Shown here piece after piece: positions 1-64,000 of a stretch of 64,000 nt of DNA. Location: positions 2,184-66,183 of the forward strand of contig JAAZXC010000001.1 of the NCBI GenBank assembly GCA_014240365.1, given 5' to 3'. Position 1 is the first letter of the stretch. Each line of letters starts with the position of its first letter. The notes beneath the pieces are model-generated. The model saw nothing but the letters and a program-made list of their open reading frames with translations. It did no database searches and was not told the DNA's origin. The position numbers and the translations under genes are program-made. Source of the stretch: Acidimicrobiales bacterium (GTDB taxonomy: Bacteria; Actinomycetota; Acidimicrobiia; Acidimicrobiales; MedAcidi-G1).

Positions 1-289
1 CGTCGGCTGTCGATGCCAGCTTCGGGACGACCACACCGGCGAGGCCCTCGGGCAGTCCATCCAGTACGTCGTCGACGAAGTGGATGGTGTCGGGTGCGTT
101 CACCCGCACGAAGAGGCGGACCTCGGAGGCGAGCGTCGGTGCCACCTCGTGGGCGACTGTCCGGGCCTCGACCTTGCGGTCCGCTGGGACGGCATCCTCG
201 AGGTCGATTACAGCAGCGCTGGGGCTGGACCGGGGCAGCTTGGCTAGCACCTCGGGGCGGTTGCCGGGGGCGAACAGCAGGCTGCGCAT
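1..289 (-). CDS. HpcH/HpaI aldolase / citrate-lyase beta (CitE)-like protein, N-terminal fragment (gene continues beyond window start)
   Basis: Minus-strand ATG at 289-287. My translation is MRSLLFAPGNRPEVLAKLPRSSPSAAVIDLEDAVPADRKVEAR..., which is the typical CitE/malyl-CoA lyase family N-terminus (LFxPGxR...K...D.vIDLEDAV). High GC3. Confidence 0.6.
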   Translation of the reverse strand, partial: MRSLLFAPGNRPEVLAKLPRSSPSAAVIDLEDAVPADRKVEARTVAHEVAPTLASEVRLFVRVNAPDTIHFVDDVLDGLPEGLAGVVVPKLASTAD

Positions 290-372
290 GGCGAAGTCAA
301 CTGGTGCGGACACCTCGGCGACGCTACCGGTAGCCGGACTGCGGGTCCCGATCAGGAGGTGTCTACCTGCGG

Positions 373-3300
373 TCAGGCGTCGGTCATGTCCCTGACCACG
401 TCAGCCACGTCGGACATGGCCGACGGGAGGTCCTCGATGTCGAGTTCCACGGCGCCGTCGGCGGAGAGGAAGCAGAACACGACCCTCTTCACGGTCAGGC
501 CGGTGGCTCGCTCGGCTGCCAGGGCATATGTCGCCCCCTGGAGTCGATAGCGGGAGGCCTTGGCCAGGCGATCAGCGTCGTCGACCACGGCGTCGGTCTT
601 GTAGTCCACGATGACCAGCCCGGGTTCGTCGGGCCCATCATCGAGGTAGGCGAGGTCGATGAATCCCTCGACCACCGGTGATCCCGGGTCATCGACCAGC
701 GGTGCGGCCACGTACAACTCCCGCCAGTGTCGCGCCCCGGCGGCAGCCCGGACCACGTCCGAGGCGAGTCCCGCCCGTATCAGGGTCTCGACCCGCGGCA
801 CCTCGTCGGCCACCCCTTCGTTGATGGCGTGTTCCCTTGCCAGGGCGCTGACGTCGGCGTCGTCGAACGGGGCATGTTCCAGCGCACCGTGGACGGCGCG
901 CCCGACCGCTGTTCCGTGTCGCCCCGCCTCGCCGGGTCGTGCCCGGTCGGTCGGGAGGTCCGGCGACGCGTGTGCGGCGATCCTCGTGGCGGCCAGGGTC
1001 TGGCGCCCGGACGCTGCGTCGATGGCCGCCAGACGCTCCGACCTCCAGTCATTCCTCTCGGGCCTGACCGGTGGTTCCGCGACAACCGGCGCAGGCAGGG
1101 ACCTCGAGGTCGGGACCAGGTCGTCGCTGTCGGGGGCGTCGGTTCCCAGCGCTGCGAGTGCAGCGGCGATCTGGAGCGCCGGGGTCGACCGGTCGGCTGG
1201 TCTACCGTCCGAATCGGCATCCTCGGTGCGGTGCAGGGAGACCACGAGGTGGTCACGTGCCCGTGTGGTCGCCACGTAGAGCAGGCGGAGGCGTTCGGCC
1301 AGGTCGAAGGCACGGCTGGCCTCCTGGGCAACTGCGTATCCGTGCGTCGCCTGCGTCTTACGGATCTTCGCTTCAGGGGTCCCGTCGGGTCCGAACACGA
1401 GGTCCACATCGGTGCTGCCCGACCTTCCCGCTCCCGAGAGCCCGGACACGATCGTGATCGGGAACTCGAGACCCTTCGCTCCGTGGATGGTGAGGATGCG
1501 GACAGCATCGTCATCCAGTTCAGGTAGCACGGTCTCTGTAACACGGCTGCCGTCCTCCGCCTGGGCGAGGGACCAGTTGACGAATGCCCGGATCGAACCG
1601 CCATCGGCCTCGGCGAAGGCCCGGGCCCGGTCGGCGAACAACCGGACGCGTCGCCAGACCTCCCGGGGTCGTGGGGTGGCGGCCGCCAGCTCAAGGACGC
1701 GCCGTTCGGTGATGAGGCGCTCCAGGATCGCACTAGGCCCCTCGTGGTGACGGGCGCGGTGGAGTTCTCCCATCCAGGCAAGGCCCTCGGCGACGGGGTG
1801 GTCGGCCGGGGCTGCCTGGGGCGACTCGAACTGGTGGTTCCAGGATCCACCGAACTCGATACGCCAGCGTGCGAGGTCGTCGTCGCCACACCCCAGATAT
1901 GGGGTCCGGAGGGCATGAATGATCGTCAGGTCGTCGAAGGGGTCGTCGATGGCGCGCAGCACCATCAGGAGGTCACGGACCTCGGCGGTGCCGAACAGCA
2001 GCGAGCTGGATTCGGCCCGGTAGGGGATGTCGGCGTGGTCGAAGGCGTCCTCGAGGTCGGTCAGCGACGTGCGTGACGGGATGAGGACAGCGATGTCGGC
2101 AAATGTGCAGGAGCGTTCGTCTCCGTTGGCGTCCTCGACCGTCCAGCCGGCGGCCACGGCCGTGGTGACTGCGGCGGCGACGTCGGCGGCTTCCATGGAG
2201 CGCAGCTCGTCGGCCCTGAGGTCGCTGTGGGCCGATGCCCCGAGCAGGGTCACGGAGGACCCGATCGACGCCGCGGCGCGGCGGCCGACGAGGGGGACGT
2301 ACTCCGGCTGGCCATCACCGGCTTCGATGAGGCACCCGAACACGGCGTTGATCCAGTCGATCACCTCGATGGTGGTCCGGAAGTTCTCGGTGAGGGCGAC
2401 CGGGGTGGCCGGCAGCGAGCGTCGGGCCTTCAGGTAGAGGGCGATGTCGGCTCGCCGGAACCGGTAGATCGACTGCTTGGGATCACCGACCATGAAGATC
2501 GATCCGCCAGCGGGTGAGGACTCGTCCAGCGGAGCGCCGGGGCGTGGGACAGGATCGGCGATCATCAGGGCCAGCTCCAGCTGGATCGGGTCGGTGTCCT
2601 GGAACTCGTCCAACAGGATGGCCCGGTACCGCTCGTTCAGTGCTGTACGAACGGCTGGTCCCACGTCGGGATCCGCTAGGAGGTTCCGTGCGTCTACGAG
2701 GAGGTCGTGGAAGGTCAGTACCCCGGCATGTCGACGTTCCTCTGCGGCGGTCCGGGCACCGACGATCAGCTCGTGTAGGAGGCGCCGTAGGACCTGGGCG
2801 GAGATGTCCACGATGGTCGTGTCCCACATCTCGACGGCGATCTTTTTGGCGGCGATGATCTCGGCCTTCGTGTCGCCCCAGACGGCTTTCGCACCCGGGT
2901 TCCCGAACTTCAGAGTCGAGAGCCCCCGCTTGGCCCGTAGTAGCGCCAGGAGGTCGAAGTCGTCGGTCAGGGAGGCGATCTCGGTTCGGAGTGAGGCCAC
3001 GGCGTCGATGCGGGCCTGGAGCTTGTCGTCGCCGGGAAGGTCGTCGCGTCCGAGGATGGTGATGTCGTCCATGGCGGCGAGAAGTGGACCTACGTCCACC
3101 ACCGGTTCCGGCGGCGGACTCTGGGTGACCACCAGAAGGTCCCAGTTCTCGTCAAGTTTCTCGGCGAGGTCACGGAGGTGGCCGGGGGTGATGTCGAGGT
3201 CGGCTGCGAGTAGCAGGGTGTGCGAGAGCGCCGGGTCGTCGAGCAGTCGGCGTTCCAGATCGTTCCACCGTTCGTCGAAGGCGAGACGGCTGGTGACCTC

Positions 3301-3699
3301 GTCGAGGAGGTCGAAGGCAGGAGGCAGGCCGGCCTCGAGCGGATGTTCGGTGAGGATCCGACGGGCGAAGCCGTGGAGCGTCGAGATCGCGGCCAGGTCG
3401 ACATCGGTCAGGGCCCGTTCGGCGAGGTCTCGCCGGTTCCCGTCGGCTTCGGTACGGACGACGTGTTCGAGGGACAGTCGGAATCGGTCGCGGAGTTCCG
3501 ATGCAGCGCGTTCGGTGAAGGTGATGGCGACAATCGATTCGATCGGCATGGCGCGGTCCAGGACCATTGCCACCATGCGTCCGATGAGGGCAGTGGTCTT
3601 GCCGGTGCCTGCTCCGGCCTCTACGAAGAGGTTCTGGTCGAGGAGCGTGGCGATGTCGTCGCGGGCGGACTGGTCGGTTGGAGGCCCGGTCCGGCTCAT
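373..3699 (-). CDS. UvrD/PcrA-type helicase fused to a RecB-family nuclease (AddA / AdnB-like subunit)
   Basis: 1108-aa ORF. Walker A is EAGAGTGKTT near the N-terminus, with UvrD-like motifs (DEFQDTDP, VGDPKQSIYRFR). C-terminal PD-(D/E)XK motif is IDLAYLDD...VIVDYKTD. ATGA overlap with the upstream partner gene. Confidence 0.85.
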   Translation of the reverse strand: MSRTGPPTDQSARDDIATLLDQNLFVEAGAGTGKTTALIGRMVAMVLDRAMPIESIVAITFTERAASELRDRFRLSLEHVVRTEADGNRRDLAERALTDVDLAAISTLHGFARRILTEHPLEAGLPPAFDLLDEVTSRLAFDERWNDLERRLLDDPALSHTLLLAADLDITPGHLRDLAEKLDENWDLLVVTQSPPPEPVVDVGPLLAAMDDITILGRDDLPGDDKLQARIDAVASLRTEIASLTDDFDLLALLRAKRGLSTLKFGNPGAKAVWGDTKAEIIAAKKIAVEMWDTTIVDISAQVLRRLLHELIVGARTAAEERRHAGVLTFHDLLVDARNLLADPDVGPAVRTALNERYRAILLDEFQDTDPIQLELALMIADPVPRPGAPLDESSPAGGSIFMVGDPKQSIYRFRRADIALYLKARRSLPATPVALTENFRTTIEVIDWINAVFGCLIEAGDGQPEYVPLVGRRAAASIGSSVTLLGASAHSDLRADELRSMEAADVAAAVTTAVAAGWTVEDANGDERSCTFADIAVLIPSRTSLTDLEDAFDHADIPYRAESSSLLFGTAEVRDLLMVLRAIDDPFDDLTIIHALRTPYLGCGDDDLARWRIEFGGSWNHQFESPQAAPADHPVAEGLAWMGELHRARHHEGPSAILERLITERRVLELAAATPRPREVWRRVRLFADRARAFAEADGGSIRAFVNWSLAQAEDGSRVTETVLPELDDDAVRILTIHGAKGLEFPITIVSGLSGAGRSGSTDVDLVFGPDGTPEAKIRKTQATHGYAVAQEASRAFDLAERLRLLYVATTRARDHLVVSLHRTEDADSDGRPADRSTPALQIAAALAALGTDAPDSDDLVPTSRSLPAPVVAEPPVRPERNDWRSERLAAIDAASGRQTLAATRIAAHASPDLPTDRARPGEAGRHGTAVGRAVHGALEHAPFDDADVSALAREHAINEGVADEVPRVETLIRAGLASDVVRAAAGARHWRELYVAAPLVDDPGSPVVEGFIDLAYLDDGPDEPGLVIVDYKTDAVVDDADRLAKASRYRLQGATYALAAERATGLTVKRVVFCFLSADGAVELDIEDLPSAMSDVADVVRDMTDA

Positions 3700-6600
3700 C
3701 GGGACTCCTCTGTCTCGTCATCGACCGGCTCGGTGACATGCCGGAGGTGGAGGTCCATTGCCGCATCTGACGCCTTGCGGTCGCAGGCGGCCTGCAGGCG
3801 CCTGGTGTCGAGTCCATCGGGCGAACAGTGCGGGCAGGTGAAACCGCCGAAGCGGGTCGGTTCCGGAGGATGGTTCGGGAATGCCCCCGCCTCGATGCCT
3901 GTCACTATGCGCTCCAGTACGGCGGCGAACTCGTCCAGCACCTCGGACGTGAGGTGGTAGCCGATGCGATGGTCGCCGCTGCGTTCGGCGCCCACGAAGG
4001 CGAAGGCGGCATGGCTGGTCGGTCCGTGACCTAGGGCCGCCGCCGCTAGGCCGTAGATCGGCAGTTGGAGCCGGGTGCCGCCGGGAAACGGGGCCTCGGC
4101 ACCGATCGGACGGAACCGGTCCGGCCTACCGCTCTTGACGTCGATCACGACCACACCGCCGCCATCGATCCGGTCCACCCGGTCTATGGCGCCTCGGAAC
4201 CTGAGGGCCCTGCCGTCGGCGAGGGTCACCGGAAGCGATGTCGGACCACCGAATCGGTATTCGGCCGCCACCGGTGTGGAGTGCTGGGAGGCCCGGGTGT
4301 CCGAGTCCTGCATCAGGAAGTCCTGGAGCTCGGCATCCATGCGGGAGCGGATAACGGGCCAGAACAGCGGGTGGGCGGCCTCGCCACGTGCGTCGGCGCG
4401 AGCGCATTCCTCGACCAGGATCTCGGAGAGCCGCTGGTGGTCAGCTACCGACCAGGGCCTGCCGGGCCCGGGCAGCGTGTCGTGTTCGAGTCCTTCGCCT
4501 ACGAGGCGTTCCAGGCACCGGTGGATGATCGAGCCTCGGACGAGGGACGACAGGTGGATGCCGGAGGCTGGCTCCTCCTCGGAACGGACACCCAGGACGT
4601 ATTCGGAGAAGTAGGCGAACGGGCACTCCACCCAGCGCTCCAACCGGGTGGAGGAGAGCTCGCCGGCATCCAGACCGGGAATGGCGACACCAGCGAGGTT
4701 GCCGTCGAACCTGGTCAGCTTCGGGCTGAGACGGGCGGAGATGCAGTCGACCCCCCGGCGAAAGGCGGGATCGGCCCGGTAGAGGGTGGCGTCAACGGCT
4801 CGACCGCCGAGCAGCAGGCCGAGCTCGTACTCCTGGTCGGTGGCTGGCTCGTCAACGGCCAGGGTCTGGGCGAAGGAGGCCACATGGCGGTACCACGACG
4901 TGGTGGTCTGCGCCAGCTCGCCCGGGTCGGGCCGGTGCCCGGTGAACGCCTCGATCTCGGCCAGTAGCCATCTGGACGGCGGACGTTCACCCGACCGTCG
5001 GAGGTCGCCCCGCGGATGGACCAGAACCACCCGTCGGGAGGCGGCGGTCATGGCCGCGGCGAAGCCCCGGTGCTGGCGGGTCGTGTGGTCGTGTCGAATC
5101 GGGAGACCAGTCTGGGCAGCGACACGGGTGGCGTCCGGTAGGAGGGCGTCGTTGGCGGGCCGGGTCGGCATCACGCCCTCGGAGAGACCCAGCAGAATCA
5201 CCACCTCGACGTCGAGGCCGGGTGACTGGTCTACTCCGAGGACCTGCACACCCTGGCCCGTCCTGCCCTCCCGGCCCAGTGGCCGCCGGCATTCGGCGGC
5301 TACCGCCCGACAGAACCCGGCGAGGGTGGCATCGGGTTCGACCTCGTCGAGTAGCGCCAATCGATCCAGGACCGACCTGACCGACTCCATGGCCAGGAGT
5401 TCGTCGACGGGCCAGGCTTCTCTTACCGAATCGCTTCCGAGGTAGCGACCGAGGAGCCGCCCGGCCTGTGTGCAGCGGGCGGTCCAGGATCGTGCAGCGG
5501 CTACACGTCGAAGGTCCCGGTCGAGACCGGCGACGAAGGCCAGGAGCCGACGGCACTGCTCGGCATCCCGATCCAGCCTGTCGATGAGCCAGGGCCGGGC
5601 GTCCGCCGACTCCTCCTCGGTGCGTTGTGTCGTGAACTCGGCGGCGAGCAACTCGAGTCGCATCGTCCAGTCGTCGAGACCACCGACCACGCCGGAGCGT
5701 CGGGCCAGGCGCCCCCAGGCGCTTTCCGGGACCTGTTTGTGGTCGGGATCCCAGATTGGAGCGGTGGCGAAAAGGGCTTCGAGGTCGACCCGCCGTAGGC
5801 CATTTGCCGACAGGGACAGTGCGCCCAGCAGGAACCGACCGACCGTGGTCTCGTCAAGCCGCCGGACCGAGGAGCCGTTGAACTCGATGCCCGAGGACCG
5901 GAGTCGCTCGTGGATTAGTCGCACGTAGTCGCTGCTGGGCGGGTGGACCACGGCGATACGCGCCAGGGGGGTGCCGGCCCGTGCAGCATCGAGAATCTGT
6001 CGAACGGCGACCCGGGCCTCCTCCTCCTGGTCGGGGACCGAGATGACGAGCCGTTCGACGGAGGCTGCGGGGGCCGGCGACCCCGGGAGCGCCAGCCCGA
6101 GCATGGTTGCGAGCGCCTCGGCCTCCGGGTCGGGGTGGCCCTCGGCATGGCCGCAGATGATGGTGACCGGACCGGACTCGGCCAGGGCGACCAGGAGGCG
6201 ACGTTCCGATGCCGCCAGCCGACCGGGAAGGTGGACTACGAGCGGGGGGAGCGATACTGAATCCTGGAGGAGTCGGTGGGCAGCCAGGTCCGAGCGTTCA
6301 CGTTCGTCGTGGAAGTGCGGCGCCAACCGGTGGAGTAGGGCCCGGTGGATGCTGGCGAGACCGGCGGGTAGGCCACCGAGGCGGGCGAGTCGTTCGATGC
6401 TCCTGGCATCCACCTCGCGGAGGTCCCGGTGAGATGCCAGCAGTGCGCGCTCGAGGGAGGGATGGTCGGCTACCGGGCCGAAAACCCCCGGATCCTCGGC
6501 GAGGACCCGCCGGGCGGCTGCCAGGACCACGGCGTCGCTGACCGATCGCCGACCCTCGAGTTCGACGGCGCCGGCTGTGAGGTCGCGGGATAGGTCCAGG

Positions 6601-6818
6601 AGCGTGACCATCCTGATCGCGGTGATGCCCGCGACCGAGGGGCCGCCGACAGACCGTGCCGCCAACCGGCGTCTGAGGCGTATTCCCTGTGCGTGGTCGG
6701 TGACGACGACGATGACGGCTGTAAGCGGGTCGCCGTTCTTGAACGCGGTAACCGCCTCGGTGAGGGCGGCCGTCGCCGCCTTCCCGTGGTTCGCCCGGAT
6801 GATCTTCGTCGTCGACAT
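3696..6818 (-). CDS. AddB / AdnA-like helicase-nuclease partner subunit (PD-(D/E)XK nuclease, degenerate ATPase motif)
   Basis: 1040-aa ORF, 4-nt overlap with the helicase-nuclease downstream. C-terminal nuclease motifs are WVECPFAYFSEYVLG and GAIDRVDR...VVVIDVKSGR. Terminal Cys cluster is FTCPHCSPDG...AAC. No clean GxxGxGKT Walker A. Confidence 0.8.
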   Translation of the reverse strand: MSTTKIIRANHGKAATAALTEAVTAFKNGDPLTAVIVVVTDHAQGIRLRRRLAARSVGGPSVAGITAIRMVTLLDLSRDLTAGAVELEGRRSVSDAVVLAAARRVLAEDPGVFGPVADHPSLERALLASHRDLREVDARSIERLARLGGLPAGLASIHRALLHRLAPHFHDERERSDLAAHRLLQDSVSLPPLVVHLPGRLAASERRLLVALAESGPVTIICGHAEGHPDPEAEALATMLGLALPGSPAPAASVERLVISVPDQEEEARVAVRQILDAARAGTPLARIAVVHPPSSDYVRLIHERLRSSGIEFNGSSVRRLDETTVGRFLLGALSLSANGLRRVDLEALFATAPIWDPDHKQVPESAWGRLARRSGVVGGLDDWTMRLELLAAEFTTQRTEEESADARPWLIDRLDRDAEQCRRLLAFVAGLDRDLRRVAAARSWTARCTQAGRLLGRYLGSDSVREAWPVDELLAMESVRSVLDRLALLDEVEPDATLAGFCRAVAAECRRPLGREGRTGQGVQVLGVDQSPGLDVEVVILLGLSEGVMPTRPANDALLPDATRVAAQTGLPIRHDHTTRQHRGFAAAMTAASRRVVLVHPRGDLRRSGERPPSRWLLAEIEAFTGHRPDPGELAQTTTSWYRHVASFAQTLAVDEPATDQEYELGLLLGGRAVDATLYRADPAFRRGVDCISARLSPKLTRFDGNLAGVAIPGLDAGELSSTRLERWVECPFAYFSEYVLGVRSEEEPASGIHLSSLVRGSIIHRCLERLVGEGLEHDTLPGPGRPWSVADHQRLSEILVEECARADARGEAAHPLFWPVIRSRMDAELQDFLMQDSDTRASQHSTPVAAEYRFGGPTSLPVTLADGRALRFRGAIDRVDRIDGGGVVVIDVKSGRPDRFRPIGAEAPFPGGTRLQLPIYGLAAAALGHGPTSHAAFAFVGAERSGDHRIGYHLTSEVLDEFAAVLERIVTGIEAGAFPNHPPEPTRFGGFTCPHCSPDGLDTRRLQAACDRKASDAAMDLHLRHVTEPVDDETEESR

Positions 6819-6932
6819 CAGAATTGAAAGGTAGGCGCGGACTGTGACAGGACGACGGATTGGTCAGCAGGAGCGACGACCGGCCACGCCCGCTTCCGGG
6901 CGCCGCCCCTCGGGCAGGTAGGTTCCGCCGCC

Positions 6933-8492
6933 ATGACCGACGAGAACTCACTCCAGTACCCGGGCCGGTGGGCCGCCGAGTTCCCTGATCGTCCGGCGAT
7001 CGTGATGACCGGATCCGGCGAGACCATGACCTACGGGGAGCTGGACGCTGAGGCCAATCGCATCTCGCGGCTCTTCAGGAGTCTCGGCATCCAGGCCGGC
7101 GACCATGTGGCCTTCTGCCTGGAGAACAGGATCGAGTTCCTGGCGGTCGCCTGGGGTGCCCACTACGCCGGGCTGTACTACACGGCCATCTCGTCGAGGC
7201 TGACAGCCGACGAGATCGCCTACATCGTGGACGACTGTGGGGCACGTGCGTTCGTGACGTCGCCCTACAAGTCCGACGCCGTGGCCGAGATCAACGCGGC
7301 CACGCCGGCCGTCCAGGCCCGTTTCGCGCTCGGTGGCCATGTGGAGGGCCATGCCTGCTTCGAGGACGCCGTCGCCGCCCAGTCGTCCGAGCCTCTGACG
7401 GATCGGACCGAGGGCCAGGACATGCTCTATTCCTCGGGCACGACGGGCCGCCCGAAGGGTGTCAAGTCGCCGATGTCAGGCCAGGGGCTGGGCGCAGGCA
7501 ACTCCATCACGATGATGGCCGAGGCGCTCTTCGGAGCCACACCCGGATCCGTCTACCTGTCACCGGCACCCCTGTACCACGCGGCCCCGCTGCGCTTCTG
7601 CCTGGGGGCACACCGGCTGGGCTGCACGGTGGTGGCAATGGAGCGCTTCGATGCAGAGTCGGCGCTGGCCGCCATCCAGGAACATGAGGTCTCCTGGAGC
7701 CAGTGGGTGCCGACCATGTTCGTCCGGATGCTGAAGCTGCCCGAGGAGGTGAGGGCCGGCTACGACGTGTCCAGCCTGATCTCGGCCGTGCACGCTGCGG
7801 CGCCGTGCCCGGTGGCCGTGAAGCACCGGATGATCGAGTGGTGGGGCCCGGTGCTGCACGAGTACTACGCAGGCACCGAGGGCAACGGCCTCACCTACAC
7901 GAACTCGCAGGACTGGCTGGAGCACCCGGGCACTGTCGGCAGGGCCCTGATGGGCGAGGTCGTCATCCTGGACGACGACGGGAACGAGGTGCCGGTGGGC
8001 GCCGAGGGTGGCGTCTACTTCCGGGGCAATTCCGACTTCGAGTACCACAACGATCCCGCCAAGACAGCTGAGGCCAAGCTGAACGCCAACACCAGCACGC
8101 TGGGCGACGTAGGCCGCCTCGACGAGGACGGCTTCCTCTTCCTGACCGACCGCAAGGCGTACATGATCATCTCGGGTGGGGTGAACATCTATCCCCAGGA
8201 GGCCGAGAACATCCTGACGATGCACCCGGCGGTGTTCGACGTGGCGGTCATCGGCGTCCCGAACGAGGACTTCGGCGAGGAGGTCAAGGCGATCGTCCAG
8301 CCGGTGGATCCGGAGACCGCCGGACCGGAGCTGGCTGCCGAGCTGGTTGCCTTCTGCCGTTCGCAGCTGGCCGATGTGAAGTGCCCCCGCAGCGTGGACT
8401 TCCGCGACGAGCTTCCACGGCATCCCACAGGCAAGCTCTACAAGCGCCTCTTGAAGGACGAATACTGGGTAGGCCACGAGGGTCGCATCTAG
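6933..8492 (+). CDS. acyl-CoA synthetase / AMP-dependent ligase (FadD-like)
   Basis: 519 aa. AMP-binding signature is MLYSSGTTGRPKGV, plus YYAGTEG and the C-terminal PRHPTGKLYKR motif. Confidence 0.85.
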   Translation: MTDENSLQYPGRWAAEFPDRPAIVMTGSGETMTYGELDAEANRISRLFRSLGIQAGDHVAFCLENRIEFLAVAWGAHYAGLYYTAISSRLTADEIAYIVDDCGARAFVTSPYKSDAVAEINAATPAVQARFALGGHVEGHACFEDAVAAQSSEPLTDRTEGQDMLYSSGTTGRPKGVKSPMSGQGLGAGNSITMMAEALFGATPGSVYLSPAPLYHAAPLRFCLGAHRLGCTVVAMERFDAESALAAIQEHEVSWSQWVPTMFVRMLKLPEEVRAGYDVSSLISAVHAAAPCPVAVKHRMIEWWGPVLHEYYAGTEGNGLTYTNSQDWLEHPGTVGRALMGEVVILDDDGNEVPVGAEGGVYFRGNSDFEYHNDPAKTAEAKLNANTSTLGDVGRLDEDGFLFLTDRKAYMIISGGVNIYPQEAENILTMHPAVFDVAVIGVPNEDFGEEVKAIVQPVDPETAGPELAAELVAFCRSQLADVKCPRSVDFRDELPRHPTGKLYKRLLKDEYWVGHEGRI

Positions 8493-8503
8493 AGTCAGCG
8501 CCC

Positions 8504-9364
8504 ATGGGGCACCCGCTGGTCACCGACGAGCAGGTACGGACGTTCGCCACCGATGGCGTGGTCTGCCTGCGGGGCGCCTTCGGCCCGGAGTGGATCGAAC
8601 CACTACGGCGGGGTATCCAGAAGAACATTGCCGAACCGTCCGACCGGGCACGATTCTGGGACCGCGACGCCGAGGGCCGGACCTGCTTCTTCGACAACCA
8701 GTCCTGGCTGCACATCGACGAGTATCGAGACTTCGCTGTGGGCTCGCCCGCCGCCGAGGTCGCCGGGCGTCTGCTGGGGGCAGCGGCGGTCAACTTCTTC
8801 TACGACGCCGTGTTCGTCCGGTCGCCGGGCAACCGGTTCCGCACGCCGTTCCACCAGGACGAGCCGTACTGGTCGGTCGAGGGGTTCGACACGTGCTCTA
8901 TCTGGATGCCGCTGGTGCCGGTTGCACGGGAGAGTTCCCTTGAGCTGGTCCGGGGCTCGCACCTGTGGCCGGAGCGGTTCCGGCAGGAGAACTTCGGCGC
9001 CCTCACCGGTGATGACCGGGACACGGTCGCCTACACCGAAGGGGATCGGGCGGAACCGCTACCCGACATCGAGGCCGACAGGGATGCCTACGAGATCCTG
9101 TCGTGGGCCATGGAGCCCGGGGATGCGGTGGTCTTCAATGCACGGATGGTCCACGGAGGGTCCGGCAACCTGGCGCCGGACCGCGACCTGCAGGTCTTCA
9201 ACACGCAGTGGTTGGGTGACGACGTGCGGGTGGCCTTCCTCTCCGAGGGCATGGACCCCGACCACAGCGGGGTGATGCGGGCGGCCGGGCTGGACCACGG
9301 TGACCGGATCGGTGGCGATCTGTATCCCGAGTTGTGGCGGCGCCCGGAACCCGTCCCCGTCTGA
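8504..9364 (+). CDS. phytanoyl-CoA dioxygenase (PhyH) family Fe(II)/2-oxoglutarate oxygenase
   Basis: Start trimmed to ATG 8504 (MGHPLVTDEQV...), because the track ORF start at 8381 overlaps the fadD-like 3' end. HQDEPYW (HxD) and a distal MVHGG histidine fit the facial triad. Confidence 0.7.
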   Translation: MGHPLVTDEQVRTFATDGVVCLRGAFGPEWIEPLRRGIQKNIAEPSDRARFWDRDAEGRTCFFDNQSWLHIDEYRDFAVGSPAAEVAGRLLGAAAVNFFYDAVFVRSPGNRFRTPFHQDEPYWSVEGFDTCSIWMPLVPVARESSLELVRGSHLWPERFRQENFGALTGDDRDTVAYTEGDRAEPLPDIEADRDAYEILSWAMEPGDAVVFNARMVHGGSGNLAPDRDLQVFNTQWLGDDVRVAFLSEGMDPDHSGVMRAAGLDHGDRIGGDLYPELWRRPEPVPV

Positions 9365-9434
9365 TCGGGCGTGTGACTCCGGTCCCGCCTGAGCCGGGTC
9401 AGCCCCGGAGGCGAAGTCCTGCCCGGACTACGGG

Positions 9435-10739
9435 TCAGCCCGCTTCCGAGTGTGTGACGGGCTGCTCGCCCATCCATTCCCGCAGAGTGTTCTTGAACTT
9501 GGTCTGCTGGATGAAGAGGTCGTGCTCGGCGGCTGCCTCGCCGGCCGGCTGGGGAGCCTTCAGGTAGAAGGACAGCCATTCCTGCACGCCGGACTGTCCG
9601 GCCCGGTGGGCGAGGTCCAGGAAGAGCGCCAGGTCCAGGACGATCGGGGCGGCCAGGATGGAGTCGCGGCAGAGGAAGTCCACCTTGATCTGCATGGGGT
9701 AGCCCATCCATCCGAAGATGTCGATGGCGTCCCAGCCCTCCTTGTTGTCGCCACGGGGTGGGTAGTAGTTGATGCGAACCACGTGGTCGATGTTGCCGTA
9801 GAGCTCCGGGTAGGACTCCGGCTGGAGGATCGCGTCCAGCACGCCGAGCTTGGACACCTCCTTGGTCTTGAAGTTCTCCGGGTCGTCCAGTACCTCGCCG
9901 TCCCGGTTCCCCAGGATGTTGGTGGAGTACCAGCCGCGCAGGCCCAGCATCCGGGCCTTGAAGCCGGGGGCCAGCATGGTCTTCATGAGGGTCTGGCCGG
10001 TCTTGAAGTCCTTGCCGGCGATCGGCACGCCGCGGCGGGCGGCCAACTCGATCATGCACGGCAGATCGACGCTCAGGTTCGGTGCGCCGTTGGCGAACGG
10101 TACGTCGCTCATCAGCGCGGCGTAGACGTAGATCTGGCTGGGGGAGATGTTCTCGTCGTTGGCACGCAGGCCGGCCTCGAATGCCTCGACGGTGTCGTGT
10201 ACGGCGCTGGCCTCCTGGTAGGCCTCGGTCGAACCGCACCAGACCATGACCAGGCGGTCGCACTCGTTCTGGATGCGGAACCGCTCGATGTCGTCGATCA
10301 GCGCCTGGGCCTGGTCCCACATGGCGGTGATGGACTTGACCCGGGTGCCGTTCAGCTTCTTGACCCAGCGGTTGTTGAAGACGGCGTCCATGGCGATGAT
10401 GCCCTCCAGCTCGGCCGAGATGGGAGCGAGGTCCTTCTCCTCGAGCACGCCGCAGGTGTTGGCGGCCTCCAGCACGTTGGCCGAGATGGGATCCCAGCCG
10501 CCGAAGACAATGTCGTCCAGTTCGGCCAGCGGCACGAACTCGCGGATGAGAGGGTTGCGGTCCTCGCCGCGACCACCCAGGCGGATGTGGGCCATCTGAC
10601 TGACTGATCCGATCGGAGCGGTCAGGCCGTTGCGGGCGGCGATCACGCCTGCGATGAAGGTGGATGCCACTGCGCCCATACCGGGGGTGAGTATCCCGAG
10701 GCGGCCGGTGGCTGGTGCGATTTCAAGGGGTGCGTTCAT
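9435..10739 (-). CDS. ino1: myo-inositol-1-phosphate (inositol-3-phosphate) synthase
   Basis: 434 aa. N-terminal Rossmann segment is GILTPGMGAVASTFIAG. Conserved MIPS blocks are GKDFKTGQTLMKT, WYSTNILGNRDGEVL and ELYGNIDHVV. Confidence 0.9.
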   Translation of the reverse strand: MNAPLEIAPATGRLGILTPGMGAVASTFIAGVIAARNGLTAPIGSVSQMAHIRLGGRGEDRNPLIREFVPLAELDDIVFGGWDPISANVLEAANTCGVLEEKDLAPISAELEGIIAMDAVFNNRWVKKLNGTRVKSITAMWDQAQALIDDIERFRIQNECDRLVMVWCGSTEAYQEASAVHDTVEAFEAGLRANDENISPSQIYVYAALMSDVPFANGAPNLSVDLPCMIELAARRGVPIAGKDFKTGQTLMKTMLAPGFKARMLGLRGWYSTNILGNRDGEVLDDPENFKTKEVSKLGVLDAILQPESYPELYGNIDHVVRINYYPPRGDNKEGWDAIDIFGWMGYPMQIKVDFLCRDSILAAPIVLDLALFLDLAHRAGQSGVQEWLSFYLKAPQPAGEAAAEHDLFIQQTKFKNTLREWMGEQPVTHSEAG

Positions 10740-10775
10740 AGAGGTTCAGGATAAGCACATCCGAATGATCAGCGG

Positions 10776-10796
10776 TTAAGATTCAGTAACACTTAA
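10776..10796. promoter_or_regulatory. candidate LysR-type regulator box (T-N11-A inverted repeat TTAAG-N11-CTTAA)
   Basis: Perfect 5-bp inverted repeat with an 11-nt spacer (ttaag attcagtaaca cttaa). It sits in the AT-richer 113-bp divergent intergenic region between ino1 and the LysR gene. Confidence 0.4.
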
Positions 10797-10852
10797 TCCA
10801 GCATCAGAGCGTTTCAAGTACCGCTCCAGCCACCCGACGAGGGGCCCCTTCA

Positions 10853-11728
10853 ATGGCCGATCCGAGGCTTCCGAACCTGACCGTCCAACAGTTGGAGTAC
10901 CTGGTGGCGGCAGCGGCATCTCCCACCCGGGCGGCAGCCGCCAAAGACCTGGGCGTGACCCCGTCTGCCCTCACCCAGGGCCTCGCCGAACTGGAGAGGC
11001 GGGTCGGCGTGCCGTTGTTCGAACGCAAGGGCCGCCAGACCAGGCTCCGACCCCAGGCCACCGAGGTCCTGGCCCACGCCCGCCGGGTCGTGGCCGAGAC
11101 CAGGGACCTGGCCCGCTGGGCCGAGACCCGACGTACGGGCACCGCCGGCACTGTGAGGCTCGGCACCATCGACGCCGTGGCGATCCACCATCGGGCAGCG
11201 ACGATCCGTCACCACCGGCGCGTCAGCCCCGGCCTCGACCTGAGACTCACCGTGGCTCCCTCCGGGGCACTCCTGGACTCATTGCGCGTCGGCGACCTGG
11301 ACCTGGTGGTCTGCGTCGAGCCGGCCAGCCCACCCGATGGCATCGACACCGTCCTCTGCCTGGAGGAACCCCTGCACGCATACGCCCCTGACGGCGCCGT
11401 CGGCGGAGCCCCCGAGACCTGGGGGCCATGGGTCACCTACCCGGACGGGTCCCACACGAGAGCCGTCATCGCCGCCGGCCTGATGGCGGTCGGGGCGCCG
11501 TTCGAGGTGGTGGCCGAATCCAACCAGCCGGACGTGCTGCGCGAGATGGTCCGCCTCGGCATGGGTTGGGCGGTGCTCCCCGAGGCCCAGGCCGGCGCCG
11601 GGGTGGAACCACTGGCACGGGTCCGCCGACTTCCCATCGGCGTACGCCGCCTGGTCGTGGCCCGGCGCTCCGGGGCGTCGCCCGACGCCGCCGTGGATGC
11701 ACTCGCCACCACCCTCCTGAACGGCTGA
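10853..11728 (+). CDS. LysR family transcriptional regulator
   Basis: 291 aa. N-terminal wHTH is LTVQQLEYLVAAAASPTRAAAAKDLGVTPSALTQGLAELERRVGVPLFER, followed by an LTTR substrate-binding-like C-terminal domain. Confidence 0.85.
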   Translation: MADPRLPNLTVQQLEYLVAAAASPTRAAAAKDLGVTPSALTQGLAELERRVGVPLFERKGRQTRLRPQATEVLAHARRVVAETRDLARWAETRRTGTAGTVRLGTIDAVAIHHRAATIRHHRRVSPGLDLRLTVAPSGALLDSLRVGDLDLVVCVEPASPPDGIDTVLCLEEPLHAYAPDGAVGGAPETWGPWVTYPDGSHTRAVIAAGLMAVGAPFEVVAESNQPDVLREMVRLGMGWAVLPEAQAGAGVEPLARVRRLPIGVRRLVVARRSGASPDAAVDALATTLLNG

Positions 11729-11875
11729 CCCACCTGCCAGCCGGGCCGATGACGCGGCCATCTCGTGGGGGGTAGTCTCCCGGCGCGACTCCGGTCGCTA
11801 TCGGCCTCAGGCCGGTTGCGCCGGGACTGCACCAGACCAACCTGGAACATTCGCCCCGAACCTCTGGCGGTCCCC

Positions 11876-13120
11876 ATGCCCTGGCCCACCTCCCGTGACA
11901 CCGAACTCTTCGGCTACGTCCAGAACGAACTCGAGCGGCAGAACACCACGCTGCAGCTGATTGCATCCGAGAACTTCGCCTCGCCGGCCGTGCTGGAGGC
12001 CAGCGGTTCGGTGCTGACCAACAAGTACGCGGAGGGCTACCCGGGAAAGCGCTACTACGGGGGCAACATCCACGTGGACGAGGTCGAGGACCTGGCACGC
12101 GAACGGGTCAAGGCCCTGTTCGGAGCCGACCACGCCAACGTCCAGCCCCACTCCGGGGCGAACGCCAACATGGCCGTCTACCAGGCACTCCTGGAGCCCG
12201 GCGACACCGTCCTGGGCCTCAGCCTCGACCACGGTGGCCACCTCACCCACGGTTCGCCGGTGAACGCCAGCGGCAAGCTCTACAACTTCGTCTCGTACGG
12301 CCTGTCCGGCAGCGACGAGCGCATCGACATGGACGAACTGCGCGACAGCGCCAAGGCTGCCCGCCCGAAGATGATCGTGGCCGGTGCCACCGCGTACCCG
12401 CGCATCATCGAGCCGGCCCCGCTGCGCGACATAGCCGACGAGGTCGGCGCCGTGCTCATGTTCGACGCCGCCCACATCGCCGGGCTGATCGCCGGAGGGG
12501 TCCACCCCAACCCGGTGCCGCACTGTGACGTCGTGACCTTCACCACGCACAAGACCCTCCGGGGCCCACGCGGCGGGTGCATCCTCACCCGTGCGGAGTA
12601 CGCGGCGGTGATCGACAAGGCGATCTTCCCCGGCTCGCAGGGTGGTCCGCTGGAACACCACATTGCCGCCAAGGCCGTGGCGTTCAGGGAGGCGGCCGAT
12701 CCGTCGTTCGCCGACTACGCCCGCCAGATCGTGGCCAACGCGTCGGCGCTGGCCTCCGCCCTGGTCGGCCATGGCTTCCGCCTGGTCACGGGGGGTACCG
12801 ACAACCACCTGATGGTCGTGGACCTCCGCACGTTCGACGAGGAGTTGACCGGCGCCGTGGCCCAGACGGTGCTGGACCGGGCCGGAATCACCCTGAACAA
12901 GAACACGGTTCCGGATGATCCGCGCTCGCCGTTCGTGACCAGCGGCGTTCGTATCGGTACCCCGTCCACGACCACCCAGGGGATGGCCGAGCCCGAGATG
13001 GTCGAGATAGCAGACCTGATCGCCAGGACGCTCCAGGGCCGTGATGACGACTCGGTCGTCGCAGCCGTACGGGCCGACGTGAACGCCCTATGCGCCCGAT
13101 TCCCCGTATACGGAGGCTGA
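11876..13120 (+). CDS. glyA: serine hydroxymethyltransferase
   Basis: Start trimmed to ATG 11876 ([34 protein letters not shown]). PLP-lysine block is [16 protein letters not shown]. Confidence 0.9.
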
Positions 13121-13167
13121 GCGGGACCAGGGTCCATCCGATGTCGGACCCCGGAGCCTGATCCGAC

Positions 13168-14316
13168 ATGCCCGGCGTTCTATCCCACCTGATCGTGGCA
13201 GCTGTGGCGGCAGTGGTCACCGCTACCGCCACCCCACTGGTCCGACGCTTCGCCGTGGGCTCCGGCCTGCTTGTCGCCCCGGACGAACGCAATGTCCACT
13301 CCGAGCCCACGCCGCCGCTGGGAGGAACCGCAATGCTCCTGGGGCTGCTGGCCGGGGTGCTGGCGGCCTGGATGCTGGGGGACTTCAGCGCCGTGTTCGC
13401 CGCTCCCTCGGAGATGCTGGGCGTGGTGGCGGCTGCGGTGGTCATCTGCGCCGTCGGGGTCATCGACGACGTCCGACCATTGTCGGCACCGGCCAAGGTG
13501 GCCGGGATGGTGCTCTCCGGCAGCGTGTTGTCGCTGTCGGGCGTGTCGCTGGTCGTGCTACGGATCCCCTTCCTCGACGTCGTGCTGCTCTCGCCTGACC
13601 TGTCGGCTCTGCTCACCGTGGTCTGGGTGGTGCTCCTGGCCAACGCCATGAATCTGACCGACGGCCTCGATGGCCTGGCGGCCGGAATCGCCGCCATCGC
13701 AGCAGCCACCTTCTTCCTCTACGCCCTGCGCCTGGGTGACGAGGGCCTGCTCTTCGATGGCAATCCGGGGTCGGTGCTGGCCGTCATCGTGGTCGGGATC
13801 TGTGTCGGGTTCCTGCCACACAACGTGCATCCCGCACGGATCTTCATGGGAGATGGTGGGGCCCTTCTCCTGGGACTGCTGATGGCCGCCGCCACGGTGT
13901 CGGTGGGTGGACGGACCGAGGCGGCCTACAGCGGGCAGTCGTTCTTCTTCTTCGCTCCGGTGTTCATACCCGTCGTGATCCTCGGGGTGCCGCTGTTCGA
14001 CATGGCCTTCGCCGTCCTGCGCCGGGTGGCCACGCCGGGCCTGCGGGTCACCGACGCCGACAAGGAACACCTCCACCACCGCCTCCTGCGCCTGGGCCAT
14101 GGCCATCGCCGGGCCGTGCTGATCCTCTGGGGCTGGACGGCCCTCCTCTCGGGCTTCGTGCTCTGGCCCACCTACTCGGGTGACGGCGATGCAATCGTGC
14201 CCATCGGGGTGCTGGCCCTGGGTCTGGGCCTCTTCACGGTGTTGCACCCGCGCTTTCGGGCGTCGCCGGCCGGTGTGACCGATTCAGGGGTTGCCGGAGG
14301 GGGAGTTGGTGATTAG
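13168..14316 (+). CDS. wecA: MraY/WecA-family polyprenyl-phosphate N-acetylhexosamine-1-phosphate transferase (GT4)
   Basis: 382 aa polytopic membrane protein. Motifs are NAMNLTDGLDGLAAG and FMGDGGALLLG. Its position directly upstream of the atp operon matches mycobacterial rfe/wecA. Confidence 0.8.
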   Translation: MPGVLSHLIVAAVAAVVTATATPLVRRFAVGSGLLVAPDERNVHSEPTPPLGGTAMLLGLLAGVLAAWMLGDFSAVFAAPSEMLGVVAAAVVICAVGVIDDVRPLSAPAKVAGMVLSGSVLSLSGVSLVVLRIPFLDVVLLSPDLSALLTVVWVVLLANAMNLTDGLDGLAAGIAAIAAATFFLYALRLGDEGLLFDGNPGSVLAVIVVGICVGFLPHNVHPARIFMGDGGALLLGLLMAAATVSVGGRTEAAYSGQSFFFFAPVFIPVVILGVPLFDMAFAVLRRVATPGLRVTDADKEHLHHRLLRLGHGHRRAVLILWGWTALLSGFVLWPTYSGDGDAIVPIGVLALGLGLFTVLHPRFRASPAGVTDSGVAGGGVGD

Positions 14317-14409
14317 ATTCACAAGCGCGTTCGGGGACCTTATGGTCACCGGACCGCCACGTACGACGACCATGGGCCCTGTGGCGCCCGCCGGTGGAGG
14401 ACTTTCCCG

Positions 14410-14679
14410 ATGGCGCAGGCCAGAACGCGTGAAGTGCAGGAGGGTTCAGGCGATGCTTTCGCCGCTGCCTTCGAGCTCGTCGCGACGCCTGCCATCTTCG
14501 GCTTTCTGGGCTGGCTCCTGGACGGTCGCCTCGGCACCACACCGATCTTCACCGTCGCCTTCGTCGTGATCGCCCTCGCCTACGCCTCATGGCGACTGGC
14601 CCACGACTACGGCCAGAGCCTCGAGCGGGCCCGTGTGCAACGACAGGCCGCCTGGCGAGCCGAGGGCTCCCCGCTGTGA
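14410..14679 (+). CDS. AtpZ/AtpI-family small membrane protein (ATP synthase gene 1-like)
   Basis: 89 aa with two predicted TM helices (FELVATPAIFGFLGWLLD, PIFTVAFVVIALAYASW). First gene of the atp cluster. Confidence 0.6.
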   Translation: MAQARTREVQEGSGDAFAAAFELVATPAIFGFLGWLLDGRLGTTPIFTVAFVVIALAYASWRLAHDYGQSLERARVQRQAAWRAEGSPL

Positions 14680-15101
14680 GCACGAACGTGAACGTGGAAT
14701 CCGACGCCCCCGAATCGGCCATTGCCCGCGACCTGGTTCGTCGGGCGCTCTACGTGGCGCCGGCGTTCCTCCTCATGGGCCTGCTGGGTTGGGGCACCAG
14801 CGGCCTGTTCTCCGCAGCCCTCGGCCTTGCGCTGGTGGCCATCAACTTCCGTCTGGGAGCAGCGATCATCACCCGCGCCTCGCAGATCTCGCTGAACGCC
14901 CTGTTCGGTGCGGTCCTGGGTGGCTACATCGTGCGGCTCGGCCTCATGACCGCAGTCGTGCTGGTCGTCAAGGCCGGCGGCTGGCTGGCCACCGTCCCAT
15001 TCGCAGTAACCCTGCTTGTCACCCATCTCGGTCTGTTGACCTGGGAATCCCGGCACGTCGCAATGACGCTCGCTGCTCCCGGCATCAGGCCCCCGCAGTA
15101 G
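14676..15101 (+). CDS. atpI: ATP synthase protein I-like membrane protein
   Basis: GTG 14676 overlaps the previous stop (GTGA). About 141 aa with 4 hydrophobic helices. Its position before atpB matches Rv1303-type genes. The start is uncertain; the track ORF begins at 14589. Confidence 0.5.
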   Translation: MSTNVNVESDAPESAIARDLVRRALYVAPAFLLMGLLGWGTSGLFSAALGLALVAINFRLGAAIITRASQISLNALFGAVLGGYIVRLGLMTAVVLVVKAGGWLATVPFAVTLLVTHLGLLTWESRHVAMTLAAPGIRPPQ

Positions 15102-15125
15102 ATCCCCACAGGAGAAGCGCTCCAC

Positions 15126-16270
<1,145 letters not shown>

Positions 16271-16303
16271 TCCGGGTCTGACGAGCAGAGACGAGACGAA
16301 CCT

Positions 16304-17029
16304 ATGACCAACCGACGGAACCGCCTGCTGGCGGCCCCGCTCCTCGCCCTTCTGGCGCTCCTGGCCTTTGCCGGCCCGGCAGCCGCTTCGGGGGAGAGCG
16401 TCGGGTCCTGTATGGCCGAGAAGCTCGAAGAACTGATCGAGGAGAGCCACGGTGACCTCGACGAGGTCCTGCACGAACTGCACGTGGATACCTCTATTGG
16501 CGACCACTTCGAGAAGAAGTGCATCGAGGCGCCCAGCCCGATCCTGCCTGAGACGAACGAGATCATCTGGGGAGGCGCCGCCTTCCTGATCCTCTTCGTG
16601 CTGATGGTCAAGAAGGGCTTCCCGGCCGTCAAGGGTGCGATGGACGCCCGGGCCGAGAAGATCCGGAGCGACCTTGACGCCGCTGAGCAGGCCAGGGTGG
16701 ACGCACAGTCCGTCCAGTCGGACTACGAGGCACGGCTGGCCGATGCCAAGACCGAGGCCTCCAGGCTGATCGACGAGGGCCGTGCCGACGCCGACCAGGT
16801 TCGTACGGGCCTGGTCACCCAGGCCGAAGCCGACGCAGCGGGGATCCGCGAGCGTGCAACTTCCGAATCAGCAGCAGCCAAGGCCCAGGCAATCGCGGAC
16901 CTCCGGTCCGAGGTGGCCGGTATCGCCCTCGGCGCCGCCGAGCGTGTCGTGCAGGCCAGCCTCGATGCAGAGGTCCAGGGCAGGCTCATCGACGCCTACA
17001 TCGACGAGGTGGCCGGCACCGATGGCTGA
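16304..17029 (+). CDS. atpF: F0F1 ATP synthase subunit b with an unusual N-terminal extension
   Basis: 241 aa. From about residue 80 onward it is a typical b subunit (ILPETNEIIWGGAAFLILFVLMVKK TM helix, then a long charged helix). The first ~78 aa are signal-peptide-like plus an acidic segment. Confidence 0.8.
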   Translation: MTNRRNRLLAAPLLALLALLAFAGPAAASGESVGSCMAEKLEELIEESHGDLDEVLHELHVDTSIGDHFEKKCIEAPSPILPETNEIIWGGAAFLILFVLMVKKGFPAVKGAMDARAEKIRSDLDAAEQARVDAQSVQSDYEARLADAKTEASRLIDEGRADADQVRTGLVTQAEADAAGIRERATSESAAAKAQAIADLRSEVAGIALGAAERVVQASLDAEVQGRLIDAYIDEVAGTDG

Positions 17030-17552
17030 TCCCAGGGTGGCCGGCTACGCCGAGGCGTTGTTTGCCGTCGCGGCGGCTGAGGGAGATCCATCTGTCGTCG
17101 AGGACGAGCTGTTCAGGTTCGCCCAGGCGCTCCGCTCCGACGACAGCCTCGGTTCCACTCTGGCTGACACCGGGCTGCCGCTGGCACGCCGCCTCCAGGT
17201 AATCGAGGACCTGCTCGGCTCCAGGGCCTCCGCCGTATCCACGGCACTGGTCTCGATGGTGGTCGGTGCAGGACGCACCGCCGAGCTGCCTGCCATCGTG
17301 GATGCCATGGTCGAGCGTGGTGCCGCATCGCGCAACAAGACGGTTGCGACCGTTCGGAGCGCGGTCGACCTGACCGCCGACCAGAGCGAACGCCTGGCCG
17401 CCGCCATCAACACCCGGACCGGTCGCGACGTCGAGGTGAGGGTGGTCATTGATCCCTCCGTGCTCGGCGGAGTGGTCACCGAGATCGGCGACGACATCAT
17501 CGATGGCAGCGTCCGACGCCGCCTCAACCAGCTCCGCGAGAGCTTTCGCTAG
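17022..17552 (+). CDS. atpH: F0F1 ATP synthase subunit delta
   Basis: ATG 17022 overlaps the atpF stop. 176 aa with an OSCP-like sequence (YAEALFAVAAAEG...GGVVTEIGDDIIDGSVRRRL). Confidence 0.85.
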   Translation: MADPRVAGYAEALFAVAAAEGDPSVVEDELFRFAQALRSDDSLGSTLADTGLPLARRLQVIEDLLGSRASAVSTALVSMVVGAGRTAELPAIVDAMVERGAASRNKTVATVRSAVDLTADQSERLAAAINTRTGRDVEVRVVIDPSVLGGVVTEIGDDIIDGSVRRRLNQLRESFR

Positions 17553-17582
17553 GCCACGGGCCAGAGACTAGAGAGACACATC

Positions 17583-19202
17583 ATGTCTGAACTGACGATC
17601 GACACGTCCGATATCGCATCAGCGATCCGCAAGAACCTGGAAGGGTTCGAGCCGAGCCTCGAGCAGACCCAGGTGGGTCGGGTGCTCGAGGTGGGCGATG
17701 GCATCGCACGCGTCTCTGGCCTTCCCGGCGTGGCGGTCAACGAGCTGCTCCAGTTCGAGAGTGGAACGTTCGGCCTGGCACTGAACCTCGACGAGCACTC
17801 GATCGGTGCCGTGGTCCTCGGCGAGGTTGACGACATCGAAGAAGGCCAGACGGTCCGTGCCACAGGCAACCTCCTGTCGCTGCCCGTCGGCGACGGCCTC
17901 CTGGGCCGCGTCGTGAACGCCCTGGGCGAGCCGATCGACGGCAAGGGACCGCTGAGCAACGTCCAGACCCGCCGCATGGAGGTCCAGGCGCCGGGCATCA
18001 TGGGTCGCAAGCCCGTGCACGAGCCGATGCAGACCGGCATCAAGTCAATTGACTCTCTCATTCCGATCGGGCGCGGCCAGCGGGAGCTGATCATCGGCGA
18101 CCGCAAGACCGGCAAGACGACGGTCGCCATCGACACGATCATCAACCAGGCCGGGCAGGGCCTGAAGTGCGTCTACGTGGCCATCGGCCAGAAGGCCTCG
18201 ACTGTCGCCCAGACGGTGGCGATCCTGGAGGCCCACGGTGCAATGGATTACACGGTCGTGGTGGTAGCCCCGGCGTCCGATCCTGCACCTTTCAAATACC
18301 TCGCCCCGTACGCGGGTTGCGCCATTGGTCAGCACTGGATGGACAACGGCGAGCATGCCCTGGCCGTCTACGACGACCTCTCCAAGCAGGCCGAGGCCTA
18401 CCGTCAGATGTCGCTGCTGCTGCGCCGCCCGCCGGGCCGTGAGGCCTACCCCGGCGACGTCTTCTACCTCCACAGCAGGCTGCTGGAGCGTGCCGCCAAG
18501 CTCAGCGATGAACTTGGCGCCGGTTCCATGACGGCCCTGCCGGTCATCGAGACCAAGGCCGGCGACGTCTCGGCGTTCATCCCGACCAACGTGATCTCGA
18601 TCACCGACGGGCAGATCTTCCTGCAGGACGACCTCTTCAAGTCGGGCGTGCGGCCTGCCGTGGACGTCGGCATCTCGGTGTCGAGGGTCGGCTCGGCCGC
18701 CCAGATCAAGGCCATGAAGACCGCGGTGGGCACGCTCAAGTCGGACCTCCAGCAGTTCCGAGAGCTCGAGTCCTTTGCCGCCTTCGGATCGGATCTGGAT
18801 TCCGTATCCCAGAACCAGTTGGACCGTGGTTACCGCCTCACCGAGCTCCTGAAGCAGGGCCTCAACTCGCCGCTGGTCGTCGAGGAGCAGGTCGTCCTTA
18901 TCTGGGCCGGTACCCGTGGCCACCTGGATGCCTTCGAGGTGGCCGACGTGAAGCGATTCGAGGTCGAGGCGCTCGAGTGGTTCCGAACACGTCACAGCGA
19001 CGTCCTCGCCGACATCCGGACAAGCGGGAAGATCGCAGACGAGGATGCCTTCGAGGCACTCATCGGCGCCTTCGCCGAGCAGTTCCAGGGTTCAACACAG
19101 GCAGACGGGAAGGCTCCCGGCGCCGAGTCGGCTGATCTCGAGTCGAGCATCGTGGATTCCACCACGACGCTGCCCGAAGAGGACATAGCGGAGACCGAGT
19201 GA
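17583..19202 (+). CDS. atpA: F0F1 ATP synthase subunit alpha
   Basis: 539 aa. Walker A is GDRKTGKTT, with highly conserved alpha blocks. Acidic C-terminal tail of about 37 aa. Confidence 0.95.
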
Positions 19203-19283
19203 GCACGTTGACCCATCCGCAGGGCCTCACGGCCCATGTCTTCGTCCCTGCGACGGGTGACCTCCTGATGATGGGAGCGTCTC

Positions 19284-21682
<2,399 letters not shown>

Positions 21683-21690
21683 TAGCGACC

Positions 21691-22089
21691 ATGACGTTCC
21701 AGATCGAGCTGGTCTCGCCAGAGTCCATCTCCTACAGCGGCGAGGCCGAGATGGTCGTCGCCCGGACCCTGGATGGGGGCGACATCGCCTTCCAGCCCGG
21801 TCATGTGCCCTTCATCGGCGTGCTGGCGGTCTGGTCAGTGGATGTGATCCGCCCCGACGGGGAACGCGACACGATCGCCGTCCACCAGGGCTTCGTCCAG
21901 GTGGCAGGCACGAAGGTGAGCGTCCTCTCGGACGTGTCCGAGTCCGCCGACCAGATCAATGTGGAGCGGGCCCGTGCGGCGAAGTCGACCGCCGAGACCG
22001 CTCTTGTGGCCGACAGGGACGACGCTGATGCTGCAGGCGCTCTGGCCCGTGCCGAACTGCGCCTCCGGGTGGCCGGCGCCGAGGCCTGA
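21691..22089 (+). CDS. atpC: F0F1 ATP synthase subunit epsilon
   Basis: 132 aa. Last gene of the atp operon, with a beta-sandwich plus helical hairpin pattern. Confidence 0.9.
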   Translation: MTFQIELVSPESISYSGEAEMVVARTLDGGDIAFQPGHVPFIGVLAVWSVDVIRPDGERDTIAVHQGFVQVAGTKVSVLSDVSESADQINVERARAAKSTAETALVADRDDADAAGALARAELRLRVAGAEA

Positions 22090-22105
22090 GCCGGGCCGTC
22101 AGGCC

Positions 22106-23095
22106 TCAGTAGGCAGGCGAGAACGACTCCAACTTGTCCAGGGCGTGGTGGGCGTCGATCATCCGCACCGTGCCGGACCGTGAGCGCATGACAAGCGACT
22201 GGGTGTAGGCCGTCCCCGAGGTGTAGTGCACGCCCTTGACCAGGTCTCCCGCGGTGATGCCGGTGGCTGAGAAGAAGCAGTTGTCGCCCGCCACGAGATC
22301 GTCGGTGGTCAGGACCCGGGTCAGGTCATAGCCAGCCTCCGTCGCAGCGTTGCGCTCAGCCTCGTTGCGTGGCCACAGGCGACCCTGTATGGCGCCCCCC
22401 ATGCACTTGAGGGCTGCAGCTGAGATGACGCCTTCGGGCGTGCCTCCGATGCCGAACAGCACGTCGGCTCCCGAGCGGGGCCATGCCGACGAGATGGCGC
22501 CGGCCACGTCGCCGTCCGGGATGAGCCGGATGCGCGCACCGGCAGCCCTCACTTCGGAGATCAACTTGGCGTGGCGGTCCCGGTCCAGTATCACGGCCGT
22601 GAGGTCCCTGACTTCCTCGTGCTTGGCTTCGGCGATGCGCTTCAGGTTCTCGGCGACCGACTCGTTGATGTCGATCACGTCGGCACATTCCGGGCCGACG
22701 GCGATCTTTTCCATGTAGACGCACGGTCCCGGGTCGAACATGGTGCCGCGGTCGCTCACGGCGATCACGGCTATGGCGTTGGCCCTTCCCAGCGACGTCA
22801 GGGTGGTGCCGTCGATGGGGTCCACGGCGATGTCTGCGGCCGGCGGTTGTCCGTTGCCGATGCGCTCGCCGTTGAAGAGCATCGGCGCCTCGTCCTTCTC
22901 GCCCTCGCCGATGATGACGACGCCGTCCATGGTGACGGTGTCCAGCACATGGCGCATGGCGTCCACGGCGGCGGCGTCGGCTCCCTCCTTGTCGCCCCTG
23001 CCCATCCAGCGGGAGGCGGCCAGCGCGGCGGCCTCGGTGACCCTGCAGAGGTCGAGGGCGAGGTTGCGGTCGGGTACCTGGGCGTTGGCGGTCAT
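22106..23095 (-). CDS. glpX: class II fructose-1,6-bisphosphatase
   Basis: 329 aa. GlpX blocks are [35 protein letters not shown] and GIGGTPEGV. Confidence 0.9.
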
Positions 23096-23173
23096 GGAGG
23101 GTGAACCTAGCCCCGTCGGCGTGGGGCCGGGTTGTCGACGCCGTGGCGTGCACGGGTGTCGGGCGGTGGCAGG

Positions 23174-23971
23174 ATGACTCCCATGTCATGGTGCTTCCAG
23201 TGCGGGATCCAGTATTCGATGGGCGTTGACGACTGTGTGGAATGCGGTGTGGCCCTCGTTGACGAGGCACCGGTCGATGCGGCCGACGTCGGCGCCAGCG
23301 GCGAGGACCAGATGGCCTACGAGTTGCACGAGTGGGCGGGGGAGAGCCGCCGGATCCTGGACCAGCTCCTGACCGCTGCCGGCACTGCCCACGCCTGGCA
23401 GGGTGCGACCCTGGTGGTGAGGGTGGCTGACGAGGAGGCCGTGGACCTGGCCGTCGCCGAGGCCGCCGACGCGGGGGGTCCGGCGCTGGATCCAGAAGCC
23501 GAGAAGCTGGCCTACGAGATGGATGGTTGGGCGGCTGACGAGCAGTCGGCGTTCAGCGAGCTGCTGGGGCGCCTGGGCATCCCCCACGAGTTCGACGCCG
23601 AGGGGGACCTCCTGGTCCTGGTGGCTGACGAGGAGTCGGTGGAATCAGCGCTGGATGCCTTCCAGGCCGGAGCCGACGACCGTCCTGAGCTGGAGGGCCT
23701 GGGCGCCAACCGTCTTCTCAGCGACATGTTCGTGGCGTGTGACCGGCTCCGTAAGGACGCCCGGGACCTCACGGGCATCGAGCAGCTCATCGGACTGGTC
23801 CAGGTGCTGGTTGAACACCGGCCGCCGTTCGGCATAGACGGCCAGTTGTGGAACGCCCTGGGAGAGCGGACCTCTGAGTTGGTGGCGCTGTTGGGCATCG
23901 GTGATGCCGATGAGTCCGAGGTGAGCGGCCTGGCCGGTGGCCTGACCGATGTGCTCCGCAACCTGACCTGA
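23174..23971 (+). CDS. hypothetical protein: N-terminal zinc ribbon plus two tandem ~50-aa repeats plus helical C-terminal domain
   Basis: Start chosen at ATG 23174 (alternatives 23132 and 23183). CFQCG...CVECG gives a CxxC-x13-CxxC ribbon. The internal duplication is visible by eye ([12 protein letters not shown]...[15 protein letters not shown] versus [12 protein letters not shown]...[15 protein letters not shown]). Coding-like GC3. Confidence 0.6.
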
Positions 23972-24098
23972 CCCCCGTGCCGGGCCTCGGAGGTACGGCT
24001 GGAAGATCCTGGGCGGCCAGGTTGTGACGATGCCCCTCCGTGGGGGAATCTCTGGTCCCGGTCGGGATCGGCCCGATTTGACAGCGAAGGGCAGGATC

Positions 24099-24380
24099 AT
24101 GCGTTTCATACAGATCATGGAGTACGAGCAGGACCCGGGCGAGGCGCTGGCTGAGTTGCATGGATACGCCGAGCAGGCGGGCGACGAGATCACCGTGCAG
24201 CGGGCCACCGTGTGCGGCGACCGCGACAAGCCGGGGGTGACGGTGGTGATCGCCGAGTTCGAATCCTGGGAGTCGGCCAAGGTCAACGACGAGCAGGAGA
24301 TAACCCAGGAGGGAGCGGAGAACGCTCCGGACGACACCACCTACCGAAACCTCGACGTGGTCGGCATTGTCGAGATGTAG
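24099..24380 (+). CDS. small acidic hypothetical protein (93 aa)
   Basis: ATG 24099 is preceded by gaagggcagga. Sequence is MRFIQIMEYEQDPGEALAELHGYAEQAGDEITVQRATVCGDRDKPGVTVVIAEFESWESAKV.... Coding-like GC3. No family recognised. Confidence 0.45.
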   Translation: MRFIQIMEYEQDPGEALAELHGYAEQAGDEITVQRATVCGDRDKPGVTVVIAEFESWESAKVNDEQEITQEGAENAPDDTTYRNLDVVGIVEM

Positions 24381-24430
24381 GCGGCTGGGCGCCGATGTTG
24401 TCGGCGTGGTCGAACTCTGAGCTTCGGGCG

Positions 24431-25423
24431 TCAGGCCGTCCGCAGGGCGTGCCACAGGGCCCGGTAGGTGGGCCATTCCAGGTCGCCGACGTAGCCGTCC
24501 TCGACGAGGGCGGCGTGCAGTCGTGGCAGGTTGCGGTACGGCACGGTCATGTCGGCGTGGTGGGCCAGGTGGTATCCCACGCCGATCGGCGCTATCACGA
24601 GGCGGGCGACGAGCGACTGCCTGACGTGGTGGGTGGTCCGGCGCCGGTCCGGCGACCGGGTCATCCCGGCGTGTTCGGCAATGGCCCGGAGCCGGTTCAG
24701 CACCTGGTACAGCGTCGCCCAGGGGAGCACCCAGAGCCCCACGTACAGCCACGGCTGCCCGGCCGCCCAGAAGGCTGCGAACACGATTGCCTGCCCGGAC
24801 AGGAACATGTAGGTGAGGCGTCGGTGGCGGGCTTCACCCAGTCGTTGGAAGCGTGGCCGCACGATCCGAAACGCCGAAACCCCTGTCAGGTCGCGACGGT
24901 GCTTGCGGCGCATCGAAGAGCGGGTGATCGGGTACAGCGAGTAGAGCAGGAAGTCCGGCTCGCCGGGGCCGAACTCGTCACGATGGTGCCTGATGTGGCC
25001 GATCCGGTAGCCGTGGCCGCCGGTGCCGAAGGTCAACCAGCCGATGAGGTTGATTCCGACCAGGTCGTTGACCCGACGGTTCGAGAACAGGACCCGGTGT
25101 GCGGCCTCGTGGTGGAGGATGAACAGGCGGTTCTGCGCCACCGGCATCAGGAGGAAGGCCGCCACCCAGGCGACAGGGTGGGCAATGGCCACGGCGGCGG
25201 CCACCACGGCGACGGGGAACACGACCGCACCGGCGACGGTGAAGGTGTTGTTCAGGTCCGATGTGGAGCGGAGTGAATCCCGGAACTCGCCTTTTGGCCG
25301 ACCGTTGGGGTGGAACCGTTCGCTTCCGGCGAAGTCCGACACCGCTGGTGCCATGCCGCCGGTCATGGTGGCGACCAGTGCCTCGTGGCGGGCTGCCTCG
25401 TCCACCTGGCTGGTGCCGTCCAT
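24431..25423 (-). CDS. membrane fatty-acid desaturase family protein
   Basis: His boxes are HEAAHRV, HIRHHRDEFGP and YHLAHHAD, with several TM helices. Start placed at ATG 25423 (MDGTSQVD), because codons between 25423 and 25480 have poor GC3. The longer start at 25480 is possible. Confidence 0.8.
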   Translation of the reverse strand: MDGTSQVDEAARHEALVATMTGGMAPAVSDFAGSERFHPNGRPKGEFRDSLRSTSDLNNTFTVAGAVVFPVAVVAAAVAIAHPVAWVAAFLLMPVAQNRLFILHHEAAHRVLFSNRRVNDLVGINLIGWLTFGTGGHGYRIGHIRHHRDEFGPGEPDFLLYSLYPITRSSMRRKHRRDLTGVSAFRIVRPRFQRLGEARHRRLTYMFLSGQAIVFAAFWAAGQPWLYVGLWVLPWATLYQVLNRLRAIAEHAGMTRSPDRRRTTHHVRQSLVARLVIAPIGVGYHLAHHADMTVPYRNLPRLHAALVEDGYVGDLEWPTYRALWHALRTA

Positions 25424-25478
25424 GCCGACAGGATACAGATCAGTCCTTCCGTGGACCCGTTCGGCCGGGGCCGTCGCC

Positions 25479-26099
25479 ATGGCGGCCGGGGCTACCCTCC
25501 GGCGGGTGACCGCTCAGCCAGCCCGCAGCCATGGTCCGAGCGGCATGTTCCTCACTCCCGGGGCCGGCAGCGACCGCGGGCATCCCGGCCTGGTGGCACT
25601 CCAGGACAGGCTGGCACCCCTACCGGTGGACCGGATGGACTTCCCCTACCGGAAGGCCGGTAAGCCCTTTCCGGACCGGGCGCCGGTGCTTGTCGCAGCT
25701 GTGCGCGATGGCGTGGCCGCCATGGCCGCCGGCCACGACCTGGACCCGGACCGCCTGGTGCTGGGCGGGCGGAGCATGGGTGGCCGGATCTGCTCGATAG
25801 CTGTTGCCGAGGGCCTGGGGGCGGCCGGCCTTGTGCTGGTCTGCTATCCGTTGCACCCTCCGAAGAAGCCGCAGAACCTGCGGGTGGAGCACTTCGGGTC
25901 CATCCAGGTGCCGTGCCTGTTCGTGTCAGGGGATCGTGACGAGTTCGGGTCGCCGGAGGAGTTCGACGCCCACCTGCCGGCGATCGCCGGACCCGTGACA
26001 GTGGTCCGCCTGCCCGGGAAGCGCCACGACCTGAAGGGCTGCGACGAGCTGGTCTGCGACGCAGTCGAGGCCTGGATGGCCGACACGTTTTCGACCTGA
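25479..26099 (+). CDS. alpha/beta-fold hydrolase (dienelactone-hydrolase-like, COG3571-type)
   Basis: Only the 3' part of track ORF 25023..26099 is credible, since the 5' part is antisense to the desaturase. Motifs are LTPGAGSD, the nucleophile elbow GGRSMGG, SGDRDEFG and a C-terminal His (KRHDL). Alternative start at ATG 25545. Confidence 0.65.
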   Translation: MAAGATLRRVTAQPARSHGPSGMFLTPGAGSDRGHPGLVALQDRLAPLPVDRMDFPYRKAGKPFPDRAPVLVAAVRDGVAAMAAGHDLDPDRLVLGGRSMGGRICSIAVAEGLGAAGLVLVCYPLHPPKKPQNLRVEHFGSIQVPCLFVSGDRDEFGSPEEFDAHLPAIAGPVTVVRLPGKRHDLKGCDELVCDAVEAWMADTFST

Positions 26100-26114
26100 C
26101 CTGTCGCCGGCCGA

Positions 26115-27707
26115 TCAGGTCCCGTCGGGGGCTGCGGCGTCCGATGATGCTCCCTGCAGGTCGGCGTCACCGGGGTTGAGGACCTCGAGCTCCACGCGGG
26201 CCGTCTCGGGGAACCAGCGCAGTACCAGCACGGCGGCCAGCACGGGTCCGACGGCGACGACCGTGAAGGCCGGTCCGTACGACCCGAACCGGTCGGCCAG
26301 CATCCCCACCACCAGTAGTCCCGTGGCGCTGCCGGCCACGCCGAGGGTGACTATCAGGCCGTTGGCCCGGGCCCTGTGCCTGGTCGAGAACAGCTCGGGT
26401 CCGTAGACGCCGAGGGCGACGGTCAACGAGCCCAGCACCGTGCCCGTGACGCTGGCCGCCCACATGGCGGCTCCCGCCGAGTGGTAGGCGACGAGGATGA
26501 AGGCCGTGCCCCCGAGCAGCCCGACCGCCGCCACGCCCCTCCGTCCCCGGGTGTCGGCCAGCCGGCCGGCCATGAAGATGCCGATGCCGGCCGGGGTGCT
26601 CGTCATGAGGGTGAACAGGGTGATGCCGGTGGCCGAGTAGCCGCGGTGCTCCCTCAGGAAGTCGTTCTGGAACTGGCTGGCCGGTGCGGCGAACACCAGC
26701 AGGAGGAATGCGGCGGTGGCCAGCAGGAGTAGCCGGCGGCCTTCGATGCGCCTCAGGGCGCCCTGGGACCCGGTGGCGGTGGCTGTGGCGGTGGCGTCTG
26801 GGAGGTTGGCGGTGAAGCGGCGGGACTCTGGAAGGCGCCGCCCGATTCCCACCAGGGCCGGGACGGCCAGCAACGGCACCAGGTAGATGACCCGCCAACC
26901 CCGGGGGTCCAGGTCGGCCACCGGGAGTACCCACACGGCCATGCCGGCCCCCAGCGCGGCGCAGAGGGCCAGCACGCTCACCCCGTAGGCCCGTGAGCCG
27001 CGGGGGAGTTCCTCCGCTGCGAACACCCCGATCAGGATTCCCATGCCCATGGTCAGCCCCCGGGCCACCAACTGGGTGCCCCCCAGGAACCAGAGGCCGG
27101 GTGAGAGGGCGCCGAGCGCTGTGGTTGCCACGGCCAGGATGGCGGCGGCGGTCAGCAGGCGGCTGCGCCCGTGGGAATCGGCCAGGGCGACCACGCCCAG
27201 GGCGACGACTATGCCGAGGCGTATGACGGCCAGTGTGACCCCCTGGGCGGTGGCGCTCCGCTGGAACTCGTCGCTGGCGAAGGTGATGGTCTGGGTGATG
27301 ACGGTGCCCAGGTAGCCGTCGATGACCTGGATGCAGGCCAGGAGGCACAGGACCCGGGTGGCCCGCGCATCCAGACGGTCAGGTGGCGCCCACCACGGCA
27401 CCTTCCGGGATCGCACAGCGCGACGCAGCGGGAGCGCGAACAGGGGTCGCCAGACGCTGATGGCCGCCCGGTACTCGATGGTCTCCACCACCCGCCTTCG
27501 GTCTGAATCCGGTTGGTCGGTGTCCGGCGGGCCTATGGCAAGCGTTCTCACCCAGGTGTGGAACGGGCCGTGTGCCAGGTCGAACCTGAGGGTCTCACCG
27601 GGGGCCGGGGAGCTCAGGTCGGTTGGTTCCGGTGCCGGGTCGGGCTCGAGTTCGCGGACCAGGTCGTCGCGTGGCGCCCGGAGCTCGGCCAGACCGTGAC
27701 CGTCCAC
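26115..27707 (-). CDS. MFS transporter with a non-transporter N-terminal extension
   Basis: 12-TM-like hydrophobic profile. MFS loop motifs are GRLADTRGRR and ADSHGRSR. The track ORF (to 28301) runs antisense into murA and is not credible. In-frame starts are GTG 27707 or ATG 27866, so the start is uncertain. Confidence 0.7.
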   Translation of the reverse strand: MDGHGLAELRAPRDDLVRELEPDPAPEPTDLSSPAPGETLRFDLAHGPFHTWVRTLAIGPPDTDQPDSDRRRVVETIEYRAAISVWRPLFALPLRRAVRSRKVPWWAPPDRLDARATRVLCLLACIQVIDGYLGTVITQTITFASDEFQRSATAQGVTLAVIRLGIVVALGVVALADSHGRSRLLTAAAILAVATTALGALSPGLWFLGGTQLVARGLTMGMGILIGVFAAEELPRGSRAYGVSVLALCAALGAGMAVWVLPVADLDPRGWRVIYLVPLLAVPALVGIGRRLPESRRFTANLPDATATATATGSQGALRRIEGRRLLLLATAAFLLLVFAAPASQFQNDFLREHRGYSATGITLFTLMTSTPAGIGIFMAGRLADTRGRRGVAAVGLLGGTAFILVAYHSAGAAMWAASVTGTVLGSLTVALGVYGPELFSTRHRARANGLIVTLGVAGSATGLLVVGMLADRFGSYGPAFTVVAVGPVLAAVLVLRWFPETARVELEVLNPGDADLQGASSDAAAPDGT

Positions 27708-27813
27708 CTCGTGGACGACCTCGACCGTCGCTCTACGGCCGTTGGCGCCGTCGGGCCTGCTGGTGGTGATGGGCTGCCCTCCGGTCCGTCCGGCCGCCCA
27801 CCATACTGAGGGG

Positions 27814-29112
27814 GTGGGTGCCGCCTCCGACGATTCACCAGCAGGGACCGTTGGTCGCTCGGTCATCCGGGTCCGACGATCCGGACCGCTGTCCGGTGAC
27901 GTTCGCATTTCGGGGGCCAAGAACTCCGTCCTGAAGTTGATGGCGGCCTCGGTGCTGGCCCCCGGTCGCTTCACCCTCCACAACGTTCCCCGGATAGCCG
28001 ACGTGGCCCTCATGTCCGAACTCCTGGAGGGGATGGGAGCCACCGTTGTCCACGGCGCCGCCGGTTCGGCGCCTGATGTCCTGACAATCGACGTGCCCGA
28101 GGTGATGGTCCCGGAGGCGCCGTACGACCAGGTGGAGCGGATGCGTGCATCCATTGTCGTCCTCGGCCCGCTGCTGGCGAGGTTCGGCGAAGCCAAGGTG
28201 TCGGTGCCCGGAGGCGACGACTTCGGCCACCGTCCGATCGACATGCACCTCAGGGCCCTCGAACAGCTCGGCGCCACTTTCACGACCAGCCACGGATACA
28301 TCCATGGTCGGGCCGATCAGCTGGTGGGAGCCCGGGTGCTCCTGGAGTATCCGAGCGTGGGGGCCACCGAGAACCTGCTCATGGCGGCGGTGAGGGCCAG
28401 GGGAACGACGGTGATCGACAATGCGGCGCGTGAGCCTGAGATCGCCGACCTGGCTGACTTCCTGAATGCCATGGGGGCCGAGGTGGAGGGTGCCGGAAGC
28501 TCCACGATCACGGTCGTCGGCGTCGAGAGTCTGCACCCGGTGACCCACACGGTGGTGCCGGACCGCATAGAGGCCGCCACCTATCTGGCGGCAGTCGGCA
28601 TGGCGGGCGGGTCGATACGACTGCTAGGCGCACGGGCCGACCACATGGCGATGCTGCTCGTCAAGCTCGGCGACATGGGTCTGCGGGTGGAAGACGGCGG
28701 TGACGTCCTCGTGGCTACGGCAGCTGACCGTCTTCGCTCGGTTGACGTGTCCACCCTGCCGTACCCGGGGGTGGCGACCGACTACAAGCCCATGCTGGTG
28801 GCACTGCTCTCGGTGGCCGACGGGGTCGGGATCCTCACCGAGAACGTGTTCGCCGGCAGGTTCAGGTACATCCCCGAGCTGGTGCGGATGGGGGCCGACA
28901 TCCGTGTGGAGGGCCACCATGCGGTGGTGCGCGGTGTCGATGTGCTGTCCGGCGCTCCGGTGCGTGCACCCGATATCCGGGCTGGTGCCGCCCTGGTTGT
29001 GGCTGGCCTCGCCGCCGAGGGTGAGACGGTCGTGGCCGATGCCCACCACGTGGAGCGCGGCTACCAGGATCTGGTCGGCAACCTGGCACGTCTGGGAGCC
29101 GACATCTCCTGA
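27814..29112 (+). CDS. murA: UDP-N-acetylglucosamine 1-carboxyvinyltransferase
   Basis: Conserved blocks are ISGAKNSVLKLMAA, LPGGDDFGHRPIDMHL, EYPSVGATENLLMAA, FPGVATDYKPML and VERGYQDLV. GTG 27814 is the closest canonical start upstream of the conserved N-terminus (alternatives 27769 and 27742). Confidence 0.9.
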   Translation: MGAASDDSPAGTVGRSVIRVRRSGPLSGDVRISGAKNSVLKLMAASVLAPGRFTLHNVPRIADVALMSELLEGMGATVVHGAAGSAPDVLTIDVPEVMVPEAPYDQVERMRASIVVLGPLLARFGEAKVSVPGGDDFGHRPIDMHLRALEQLGATFTTSHGYIHGRADQLVGARVLLEYPSVGATENLLMAAVRARGTTVIDNAAREPEIADLADFLNAMGAEVEGAGSSTITVVGVESLHPVTHTVVPDRIEAATYLAAVGMAGGSIRLLGARADHMAMLLVKLGDMGLRVEDGGDVLVATAADRLRSVDVSTLPYPGVATDYKPMLVALLSVADGVGILTENVFAGRFRYIPELVRMGADIRVEGHHAVVRGVDVLSGAPVRAPDIRAGAALVVAGLAAEGETVVADAHHVERGYQDLVGNLARLGADIS

Positions 29113-29121
29113 GGGTTGCCG

Positions 29122-29283
29122 TCAGGCCTCGTCCTTCGGGTGTCCGGCGAGACGCCTGGCCCGTCGGTCGGCCACCCAGAGCAGGGTGGCGACCACGGCG
29201 AGGGGTACGGCCACCAGCCCGATCTCGTCCCAGCCGCCCTGGTGGGCGAGCAGCCGGATGTCCGTCAGGTGGTCTGGTCGCAC
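29122..29283 (-). CDS. possible small membrane protein (53 aa), not in ORF track
   Basis: My translation from a GTG start is VRPDHLTDIRLLAHQGGWDEIGLVAVPLAVVATLLWVADRRARRLAGHPKDEA. One clear TM helix followed by a positive patch, with high GC3. No homology evidence is available. Confidence 0.25.
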   Translation of the reverse strand: MRPDHLTDIRLLAHQGGWDEIGLVAVPLAVVATLLWVADRRARRLAGHPKDEA

Positions 29284-29366
29284 CCTTCGAGCCTATGACC
29301 ACCAACCGTGGAGGTCATAGGTCGGAACGTAGTGGTGTCGGCGCCAGATGCAGCGAGACTCTGCAC

Positions 29367-29669
29367 ATGTCAATCGACGTGGCCACCGAACCGGCCCCCG
29401 GCTTGCGGGCACGGGTGGAGAAGGTCATAGAGATCATCCGTCCGGCCATCCAGGCCGACGATGGCGACATCGAACTGCACGAGGTGGACGAGTCGACCGG
29501 CGAGGTGACTGTGGAGCTGTCCGGCGCCTGCACCACCTGCCCGGCTTCTGACCAGACCCTGAAGGCCGGGATCGAACGGATCCTGAAGGACCGGGTGGAT
29601 GGTGTCACGTCGGTTCGCAACGTGGGCGAGACGCCGAACCCCGACGAGGGCACAGCCGTCCTGCTCTGA
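29367..29669 (+). CDS. NifU C-terminal-domain (Nfu-type) Fe-S cluster scaffold/carrier protein
   Basis: Start trimmed to ATG 29367. Sequence is VEKVIEIIRPAIQADDGDIELHEVDESTGEVTVELSGACTTCPASDQTLKAGIE, carrying the characteristic CxxC motif. Confidence 0.75.
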   Translation: MSIDVATEPAPGLRARVEKVIEIIRPAIQADDGDIELHEVDESTGEVTVELSGACTTCPASDQTLKAGIERILKDRVDGVTSVRNVGETPNPDEGTAVLL

Positions 29670-29758
29670 GTGGGGCTTGCTCTGAGTAGGGCTTGGCCCG
29701 GACCCGCGGTGAACCGCCCGGTTCCGTGGCCACCTGATCGGATGGTTACCCTCTGGCG

Positions 29759-30547
29759 GTGACCGAACTGACAGATCAGCCCCTCCTCCGGATCGACCGA
29801 CGTGACGACGGGGTGGTCCTGGCCACCCTTGATCGCCCCAAGGTGAACGCCCTGGACGCAGCGCTGCTGCACGAGATAGAGGCCATGGCCCTGGCCTGCA
29901 GTGAGGATCCCCCGGGAGCCGTCGTCATCACCGGAGCGGGCCGCATGTTCGCTGCAGGCGCCGAGCTTGCAGGGTTCGCCGACCCGGCCCTACGTGGCGC
30001 CCAGGCCAATGCGTTCCGATCGGCGTTCGCCGCGGTCGAGCGGATCCCGTGTCCCACCATCGCTGCGGTGAACGGCCTGGCCCTTGGGGGGGGCGCCGAG
30101 TTGGCCTGGTGCTGTGACCTGAGGATCCTGGGAGAGCGCTCGGTGTTCGGCCAGCCCGAGGTGCTCCTCGGAATCATCCCGGGTGGGGGCGCCACCCAGC
30201 GCCTGACCCGTCTGGTGGGCAGGTCGACGGCGAAGCGACTCATCTGGGGCGGTGCCCAGGTGGACGCCGCCGAGGCCCTGGAACTGGGTCTGGCCGACGA
30301 GGTGGTGCCCGCCGACGAGCTCGTGGACCGGGCACTGGTCCTGGCGGCCGGCTATGCCGCTGGACCCCGGGTGGCCATCCGGGCGGCCAAGCGGGCCATC
30401 GACGAGGGCATTGAGATGTCAACGGCGTCCGGAGTGGACCTCGAGCTCGACCTGTTTATGGAGGTCTTCGAGACCGAGGACGCACGACACGGCGTGGAGT
30501 CGTTCTTCGAGCACGGTCCGGGTAGGGCCACCTTCAGCGGCTGCTGA
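29759..30547 (+). CDS. enoyl-CoA hydratase/isomerase (crotonase) family protein
   Basis: 262 aa. Crotonase blocks are VVITGAGRMFAAGAEL, AAVNGLALGGGAELAWCCD and FGQPEVLLGIIPGGGATQRL. Confidence 0.85.
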   Translation: MTELTDQPLLRIDRRDDGVVLATLDRPKVNALDAALLHEIEAMALACSEDPPGAVVITGAGRMFAAGAELAGFADPALRGAQANAFRSAFAAVERIPCPTIAAVNGLALGGGAELAWCCDLRILGERSVFGQPEVLLGIIPGGGATQRLTRLVGRSTAKRLIWGGAQVDAAEALELGLADEVVPADELVDRALVLAAGYAAGPRVAIRAAKRAIDEGIEMSTASGVDLELDLFMEVFETEDARHGVESFFEHGPGRATFSGC

Positions 30548-30609
30548 GGGCTGACCAACCCCGCCGGGTCACTGGCGTCCTGTCGGCCCACGGGTCTAGG
30601 TTCCGCGCC

Positions 30610-31242
30610 GTGGACGACCCCTTCCTTGCCGCCCTGCACCGCTTCGCCATGGCGGAAGGTGGCGACCATTTCGAACTGGTGCGGCCGATGGCCCTGCTGG
30701 CCGATGCTCTGGGTCGGGTCGTACCTGCGCCGGAGCAGCGCCGGACAACCCTTCCGGTGGTGGACGAGCACCTGGCTGCCACCCTGGAGACGGGGGTGGG
30801 GCCGGCGGCCGACCTGGCCCGGATGATCGCACCCCGGACCTCCTGGGCGGCGCCCTACCCCGAATACGCAGGGGAGCCGGACATGGACGCCATGCGGCTT
30901 GGCTACGCCTACTCGCCGGTCATCGGCGCCGCCTACGACGCCGTCTCGGGAGGTGCGGCGACCCCCGCCTACCTCAGTGACGAGGTGTTCGTCGGAATGG
31001 TCCTACAGGGTCCGGGCATCACCTACCCGCCGCATGTCCACAAGGCCGTGGAGGTCTACTGGGTGATCGCCGGCACCGCTGACTGGCAGAAGGGCGACGA
31101 GTGGTCGACCCACGGGCCGGGGACGGCCTTCCTGCATGACACGGGCGTTCGACACGCCACCACCACCCGCAGTGAGCCCCAGTTGCTGTTCTTCGCATGG
31201 GTGACCGACCCCGGCTGTGCGCCGGTGATCGTCCGTCTCTGA
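30610..31242 (+). CDS. cupin-domain protein, DddL/DddQ-like (DMSP-lyase family) metal site
   Basis: 210 aa. Cupin motif 1 is YPPHVHKAVEVYWVIAG (HxHx4Ex6G) and motif 2 is GPGTAFLHDTGVRHA. The family-level call rests on motif resemblance only. Confidence 0.55.
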   Translation: MDDPFLAALHRFAMAEGGDHFELVRPMALLADALGRVVPAPEQRRTTLPVVDEHLAATLETGVGPAADLARMIAPRTSWAAPYPEYAGEPDMDAMRLGYAYSPVIGAAYDAVSGGAATPAYLSDEVFVGMVLQGPGITYPPHVHKAVEVYWVIAGTADWQKGDEWSTHGPGTAFLHDTGVRHATTTRSEPQLLFFAWVTDPGCAPVIVRL

Positions 31243-31326
31243 GTACCGGTAGGGGCCCGGGCTCCGTGCCACGTGTGCCATCCGGGGCGCACAGGGGTCA
31301 GAAGGCCCGGCCGCTACGGTTCGTAA

Positions 31327-32256
31327 ATGGATTCTCCGCCGGATGCCGAGGCCTGCCACTGGCATCCTGAGAACCGGGCCGGCGTCCGTTGCCAGCGCTG
31401 CGACAGGCGGATCTGCGCCCGCTGCATGCATTCCGCATCGGTCGGATTCCACTGTCCCGAGTGCCTGGCACCCAGGTCCTCCGAGCGGTTCTCTCCTCGT
31501 TCGGCGCCATCGGCAGGAGGGCTGGGGATTCCCACCCGGTCGGGTCGCGACGCCACGAGCGTCATCATCGGCCTGAACCTGGCCGGCTTCGCTCTCATGG
31601 TGCTGGCCGGTGGAACAGGCTCGAGGATCTACAACCGCTTCGCATCCGGCGGTGGGTCGATCACCGGCGACCACGGCCTCCTCGGTGGGTGGGCGCCGTA
31701 CGTCGGCATGGATGCGGTGGTGGGCGTGTCCTCCGGAGAGTGGTGGCGTCTCGTGACCGGCGGGTTCCTCCACGGCGGCCTCCTCCACCTGGTCTTCAAC
31801 ATGTTCCTGCTCTGGATGCTCGGCCAGCAGCTCGAGCAACTGCATGGGCCGGTCCGCTACGTGGGCCTCTACCTGGGTTCGCTGGCGGCCGGTTCGCTGG
31901 GCGTGATGCTCCTGGCGCCTATGTCGTTGACGGTCGGGGCATCGGGTGCCGTGTTCGGCCTGATGGCCGCAACCGTCGTCCACCAGATGCGCCGGGGTGT
32001 GAACCCGTGGCACACCGGCCTGGGTGGCCTGGTGGTTGTCAACCTGGTTTTCACATTCGGTCGCCCCGGGATCAGTATCGGCGGCCACCTTGGTGGCCTG
32101 GTCGGCGGTGCGCTGCTTGCGTGGCTGCTGGATTCATCCGACCGGCGACGGTTCCGGCCCGTCGTGGGTACGTCGGTGCTCTACGGCCTACTGGTGGCCT
32201 TCCTGGCCGCCGGCGTCTTGACGGCTGGGCAGTGGATGGACCCGCTGCTGGTCTGA
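31327..32256 (+). CDS. rhomboid family intramembrane serine protease with N-terminal zinc-finger
   Basis: 309 aa. Catalytic Ser is in GASGAVFGL and catalytic His in GGHLGGLVGG, with a WWRLVTGGFLHGG block. The N-terminus is CHWH...CQRC...CARC...CPEC. Confidence 0.85.
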   Translation: MDSPPDAEACHWHPENRAGVRCQRCDRRICARCMHSASVGFHCPECLAPRSSERFSPRSAPSAGGLGIPTRSGRDATSVIIGLNLAGFALMVLAGGTGSRIYNRFASGGGSITGDHGLLGGWAPYVGMDAVVGVSSGEWWRLVTGGFLHGGLLHLVFNMFLLWMLGQQLEQLHGPVRYVGLYLGSLAAGSLGVMLLAPMSLTVGASGAVFGLMAATVVHQMRRGVNPWHTGLGGLVVVNLVFTFGRPGISIGGHLGGLVGGALLAWLLDSSDRRRFRPVVGTSVLYGLLVAFLAAGVLTAGQWMDPLLV

Positions 32257-32963
32257 TGCCCCGCGTGGGCGACGATCCTGTAATGACAGAGCATGCCGAC
32301 ATTGAGTTCTTCTGGGATCCGATCTGCCCGTACGCATGGCAGACCTCCCGCTGGATCCGCCGCGTTGCGCAGGTGCGGGGCCTGACCGTCAGGTGGCGCT
32401 TCATCAACCTGGCCATCCTGAACGAGGAGCGCTACGACGACGCCAACTCCCTCGAGGGCAAGCGGGCGCCGCATGAGCGGGGCCGTCGGATGCTCCGGGT
32501 GGCCGCCTCGGTCCGCGCAGATGAGGGTGACGCCGCCATGGGAGCGCTCTACGAGGCGTTCGGCGAGACGATGTGGTCCCACGAGTCGGAACCCGGCGCC
32601 CACTTCATGGAGCACGTGGCAACGGCCGGGCACCTCGAGGAGGTGCTCACGAGAGCGGGCTTCGACCCCGGCCATGCCGGGGCAGCCGATGACCTGTCAT
32701 TCGACGACGTGCTGCGTGCAGAGACAGAGGAGGCCGTGGGCCGTACGGGTCGGGACGTCGGCACACCGATCATCACCTTCGGGCCCCCGGATGGGCCGTC
32801 CGTCTTCGGGCCGGTCATCTCGGCGGTGCCCGACACCGATGAGGAGTGCCTCGAGCTCTATGACGCCACCCTCACGCTCTGCCGGTTCTCCACCTTCTCC
32901 GAACTGAAGCGAAGCAACCGGCCGCCGTTGGACCTGCCGGTCCTGGCCAGTCGGGCCGACTGA
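32256..32963 (+). CDS. DsbA-like thioredoxin-fold protein, Rv2466c (mycothiol-dependent reductase) family, CPYA active-site variant
   Basis: ATG 32256 overlaps the rhomboid stop (TGATG); ATG 32283 is an alternative. IEFFWDPICPYAWQTSRWIRRVAQVRGLTVRWRFINLAILNE and VGTPIITFG...FGPVIS resemble Rv2466c as I recall it. Confidence 0.7.
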   Translation: MPRVGDDPVMTEHADIEFFWDPICPYAWQTSRWIRRVAQVRGLTVRWRFINLAILNEERYDDANSLEGKRAPHERGRRMLRVAASVRADEGDAAMGALYEAFGETMWSHESEPGAHFMEHVATAGHLEEVLTRAGFDPGHAGAADDLSFDDVLRAETEEAVGRTGRDVGTPIITFGPPDGPSVFGPVISAVPDTDEECLELYDATLTLCRFSTFSELKRSNRPPLDLPVLASRAD

Positions 32964-32990
32964 ACCCGAGGCGGGTCGGTGCGATCCGGC

Positions 32991-33749
32991 CTACGGCTTT
33001 GACCAGACCGACACGTGGGCGGGCGACCCGTCGTGGAAGGCGGTGCCGTGCCAGTCCTCCCAGCGGTCCTCGAGCCGTAGCCCCGCCGCCGTTGCCATGG
33101 CGTCCATCTGGTCGGGGGCGGCGTAGCGCAGCACGTATGGGAAGAGCCGGTTTCCGGTCTCGGTGATCTCGATGCGCTGGCCGGTGATCGCCTGCTCGCC
33201 TTCGTCGACCTGCACCACGTCCAGCAGGACCCTGTCCAGGCCCACGTGGCGAACCGAGACCCCGTTCTGAGCCTTCTCCGGATCGAACACGAACGCCTCG
33301 GCCACCAGGCGACCGCCCGGCCGCAGGAGCCGGGCCACCGAGGACATGCACGTCGCCTGGGCGTCGGCCGTCGTCAGGTTGAAGAAGGTGTTGAAGCCGA
33401 CGAGGACGACGGCGAACGTGTCATCAGCCAGGCCCGGAGGAGCCGCCATGTCACCCTGCAGGAGGGTCAGGCGCTCCGATCCCGGCTTGGCCCGCAGGCG
33501 ATCCAGCATGGCGCCGGATGCGTCCAGCCCGGTCACGTCAAGGGAGCGGTCGGCCAGCGCCATGGCCAGGCGCCCGGTGCCGACGCCGAGTTCCAGGACC
33601 GGACCGTTCCCAGCGAGGGCCGCCACCCGGTCGGCGACGTCGGTCGGGGTGCCGAACTGGGTGAGGGCCATTTCACCGTCGCCGCTGTACCAGTCGTCGT
33701 ACACCTCGGCGTAGCGGTCTCCGTAGGTGCTCTCGTGGTATCCGTCCAT
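32991..33749 (-). CDS. class I SAM-dependent methyltransferase
   Basis: Start trimmed to ATG 33749 (MDGYHESTYGDRYAEVYDDWY). SAM motif I is VLELGVGTGRLAMALA, then LDASGAML, then LRPGGRL. Confidence 0.8.
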   Translation of the reverse strand: MDGYHESTYGDRYAEVYDDWYSGDGEMALTQFGTPTDVADRVAALAGNGPVLELGVGTGRLAMALADRSLDVTGLDASGAMLDRLRAKPGSERLTLLQGDMAAPPGLADDTFAVVLVGFNTFFNLTTADAQATCMSSVARLLRPGGRLVAEAFVFDPEKAQNGVSVRHVGLDRVLLDVVQVDEGEQAITGQRIEITETGNRLFPYVLRYAAPDQMDAMATAAGLRLEDRWEDWHGTAFHDGSPAHVSVWSKP

Positions 33750-33809
33750 GGTGGCAGTCTGACCTGGGTCGGTGGGGCTGCCAACCGGCTGGGTCGTAGC
33801 CTCGGACCC

Positions 33810-34964
33810 ATGGATGGCGTCTACCTGGACCATGCGGCCAGCACGCCGGCCCGCCCAGAGGTGGTCGAGGCGATGCTGCCGTGGCTGGCCGAGAACCCCG
33901 GGAACCCATCGGGTTCCCATGCAGTGGCGCGCTCCGCCCGACGCGCCATTGACGATGCACGTGACCTCGTGGCCGCCCTCGTGGGCGCACAGCCGGGCGA
34001 GGTGGTTTTCACGAGCGGCGGCACGGAAGCCGACAACCTGGCCGTGGACGGCGTGGTGCGTTCCACCGGCTGCCTGCCCGTGTGCAGCGCTGTCGAGCAT
34101 CCCGCGGTGCTGGCCCCGGTGGCCGATGCGGGTGGCATCGTGGTTTCGACCGATGAGGGTGGTCGGATAGACCTCGGAGCCCTGGCCGAGGTCCTTTCCT
34201 CGGTGGACGGGATCGGGCTGGTGTCAGTGATGCTGGCCAACAACGAGACCGGGGTGGTCAACGACCTGGAATCTGTCGCTGCGCTGCTGGCCGAGACCGC
34301 CCCCGATGCGGTACTCCATACCGATGCCGTGCAGGCCGTTGCCTGGATGGATCTCACGGAGGCCTGTCGGAGCGCAGGACTTGTCAGCCTGACCGGCCAC
34401 AAGTTCGGCGGACCGAAAGGGGCCGGCGCCCTGGTCGTGCGATCCGGCGTGCCGTTGGCTCCCGTCCTGCGCGGCGGCGGCCAGGAGCGCGAACGGCGCA
34501 GCGGCACGCAGAACGTGCCTGCCATCGTGGGTCTCGGCGAGGCGGCCCGCCTCGTGATGGCGGATCGCTCTGCCACGCTGCAGCGTGTGGGCGCACTCAG
34601 GGACCGTCTCGAGGCCGGTCTGCTGGCTGCCGTGTCGGGCAGTCACACAACCGTCCCCGTCGGCACACCCCGTACGCCGGGGGTGGCCCACCTCTGGTTC
34701 GATGGCATCGAGAGCGAGTCCCTGCTCTTCCTGATGGAACGCGATGGGATATCGGCCAGTGCCGGATCGTCGTGTGCCAGCGGGGCTCAGGAGCCAAGCC
34801 ACGTGCTGGCCGCCATGGGCGTCGGGCGGGGCTCGGCGCTGGGATCCCTGCGGCTCTCGCTGGGCCACGCCTCTGATGACGGTGACGTGGACCACGCCCT
34901 GGCGGTGATCCCGTCGGCGGTGTCCAGGCTCCGCCGGCACGACCCTGTCGGTGGACCGACATGA
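33810..34964 (+). CDS. iscS: cysteine desulfurase (NifS/IscS family)
   Basis: Start trimmed to ATG 33810 (MDGVYLDHAASTP). Motifs are FTSGGTEADN, the PLP-lysine block SLTGHKFGGPKGAGAL and the catalytic loop SAGSSCASG. 4-nt overlap with mnmA. Confidence 0.9.
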   Translation: MDGVYLDHAASTPARPEVVEAMLPWLAENPGNPSGSHAVARSARRAIDDARDLVAALVGAQPGEVVFTSGGTEADNLAVDGVVRSTGCLPVCSAVEHPAVLAPVADAGGIVVSTDEGGRIDLGALAEVLSSVDGIGLVSVMLANNETGVVNDLESVAALLAETAPDAVLHTDAVQAVAWMDLTEACRSAGLVSLTGHKFGGPKGAGALVVRSGVPLAPVLRGGGQERERRSGTQNVPAIVGLGEAARLVMADRSATLQRVGALRDRLEAGLLAAVSGSHTTVPVGTPRTPGVAHLWFDGIESESLLFLMERDGISASAGSSCASGAQEPSHVLAAMGVGRGSALGSLRLSLGHASDDGDVDHALAVIPSAVSRLRRHDPVGGPT

Positions 34965-36013
34965 CCGCCCGGACCGGACCGACACGGGTGATGGTGGCCA
35001 TGTCGGGCGGGGTTGACTCCTCGGTGGCAGCGGCGCTCCTGCTGGAGGCCGGGTACGAGGTCGTCGGCGTGACCCTCCGACTCTGGGGCGGCGAGTCGGA
35101 TTCAGGCTGCTGTGCCGTGTCGGACGTGGATGATGCGAGACGTGTGGCCGACGCCCTCGGCATCGACCACCACGTCTTCAACCTGGGTGATCACTTCGAT
35201 GCGATGGTCGTGGGCCCATATGTGGCCGACCATGCGGCCGGCAGGACCCCGAACCCGTGCATCGAGTGCAATCGTCATGTCAAGTTCGGTCGTCTCATGG
35301 ATCGTGCCGGAGCGTTGGGCTTCGGGCTGCTGGCCACTGGCCACCATGCCCGCGTGGTGCAGAGGCCCGACGGCACGCGCCGTATCGCGCGGGCCGCTGA
35401 TGCCGGCAAGGACCAGTCATACGTCCTGAACATGTTGGACCAGGACCAGTTGGCCGGCCTGATCCTGCCGATCGGCGACCTGACGAAGGCCGAGGTACGC
35501 CGCCGGGCGACCGCCCTGGGCCTCCGGACGGCGGACAAGCCCGACAGCCAGGACGTCTGCTTCATCACCCGCCAGCACGGCCGGGAGGACTTCCTGGGCC
35601 GGCGCATCGCCGTCACGCCCGGTCGGGTGCTGGACGGATCCGGCGCCGAGGTGGGCTCTGTGTCCGCCGTCGAACTGGTGACCATCGGGCAGCGACGTGG
35701 AATGGCCCTGGCTGGGGGAGTCGGACCGCGTTTCGCTGTGGACGTGGACGTGGCCGGCGCAACGGTGACGGTCGGACCGGTTGGGGACCTCATGGTTGAC
35801 ACCACGCCGGTGGAGTCCTTCTCGTGGGCGGATGCTCCGGTGGACGGGATGGTCCTCGTGCAGACCAGCGCCCACGGTTCGAGCGATCCGGCTGTGCTGG
35901 ACGGTGACGTGGTGCGCTGGTCGGAGCCCCACATGAAGGTGGCGCCCGGCCAGAGTGTCGTGTTCTACGACGGTGACGAGGTCCTGGGCGGTTCCATTGC
36001 CCGCCGGGCCTGA
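34961..36013 (+). CDS. mnmA: tRNA 2-thiouridine(34) synthase
   Basis: 350 aa. PP-loop is VAMSGGVDSSVAA, plus NPCIECNRHVKF and DQSYVL motifs. Confidence 0.9.
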   Translation: MTARTGPTRVMVAMSGGVDSSVAAALLLEAGYEVVGVTLRLWGGESDSGCCAVSDVDDARRVADALGIDHHVFNLGDHFDAMVVGPYVADHAAGRTPNPCIECNRHVKFGRLMDRAGALGFGLLATGHHARVVQRPDGTRRIARAADAGKDQSYVLNMLDQDQLAGLILPIGDLTKAEVRRRATALGLRTADKPDSQDVCFITRQHGREDFLGRRIAVTPGRVLDGSGAEVGSVSAVELVTIGQRRGMALAGGVGPRFAVDVDVAGATVTVGPVGDLMVDTTPVESFSWADAPVDGMVLVQTSAHGSSDPAVLDGDVVRWSEPHMKVAPGQSVVFYDGDEVLGGSIARRA

Positions 36014-36029
36014 ACCGCTCAGTCGCCGG

Positions 36030-36983
36030 TCAGCGGACGGGTAGCAGCCGTTGGGCTGCGGCGGCCAGCACCACGTCGGGTCGCAACGGCGAGCAGAGGA
36101 AGGCGTCTATCGAACGCACCTCCACGGCTCGTCCACCTGTGGAGCGCCGGCTGGCCGGGAGCACGTCGTGGGGTTCGCGGCACATGACCTCCAGGGCCAG
36201 GCCACGGGCCTGCTGCGTGAGATCCAGCGCATTGGTGTCCACCGGTGCCGCCCTGATCCACAACAGGCCTGCGCGCTGCAGCAGGGTCGGCTCGGCCAGC
36301 GCCAGGTAGTCGTGGAGTACGAACCCTGCGGGCACGAGCACGATCCACCGGCGCGACAGTCGGTGGAGTGCCCGTATGGCTGCGGCTGCCGCCGGCACAC
36401 CCACGATGGTGGCGATGGCTCCGGTCACCCAGCGTCCGTAGAGCAGCAGCATCGGCCCCAGGGAAATACCGCTGATGGCCACTGCGGTGGCCAGTGGGCC
36501 GAGCACCAGCACAACGGGACCCGGTGCCCGGAGTCCGAAGCGTCGTTCGTCGCCGTAGGAGGCGCCGTCCACGAACCGGTCGGCCACAGGTGCCGAGAAG
36601 GCGGTCGTCACCACCGCCGTGGCGATGAGTAGCCCGGGCAGCGTGGAGATGGCCCCGTCACCGGCCGAGGCGCTCCAGGCCGCTACGACGCCAACCGCAG
36701 GGGCGCCCAGCCGCAGGGCCGTCAGGGTCACCGGCAGCGGGATCAGCGTGGCCGTCAGGCCGATGGCCCAGAGGACCCAGAGGGTCACCGATGCCAGTGA
36801 GCGGGGGCCGGTGGAGATGTCGTGCAGGGCGTCGGCCACGGCCGGCCCGAGCGCCACCGGCAGCACCAGCCATGCGCCCCGGAGGCCGGTCATGACGGCG
36901 TGTTCGCTGCGTCGACCCGGGACCCGGACATCGGCGACCTTCTGCGGGGTCGTGCTGTCTGTACGGGAGGTGCGTGCCACCAC
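36030..36983 (-). CDS. hypothetical integral membrane protein
   Basis: 317 aa with about 6 hydrophobic helices and then a soluble C-terminal segment. The real start may be the internal ATG 36893 (MTGLRGAWLVLPV). No family recognised. Confidence 0.55.
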   Translation of the reverse strand: MVARTSRTDSTTPQKVADVRVPGRRSEHAVMTGLRGAWLVLPVALGPAVADALHDISTGPRSLASVTLWVLWAIGLTATLIPLPVTLTALRLGAPAVGVVAAWSASAGDGAISTLPGLLIATAVVTTAFSAPVADRFVDGASYGDERRFGLRAPGPVVLVLGPLATAVAISGISLGPMLLLYGRWVTGAIATIVGVPAAAAAIRALHRLSRRWIVLVPAGFVLHDYLALAEPTLLQRAGLLWIRAAPVDTNALDLTQQARGLALEVMCREPHDVLPASRRSTGGRAVEVRSIDAFLCSPLRPDVVLAAAAQRLLPVR

Positions 36984-37068
36984 CTCAGGTTACGGGCCGT
37001 GGGATCCACCTACAGGCCGTCGGTTCCGGGCACCCGTCGGCCCGGAGGGTGAATCGGGCTACCGGTAG

Positions 37069-39117
<2,049 letters not shown>

Positions 39118-39145
39118 GGCAGGGGCGACAGGTCTGGTTTCCTGC

Positions 39146-39559
39146 TCAGCCGTCCACCCGGAAGCACCAGTCGATGGTGGCGGTGCGGTCAGGGTTGCGG
39201 ACCGGCCAGTAGCGGACGGTGGTGCATACGTCCTGGGCCGGCAGGCGGTCCAGGACGAGGCCCTTGTCGGGCCGGAAGATGACCGAGTTGAGGGCCTGCT
39301 GGATCCGCTGCTGGTCCAGCGGTATGGCCGTTCCGCCGATGTGGAGGATCTAGCCGGCCCATCCGGCGGTCAGGATCGCACCGACGTTGGCCTGGGGTAG
39401 GACGGTGTCGCCACGGGGGGGCAGCAGCTCGCTGATGGCCGGGTTCGTGTCGACGGACACGTCGCCGGGATTCCGGGTGGGCAGCAGGGCGGTCAGGACC
39501 AGTATTCCCACGCCCACGCCCATCATCACGCTGATCACGAGGGCATTGCGGCGGGTCAC
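39146..39559 (-). pseudogene. small membrane-anchored protein ORF interrupted by one in-frame TAG (39350-39352): pseudogene, assembly error or read-through candidate
   Basis: GTG 39559 starts a 69-codon ORF with an N-terminal TM helix (ALVISVMMGVGVGILVLTALL). After the TAG the same frame continues for 67 more codons (ILHIGGTAIPLDQQRIQQALNSVIFRPDKGLVLDRLPAQDVCTTVRYWPVRNPDRTATIDWCFRVDG). That segment has strongly coding GC3 and no internal start codon. Confidence 0.5.
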
Positions 39560-39602
39560 CGGTGCAGGTTATCCACGGGGTCGGTACGGGTAGTCTCAGG
39601 GG

Positions 39603-41573
39603 GTGACCGACGGACCGTTCGGGGATGATCCCCGGTTCTCCGCCAACGCCCCCACTCGAGCATCGGGGTCGACTGGCGCCCAGAGGCAGGCCATGGGCGG
39701 CCGCCTGCTCGGCGGGCGGTACCGGCTGGGCGAGGCCATCGGAACCGGCGGTTCCGGCACCGTCTACCTGGCCGACGACCTCTCCCTCGGTCGCCAGGTC
39801 GCCGTCAAGGTCCTGCACTCGTCCCTTGTGGGTGACGAGGCGTTCGTGGAACGGTTCCGGAGCGAGGCCCGCCTGGTGGCGTCGCTGGCCGATCCCAACG
39901 TGGTTTCCATATTCGACTGGGGGGTCGACGGACAGGCCTATCTGGTGACCGAGTACCTCGGCGGCGGCAGCCTCAGGAGCATTCTCTCGGCGGGCCGCAC
40001 CCTCACCCCATCCCAGATGCTGATGGTTTCCCTCGAGGCCTGCCGGGCCCTGGACCACGCCCACAGGCAGGGCATCGTCCACCGGGACGTGAAGCCCGCC
40101 AACCTGCTGTTCGGCCAGGACGGACGCCTCCGCATCGCCGACTTCGGGCTGGCCGAGGCGCTCACCGGGGCGGCGAGCCGTGAGCTGTACGGCGGTGGAG
40201 GGGTAATCGGGACCGCCCGCTACGCCTCGCCGGAACAGGCCAGCGGAGCAGTCCTGGACGGGCGATCCGACGTCTACGCACTGGCTCTCTGCATGGTCGA
40301 GGGAGTCACCGGCCACCTCCCGTTCGTGGCCGAGACCCTGGAGGGCACCCTGAATGCCCGCATCGGTCAGGACGTGCCCATCCCCGACGCCCTCGGACCG
40401 CTGGTCCCCGTAGTTGCCCACGCCGGTGCAGCCGACCCGGAGAACCGTCCCACAGCGCGCGAGCTGGGACGCATGCTGCTCGACATCGCCGGACGCATGG
40501 CACGACCCGAGCCGCTTCCGCTGGTCGGTCCCGGTGAGGTCGGAGCAGCCCCGATGCCCGGTGAGTCCGACAGGGTCGCACCGACCGTGTTCCCGTCCCA
40601 GCCGGTGACGCCGATTGCTCCATCACGCGCCTCGCAGAGACCGGTCGGTCCCCGCCGTCGATGGACCGGCATTGTCCTGGCCGGCCTCCTGGTGGTGGGA
40701 ACCGTCGTGGGCGGCCTGCTCGTCCGAGAGGCCGGTAGGCCCACCCAGCGGGCCCTGCCGAGCCTCGTGGGTTCCTCGGGCGACAGCGCCCGATCGCTGC
40801 TGACCGAGCTGGGCTGGACCGTCGAGAGGCGTGACGTCAGACGCAACGGCACCAGTATCGGCGAGGTGCTGGACATGCAACCGGTGGCCGGGACACGCCT
40901 GACGGCGGGCGAAACGGTCCTGCTCGAGGTCTCCCTCGGATCTGAACGCCTGGCTGTACCGGTCGGCCTGGTCGGTGTGAGCCTGTCGGAGGCCGGTCGG
41001 ATGCTTGCCGACGTCGGCCTGGTCACTGGAGAGGTGACCGGAGTGAACAGTGAGGACGTGGCGGCTGGTCTGGTCGTGGAGGTCCTGACGGTGGCTGACA
41101 CCGTCCCGCTCGGCGACGCAGTCGACCTCCTGGTCTCGGATGGGCCCCTTCCCCGATTCGTGCCCCAGGGCCTGGTCGGGCTGATGCCGGCTGACGTGGT
41201 GGCCGAGCTGATCGCCATCCGGCTGGCTCCGACCATGGGTCAGGAGCACGACGAGTGGGTGGCGGCAGGTCGTGTCTTGAGGCTGGAGCCGGTTGCCGGC
41301 ACGCAGGTGCAGGTGGGCGACGACGTCCGGGTCGTGGTCTCCCTCGGCGCACCTGAGCGGGCCATTCCAGCACTCGTCGGGTTGCCCCTGGCGGCGGCCG
41401 AGAGCCGGCTTCAGGTGGCGGGGTTCCGCAACGTGGTGGTCGAGGGACTACCCGTGTCCACCGATGGGACGCCGATCGACCGGGCAGGTCTGGTGGTCCT
41501 GTCCCAGGATCCACTTCCGCCCAGGCGTTCCCTGTCCGACGTCGAGGTCACCCTCGTCGTCGGCGCCGGTTGA
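39603..41573 (+). CDS. Ser/Thr protein kinase with four extracellular PASTA repeats (PknB-like)
   Basis: 656 aa. Hanks kinase motifs are GTGGSGTVY, VAVK, HRDVKPANLL, DFGLA and YASPEQ. One TM helix (IVLAGLLVVGTVVGGLLV). Four ~65-aa repeats end in ...VSLG, ...LVSDG, ...VVSLG and ...LVVG. Confidence 0.9.
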   Translation: MTDGPFGDDPRFSANAPTRASGSTGAQRQAMGGRLLGGRYRLGEAIGTGGSGTVYLADDLSLGRQVAVKVLHSSLVGDEAFVERFRSEARLVASLADPNVVSIFDWGVDGQAYLVTEYLGGGSLRSILSAGRTLTPSQMLMVSLEACRALDHAHRQGIVHRDVKPANLLFGQDGRLRIADFGLAEALTGAASRELYGGGGVIGTARYASPEQASGAVLDGRSDVYALALCMVEGVTGHLPFVAETLEGTLNARIGQDVPIPDALGPLVPVVAHAGAADPENRPTARELGRMLLDIAGRMARPEPLPLVGPGEVGAAPMPGESDRVAPTVFPSQPVTPIAPSRASQRPVGPRRRWTGIVLAGLLVVGTVVGGLLVREAGRPTQRALPSLVGSSGDSARSLLTELGWTVERRDVRRNGTSIGEVLDMQPVAGTRLTAGETVLLEVSLGSERLAVPVGLVGVSLSEAGRMLADVGLVTGEVTGVNSEDVAAGLVVEVLTVADTVPLGDAVDLLVSDGPLPRFVPQGLVGLMPADVVAELIAIRLAPTMGQEHDEWVAAGRVLRLEPVAGTQVQVGDDVRVVVSLGAPERAIPALVGLPLAAAESRLQVAGFRNVVVEGLPVSTDGTPIDRAGLVVLSQDPLPPRRSLSDVEVTLVVGAG

Positions 41574-41593
41574 GCCCGTAGCGTGACCGCCCG

Positions 41594-41896
41594 ATGACTG
41601 AACGGATCACACCCCGAGACGTTGCCCACGTGGCTGAGCTGGCCAGGCTCTCGCTGACCGACGACGAGCTGGAGGCCTTCACCGTCCAGTTGGCTGACAT
41701 CCTGGACCACGCTGCGGATCTCGACGCCCTGGACCTCGCCGACGTGGCGCCCACCGCCCACCCGTTGTCGTTGGTCAACGTCTTCAGGGCCGATGTGATC
41801 GGCCCGACCAGCGACCGCGACGAGGTGCTGGCAGCGGCGCCCGAGGTCGAGGACGCGCAGTTCAAGGTGCCGCCGGTGCTGGGGGAGAGCCGGTGA
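41594..41896 (+). CDS. gatC: Asp-tRNA(Asn)/Glu-tRNA(Gln) amidotransferase subunit C
   Basis: 100 aa, beginning [24 protein letters not shown] overlap with gatA. Confidence 0.9.
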
Positions 41897-43335
41897 GCGC
41901 CCGGCACATGGCAGAGGCCGTCAGGTCCGGAGCCAGATCAGCACGTTCAGTGGTCGACGAGCACCTGGATGTGATCGCGGCCCGTGAGCCGGAGATCCAC
42001 GCCTTCAACGTGGTGCTTGCCGACGAGGCGCGCTTCGCCGCAGACGAGATCGACCGGCGTGTGGCAGCCGGTGAGGACCCCGGACCGCTGGCCGGCGTCC
42101 CGGTCGCCCTCAAGGACAACATGTGCACACGTGGGATCCCCACGACCTGCTCCTCGCGGATCCTCGAGGGATGGATTCCCCCCTACGACGCCACCGTCGT
42201 GGAACGCCTGGCTGCCGCTGGCGCAGTCCTGGTCGGCAAGACCAACCTGGACGAGTTTGCGATGGGCAGCTCGACGGAGAACTCGGCTTTCGGCGTGACC
42301 CGCAACCCGCTGGACACCACGAAGGTTCCGGGTGGTTCGTCGGGCGGTTCGGCAGCAGCGGTGGCGGCCGGCTTCGTGCCGCTCTCGCTGGGTAGCGACA
42401 CCGGCGGGTCGATCCGCCAACCGGCTGCGCTCTGCGGCGTGGTCGGCGTCAAGCCCACCTACGGAGCGGTGTCTCGCTACGGACTGGTGGCCTTCGCATC
42501 CAGCCTGGACCAGATCGGGCCATTCGCCCGCACGGTCTCGGACGCCGCACTGCTCCTCGAGGTGATCAGCGGGCACGACCCGCTCGACTCCACCTCCATC
42601 CCGGCGGCACCGGCCGACCTGACGTCGGTGCTGGACCGGGGCGTGGAGGGGATGCGCATCGGCATCATCGAGGAGCTCTCTGGCGACGGGCTCGAGGGCA
42701 TAGCCGGAGATGTCCAGGCCCGGCTGGGTGAGGCAGCTGCAGCGCTGGAGGCCGCCGGGGCCACGGTGGAGACCACGTCGGTCCCGTCGACGGTGTACGG
42801 GCTGTCGGCCTACTACGTGCTCGCTCCGGCCGAGGCCTCATCGAACCTGGCCCGCTACGACGGCGTGCGGTTCGGTCTACGGGTGGACGCCCCGACTTCC
42901 GGCGACATGCACACCGCCACGCGCACAGCGGGCTTCGGTGACGAGGTGAAGCGCAGGATCATGCTCGGCACCTACGCCCTCTCGGCCGGCTACTACGACG
43001 CCTACTACGGCAAGTCCCAGAAGGTCAGGACGTTGATCGTGGAGGACTTCGCCCGGGCCTACGGTCGCTACGACCTGCTCCTCAGTCCTACGAGCCCCAC
43101 CACGGCGTTCAGCATCGGCGAGAAGACCGCGGACCCGATGACCATGTACCTCACCGACGTCTGCACCATCCCGTCGAACCTGGCCGGCCACCCGTCCATG
43201 TCGGTGCCGTTCGGGGTGGGAGACGACTCAATGCCGGTCGGCGTGCAGGTTCTGGCCCCGGCCATGGGTGAGCCGGCCATGTTCAGGGCCGCGGCGGTGC
43301 TCGAGGCGGCCGCACCGCCCGGAGCGGCATCGTGA
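41893..43335 (+). CDS. gatA: Asp-tRNA(Asn)/Glu-tRNA(Gln) amidotransferase subunit A
   Basis: 480 aa. Amidase signature is [14 protein letters not shown]...[12 protein letters not shown]. Confidence 0.95.
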
Positions 43336-44774
43336 GCGTGACCGCTCCGGAGATCGTCCCCGGCTGGGAGACGGTCATCGGCCTCGAGGTGCACGCCGAG
43401 CTGGCCACGGTCACCAAGATGTTCAGCGCTGCGCCCAACCGCTTCGGCGGAGAGCCGAACACCAACATCGATCCGGTCTCGCTGGGCCTGCCCGGCACGT
43501 TGCCGGTACTCAACGGCCGTGCCGTGGAGCTGGCCATCCGGGTCGGCCTGGCGCTGAACTGCACGATCCAGCGGTCGGTGTTCGCCCGCAAGAACTACTT
43601 CTACCCGGACATGCCGAAGGACTTCCAGATCTCACAGTTCGACCTTCCGATCAACGGTGAGGGCTGGTTGGAGCTGGCCGACGGTCGTCGGATCGGCATC
43701 GAGCGAGCGCATCTCGAGGAGGACACGGGCAAGAGCACCCATGTGGGAGGTGGGGGTCGGATCCACGAGGCAGGGCACTCCCTGGTCGACTACAACCGGG
43801 CCGGCGTGCCGCTCATCGAGATCGTCGGAATGCCCGACCTGAGGGGAGCCGAGGACGCCCGCGCCTATGTCAGCGAGCTCCGTTCGATCCTCGTGGCCAT
43901 TGGCGCCTCCGACGGGAAGATGGAGGAGGGCTCCATGAGGGTGGACTGCAACGTGTCGGTCCGCCCGGTGGGCCAGGTCGAGCTGGGTACCCGCTGCGAG
44001 GTCAAGAACATCAACTCGCTGAGGTCCATGGGTCGCGCCATCGAGTACGAGGCCCGCCGCCAGGTGGACCTCCTCACCGCCGGCGAGCGCATCGAGCAGC
44101 AGACCAGGCACTGGAACGAGGACGAGGGCAGGACCCACAAGCTGCGCTCCAAGGAGGAGGCCTTCGACTACAGGTACTTCCCGGAACCGGACCTGATGCC
44201 CGTCGAGCCGTCCGAGGAGTGGATCGCCGAGATCCGTGCCGGCCTGCCGATGCTTCCCAGGGATAGGCGCCACCACCTGGCCGAGGCTGCCGGCGTGGAG
44301 ATATCAGCTACCGCCCTGACCGTGGACCGGGGTCTTGACGACCTCGCCATGGCCACGATCGACCTGGGTGCCGACGCAGGCCGGGTGCTGGTGCACGTCG
44401 AGAACAACCTGGCTGACGGGGTGGGTCTCCTGACAGCCGCATCCTTCGCAGCCCTCATCGCGCTGGAGACCGGAGGCGACCTGACCGCCACACAGGCCAA
44501 GACGGTGCTGGCCTCGGTCGTGGACGACGGTGGAGACCCGGCTGCCATCGCTGGGCAGATGGGGTTCGAGGCCATGGACTCCAGTGAGTTGGAGGCCATC
44601 GTGGACCGTCTCATCTCCGAGCATCCCGACGACTGGGCCGCCCTCACCGGGGGCGACGACAAGGAACGCAGGAAGAAGTCCGGGTTCTTCGTAGGCGAGG
44701 TCATGAAGGCCACCCGGGGCCAGGCCGACGGGCGGGCAGTCAACGAACTGCTGGCCCGACGCTCAGCCGGCTGA
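43332..44774 (+). CDS. gatB: Asp-tRNA(Asn)/Glu-tRNA(Gln) amidotransferase subunit B
   Basis: 480 aa. Motifs are [30 protein letters not shown] and a C-terminal YqeY-like tail. Confidence 0.95.
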
Positions 44775-44787
44775 CAGCCGACACCTC

Positions 44788-46125
44788 TCAGGGCCGCTCT
44801 GCGCCCACCACCTGCCAGCGATCCCCCAGGAACCGCAGCCCCAGGATCGTCGACCGGGCGGCGAAGAACAGCCAGAAGGCCGCCCAGAGCCATCCGATGC
44901 CGAGGTCGGCCATGCGGCCGACCACCATTGCGGTGATTGCCAGCCCGGCTGCACCGACCATGGCCGTTGCCATGAAGCGCTGGTCGCCCGCCCCGATGAG
45001 GACCCCGTCGAGTGCGAAGGCCACGGCACCCAGCGGCGCCATGAGAGCCGAGTGGAGCAGCAGGAACCCGGCCACGGCCACCACGTCGGGATCCGACGTG
45101 AATATTCCCGCGACGTCACCGCGCCATATCGCCAGGACCAGACCGCCGAGTACTCCGACGGCCACCGACCAGATGATGGTCCTCGTGCCGATCCGGCGAG
45201 CCGCGGCGGTGTCGCCGGCGCCGAGGCGTTCGCCGACCATTGTCTGAGCGGCGATGGCCGCTGCGTCCATCATGAGGACCAGGAGCATCCACGTCTGGAA
45301 CGCCACCTGGTGGGCGGCCACCTCAACGTCGCCGATCCTGGCCGCGACGGCGGTTCCCACCAGGAAGGTTCCGGTGAGTGAGAGGTTGCGTACGAGGAGC
45401 TGCGAGCTGACCGTCAGGAGGCGCACGATGGACCCGGGTCGGGGTTGCAGTGGGACGCCGTGGCGACGCACCTCGCGGCCGATCCAGATGATGAAGCAGC
45501 CGGCGCCGGCCCACTGGGCGACCACGGTGGCCGCCGCCGATGCACCGATGCCCATGTCCAGCCCGAACACGAGGACGAGTTCCAGGACCAGGTTCAGGAT
45601 GGCCGTGCCCACGGCCACCCACAGCGGCCTGACGGTGTCGCGCAGCCCACGCAGGTAGCCGACCCCGGCCAGCATCAGCAGCATCGCCGGTGCTCCCAGG
45701 AGGCTGATCCGCAGGTAGGTGCCTGCGTGGCGGGCCGTCTCCCCCTCCGCTCCCAGCATCCCGATGAGGCCGTCGGACATGGTGGATCCGACCACGGCCA
45801 GGACCACGCCGAGGCCGAGGGCCAGCCAGAGGCTCTGGACGGCCTGCTCAGCTGCCCGCCGCTGTTCGCCCGCTCCGCTCAGCCGGGCGACCGCTGCGGT
45901 CGTGCCGTACGCCAGGAAGATGCAGAGGCCGTAACCGAACATGAGCGCGCCGGAGGCCACACCGAGGCCACCGAGTTGTGCAGTGCCCAGATGCCCGACG
46001 ACGGCGGTGTCGGTCAGCACGTAGAGGGGTTCGGCCAGGAGTGCTCCGAGTGCCGGTATCGCCAACCCCAGGAGCTCCCGGTCGTCGCGCCCCAGGCGGG
46101 GTCGAAAGCGGGGGTGGGCGACCAT
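44788..46125 (-). CDS. MATE family efflux transporter (DinF-like)
   Basis: Start trimmed to ATG 46125 (MVAHPRFRPRLGRDDRELLGLAIPALGALLAEPLYVLTDTAVVGHLG), because the longer track ORF runs antisense into ilvD. 12-TM profile. Confidence 0.8.
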   Translation of the reverse strand: MVAHPRFRPRLGRDDRELLGLAIPALGALLAEPLYVLTDTAVVGHLGTAQLGGLGVASGALMFGYGLCIFLAYGTTAAVARLSGAGEQRRAAEQAVQSLWLALGLGVVLAVVGSTMSDGLIGMLGAEGETARHAGTYLRISLLGAPAMLLMLAGVGYLRGLRDTVRPLWVAVGTAILNLVLELVLVFGLDMGIGASAAATVVAQWAGAGCFIIWIGREVRRHGVPLQPRPGSIVRLLTVSSQLLVRNLSLTGTFLVGTAVAARIGDVEVAAHQVAFQTWMLLVLMMDAAAIAAQTMVGERLGAGDTAAARRIGTRTIIWSVAVGVLGGLVLAIWRGDVAGIFTSDPDVVAVAGFLLLHSALMAPLGAVAFALDGVLIGAGDQRFMATAMVGAAGLAITAMVVGRMADLGIGWLWAAFWLFFAARSTILGLRFLGDRWQVVGAERP

Positions 46126-46219
46126 CTGGCGAGCGTAGGACCGCTCCAGGTCCGGGACCCCACTGCGCCATCGGGTTCCGACCGGGTGGCGGGTCGTGGC
46201 TCCGCGTAACCTCACGCCC

Positions 46220-47914
46220 ATGACTGATGCCACCCACGGAGGAATGAAGCCCCGCAGCCACGAGGTCACGGACGGCGCCAGCAGGGCGCCTGCGCGCGCC
46301 ATGCTCAGGGCGGTCGGCATGACCGAGGACGACTTCTCCAGGTCCCAGGTGGGCGTGGCGTCATCGTGGAACGAGGTGACCCCGTGCAACATGCCGTTGG
46401 CCGACCTGGCCAGGCGTTGCAAGGAGGGGGTGACCGAGGCCGGCGGCTTCCCCCTCACGTTCAACACGATCGCGGTCAGCGACGGCATCTCCATGGGTCA
46501 CGAGGGCATGCGGGCCAGCCTGGTGAGCCGTGAGATCATTGCCGACTCGGTGGAGGCGGTCATGCACGCCGAGCGCCTGGATGCCTTTGTGAGCTTTGCC
46601 GGTTGCGACAAGTCGCTGCCCGGAATGCTCATGGCCGCTGCCCGGGTCAACCTCCCGTCGGTGTTCGTATACGGCGGTTCGATCATGCCCGGCGAGCACC
46701 CGGATGGTCGGAAGCTGGACATCGTGAGCGTGTTCGAGGCCGTTGGCGCCCACGCCGTTGGCGACATCGACGACGACGAGCTGCTGTCGATCGAGCGCGC
46801 CGCCTGTCCGACCATCGGCAGCTGTGCGGGGATGTTCACGGCCAACACCATGGCGGCGGTCGGTGAGGCCATCGGAATGTCGCTTCCGGGTTCGGCCGCG
46901 GCGGCGGCGATCGATACCCGTCGGTCCGACATCGCCTTCGCCAGCGGCCACGCCGTGATGAACCTGCTGCGCCTGGGCATCCTCCCGCGCCAGATCATGT
47001 CGCGCGGTGCGTTCGAGAACGCCATTGCCGTGGTCATGGCCCTGGGAGGTTCCACGAACGCCGTGCTGCACCTCATGGCAATGGCCTTCGAGGCCGACCT
47101 CGAGTTGGAGTTGGAGGATTTCAACCGGGTGGCCGCCCGGGTCCCACATCTGGCTGACACGAAGCCGCACGGGAAGTACCACATGGTCGACATCGACCGG
47201 ATCGGCGGGGTGCCGGTGGTGATGCAGATGCTCCTGGACGAGGGGATCCTCCACGGCGACGAGATCACCGTGACCGGCCACACCGTGGCCGAGAACCTGG
47301 CAATGCTGGACGTACCGGCTCCCGACGGCGAGGTCATCCATGCCTTCGACGATCCGATCAACACCGTGGGGGGGCTGGCCATCCTCCGGGGCTCGTTGGC
47401 GCCGAAGGGTTCCGTGGTCAAGGTGGCCGGGCTGGACTTCGACCGGTTCGATGGTCGTGCCCGGGTGTTTGACGGCGAGGACCTCGCCATGGAGGCCGTG
47501 CTGGCGGGACGCATCGCAGCCGGCGACATCGTGGTCATCCGCTACGAGGGGCCCAAGGGGGGTCCCGGCATGCGCGAGATGCTGGCCATTACCGGCGCCA
47601 TGAAGGGCGCCGGCAGGGGTGGCGACGCTGCGCTCATCACCGATGGCAGGTTCTCCGGCGGAACCCACGGGTTCTGCGTGGGACACGTTGCTCCGGAGGC
47701 CGTAGACGGTGGTCCGATCGCGCTGGTCGCCGAAGGCGACCGCATCCTCATCGACGTAGCCAGCCACACCATTGACCTGCTGGTCGACGAGGCCACCCTC
47801 GAGCAGCGCCGCTCCGACCTGAAGGCCTTCGAGCCCCGCTACACCTCGGGCTTCCTGGCCAAGTACGCCGCCCTGGCCCTCGGTGCTGACAAGGGTGCGG
47901 TCACCCAGGCGTAA
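46220..47914 (+). CDS. ilvD: dihydroxy-acid dehydratase
   Basis: Start at ATG 46220 (alternative GTG 46196). Motifs are [47 protein letters not shown] and GGPGMREML. Confidence 0.9.
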
Positions 47915-47929
47915 CGCCTCCTCCGCTGG

Positions 47930-48508
47930 TTACCCGCTGCCGGTCCACAGACCGGATGACCGGGCGGCGGGGAGCATCATCCACGGAGCCCTCGCCACTG
48001 CCGTCGTCGACGACTGTCGGGCCACCCATCCGGGAACATCGAGCTTCACCTGGGCCGGCACCTCCAGACCATCGCGCGGTGCCACGGCGCAGGCAGGTAG
48101 ACGCCTGAGTGCCTCGGCCATGGCCGTTTCGGCCCGCTTCGCCTCGGTTCGAGCACCCTCGCCATCCCCATCATGGTCGCCATGCCCATCCCGGTAGAAC
48201 CCCGGGTCGTGCAGCTGATGCCACTTGTCGGCTCCCATGACCACCACGTCGTAGCCAGAGGCCAGATCGACCACGAGCCTTGCATTGGAGACCTCCACCT
48301 CCAGCCAGGGGAGGTCCCCGGCGACCGATTCGAGGACGCCCTGCCGGGCCTCCACGGTCGTTCGACCGCCGCTCTCCTTTCCCAGGGGGTCACGCGACAG
48401 GACCCAGACCACGCGATCAAGGTTCCAGCGGTGCCGTGCGGCCTCGGCGATGGCCAGATGGGCCGACGTCGGAGGGTCGAAGGAACCGGGCTGGACACCG
48501 CTGCGCAC
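47930..48508 (-). CDS. cytidylyltransferase-fold protein (NadD/NMNAT-like nucleotidyltransferase)
   Basis: 192 aa. The N-terminal GSFDPPTSAH fits the GxFxPx(H/T)xxH nucleotidyltransferase motif. The rest has weak similarity and the function is uncertain. Confidence 0.55.
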   Translation of the reverse strand: MRSGVQPGSFDPPTSAHLAIAEAARHRWNLDRVVWVLSRDPLGKESGGRTTVEARQGVLESVAGDLPWLEVEVSNARLVVDLASGYDVVVMGADKWHQLHDPGFYRDGHGDHDGDGEGARTEAKRAETAMAEALRRLPACAVAPRDGLEVPAQVKLDVPGWVARQSSTTAVARAPWMMLPAARSSGLWTGSG

Positions 48509-48618
48509 ACCTCCATGCTTGCCGATCAGGCCCTTCTATGGCGCCACGGGCACGCTCGTGTGGCACCGTCGTCCCGTTGGACCGGCGGCACGGGTTCAGC
48601 GATGATCAGCGCGACGGG

Positions 48619-48648
48619 TTGTGGTAGTTGGCGCCGTCGGCGCATAAT
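48619..48648 (+). promoter_or_regulatory. candidate sigma-70-type promoter of the ilvBNC leader (TTGTGG-18 nt-CATAAT)
   Basis: -35-like TTGTGG is at 48619-48624 and -10-like CATAAT at 48643-48648. The leader-peptide ATG lies 9 nt after the -10, which is compatible with a leaderless transcript. Confidence 0.4.
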
Positions 48649-48656
48649 TGCGGTCC

Positions 48657-48707
48657 ATGCGGCCATCCACGACCACCTCGGCACCTGAGGTAGTAGTACT
48701 GTCGTAG
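48657..48707 (+). CDS. ilvBNC attenuator leader peptide (16 aa, MRPSTTTSAPEVVVLS)
   Basis: atg cgg cca tcc acg acc acc tcg gca cct gag GTA GTA GTA CTG tcg tag. It has three consecutive copies of the Val codon that is rare in this high-GC sequence, plus Leu, and sits immediately upstream of two hairpins and ilvB. Confidence 0.6.
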   Translation: MRPSTTTSAPEVVVLS

Positions 48708-48740
48708 GCACGCGTCCTCCGCCAGACGGTTGCGTGCCTC

Positions 48741-48773
48741 GACCTCCCGTAGCGGGAGGTCATTTCACTTTTC
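48741..48773 (+). terminator. intrinsic terminator (attenuator) upstream of ilvB
   Basis: GACCTCCCG-tag-CGGGAGGTC is a perfect 9-bp GC-rich stem, followed by ATTTCACTTTTCG. It is preceded by a second hairpin, aGGCACGC(48706-48713)/GCGTGCCt(48732-48739). The ilvB ATG is 29 nt downstream. Confidence 0.65.
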
Positions 48774-48801
48774 GTCACGATTCCCCGAAAGTCAGAGCCC
48801 A

Positions 48802-50544
48802 ATGGCAACAGAACAGATGGACGGCGGCAGAGCCCTTATCCGTGCCCTCGAGAATGAGGGCGTCGAGGTCATGTTCGGACTGCCGGGCGGTGCGATCCTG
48901 CCTGTCTACGACCCGATCATCGATTCGTCGATCCGGCACATCCTGGTTCGCCATGAGCAGGGCGCCGGTCACATGGCTGAGGGCTACGCACACGCCACGG
49001 GCCGCCCGGGTGTCGCCATGGTCACGTCCGGCCCGGCGGCCACGAACATCGTCACGCCGCTGTGCGACGCCTACATGGACTCGGTCCCGATTGTCGTCAT
49101 CACCGGACAGGTTCCGACCGGCGCCATCGGCACCGATGCCTTCCAGGAGTGCGACACGACCGGCATCACCCAGTCGATCACCAAGCACAACTTCCTCGTC
49201 ACCGAGGCCCAGGACATCCCGAGGACCATCAAGGAGGCGTTCCACATAGCGACCACAGGGCGCCCGGGCCCGGTACTCGTGGACATCCCGAAGGACATCG
49301 TGGATCCGCTCAACCCGCGGTCGGCCATGACGTGGACCGATGACGTCACCATCGACCTGCCGGGCTACAACCCTCAGACCGAGATCGACCCGGAGGTCAT
49401 CCGGGCCGCGGCGGAGCTCATCCGGGCCTCCGAGCGACCGGTGCTGTACGTGGGCGGTGGCATCCTCAAGGCCCGTGCCGCCGACGCTCTGCGAGAGCTG
49501 GCCGAGATGACCGGAATCAGCGTGGTCACGACGCTCATGGCACGGGGGGCCTTCCCGGACAGCCACGACCTCTGCCTCGGCATGCCGGGCATGCACGGCA
49601 ACTTCACGGCGGTCACCGCCATGCAGGAGTCCGACCTGCTCATTGCCCTGGGTGCTCGTTTCGATGACCGGGTCACCGGCCGCCTGGATGGCTTCGCTCC
49701 CGGCGCCAAGATCATCCACGCCGAGATCGACCCCGCCGAGATCGGCAAGGTCCGCCAACCAGACGTGGCCATCCTGGGTGACGTGAGACTGGCCATCGAA
49801 GCCCTCGTGGCCGAGTTGGCGACAAACGGCACCGGCGACGTCGACCGCGACGCATGGCGGTCGAAGCTGAGCGGCTGGCAGGAGCGGTTCCCGCTGGCCT
49901 ACGAGCCGTGGGTGCCCGGCGACCCCCTCAAGCCCCAGCACGTCCTCGAGTGCCTGCGCGACGGCACCCCGGACGACACCATCGTCACTTCCGGCGTCGG
50001 CCAGCACCAGATGTGGGCCAGCCAGTACTGGAAGTTCGACTATCCCTACACCTGGATCAACTCCGGTGGCCTCGGCACGATGGGCTTCTCCATCCCGGCC
50101 GCCATCGGCGCCAAGGTGGCCTTTCCGGACCGCATGGTGTGGGCCGTGGACGGCGACGGCTGCTTCCAGATGACTGCACAGGAACTGGTCACGGCGACAG
50201 TCGAGAATATTCCGATCAAGGTGGCGCTGCTAAACAATTCGCACCTCGGCATGGTCCGACAGTGGCAGGAGATGTTCTACGAGGAGCGGTACTCGGAGGT
50301 CTTCTTGTCCAAGGACGTTCCGGACTACAAGATGTGGGCCGAATCGATGGGCTGCGTGGGTATCAGGGTCGATGATCCCGAGGAGGTCGAGTCGGCCATT
50401 GCCATGGCCAACGAAATCGACGACCGCCCCGTGGTGATCGACTTCCGTGTGGACGCAGCCGAGAAGGTCTATCCGATGGTCCCATCGGGGGCCACGAACT
50501 CGGAGTTGATGGTGCCACCCTTCCAGCAGGACCAGCCCCGATGA
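48802..50544 (+). CDS. ilvB: acetolactate synthase large (catalytic) subunit
   Basis: Start trimmed to ATG 48802 (MATEQMDGGRALIRALENEGVEVMFGLPGG). The ThDP motif region is GLGTMGFSIPAAIGAK...DGDGCFQMT...NN. Confidence 0.95.
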   Translation: MATEQMDGGRALIRALENEGVEVMFGLPGGAILPVYDPIIDSSIRHILVRHEQGAGHMAEGYAHATGRPGVAMVTSGPAATNIVTPLCDAYMDSVPIVVITGQVPTGAIGTDAFQECDTTGITQSITKHNFLVTEAQDIPRTIKEAFHIATTGRPGPVLVDIPKDIVDPLNPRSAMTWTDDVTIDLPGYNPQTEIDPEVIRAAAELIRASERPVLYVGGGILKARAADALRELAEMTGISVVTTLMARGAFPDSHDLCLGMPGMHGNFTAVTAMQESDLLIALGARFDDRVTGRLDGFAPGAKIIHAEIDPAEIGKVRQPDVAILGDVRLAIEALVAELATNGTGDVDRDAWRSKLSGWQERFPLAYEPWVPGDPLKPQHVLECLRDGTPDDTIVTSGVGQHQMWASQYWKFDYPYTWINSGGLGTMGFSIPAAIGAKVAFPDRMVWAVDGDGCFQMTAQELVTATVENIPIKVALLNNSHLGMVRQWQEMFYEERYSEVFLSKDVPDYKMWAESMGCVGIRVDDPEEVESAIAMANEIDDRPVVIDFRVDAAEKVYPMVPSGATNSELMVPPFQQDQPR

Positions 50545-51062
50545 ACATCCAGGCGCCGGACTACCGGTACCACACGCTGGTCGTGACCGTGGAGAACAAG
50601 TCGGGCGTCCTGGCCCGTGTCGCCTCACTGTTCGCCCGTAGGGCGTTCAACATCGAGTCGCTGGCTGTGGCTCCGACCGACGACGATCTGTTCAGTCGGA
50701 TCACCGTGGTCGTGGACCTCGAGTCGGCTCCGCTGGACCAGATCCTCAAGCAGTTGGACAAGCTGGTAAACGTGGTGGAGATCCGTGAGCTGCACCCGGG
50801 ATACGCGGTGGAGCGCGAGCTGATGCTCGTGACGGTCTCGGCCGAGCCGGATCGCCGGGACGAGATCGTCGAGCACCTGGACAGGGCCGGCGGAAAGGTC
50901 CTCAGCGTGGGCACCGACCGCATGATGCTGTCGCTCGTCGACCTGCCCGCCCGCGTCGACGAGTTCGAAGACCTACTGCGGCCGTACGGCATCGTCGAGC
51001 TGCAGCGCACCGGCAGGGTGGCACTAGCCACCCTGGAGGACAACGACGGCCCGGGCCGGTAA
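50541..51062 (+). CDS. ilvN: acetolactate synthase small (regulatory) subunit
   Basis: 173 aa. ACT domain is [37 protein letters not shown] overlap with ilvB. Confidence 0.9.
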
Positions 51063-51115
51063 CCGGGTCCAGCACGCCAGAATCCGATCCAGACCCATCA
51101 AGCCAGGAGAATCCC

Positions 51116-52147
51116 GTGGCCAACATCTACTACGAGTCCGACGCCGACCGTTCGGCGATTGCCGAACGCAGGGTTGCGATCCTGGGTTACGGCTCCCAGG
51201 GGCACGCCCACGCCCTGAACCTGAAGGAGTCCGGCATCGATGTGTGCGTCGGCCTACGTGACGGTTCCTCTTCAGCAGCCAAGGCCTCAGAGGCCGGCCT
51301 CGTCGTAAGGTCGCTTGCCGACGCCTCGGCGTGGGCTGACGTGGTCATGATCCTGCTGCCCGACACCGATCAGGCTGCCGTCTACGAGGAGCACATCGCC
51401 CCCAACCTCCAGGCCGGCGACGCCCTGGCGTTCGCCCACGGCTTCAACATCCGGTTCGACCTGATCCAGCCCCCGGCCGACGTGGACGTGATCATGATCG
51501 CCCCCAAGGGCCCCGGGCACCTGGTTCGCAGGACCTATGTGGAGGGTGGTGGCGTGCCGTGCCTCATCGCCGTCGAGCAGGACCCGTCCGGTGGCGCCAA
51601 GGCCCTGGCCCTGGCCTACGCCGATGGCCTGGGTGGTGCGCGGGCCGGCGTGATCGAGACGACGTTCACCGAGGAGTGCGAGACCGACCTGTTCGGTGAG
51701 CAGGTGGTGCTCTGCGGTGGTGTCACCGAGCTGGTCCGAAGCGCCTTTGACACCCTCGTGGACGCCGGCTACCAGCCGGAGATCTGCTACTTCGAGTGCC
51801 TCCACGAGCTGAAGCTCATCGTGGACCTCATGTACGAACAGGGCATCGGCGGGATGCGGTTCTCGGTGTCGGACACCGCCGAGTACGGCGACCTCTCCCG
51901 TGGCCCCAGGATAATCAATGACAGCGTGCGCGCAACCATGCGCGAGGTCCTATCCGAGATCCAGAGCGGCCAGTTCGCCGAGGAGTGGGTGGCCGAGGCC
52001 CACAGTGGGCGGGAGAACTTCTACCGCCTCGAGGCGGAGGGTCGCGAGCACCGCATCGAGAAGGTCGGCAGCGATCTTCGGGCGATGATGCCGTGGATCA
52101 GCGCAGGCAAGGTCTCGGTACAGGACGCATCAGGCGGCCAAGGCTGA
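51116..52147 (+). CDS. ilvC: ketol-acid reductoisomerase
   Basis: 343 aa with a GTG start. Motifs are [25 protein letters not shown] and [11 protein letters not shown]. Confidence 0.95.
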
Positions 52148-52162
52148 CCCTGACCCTGACCC
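52145..52162 (+). repeat. (TGACCC)x3 hexanucleotide repeat at the ilvC stop
   Basis: tgaccc tgaccc tgaccc. The first TGA is the ilvC stop codon, and the next two TGAs are in the same frame. Confidence 0.9.
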
Positions 52163-52178
52163 TGGGCCGCCAGCCGGG

Positions 52179-53381
52179 TCAGCGGAGGCGCTGTACGACC
52201 ATGGCCATGCCCTGGCCGCCGCCGACGCACATGGACTCCACGCCGAACTCGCCGTCGGTGTCCTCAAGGCCGTTGAGCAGGGTGGTCATGATGCGGGCGC
52301 CGGTCATGCCGAACGGATGGCCGAGGGCGATTGCCCCACCGTTCACGTTCAGCTTGTCCAGGTCGATGCCGATCACATCGGCTGACGGCAGCACCTGTGC
52401 GGCGAAGGCCTCGTTGATCTCGAACAGGTCGATGTCATCCGGCGTCATGCCTGCCCGACCGAGGGCCTGACGAATGGCCTCTATGGGTCCCAGCCCCATG
52501 ATCTCCGGGCTGAGTGCCGAGACGCCCGACGAGATGATCCTCGCCAGGGGCTTGATGCCCAACTCGGCTGCCCGGGTGTCGCTCATGACCACCACGGCGG
52601 CGGCCCCGTCGTTCAGGGGGCAGGCGTTGGCGGCCGTCACGGTGCCGTCGGGCCGAAACACCGGTGAGAGTTGCGAGACCTTCTCGTAGGTGGTTCCCGG
52701 GCGGATCCCGTCATCGGTGGAGACCACGGTGCCGTCCGGAAGCGTGTACGGGGCGATCTCGCGCTCGAAGAAGCCACGTGCCTGGGCGGCTTCGGCCCGG
52801 TTCTGGGAACGCACCCCCCACTCGTCCTGGGCCTGGCGTGACACGCCCATGTGCTCGGCCACGTTCTCGGCCGTCTGGCCCATGGCGATGTAGACGTCCG
52901 GCAGGCCCGTTGGAGGTGACCAGGTGCCGGTGCCCTCCCCGGTGCGTTCGGCGGTGCGGCCCTCGGCATCGCTGAAGCGCGGGTTGTGGGAACCGGTGTC
53001 GGATGCACCGAACTGGAAGCGACTCACGCACTCCACACCGCCGGACACGAAGGCATCGCCCTCGCCGGCCATGATGGCGTGCGCTGCCATCCGGATGGTC
53101 TGGAGCGATGACGAGCAGTACCGGTTCACGGTGGTGCCCGGGGCGTCCAGGCCGGCCAGCAGACCAGCCACGCGACCCAGGTTGTAGCCCTGCTCGCCGC
53201 CCGGCTGGGCGGTGCCCCAGATGACATCCTCGATCTGGTCGCGGGGGAGCTCCGGGACCTTGCCCAGGACCTCATTGATGATGAAGGCGGACATGTCGTC
53301 GGGACGGGCGTCCACGAAGCTGCCCTTTCCTGCACGACCGATGGCGGTACGACTGGTTGCGACGATTACGGCTTCGGCCAT
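52179..53381 (-). CDS. acetyl-CoA C-acyltransferase (thiolase)
   Basis: Start trimmed to ATG 53381 (MAEAVIVATSRTAIGRAGKGSF). Active-site Cys block is VNRYCSSSLQ. C-terminal thiolase signatures are NVNGGAIALGHPFG and CVGGGQG. Confidence 0.9.
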   Translation of the reverse strand: MAEAVIVATSRTAIGRAGKGSFVDARPDDMSAFIINEVLGKVPELPRDQIEDVIWGTAQPGGEQGYNLGRVAGLLAGLDAPGTTVNRYCSSSLQTIRMAAHAIMAGEGDAFVSGGVECVSRFQFGASDTGSHNPRFSDAEGRTAERTGEGTGTWSPPTGLPDVYIAMGQTAENVAEHMGVSRQAQDEWGVRSQNRAEAAQARGFFEREIAPYTLPDGTVVSTDDGIRPGTTYEKVSQLSPVFRPDGTVTAANACPLNDGAAAVVVMSDTRAAELGIKPLARIISSGVSALSPEIMGLGPIEAIRQALGRAGMTPDDIDLFEINEAFAAQVLPSADVIGIDLDKLNVNGGAIALGHPFGMTGARIMTTLLNGLEDTDGEFGVESMCVGGGQGMAMVVQRLR

Positions 53382-53507
53382 GGGAATGGTCCTCTCGCTG
53401 GTTGATATGTGCCGCGATGTCGCGGTCGATCGGTTACCGACAGGCAACCCTGTGAGCGCCGCTGAGCCTAATCCCGGGCCTGTCTGCGATCCCACCCGGG
53501 GCTTGGG

Positions 53508-54167
53508 TCAGCGCCTCCGCACCACCGAGACGCCATCTCCTATGGACAGCATCACCACATCCACGCGGTCGTCGGCCACCACGCGGGCGTTGAACTCCCG
53601 GAGGGCCACGGTGTCGTCATCGTCGGCCGACGGGTCCATGACCCGGCCGGACCACAGCACGTTGTCCACGACCAGGAGGCCGTGGTCCGAAAGGCGTGGG
53701 ACCAGTTCCTCGTAGTAGGCGAGGTAGCCGGTCTTGTCGGCGTCGATGAAGGCGAAATCGACCGGTGTGTCATCCGGCAGGGCACGAAGTGTCTGGATGG
53801 CTGGCGCTATCACCAGGTCGATCCGGTCCGAGACGCCGGCGGCCTCCCAGTGGCGTCTGGCAATGGCTGTCCACTCCTCGGAGACGTCGCAGCACAGCAG
53901 GCGTCCGCCGTCGGGTAGTGCCCGGGCTATGGCCAGTGAGGAGGTACCGGTGAAGGTGCCGACCTCGATGGCCAGTTGGGGCCGGACGGCAGAGACCAGC
54001 ATCGAGAGGAACATTCCCTGGTCCCTGGCGACCTGCATGCGTGCCACGCCACCGAGTTCCCCGGTGGTCTCTGACAGCGACGCGTCCACATCGTCGCCGG
54101 CGGTGGTGTGGTCCAGCACGTAGTCGTGCAGGTCCTCTCCCAGGAAGAAGGAACGGTGGTCGGCCAT
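53508..54167 (-). CDS. class I SAM-dependent O-methyltransferase (caffeoyl-CoA OMT-like, COG4122)
   Basis: 219 aa. Motifs are AIEVGTFTGTSSLAIARAL, LLCCDVSEEW, FAFIDADKTGY and LLVVDNVLW. Confidence 0.8.
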   Translation of the reverse strand: MADHRSFFLGEDLHDYVLDHTTAGDDVDASLSETTGELGGVARMQVARDQGMFLSMLVSAVRPQLAIEVGTFTGTSSLAIARALPDGGRLLCCDVSEEWTAIARRHWEAAGVSDRIDLVIAPAIQTLRALPDDTPVDFAFIDADKTGYLAYYEELVPRLSDHGLLVVDNVLWSGRVMDPSADDDDTVALREFNARVVADDRVDVVMLSIGDGVSVVRRR

Positions 54168-54187
54168 GATCTGTTCTCCTCTCGATT

Positions 54188-55897
54188 TCAGCGGCTGTCG
54201 GTGCCGCTACGAAGCACCCTGCCGGGTCGGGCACGGGTGAACGTTCCGGCCTCGACCACGTGAATGCCCGCCACGAGCACCTCGTCGATGCCGGAGGCGC
54301 CGGCGTAGAGGCGTGCGGCGCCTCCCGGCAGGTCGGGGCGCATGGTGACCGGGTTGGAGTCCACGGCGGTCTCGTCGATTAGCAGCACGTCGGCGTGGGC
54401 ACCCTCGTGGAGCCTTCCCCGGTCCACGAGGCCGTACAGGTCCGCCTGGACTGCGGTCATGAGGTGCACCGCCTCCTCCAGTTCCAGCAGGCCGTGCTGC
54501 CTGACCGGCTCGGCCAGGACCCTGGTGGGGTAGTTGAAGGTGGCAAGCAGGTCCAGGTGGGCTCCGGCGTCGGAGGCACCTATGACCGCACGGCCGTCCC
54601 GCCAGATCCTCACCCTTGCCTCCCAGTCCTCGCGGCTGGAGGGTTCATCGGCCCGTCCGAAGGAGGTCTGCAGTTCGTCTGCGAGTGCAATGTCGAGCAG
54701 GGCGTCGAACGGGTCGCAGCCCAGTTCGGCGGCGATGTGTGCCACCGTGCGCCCGTCGAAACGGGAGTTCACCGGGTTCACGGTGTCAAAGATGGTCAGC
54801 GCACCCCAGTTGGCGAGGCGTCGCAGCGGGTGGTCGCCCTGGGCCAGGGCGTCCAGCCGCCTGCGCTGCACGGGGTCGGCCAGGATCCGCTTCTTCTCTT
54901 CGCGGGGAAGGAACATGACGTCGGCCCAGCCCGGGATGGCATCGAGCACGAAGCCGCTGGCGAACGAGAGCCGGGCGGCGATGAGCATCGGCACGGTGAG
55001 GGCCACCACCTTGGCGCCCCGCTCGGCAGCATGGGTTCCAGCCTCCAGCTTCAGTAGGCACTCATCGACGTTTCCTGCGGTGACCTGCATGACGTTCCAG
55101 TTGAGCTGTCGGCCGCCGGCAGCCAGGGACATGTCGGTGAGGAGTTGACGCGATTCGGAGTCGACGGGTCCGCCGATTCCGGGCAGGAATTCGAGGCCTG
55201 TGCCGGGGAAGTCGACCAGCACAGAGCAGAGGTCGATGAGCTCGCTGCGTGATGCGTGCCGACTGGGCACGGGTCGGCCATCGGCGTCGTTGTGGGTGGT
55301 GGACCAGGTCGATGAGAATCCCATTGCACCGGCGGCCAGGCCCGCCCGCAGTAGGTCGGCCATGGCGGCAACCTCGGCGTCGGTGGCTTCGCGCAGTACT
55401 GCGTCCTCGCCCATGACGACACGTCGTAGTGCAGAGTGCCCGACCTTGTAGCCGGCGTTGATCGCCAGCAGTGGGTCAACGGCATCGAGGAACTCGGCTG
55501 TGCTCTTCCAGTCCCAGGGCACGCCCTCGAGGAGGGATTCCAGCGGCATGCCCTCCACCCGCGACAGCATCCTCATGAGGTACTCGCCGTCGGCCGGGTC
55601 ATCGGAGAGCGGGGCGATGGTGAAGCCGCAGTTTCCGCCGATGACCGTCGTGACGCCGTGCAGGGGCGAGGGGCTGAGGGTGCCGTCCCAGAATGGCTGG
55701 GCGTCGTAGTGGGTGTGGACGTCCACGAATCCGGGACACACGATCCGTCCGTCGGCATCCAGCACCGTCGCACCGGCGGTGTCCAGGTCCGGGCCGATGT
55801 CGGTGATGCGCCCATCCACGATGCCCACGTCGGCTCGACGCCGTGGACCGCCGTCGCCGTCCACGACCCAGCCTCCCCGGATCAAGGTGTCGAACAT
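54188..55897 (-). CDS. amidohydrolase-3 family protein (N-acyl-D-amino-acid deacylase / D-aminoacylase-like)
   Basis: Start trimmed to ATG 55897 (MFDTLIRGGWVVDGDG...). The metal HxH motif is in GFVDVHTHYD. Distal motifs are SDAGAH and GRLHEGAHADVLLID. Confidence 0.75.
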   Translation of the reverse strand: MFDTLIRGGWVVDGDGGPRRRADVGIVDGRITDIGPDLDTAGATVLDADGRIVCPGFVDVHTHYDAQPFWDGTLSPSPLHGVTTVIGGNCGFTIAPLSDDPADGEYLMRMLSRVEGMPLESLLEGVPWDWKSTAEFLDAVDPLLAINAGYKVGHSALRRVVMGEDAVLREATDAEVAAMADLLRAGLAAGAMGFSSTWSTTHNDADGRPVPSRHASRSELIDLCSVLVDFPGTGLEFLPGIGGPVDSESRQLLTDMSLAAGGRQLNWNVMQVTAGNVDECLLKLEAGTHAAERGAKVVALTVPMLIAARLSFASGFVLDAIPGWADVMFLPREEKKRILADPVQRRRLDALAQGDHPLRRLANWGALTIFDTVNPVNSRFDGRTVAHIAAELGCDPFDALLDIALADELQTSFGRADEPSSREDWEARVRIWRDGRAVIGASDAGAHLDLLATFNYPTRVLAEPVRQHGLLELEEAVHLMTAVQADLYGLVDRGRLHEGAHADVLLIDETAVDSNPVTMRPDLPGGAARLYAGASGIDEVLVAGIHVVEAGTFTRARPGRVLRSGTDSR

Positions 55898-56123
55898 AAG
55901 TGCTCCGTTCTCGTGACGCCGTGGCCTCGCCCTGTGGCGTCGTGACCTGCAGGAACCCGAAGTGTCGCCCAACACTGTGCGGGCGTCCAACCGTCAGGGC
56001 CGGGTGGGGGGCCGAACGGGACGCTTCGGTACCCTCTCGACAGAACATCTGACGTCGTGTCAGGTGCCCGGGGCCGGTCCCGGGCGCTGCGGCGCCGGAT
56101 CTGCACCAGGGAGAACCAGCGTC

Positions 56124-57596
56124 ATGCGCGAGATCGCCGACATCGATCCCCAGCAGGAATGGAAGCTCCTGGTCGGAGGGGAGTGGACGTCCACGTCGGG
56201 CACCTACGAGATCGTGGATCCCAACACCACGGCCGTGGTGGGCCACGCCCCCGACGGGACGGTTGCCGACGCCGAAGCGGCCATCGCAGCGGCGAAGGGC
56301 GCCCTTCCGGACTGGAGGGACACTTCGCCGGTGGAGCGTGGAGCGATGCTGGGCCGCCTCGCCGAGGTGCTCCGCGAGCGGGCGCCCACCTGGTCGGCGC
56401 TGGTCCAGGCCGAGACGGGCGCCACCATCAAGGTGGCCGAGTCCATGCAGGTCGGACCGAACCTCGCTGACCGCTACGCCCAGTACTCCGTCCCCCGCGA
56501 CCTGGACAGGGCCGAGCTGCCGGTCACCCAGGCCGCATCGGCACTGGGCCCGGCGGGTCTGATCGGAGCGGTCTCACATCGTCAGCCGGTCGGCGTGGTC
56601 GCCTGCATCACCTCCTACAACTTCCCCCTCGTGAACGTGGCCGGCAAGTTGGCACCGGCGCTGGCCATGGGCAACACCTGCATCATCAAGCCGGCTCCGC
56701 AGGACCCGTTGGGCGTGCTGCGGCTGGGTGAGGCGGTGGTCGAGGCCGGCTTCCCGCCCGGCGTGGTGAACATTCTGACCAGCTCGGGGGTGGATGCCTC
56801 CGCCGCCCTCGTCGCATCGCCGGACGTGAATATGGTCAGCTTCACCGGATCGTCGGCTGTGGGCAAGCGGATCATGGCTGACGGTGCGGCATCCATGACC
56901 CGGGTGCTGATGGAGCTGGGCGGCAAGGGCGCCATGGTCATGACCGAGGATGCCGACGTGAACGCAGCCGTCGGGGCGATCGCCAGCGTCTGGGGCTTCC
57001 ACAGTGGCCAGATATGCACGGCACCCACCCGGGTGATCTGCCATCGCAGCATCTATGACCAGCTGGTCTCCACACTGCAGTCGGTGGCCGGGATGCTCAA
57101 GGTCGGCGATGCCACCGAGGGCGACACCATCGTCGGCCCTCTGGTCTCTGAACGCCAGCGCGACAGCGTGGAGGCATTCATCCGCAACGGGGTGGACGCC
57201 GGCGCCACGCTGGTGTGCGGAGGGGACCGTCCGGACCTGCCCGGCTACTTCGTAGCCCCGACCCTGCTGGCCGACTGCACCACGGACATGCACGTCGTGC
57301 GCGAGGAGGCGTTCGGCCCGGTGGTGGTCGTGCTGCCACACGACGGCGATGACGAGGCGGTGGCTATCGCCAACGATTCGGCGTACGGGCTCTACAGCTA
57401 CGTCTACGCCGGCGACATGGCCCGCGCCTACCGCATTGCCCGGCGCCTGGAGTCTGGCAACGTGGCACTGAACAGCATCGTTCCCCACCCGAACGCGCCC
57501 TTCGGCGGGTTCAAGGAGTCCGGGATCGGCCGTGACCGTGGCATCGCCGGCCTCGAGGCCTACAGCGAGGTCCAGGCGATCTCGTGGATGGCCTGA
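56124..57596 (+). CDS. NAD(P)-dependent aldehyde dehydrogenase
   Basis: Start trimmed to ATG 56124, after GGGAGA. Motifs are FTGSSAVGKRI, ELGGKGA, the catalytic Cys in HSGQICTAPTR and EEAFGPV. Confidence 0.9.
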   Translation: MREIADIDPQQEWKLLVGGEWTSTSGTYEIVDPNTTAVVGHAPDGTVADAEAAIAAAKGALPDWRDTSPVERGAMLGRLAEVLRERAPTWSALVQAETGATIKVAESMQVGPNLADRYAQYSVPRDLDRAELPVTQAASALGPAGLIGAVSHRQPVGVVACITSYNFPLVNVAGKLAPALAMGNTCIIKPAPQDPLGVLRLGEAVVEAGFPPGVVNILTSSGVDASAALVASPDVNMVSFTGSSAVGKRIMADGAASMTRVLMELGGKGAMVMTEDADVNAAVGAIASVWGFHSGQICTAPTRVICHRSIYDQLVSTLQSVAGMLKVGDATEGDTIVGPLVSERQRDSVEAFIRNGVDAGATLVCGGDRPDLPGYFVAPTLLADCTTDMHVVREEAFGPVVVVLPHDGDDEAVAIANDSAYGLYSYVYAGDMARAYRIARRLESGNVALNSIVPHPNAPFGGFKESGIGRDRGIAGLEAYSEVQAISWMA

Positions 57597-57668
57597 CGGT
57601 CTCGCTGTCGGTAACGGCCCGGGTACTAGGTTCTTCGTAGCGACAACCCCCTGAGTTGAGGAGACGAG

Positions 57669-58121
57669 ATGCTTGAAGTTGGAACCACGGCTCCGGGCTT
57701 CGCCGTGCCTGACCAGGACGGTCAGGTCGTGACCCTGGAGAGCCTGCGTGGCCACTGGGTGGCCCTCTGGTGGTATCCGGTGGCGTCCACCCCCGGTTGA
57801 ACGATTCAGGGCGGCGGGTTCCGTGACCGAACCCCGGACTATGAATCAGCCGACGCGGTGATCGTCGGCGCCAGCTTCGACACCGTCGAGGCGCAGAAGA
57901 ACTTCGCCGACGAGCAGGGCTTTGGGTACCGCCTGCTGGCCGACACCGACAAGGTGATGGGTGCGGCCTATCTGGCCGTACAGGAGGACAAGTTCTACCC
58001 GCGACGCATCAGCTACCTGATCGACCCCGAGGGCATCATCGTCCGCACCTACGACCTTGCAGGTGAGGACCTCAACGAACACGCTTCGGCCGTCCTGGAA
58101 GACATCCGGGCACTCTCCTGA
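57669..58121 (+). CDS. bcp: Bcp/PrxQ-type peroxiredoxin with in-frame TGA (57798-57800) at the peroxidatic-Cys position: candidate selenoprotein (alternatively a nonsense pseudogene)
   Basis: ATG 57669 lies 5 nt after GAGGAGA. Translation is MLEVGTTAPGFAVPDQDGQVVTLESLRGHWVALWWYPVASTPG[TGA]TIQGGGFRD...AVIVGASFDT...FGYRLLADTD...YPRRISYLIDPEG.... The PxxxTxxC motif of peroxiredoxins reads P-VAS-T-PG-[TGA] here. The frame stays open with coding GC3 to the stop at 58121. Confidence 0.6.
57816..57834 (+). promoter_or_regulatory. candidate bacterial SECIS-like hairpin downstream of the in-frame TGA
   Basis: GGGUUC-CGUGACC-GAACCC is a 6-bp stem with a 7-nt apical loop carrying GU at loop positions 2-3. 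The stem starts 15 nt after the TGA. Confidence 0.35.
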
Positions 58122-58143
58122 GCCTCCTGGTGGGTTGGTCGGG

Positions 58144-59355
58144 ATGGTGACCGGCCCGTTGGAGGGCCTGTCGGTCGTGGAGGGCACGGCCTTCGTGGCC
58201 GCGCCGTCCGGCGGGATGACGTTGGCCCAGCTGGGTGCCGATGTCATCCGTTTCGACCAGGTGGGTGGTGGCCTGGACCATCGCCGTTGGCCGCTGACAA
58301 AAGACGGTGTCAGCCTCTACTGGAACGGCCTGAACCGGGGCAAGCGTTCGCTGGCCGTGAACCTGCGGGATCCGGAGGTGACCGAGCTGCTGGCCGAGTT
58401 GATTGCCCGGGCCGGCAACTTCCTCACCAACTTCCCGCCGGTGGGGTGGATGTCCTACGAGGAGCTGCGGTCCCGCCGCGAGGACCTGGTGATGCTCGTC
58501 ATCACCGGCTCGCATGATGGCACAAGCGCTCTGGACTACACGATCAACTGCGCGGTCGGTTATCCGGCCATGACCGGCCACCCGGACGATCCGCGCCCGG
58601 TGAACAACGTCGTCCCGGCATGGGATCTGGTCTGCGGGCAGATGGCGGCACTCGGCCTGGTGGCTGCCGATCGGCACCGCTATCGGACAGGCGAGGGTCA
58701 GCAGGTCACGATTGCGCTGTCCGACGTGGCGCTGGCCACGGTGGGATCCCTGGGGAACCTGGCTGAAGCGCAGGTCAACGGCCAGGTCCGCGGCCGGGTC
58801 GGCAATGCCATCTACGGGGCCTTCGGGCGGGACTTCAAGACGGCGGATGACCGGCGGGTGATGGTGGTTGCGATCACCCCGAAGCAGTGGCGGGGCCTGC
58901 TGGAGGTGACCGGCATGGAGGCCGAGGTTGCCGCCCTCGCCGCGGAACTGGGCGTGGACTTCGCCGACGAGGGCGCCAGGTACGGGGCCACCGGTCGACT
59001 CTGCGACCTGTTCGATCCATGGTTCGCTCAACGCACCCTCGCCGAGGTGGCCAGCGGGCTGGATGCAAACGCGGTGTGCTGGGGCCCGTACCGGACGGTC
59101 GCCGAACTGTTGGACGAGGACCCCCGGTGCTCTACGACCAACCCGCTGTTCGCCGAGCTTGACCAGCCGGGTGTGGGGACCCACCTTGTTCCCGGATCCC
59201 CGCTGGCCTTCGGCGGGAGCGCTGCCGACAGGGGCGCACAGGTGGCGCCGCTGCTGGGCCAGCACACCGTGGAGATCCTGACCCTTGACCTGGGCCTCAC
59301 CTCGGCTGAGGTGGGGGCACTCATCGACCGTGGAGCGGTGGCGACAGCCGACTGA
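58144..59355 (+). CDS. family III CoA-transferase (CaiB/BaiF family)
   Basis: Start trimmed to ATG 58144 (MVTGPLEGLSVVEGTAFVAAPSGGMTLAQLGADVIRFD). Typical block is NRGKRSLAVNLRDPE, with a conserved Asp region. Confidence 0.85.
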   Translation: MVTGPLEGLSVVEGTAFVAAPSGGMTLAQLGADVIRFDQVGGGLDHRRWPLTKDGVSLYWNGLNRGKRSLAVNLRDPEVTELLAELIARAGNFLTNFPPVGWMSYEELRSRREDLVMLVITGSHDGTSALDYTINCAVGYPAMTGHPDDPRPVNNVVPAWDLVCGQMAALGLVAADRHRYRTGEGQQVTIALSDVALATVGSLGNLAEAQVNGQVRGRVGNAIYGAFGRDFKTADDRRVMVVAITPKQWRGLLEVTGMEAEVAALAAELGVDFADEGARYGATGRLCDLFDPWFAQRTLAEVASGLDANAVCWGPYRTVAELLDEDPRCSTTNPLFAELDQPGVGTHLVPGSPLAFGGSAADRGAQVAPLLGQHTVEILTLDLGLTSAEVGALIDRGAVATAD

Positions 59356-59376
59356 GTTCTGTGACGCTCCGGGCCG

Positions 59377-60375
59377 TCAGGCGCCCCAGGTCACGACACG
59401 CCAGTCCAGGACCGGGGTTACCTCGCCTCTACTGTCGCTGTCAACCTCGACCCGCACGGCCCGGAGTCGGCCGCCGGCAGCGGGCCGCTCGTCGAGCAGC
59501 GTGTGGTGGCAGGCCAGCACGTCGCCCTCGAACACGGGGCCCAGGTGATCGCAGGCCTGCCAACCGAGCACCGTGGCCGTGTCGGGCAGCATCCGGACGA
59601 GGGAGGCCTGGGCCAGCCCGATCGTGTGCCCCCCGTATACGAGTCGCCGGCCCTCGGGCCCCAGCGCCGGATCACGGTGTACCGGAGCCTGGTTCTGGGT
59701 CAGGCGGGCGAGTTCCGTGGCGAGGCCGACGGTGTCGCGCAGCATGTCGCTGCGGCGGACTCCCACCCGCCAGTCCCTGACTGCCGCGTGGCCCAGCGGG
59801 GTGGGGTCCCAGTCGGAGGGGATCCGGCCCTCCCAGTCGTCCAGGTCGATGCGGGTGTCGACGGCTCCCAGGTCGGCGTCGTGGCCGGTCACCGTCGTGG
59901 CATCCCGGAATCGCAGCATCGCGCAGCGCTCGTAGTCGGCCACGGTTGCTCCGTCGTCGATCCGCACGGTGTGGATGCCCAGCAGGGCCAGGCCGCGGGC
60001 GGGCCGGTCGTCGCGTCGGCTCAGCTCGGAGAGGGCCCTGACCTCGACGGTGGTCTGCAGGGTCTCACCGTGACGGACCGGTCGGTGTAGGACGACGCCC
60101 CGGTAGAAGAGGTTGGCGATCACGCGACGGGTTGCCACCGTGCTCTGGCCGATCGACACGTGCAGGACCAGCGCCGGGTTGACCAGGGCGCCTGGCTGTC
60201 CTGTGACCGCTTCGGCCAGCGGGTGGCTCAGGGAGGTGGCCAGGGGGTCGCCGCAGATGGCCTGGTAGAGGGCTGCTTCCCCGGGCCCGATCGTGACGGC
60301 TGGTGCCGGAGCGAGGGTCTGTCCGACGACGAGGTCGTCGAAGTAGGGGCCGGGATCGTGGTCCTCGTGCTCCAT
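59377..60375 (-). CDS. MaoC-like (R)-specific hydratase/dehydratase, double hot-dog fold
   Basis: Start placed at ATG 60375 (MEHEDHDPGPYFDDLVVGQTL...); the track start at 60474 adds a low-complexity N-terminus. Two hot-dog-like halves, the second carrying NQAPVHRD...YGGHTIGLA. Confidence 0.7.
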   Translation of the reverse strand: MEHEDHDPGPYFDDLVVGQTLAPAPAVTIGPGEAALYQAICGDPLATSLSHPLAEAVTGQPGALVNPALVLHVSIGQSTVATRRVIANLFYRGVVLHRPVRHGETLQTTVEVRALSELSRRDDRPARGLALLGIHTVRIDDGATVADYERCAMLRFRDATTVTGHDADLGAVDTRIDLDDWEGRIPSDWDPTPLGHAAVRDWRVGVRRSDMLRDTVGLATELARLTQNQAPVHRDPALGPEGRRLVYGGHTIGLAQASLVRMLPDTATVLGWQACDHLGPVFEGDVLACHHTLLDERPAAGGRLRAVRVEVDSDSRGEVTPVLDWRVVTWGA

Positions 60376-60725
60376 GTGGCCCAGTTTGTCCGCGTTGGCT
60401 TCGCTGTCCACGTTGTCCGCATTGGCGGGAGCGTTGTCGGGCACGGTGCCACTCTGGCAGCCCCGGGTGGGCAATGCGTGATCCGGGTGGAGGGGTGGCC
60501 CGGCGGGTCAGGTCGTCTTATTACCCGCTGGTCATCGTGGGCAGGCATCCAGAAGGGGTGAAACAATCTCTATAATAGATAGGTAGGTTCTCTAACAATC
60601 ATCGCGAAACACTGGAGCGCGACGGATGGGATTCCTACGATCTCAGGACAGGCGAGTTTGATGGCATCCGCGGAGGGGCAATCCGTCCTATCCGGTCGAG
60701 ATGTCCGAGGGGAACAGAGGCAACC

Positions 60726-61064
60726 GTGTCAGATGCAGTGGTGAACCTTTACGTTGACTCCCAGGCGATGAACTGGGTGGATGACGCACTGTGCGTCGGC
60801 CGCAGCGACCAGTTCTTCGCCCCCTTCGCCGAGCGCCCCGAAGCCAGGGTCCGCCGCGAGGCGCGTGCCGCAGAACTCTGCGCCGCATGTCCGGCCATGT
60901 ACTCCTGCCGTGAGTACGCCCGCGAGAACCGTGAGTTGGGATTCTGGGGCGGAGAGTCTGAGGCCGAGCGGGCCACCGCCGGATTCGCCCCGACCACCCC
61001 CATCATCGGGCGACGCCAGGTGGCCGCACGTCGTGCCGCTGCTGCACTCGCCGAGGCCGGCTGA
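60726..61064 (+). CDS. WhiB-family (Wbl) Fe-S transcriptional regulator
   Basis: 112 aa with a GTG start. The four Cys pattern is C(23)...C-AA-C-PAMYS-C, followed by the GFWGGES turn and a basic C-terminus. Confidence 0.8.
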   Translation: MSDAVVNLYVDSQAMNWVDDALCVGRSDQFFAPFAERPEARVRREARAAELCAACPAMYSCREYARENRELGFWGGESEAERATAGFAPTTPIIGRRQVAARRAAAALAEAG

Positions 61065-61087
61065 AGCCCAGAGCACACGCCGCCCGG

Positions 61088-61873
61088 TCACAGACCGAGG
61101 AAGCCGCCACCGTCCACGCAGAGCGTCTGGCCGGTTATGAACCGTGCCATGTCGCTGGCCAGGAACACCGCTACAGGGCCGACGTCATCGAGCGGGTTGC
61201 CGATCCGTCCCAGAGGCGTCCGTTCCAGGAGGCGTTCCCGCAGGTCCGGGTTCTCCATGTAGGCACGTTGCATCGCAGCGGTGTCGGCCACCGGTGCGAT
61301 GCAGTTGACACGTATGGAGTCGGCTCCCCATTCAGCAGCCAGACCCTTGGCCAGCGTGCGCTGGGCCGCCTTCACCATGGCGTAGACGGGCAGTTGGGTG
61401 CTTCCCTCCATGCCTGCCGCCGACGTCATGAGAATCATCGAGCCGCCCGAATCGCGCAGGTGCGGGTGGGCTGCACGGGCTCCGTCGAATGTGGCCCGGA
61501 TGGTCGTGGCCACCATGGCGTCCCAGTGGTCCTGGGACACGTCCTGGATCCGGGTCGGACCACCGGTAGGGGCAATGGCGTTGTGCACCATGCAGTCCAG
61601 CCGTCCATGTGCAGCCACGGTCGCCTCCACAGAGGCTCCGATGTCGTCGGCCGAGGTCACGTCACAACGGACGCACCGGACGTCATGCCCTGCCTCCCGG
61701 AGCACAGCGGCGGCGGGCTCACCGATTTCAGGTCGTCGACAGGCCAGCACGACAGCCGCCCCATGGGCCGCCATGGCCGTGGCCATGCCGAGGCCCAGGC
61801 CTGAGGCACCGCCGGTCACCAGCACCACGCGGCCTTCCAGTAGCCGGCTCCTTGATGCCGGACCCGGGCTCAC
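61088..61873 (-). CDS. SDR family oxidoreductase (canonical)
   Basis: 261 aa. Motifs are VTGGASGLGLG, NAIA, a catalytic Ser region and the YAMVKAA YxxxK. Confidence 0.85.
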   Translation of the reverse strand: MSPGPASRSRLLEGRVVLVTGGASGLGLGMATAMAAHGAAVVLACRRPEIGEPAAAVLREAGHDVRCVRCDVTSADDIGASVEATVAAHGRLDCMVHNAIAPTGGPTRIQDVSQDHWDAMVATTIRATFDGARAAHPHLRDSGGSMILMTSAAGMEGSTQLPVYAMVKAAQRTLAKGLAAEWGADSIRVNCIAPVADTAAMQRAYMENPDLRERLLERTPLGRIGNPLDDVGPVAVFLASDMARFITGQTLCVDGGGFLGL

Positions 61874-62544
61874 GGTGCCATCCAGACGCCGCCGTCGGCA
61901 ACCAGGGTCGTACCGGTCATGAACCGGGCCGACGGATCGGCCAGCAGGTCCAGTAGGGGGGCAATGTCGCCGAAGGCATCCCCGGACCGACCCAGCGCCG
62001 GGCCGGCGAGGGTCGGGACCAGCGCTCCGGCGCCAGACTCAGCCGGAAGGACCAGCTCGGGTGCCACGGCCAGCACCGCTGTGGTCAGGCCATCGGGCCC
62101 CCACTGCCTGGCGGTGCTCTTGGCCAGGGCACGGATCCCCTCGGCTGCGGCTGCGAAACCCACGAAGCCGGCGGCTCCGCCCATGGCCACTGTCGGCACG
62201 ACCCACACGAGGCGTGCCCGGTCCGAGAGGTATGCACGACAGGCCCGGACCACGGCGAAGGCTTCGGCCATTGGTGCCTCACAGGCTTCCACCCACTGCT
62301 GTGTGGACTGGTCGATGAGGGCCACTGCTCTGGCCGGCACAGTCGGTACGTGGACAACCAACTCTGGACGGCCGATCAGGCCGATGCCGGTTCCGATGCC
62401 AGTACCGACATCGGTCCCATCGTCGGTGCGTACGGGCACCACCTGGGCCACAAGGTGGCCGCGGTCCAGCAGGCCGTCGTGCAGTCCATCGGCGAGTGGG
62501 CCGTCACCGACCAGCAGGGTGCGGGTCCCGTCAGCCATGGGCAT
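61870..62544 (-). CDS. SDR-fold paralogue with degenerate cofactor and catalytic motifs
   Basis: 224 aa with an ATGA overlap to the canonical SDR. TGxxxGxG is replaced by VGDGPLADG, and YxxxK is replaced by FAAAAEG. The C-terminal TGTTLVADGG block is retained. Confidence 0.65.
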   Translation of the reverse strand: MPMADGTRTLLVGDGPLADGLHDGLLDRGHLVAQVVPVRTDDGTDVGTGIGTGIGLIGRPELVVHVPTVPARAVALIDQSTQQWVEACEAPMAEAFAVVRACRAYLSDRARLVWVVPTVAMGGAAGFVGFAAAAEGIRALAKSTARQWGPDGLTTAVLAVAPELVLPAESGAGALVPTLAGPALGRSGDAFGDIAPLLDLLADPSARFMTGTTLVADGGVWMAP

Positions 62545-62550
62545 CCGGGC

Positions 62551-63813
62551 TCAGGGGAAGATCCCCCGCTGCTGGTACACGACCTGCAGGCGTCGCAGCG
62601 CCACTGCGTAGGCAGCATCACGACGCGACTCGATGCCCAGTTCGGAACGGATGTCGACCACCTCGTCGCAGGCCTTCCACAGGATCTCGCGCAACTTGAA
62701 GTCCACGTCCTCCAGGACCCAGCGCTGGGCGGAACGGTTCTGCAGCCACTCGAAGTACGAGACGACGACACCGCCCGCGTTCACCAGGATGTCGGGCAGG
62801 ACGTCGATGCCGCGTTGCTTGAGTATCTTCTCGGCCTCCAGCGTCGTCGGGCCGTTGGCTGCTTCGACGATGACCCGTGCCTGGATGCGCCCGACGTTCT
62901 CGGCGGTGATCTGGTTCTCCAGGGCTGCCGGCACGAGGAGGTCCGCCTGAACCGACCAGAAGTCCTCGTCGTCTATCCACATGGCGTTCGGGAACCCGGA
63001 CACCGAGCCGTGTTCCCGGACCCAGTCGGCGAGCTCGAAGGCGTCGATGCCATCCTCGTCGGTGATGGCTCCGGCATGGTCGGCCACCGCCACCAGCTTG
63101 GCGCCGTGCACCTGCAGTATCCGTCCGGTGGCGCTGCCCACGTTGCCGAAGCCCTGGATGCTGACCGTGGCTCCGGAAAGGTCGAAGCCCACCTCGTCGG
63201 CCCAGTGCTGGAGGCAGAACACGACGCCCTGCCCGGTGGCCTTCTCCCGGCCGGGGCTGCCGCCGGTCTCCAACGTCTTGCCGGTGACGATCCGCTTGAC
63301 GTTCTGGCTCTCCGTCGCCCCGGTGGAGTTGGCATATGTGTCCATCATCCAGACCATCGACTGGGCGTTGCTGCCAAGGTCGGGGGCGGGAATGTCGTGG
63401 TCGGGACCGATGTTGGTCCCCAGGGCATGGGTGAACCGTCGGACGACGCGTTCCAACTCGTCGGTCTCGAGCGCTGTCGGGTCGAACGAGATGCCGCCCT
63501 TGGCGCCCCCGAACGGAATGTCGCAGAGGGCCGACTTCCAGGTCATCCAGGAGGCGAGGGCCTTGACCTCGTCGAGGTCCACCATCGGGTGGAACCTCAC
63601 CCCACCCTTGTACGGGCCCAGCAGGTTGCTGTGCTGGATCCGGTAGCCCCGGAACACCCGGTAGGTGCCGTTGTTCATGCGGACGGGGAAGTTGACGATG
63701 ATCTCGTTCTTGGGCTGCGAGAGGATCGACCTGAGGTCATCGGAGAGGTCGATGATGTCGGCGCCACGGTTGAACTGGGCAAGGGCGGTTGCGAAGAGGC
63801 TGGTGTTGGTCAT
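62551..63813 (-). CDS. gdhA: Glu/Leu/Phe/Val dehydrogenase family, glutamate dehydrogenase-like
   Basis: 420 aa. Catalytic-Lys block is IPFGGAKGGI, the Rossmann motif is VSIQGFGNVGS and the C-terminal block is VSYFEWLQN. Confidence 0.85.
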   Translation of the reverse strand: MTNTSLFATALAQFNRGADIIDLSDDLRSILSQPKNEIIVNFPVRMNNGTYRVFRGYRIQHSNLLGPYKGGVRFHPMVDLDEVKALASWMTWKSALCDIPFGGAKGGISFDPTALETDELERVVRRFTHALGTNIGPDHDIPAPDLGSNAQSMVWMMDTYANSTGATESQNVKRIVTGKTLETGGSPGREKATGQGVVFCLQHWADEVGFDLSGATVSIQGFGNVGSATGRILQVHGAKLVAVADHAGAITDEDGIDAFELADWVREHGSVSGFPNAMWIDDEDFWSVQADLLVPAALENQITAENVGRIQARVIVEAANGPTTLEAEKILKQRGIDVLPDILVNAGGVVVSYFEWLQNRSAQRWVLEDVDFKLREILWKACDEVVDIRSELGIESRRDAAYAVALRRLQVVYQQRGIFP

Positions 63814-63904
63814 CGTGTACCCCTCGGGTCGGGTGGGGATCGCCCTTGATCCCGATGGTGCCCCGTGACGCTAGTCGCGGGCCTCCTGCGGCTGGGCAGG
63901 TGGT

Positions 63905-64000
63905 CTAGCGCCGTGTCGGCAAGCGGTCCACGAGCCGTGGCAGAAGGGCGATGAGCAGCCCGCCCACCGCTGTGCAGACCGCAGCCGTGAGCCACGCCGA
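63905..64000 (-). CDS. 3' end of an unidentified (membrane?) protein gene running off the window end
   Basis: My translation of the open minus frame is SAWLTAAVCTAVGGLLIALLPRLVDRLPTRR-stop (TAG at 63905-63907). Only 31 codons are visible. Confidence 0.3.
   Translation of the reverse strand, partial: SAWLTAAVCTAVGGLLIALLPRLVDRLPTRR

Follow-up and report, generated by a model that had tools for sequence, protein, structure and literature searches.

A predicted selenocysteine-containing Bcp/PrxQ peroxiredoxin with an intragenic SECIS-type hairpin in marine and sponge-associated Acidimicrobiia

Organization of the locus

The window, i.e., the whole 64-kb stretch of DNA analyzed in this work, has a GC content of 68%. 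The part of interest carries three neighboring genes on the same strand, encoding an aldehyde dehydrogenase (ALDH), a peroxiredoxin (prx), and a family III CoA-transferase. The gaps between them are small: 72 nt between ALDH and prx and 22 nt between prx and the CoA-transferase gene. The middle gene starts at the ATG in position 57669, meets an in-frame TGA at 57798-57800, and continues in the same frame to a final TGA stop at 58119-58121. The features of the locus are the following, with the type of evidence in brackets.

55962..57596, + strand: aldehyde dehydrogenase, upstream neighbor, stop codon TGA (Pfam Aldedh, E = 1.5e-143)
57658..57664, + strand: Shine-Dalgarno-like GAGGAGA (read from the sequence)
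57669..58121, + strand: predicted selenoprotein gene, Bcp/PrxQ-type peroxiredoxin, complete, 150 residues, predicted Sec44 (Pfam, PDB, AF2, dN/dS)
57798..57800, + strand: UGA codon 44, predicted Sec, in the peroxidatic Cys column of P-x3-T-x2-C (orthologue alignment)
57803..57847, + strand: outer stem, GAUUCA 57803-57808 with UGAAUC 57842-57847, a window-specific extension (MFE fold of 57798-57860)
57816..57834, + strand: SECIS-type hairpin within the coding sequence, with a 6-bp stem GGGUUC/GAACCC and a 7-nt loop CGUGACC (covariation)
58144..59355, + strand: CoA-transferase family III, downstream neighbor, stop codon TGA (Pfam CoA_transf_3, E = 6.3e-61)
60726-61064: WhiB gene, 2.6 kb downstream of prx

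A preliminary description of this DNA, made from the sequence alone, had read the in-frame TGA and the continuation of the frame up to 58121, and both can be read directly, as can its other statements about the sequence. It had also placed GAGGAGA 5 nt before the ATG at 57669; the two elements are indeed present, but the spacer is 4 nt. The true start of the ALDH gene is probably internal to the open reading frame at 55962-57596.

The same description regarded ALDH, prx, and the CoA-transferase as an apparent operon, and this suggestion did not hold in the comparison of 71 orthologous loci. The ALDH gene is found beside prx in 17 of them and the CoA-transferase gene in 17, while the full order of the three genes occurs in 15 loci, which are close relatives only. 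Since the synteny is limited to close relatives, it does not represent a functional operon signature or a module of the family. Promoter and terminator signals were not informative. A comparative screen of the window and its flanks for other genes with a conserved in-frame TGA returned prx alone, the other clusters being ordinary gene ends.

Protein family, fold, and active site

When a Cys is placed at position 44, the protein matches the Pfam family AhpC-TSA (PF00578) over residues 4-125 (E = 6.9e-29, 100.7 bits for a cut-off of 26). Its top NCBIfam matches are Bcp (NF006960, 88.5 bits for a cut-off of 140) and PrxQ (NF053650, 71.7 bits for a cut-off of 260), and these scores fall below the equivalog cut-offs of both models. 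The best matches in the PDB are all BCP/PrxQ proteins (E = 5e-22), and in these alignments the TGA column coincides with the peroxidatic Cys of STPGCT. More generally, the closest sequence relatives are found in Bcp/PrxQ and not in AhpC/Prx1, Tpx, or Prx5. We thus assign the protein by sequence to the Bcp/PrxQ peroxiredoxins and predict that it is a peroxidase.

The AlphaFold2 (AF2) model, computed on a natural Cys variant, has a pLDDT of 96.9, and a Foldseek search with this model gives TM scores of 0.88-0.93 with PrxQ, BcpB, and AhpE, the BCP/PrxQ structures being on top. In the model, residue 44 is placed in the first turn of helix alpha2 (residues 42-60), the canonical peroxidatic position. 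The motif reads P37-VAS-T41-PG-[TGA], in line with the preliminary description, which had put the stop codon in the catalytic Cys column of a Bcp/PrxQ protein; the orthologue and PDB alignments as well as the Pfam match agree with that reading. Active-site residues are strongly conserved among 72 sequences: Pro37 in 71, Thr41 in 72, Arg113 in 71, and Sec or Cys in column 44 in all 72. Arg113, the expected conserved active-site Arg from strand beta6, is encoded 3' of the TGA, and invariant residues are numerous at positions 67-143.

The window protein has the same fold as the Cys-type Bcp/PrxQ proteins (E. coli Bcp, Xanthomonas campestris PrxQ 5iiz/3gkk, M. tuberculosis BcpB 5epf) and as AhpE (1xxu), and shares with them the Pro-Thr-Cys/Arg active site. 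It differs from Cys-type Bcp/PrxQ by the predicted selenium in place of sulfur and by the intragenic hairpin described below. Like 1-Cys BCPs and 1-Cys AhpE, it has no resolving Cys: the residue at +5 is Gly, as had been noticed previously, and the whole protein is devoid of Cys. The same absence of Cys is observed in 54 of the 71 Sec forms, and a Cys at +5 occurs in four distant members only.

Conservation of the in-frame TGA

Orthologues were gathered from a single genome of each species. The peptide patterns used for this search match far downstream of the TGA and hence cannot bias the count of TGA codons. Among the 71 orthologous loci of these species-representative genomes, the catalytic column is TGA in 70 and TGC in a single one, from Anaerolineae. 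The TGA orthologues extend down to 28% identity, and in 88 full-length database homologues column 44 is a Cys. Carriers are mainly metagenome-assembled genomes (MAGs) of marine and sponge-associated Acidimicrobiia, and include 13 complete chromosomes of sponge symbionts, of which OZ241977 is an example. Distant members were found in Myxococcota, Acidobacteria, Planctomycetota, Verrucomicrobia, and Marinimicrobia, and in one Syntrophomonadaceae MAG.

Selection acts on both sides of the TGA. The dN/dS values (Nei-Gojobori, window against ten orthologues) range from 0.04 to 0.19 upstream (codons 1-43) and from 0.09 to 0.46 downstream (codons 45-150), which indicates purifying selection on either half of the gene. 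The comparison with relatives proposed by the preliminary description, which asked whether they all have Cys, lack the hairpin, and show a relaxed downstream half, has thus given a TGA in nearly all of them, a conserved hairpin (see below), and a constrained downstream half. TGA is also the ordinary stop codon of ALDH, prx, and the CoA-transferase gene, which means that the genetic code is not reassigned.

One database entry (P0002) has a Trp at the catalytic column and was considered as a possible TGG variant. It was rejected: the DNA has TGA in all four contigs, and these contigs do not yield the stored protein under translation table 11, which indicates that the gene was called under code 4 and that the Trp is an artefact.

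A SECIS-type hairpin downstream of the TGA

The hairpin starts 15 nt past the TGA, with GGGUUC at 57816-57821, the loop at 57822-57828, and GAACCC at 57829-57834. The preliminary description had already pointed to this element and to its loop CGUGACC, and the wider comparison confirms it, as at least 6 of 7 pairs are in register in 65 of the 71 TGA genes. The stem has 6 bp in the window and 7 bp in most orthologues, and G-U occupies loop positions 2-3. The hairpin covers the codons for G-F-R-D-R-T-P and constrains codons 50-56.

Folding of 57798-57860, which had been suggested as a check, gave a mixed answer. The hairpin is part of the MFE fold, but the stability of this single sequence (63 nt from the TGA) does not exceed that of shuffled sequences (z = -0.51). 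A lone sequence therefore proves nothing, and it is the comparative data alone that give the hairpin its significance. The outer stem of the MFE fold is not conserved in the wider clade, where RNAalifold (64 sequences) retains only the inner 6 pairs.

Covariation was assessed on an ungapped alignment of 64 TGA genes, with positions counted from the U of UGA. The helix 18-24/32-38 is paired in 96.5% of the cells, versus 13-68% when its 3' partner is slid by 1-3 nt. Changes on both sides of a pair were observed in 27 cells, against 9.4 expected, and none of 500 shuffles attained the observed values. More precisely, the G-C of pair 21-35 is replaced by A-U in 20 sequences, which belong to at least three lineages (L006, the sponge clade, and L053), and by C-G in L058. 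At pair 22-34, six sequences from several lineages have C-G instead of U-A, and U-G intermediates are also present. In these switches a synonymous Gly change goes along with a Thr to Ile replacement, and a Phe to Leu with a Thr to Ala replacement, so that constraints on the protein are a poor explanation for them. The loop CGUGAYC is near-invariant, and nearly all Acidimicrobiia forms have the Arg codon CGU, which is rare at high GC. The conservation of the loop is partly confounded with that of the peptide F-R-D.

Diverged Cys homologues retain only 1-5 of the 7 pairs. The exception among Cys forms is a TGC variant (L074) that is 98% identical and has all 7 pairs. Four distant TGA forms (L050, L054, L062, and L067) lack the helix and have an alternative hairpin with a GUU loop in the same place. 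Given its position in register, its compensatory changes, and its loss in diverged Cys homologues, the element behaves as a bacterial SECIS. Rfam had no relevant match, either for the whole window at gathering thresholds or for 57600-58200 at a permissive E-value. Bacterial SECIS elements are poorly represented in Rfam.

Both the position of the hairpin and the G-U of its loop are as expected for bacterial SECIS elements in general, as far as can be judged from sequence. As in the SECIS of E. coli fdhF, a stem-loop is found just past the UGA, inside the open reading frame, with G-U in the apical loop. The minimal fdhF element lies 11 nt downstream of the UGA and has G23/U24. In the window, 14-15 nt separate the UGA from the stem-loop, and the loop G-U corresponds to nucleotides 26-27 from the U of UGA; compared with fdhF, the element is shifted by ~3 nt, the sequence is unrelated, and a bulged U is not evident.

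Selenocysteine machinery

We found no selA, selB, selD, or tRNA-Sec in the 64-kb window or in the ~1.2 Mb of flanks of the 71 loci, using ARAGORN and tblastn with the E. coli SelA, SelB, and SelD, a search that covers the window and flanks and is uninformative on whole genomes. The only tblastn match was a weak GTPase similarity beside one Cys-type locus (L068).

[quoted passage not shown] It revealed Sec-type SelD loci in marine lineages of 45%, 64-66%, and 72% GC (records CACLTC01, CACOMV01, DBLO01, CEUV01, JAUJOS01, and JAUJML01). These SelD loci and the prx-bearing MAGs have no record or WGS prefix in common. The SelD of this marine clade is itself a selenoprotein, with TGA inside the motif 'SHGAG*GCK' or 'SHGAG*ACK', and one of the SelD-bearing lineages also has a split UGSC selenoprotein gene.

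The preliminary description considered that a Sec peroxiredoxin would be unusual in an actinobacterial, WhiB-containing genome. Previous work does not support this view. The use of Sec is documented in Actinobacteria, including the class Acidimicrobiia (PMC5029168; bioRxiv 10.64898/2026.04.03.716425), Sec-using Actinobacteria were listed by Peng et al. 2016, and selA, selB, selC, and selD are present in all 84 complete genomes of Actinomarina (Actinomarinales, a related order of Acidimicrobiia; bioRxiv 10.64898/2026.04.03.716425), which for this class is the only direct documentation of the machinery. Peroxiredoxin selenoproteins with the TxxU motif have also been catalogued (PMC2398784, PMC9312934).

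Interpretation of the in-frame TGA

We consider it very probable, on the comparative sequence evidence, that the gene encodes a Sec-containing Bcp/PrxQ peroxiredoxin in which UGA-44 is recoded by means of the downstream SECIS. The preliminary description had left the choice between a selenoprotein and a nonsense lesion, and the former is favored by the near-universal TGA, the covariation of the hairpin, the purifying selection downstream, and the independent assemblies. In the proposed mechanism, UGA-44 would be read as Sec during translation under the direction of the hairpin located 15 nt downstream, which would recruit the SelB-GTP-Sec-tRNASec complex to the ribosome. The product would be a 150-residue peroxidase of the thioredoxin fold with Sec44 placed beside Thr41 and Arg113, and Sec44 would attack the peroxide and become a selenenic acid. 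Because the protein has no Cys and a Gly at +5, it is expected to be a 1-Sec enzyme, as the preliminary description proposed, in which an external thiol reductant would have to reduce the oxidized selenium directly. Judging from 1-Cys BCPs and mycobacterial AhpE, candidates for this role are thioredoxin, glutaredoxin, and mycoredoxin. The predicted Sec is retained by the orthologue clade across marine and sponge-associated Acidimicrobiia.

Other explanations of the TGA fare poorly. A recent nonsense mutation from TGC or TGT in an ordinary Bcp gene would fit with a codon that is one base away from TGC, with the TGC found in the 98.2% identical L074, and with the two fragments displayed by gene callers and GenBank. 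We regard such a pseudogene as exceedingly improbable: the TGA is kept in 70 of 71 species-level orthologues with identities down to 28%, and in the sister allele (L005 group) it is found on more than 1,100 contigs, versus 3 with TGC. The gene callers predict exactly two products: an N-terminal peptide of 43 residues, and a C-terminal protein of 87 residues whose start codon is the GTG at 57858. This is very unlikely to be what the cell makes, as neither fragment would be a functional thioredoxin fold while the model unites both in a compact domain, full-length Cys homologues are collinear with the gene, and the stretch of 19 codons that separates the TGA from GTG 57858 stays in frame in every orthologue and shows conservation at the protein level (GGGFRDRTP...). 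The low dN/dS downstream of the TGA, the conservation of Arg113, and the compact AlphaFold model lead us to reject both the pseudogene and the two-fragment readings. As for a single wrong base in the window introduced by sequencing or assembly, this may happen in any MAG-derived sequence; it has nothing specific in its favor here, and its probability is negligible. Independent assemblies, which we used in place of read pile-ups at 57798-57800, answer this concern of the preliminary description: six long contigs of the same population, obtained from separate samples and with separate assemblers (ENA, NCBI, Tara), all have the 453-nt gene with TGA and 0-1 nt differences. In addition, exact fragments of the window allele are present on ~270-285 contigs, and the 87-residue tail of the window protein was found in 429 blocks of the genome collection.

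The UGA could also be recoded to something other than Sec, either to Cys by a tRNASec-like tRNACys or, through read-through or reassignment, to Trp or Gly. SelB-dependent insertion of Cys by such a tRNACys has been described in a few bacteria. The outcome of the sel gene searches, in the window and its flanks and among the prx-bearing MAGs, would be in line with this reading, as would the Trp of P0002 if it were not an artefact of code 4 over a true TGA. We give non-Sec recoding a slim chance, since TGA terminates prx and both its neighbors, neither Trp nor Gly could take the peroxidatic role, both the conserved SECIS-type hairpin and the match with a catalogued selenoprotein family speak for Sec insertion of the canonical kind, and the Sec machinery is present in the same class. 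It is similarly doubtful that the clade lacks canonical Sec biosynthesis and decodes the UGA and the hairpin in a SelB-like manner, e.g., as Cys carried by a tRNASec-like tRNACys. Far more likely than non-Sec decoding is that these very abundant Acidimicrobiia of the oxic ocean have a predicted Cys-free 1-Sec PrxQ whose selenenic acid would be recycled by an external reductant.

Relation to known selenocysteine peroxiredoxins

The GOS selenoproteome includes a family named 'Prx, pfam00578, TxxU', to which 253 selenoprotein sequences from 34 samples belong and which is among the most abundant selenoprotein families of the sea (PMC2398784). In the supplement of that study we found 115 TPGUT sequences under 'Peroxiredoxin'. 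One of them, the GOS read JCVI_READ_1095468028167, shows 54% identity with the window protein across the full length, and both have WWYPKASTPGUT...GGGFRDRT in common. A 2022 review defined the Prx selenoprotein family by COG1225 (Bcp) and TxxU (PMC9312934), and Peng et al. counted Prx selenoproteins in 78 sequenced organisms. This established family of predicted selenoproteins has been known from ocean metagenomes since 2005-2008, and the window gene is an addition to it. It shares with the GOS family the domain, the T-x-x-U motif, and the predicted placement of Sec at the peroxidatic position (T-P-G-U-T). The GOS reads come without an organism, whereas the window clade consists of Acidimicrobiia MAGs and has a SECIS with covariation; these are differences in the extent of knowledge, not in kind.

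Another Sec peroxiredoxin belongs to a different subfamily. Sohling et al. in 2001 reportedly described PrxU, a Sec-containing peroxiredoxin of Eubacterium acidaminophilum. According to the passage of PMC13188914 that cites this work, the protein was purified, and within the wider group only PrxU is backed by evidence at the protein level. The window protein and PrxU (NF040737) have Sec at the same peroxidatic position, but the former scores only 34.4 bits with this model (cut-off 270) and is not an orthologue. The hosts also differ, since that of PrxU is a strict anaerobe and those of the window clade live in oxic sea water and sponges.

What is new here is modest: the assignment of a large clade to Acidimicrobiia, a covariation-supported SECIS, the predicted 1-Sec architecture devoid of Cys, and the observation that only fragments of the gene are present in public records. 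These results do not overturn current understanding. They give a taxonomic home to a part of the ocean 'Prx (TxxU)' reads and provide a well-supported SECIS model for the Prx family, in which the RNA structure visibly constrains the protein sequence. If it is as predicted, a natural 1-Sec peroxiredoxin that lacks Cys would be a clean system to study Sec versus Cys chemistry, and the comparison would be aided by the rare TGC alleles that coexist in the same populations.

Representation in public databases

A search with the protein returned many matches of 86-88 residues, which cover only the C-terminal 58% of the query with 66-98% identity, and a few matches of 107-113 residues that begin right after the TGA. 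Such uniform truncated sizes are the footprint of gene callers halting at a common internal stop. There is no U-containing entry among the best 120 matches in the databases. The public forms of the gene are hence 43-residue and 87- or 105-residue fragments, or the spurious code-4 protein with Trp. Given these fragmentary records, metabolic reconstructions miss the enzyme as well as the predicted selenium dependence of its hosts, and a widespread predicted antioxidant enzyme of abundant marine and sponge Acidimicrobiia is lost to annotation. For example, GenBank holds the fragments MBT4676403.1 (43 aa) and MBT4676402.1 (105 aa), both annotated as 'redoxin domain-containing protein'.

Sec and Cys alleles of the peroxiredoxin gene

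The TGA codon at the catalytic Cys column of the Bcp/PrxQ gene (57669-58121) is dominant within one species-level group, where it is found together with a rare TGC (Cys) allele. The two alleles are represented by the following orthologues of the gene:

L074 459-911, Cys-allele orthologue
L005 5717-6169, TGA-allele orthologue

These differ at 8 of 453 nucleotides, TGC versus TGA being one of the 8, and the SECIS hairpin is intact in L074. The Cys variants comprise three distinct proteins (P0001, P0135, P0137), each from one short contig; for the TGA allele the number of contigs exceeds 1,100. The coexistence could be a natural Sec/Cys polymorphism.

The database also holds a full-length protein (P0002, from the short contigs L075-L078) with Trp at the catalytic position. 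We rejected this variant as a gene-calling artefact, the TGA having been read under genetic code 4. Such entries could mislead alignments of the Sec-PrxQ family.

Only one of the loci, L068 (Anaerolineae), has Cys instead of Sec. About 3 kb downstream of its Cys-type peroxiredoxin gene lies a translational GTPase, either SelB or another EF-Tu-family factor:

L068 13567-14679, translational-GTPase gene, product 27% identical to residues 3-325 of E. coli SelB

Hairpins downstream of the TGA

The Sec-PrxQ family appears to use more than one SECIS design. The GGGUUC/GAACCC helix is absent from four Sec-PrxQ genes outside Acidimicrobiia (L050, L054, L062 and L067), which have a different hairpin of 7-8 bp closed by a GUU triloop, such as CACGG-GUU-CCGUG. 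It lies about 12-30 nt past the TGA, at the same distance as the GGGUUC/GAACCC form. The stem in L069 and L070 is GUUUGC/GCAAAC. In the window, a further pairing can lengthen the SECIS into a 45-nt hairpin; this pairing does not belong to the consensus fold of the 64 aligned sequences:

57803-57808 and 57842-57847, outer stem GAUUCA/UGAAUC

Sec-type SelD and a neighbouring UGSC gene

The search for Sec machinery revealed a marine SelD clade that is itself a selenoprotein, with TGA within 'SHGAG*GCK' or 'SHGAG*ACK', and whose N-terminus is truncated in every database entry. The lineages encoding it have GC contents of 45%, 64-66% and 72%.

L090-L100 (around 9872-10912), L101-L109 and L110-L111, Sec-type selD loci
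L094 18732-19265 (also L095-L097 and L100), UGSC-family gene with an in-frame TGA

The genes fur and katG come after selD in L101-L109, an order that suggests an oxidative-stress context. The UGSC family, another known selenoprotein family, is cut in two by gene callers: in L094, about 8 kb from the Sec-type selD, the gene was called as fragments of 96 and 67 aa, while its frame is unbroken across the in-frame TGA ('...SGLGD*GACTAC...').

Genes beyond the WhiB gene

Downstream of the WhiB gene, the window has two adjacent genes that overlap by 4 nt:

61088-61873, - strand, short-chain dehydrogenase
61870-62544, - strand, short-chain dehydrogenase

Considered alongside the region's thiolase, MaoC-like, CoA-transferase and ALDH genes, this pair suggests acyl-CoA or aldehyde catabolism rather than a redox-defence island.
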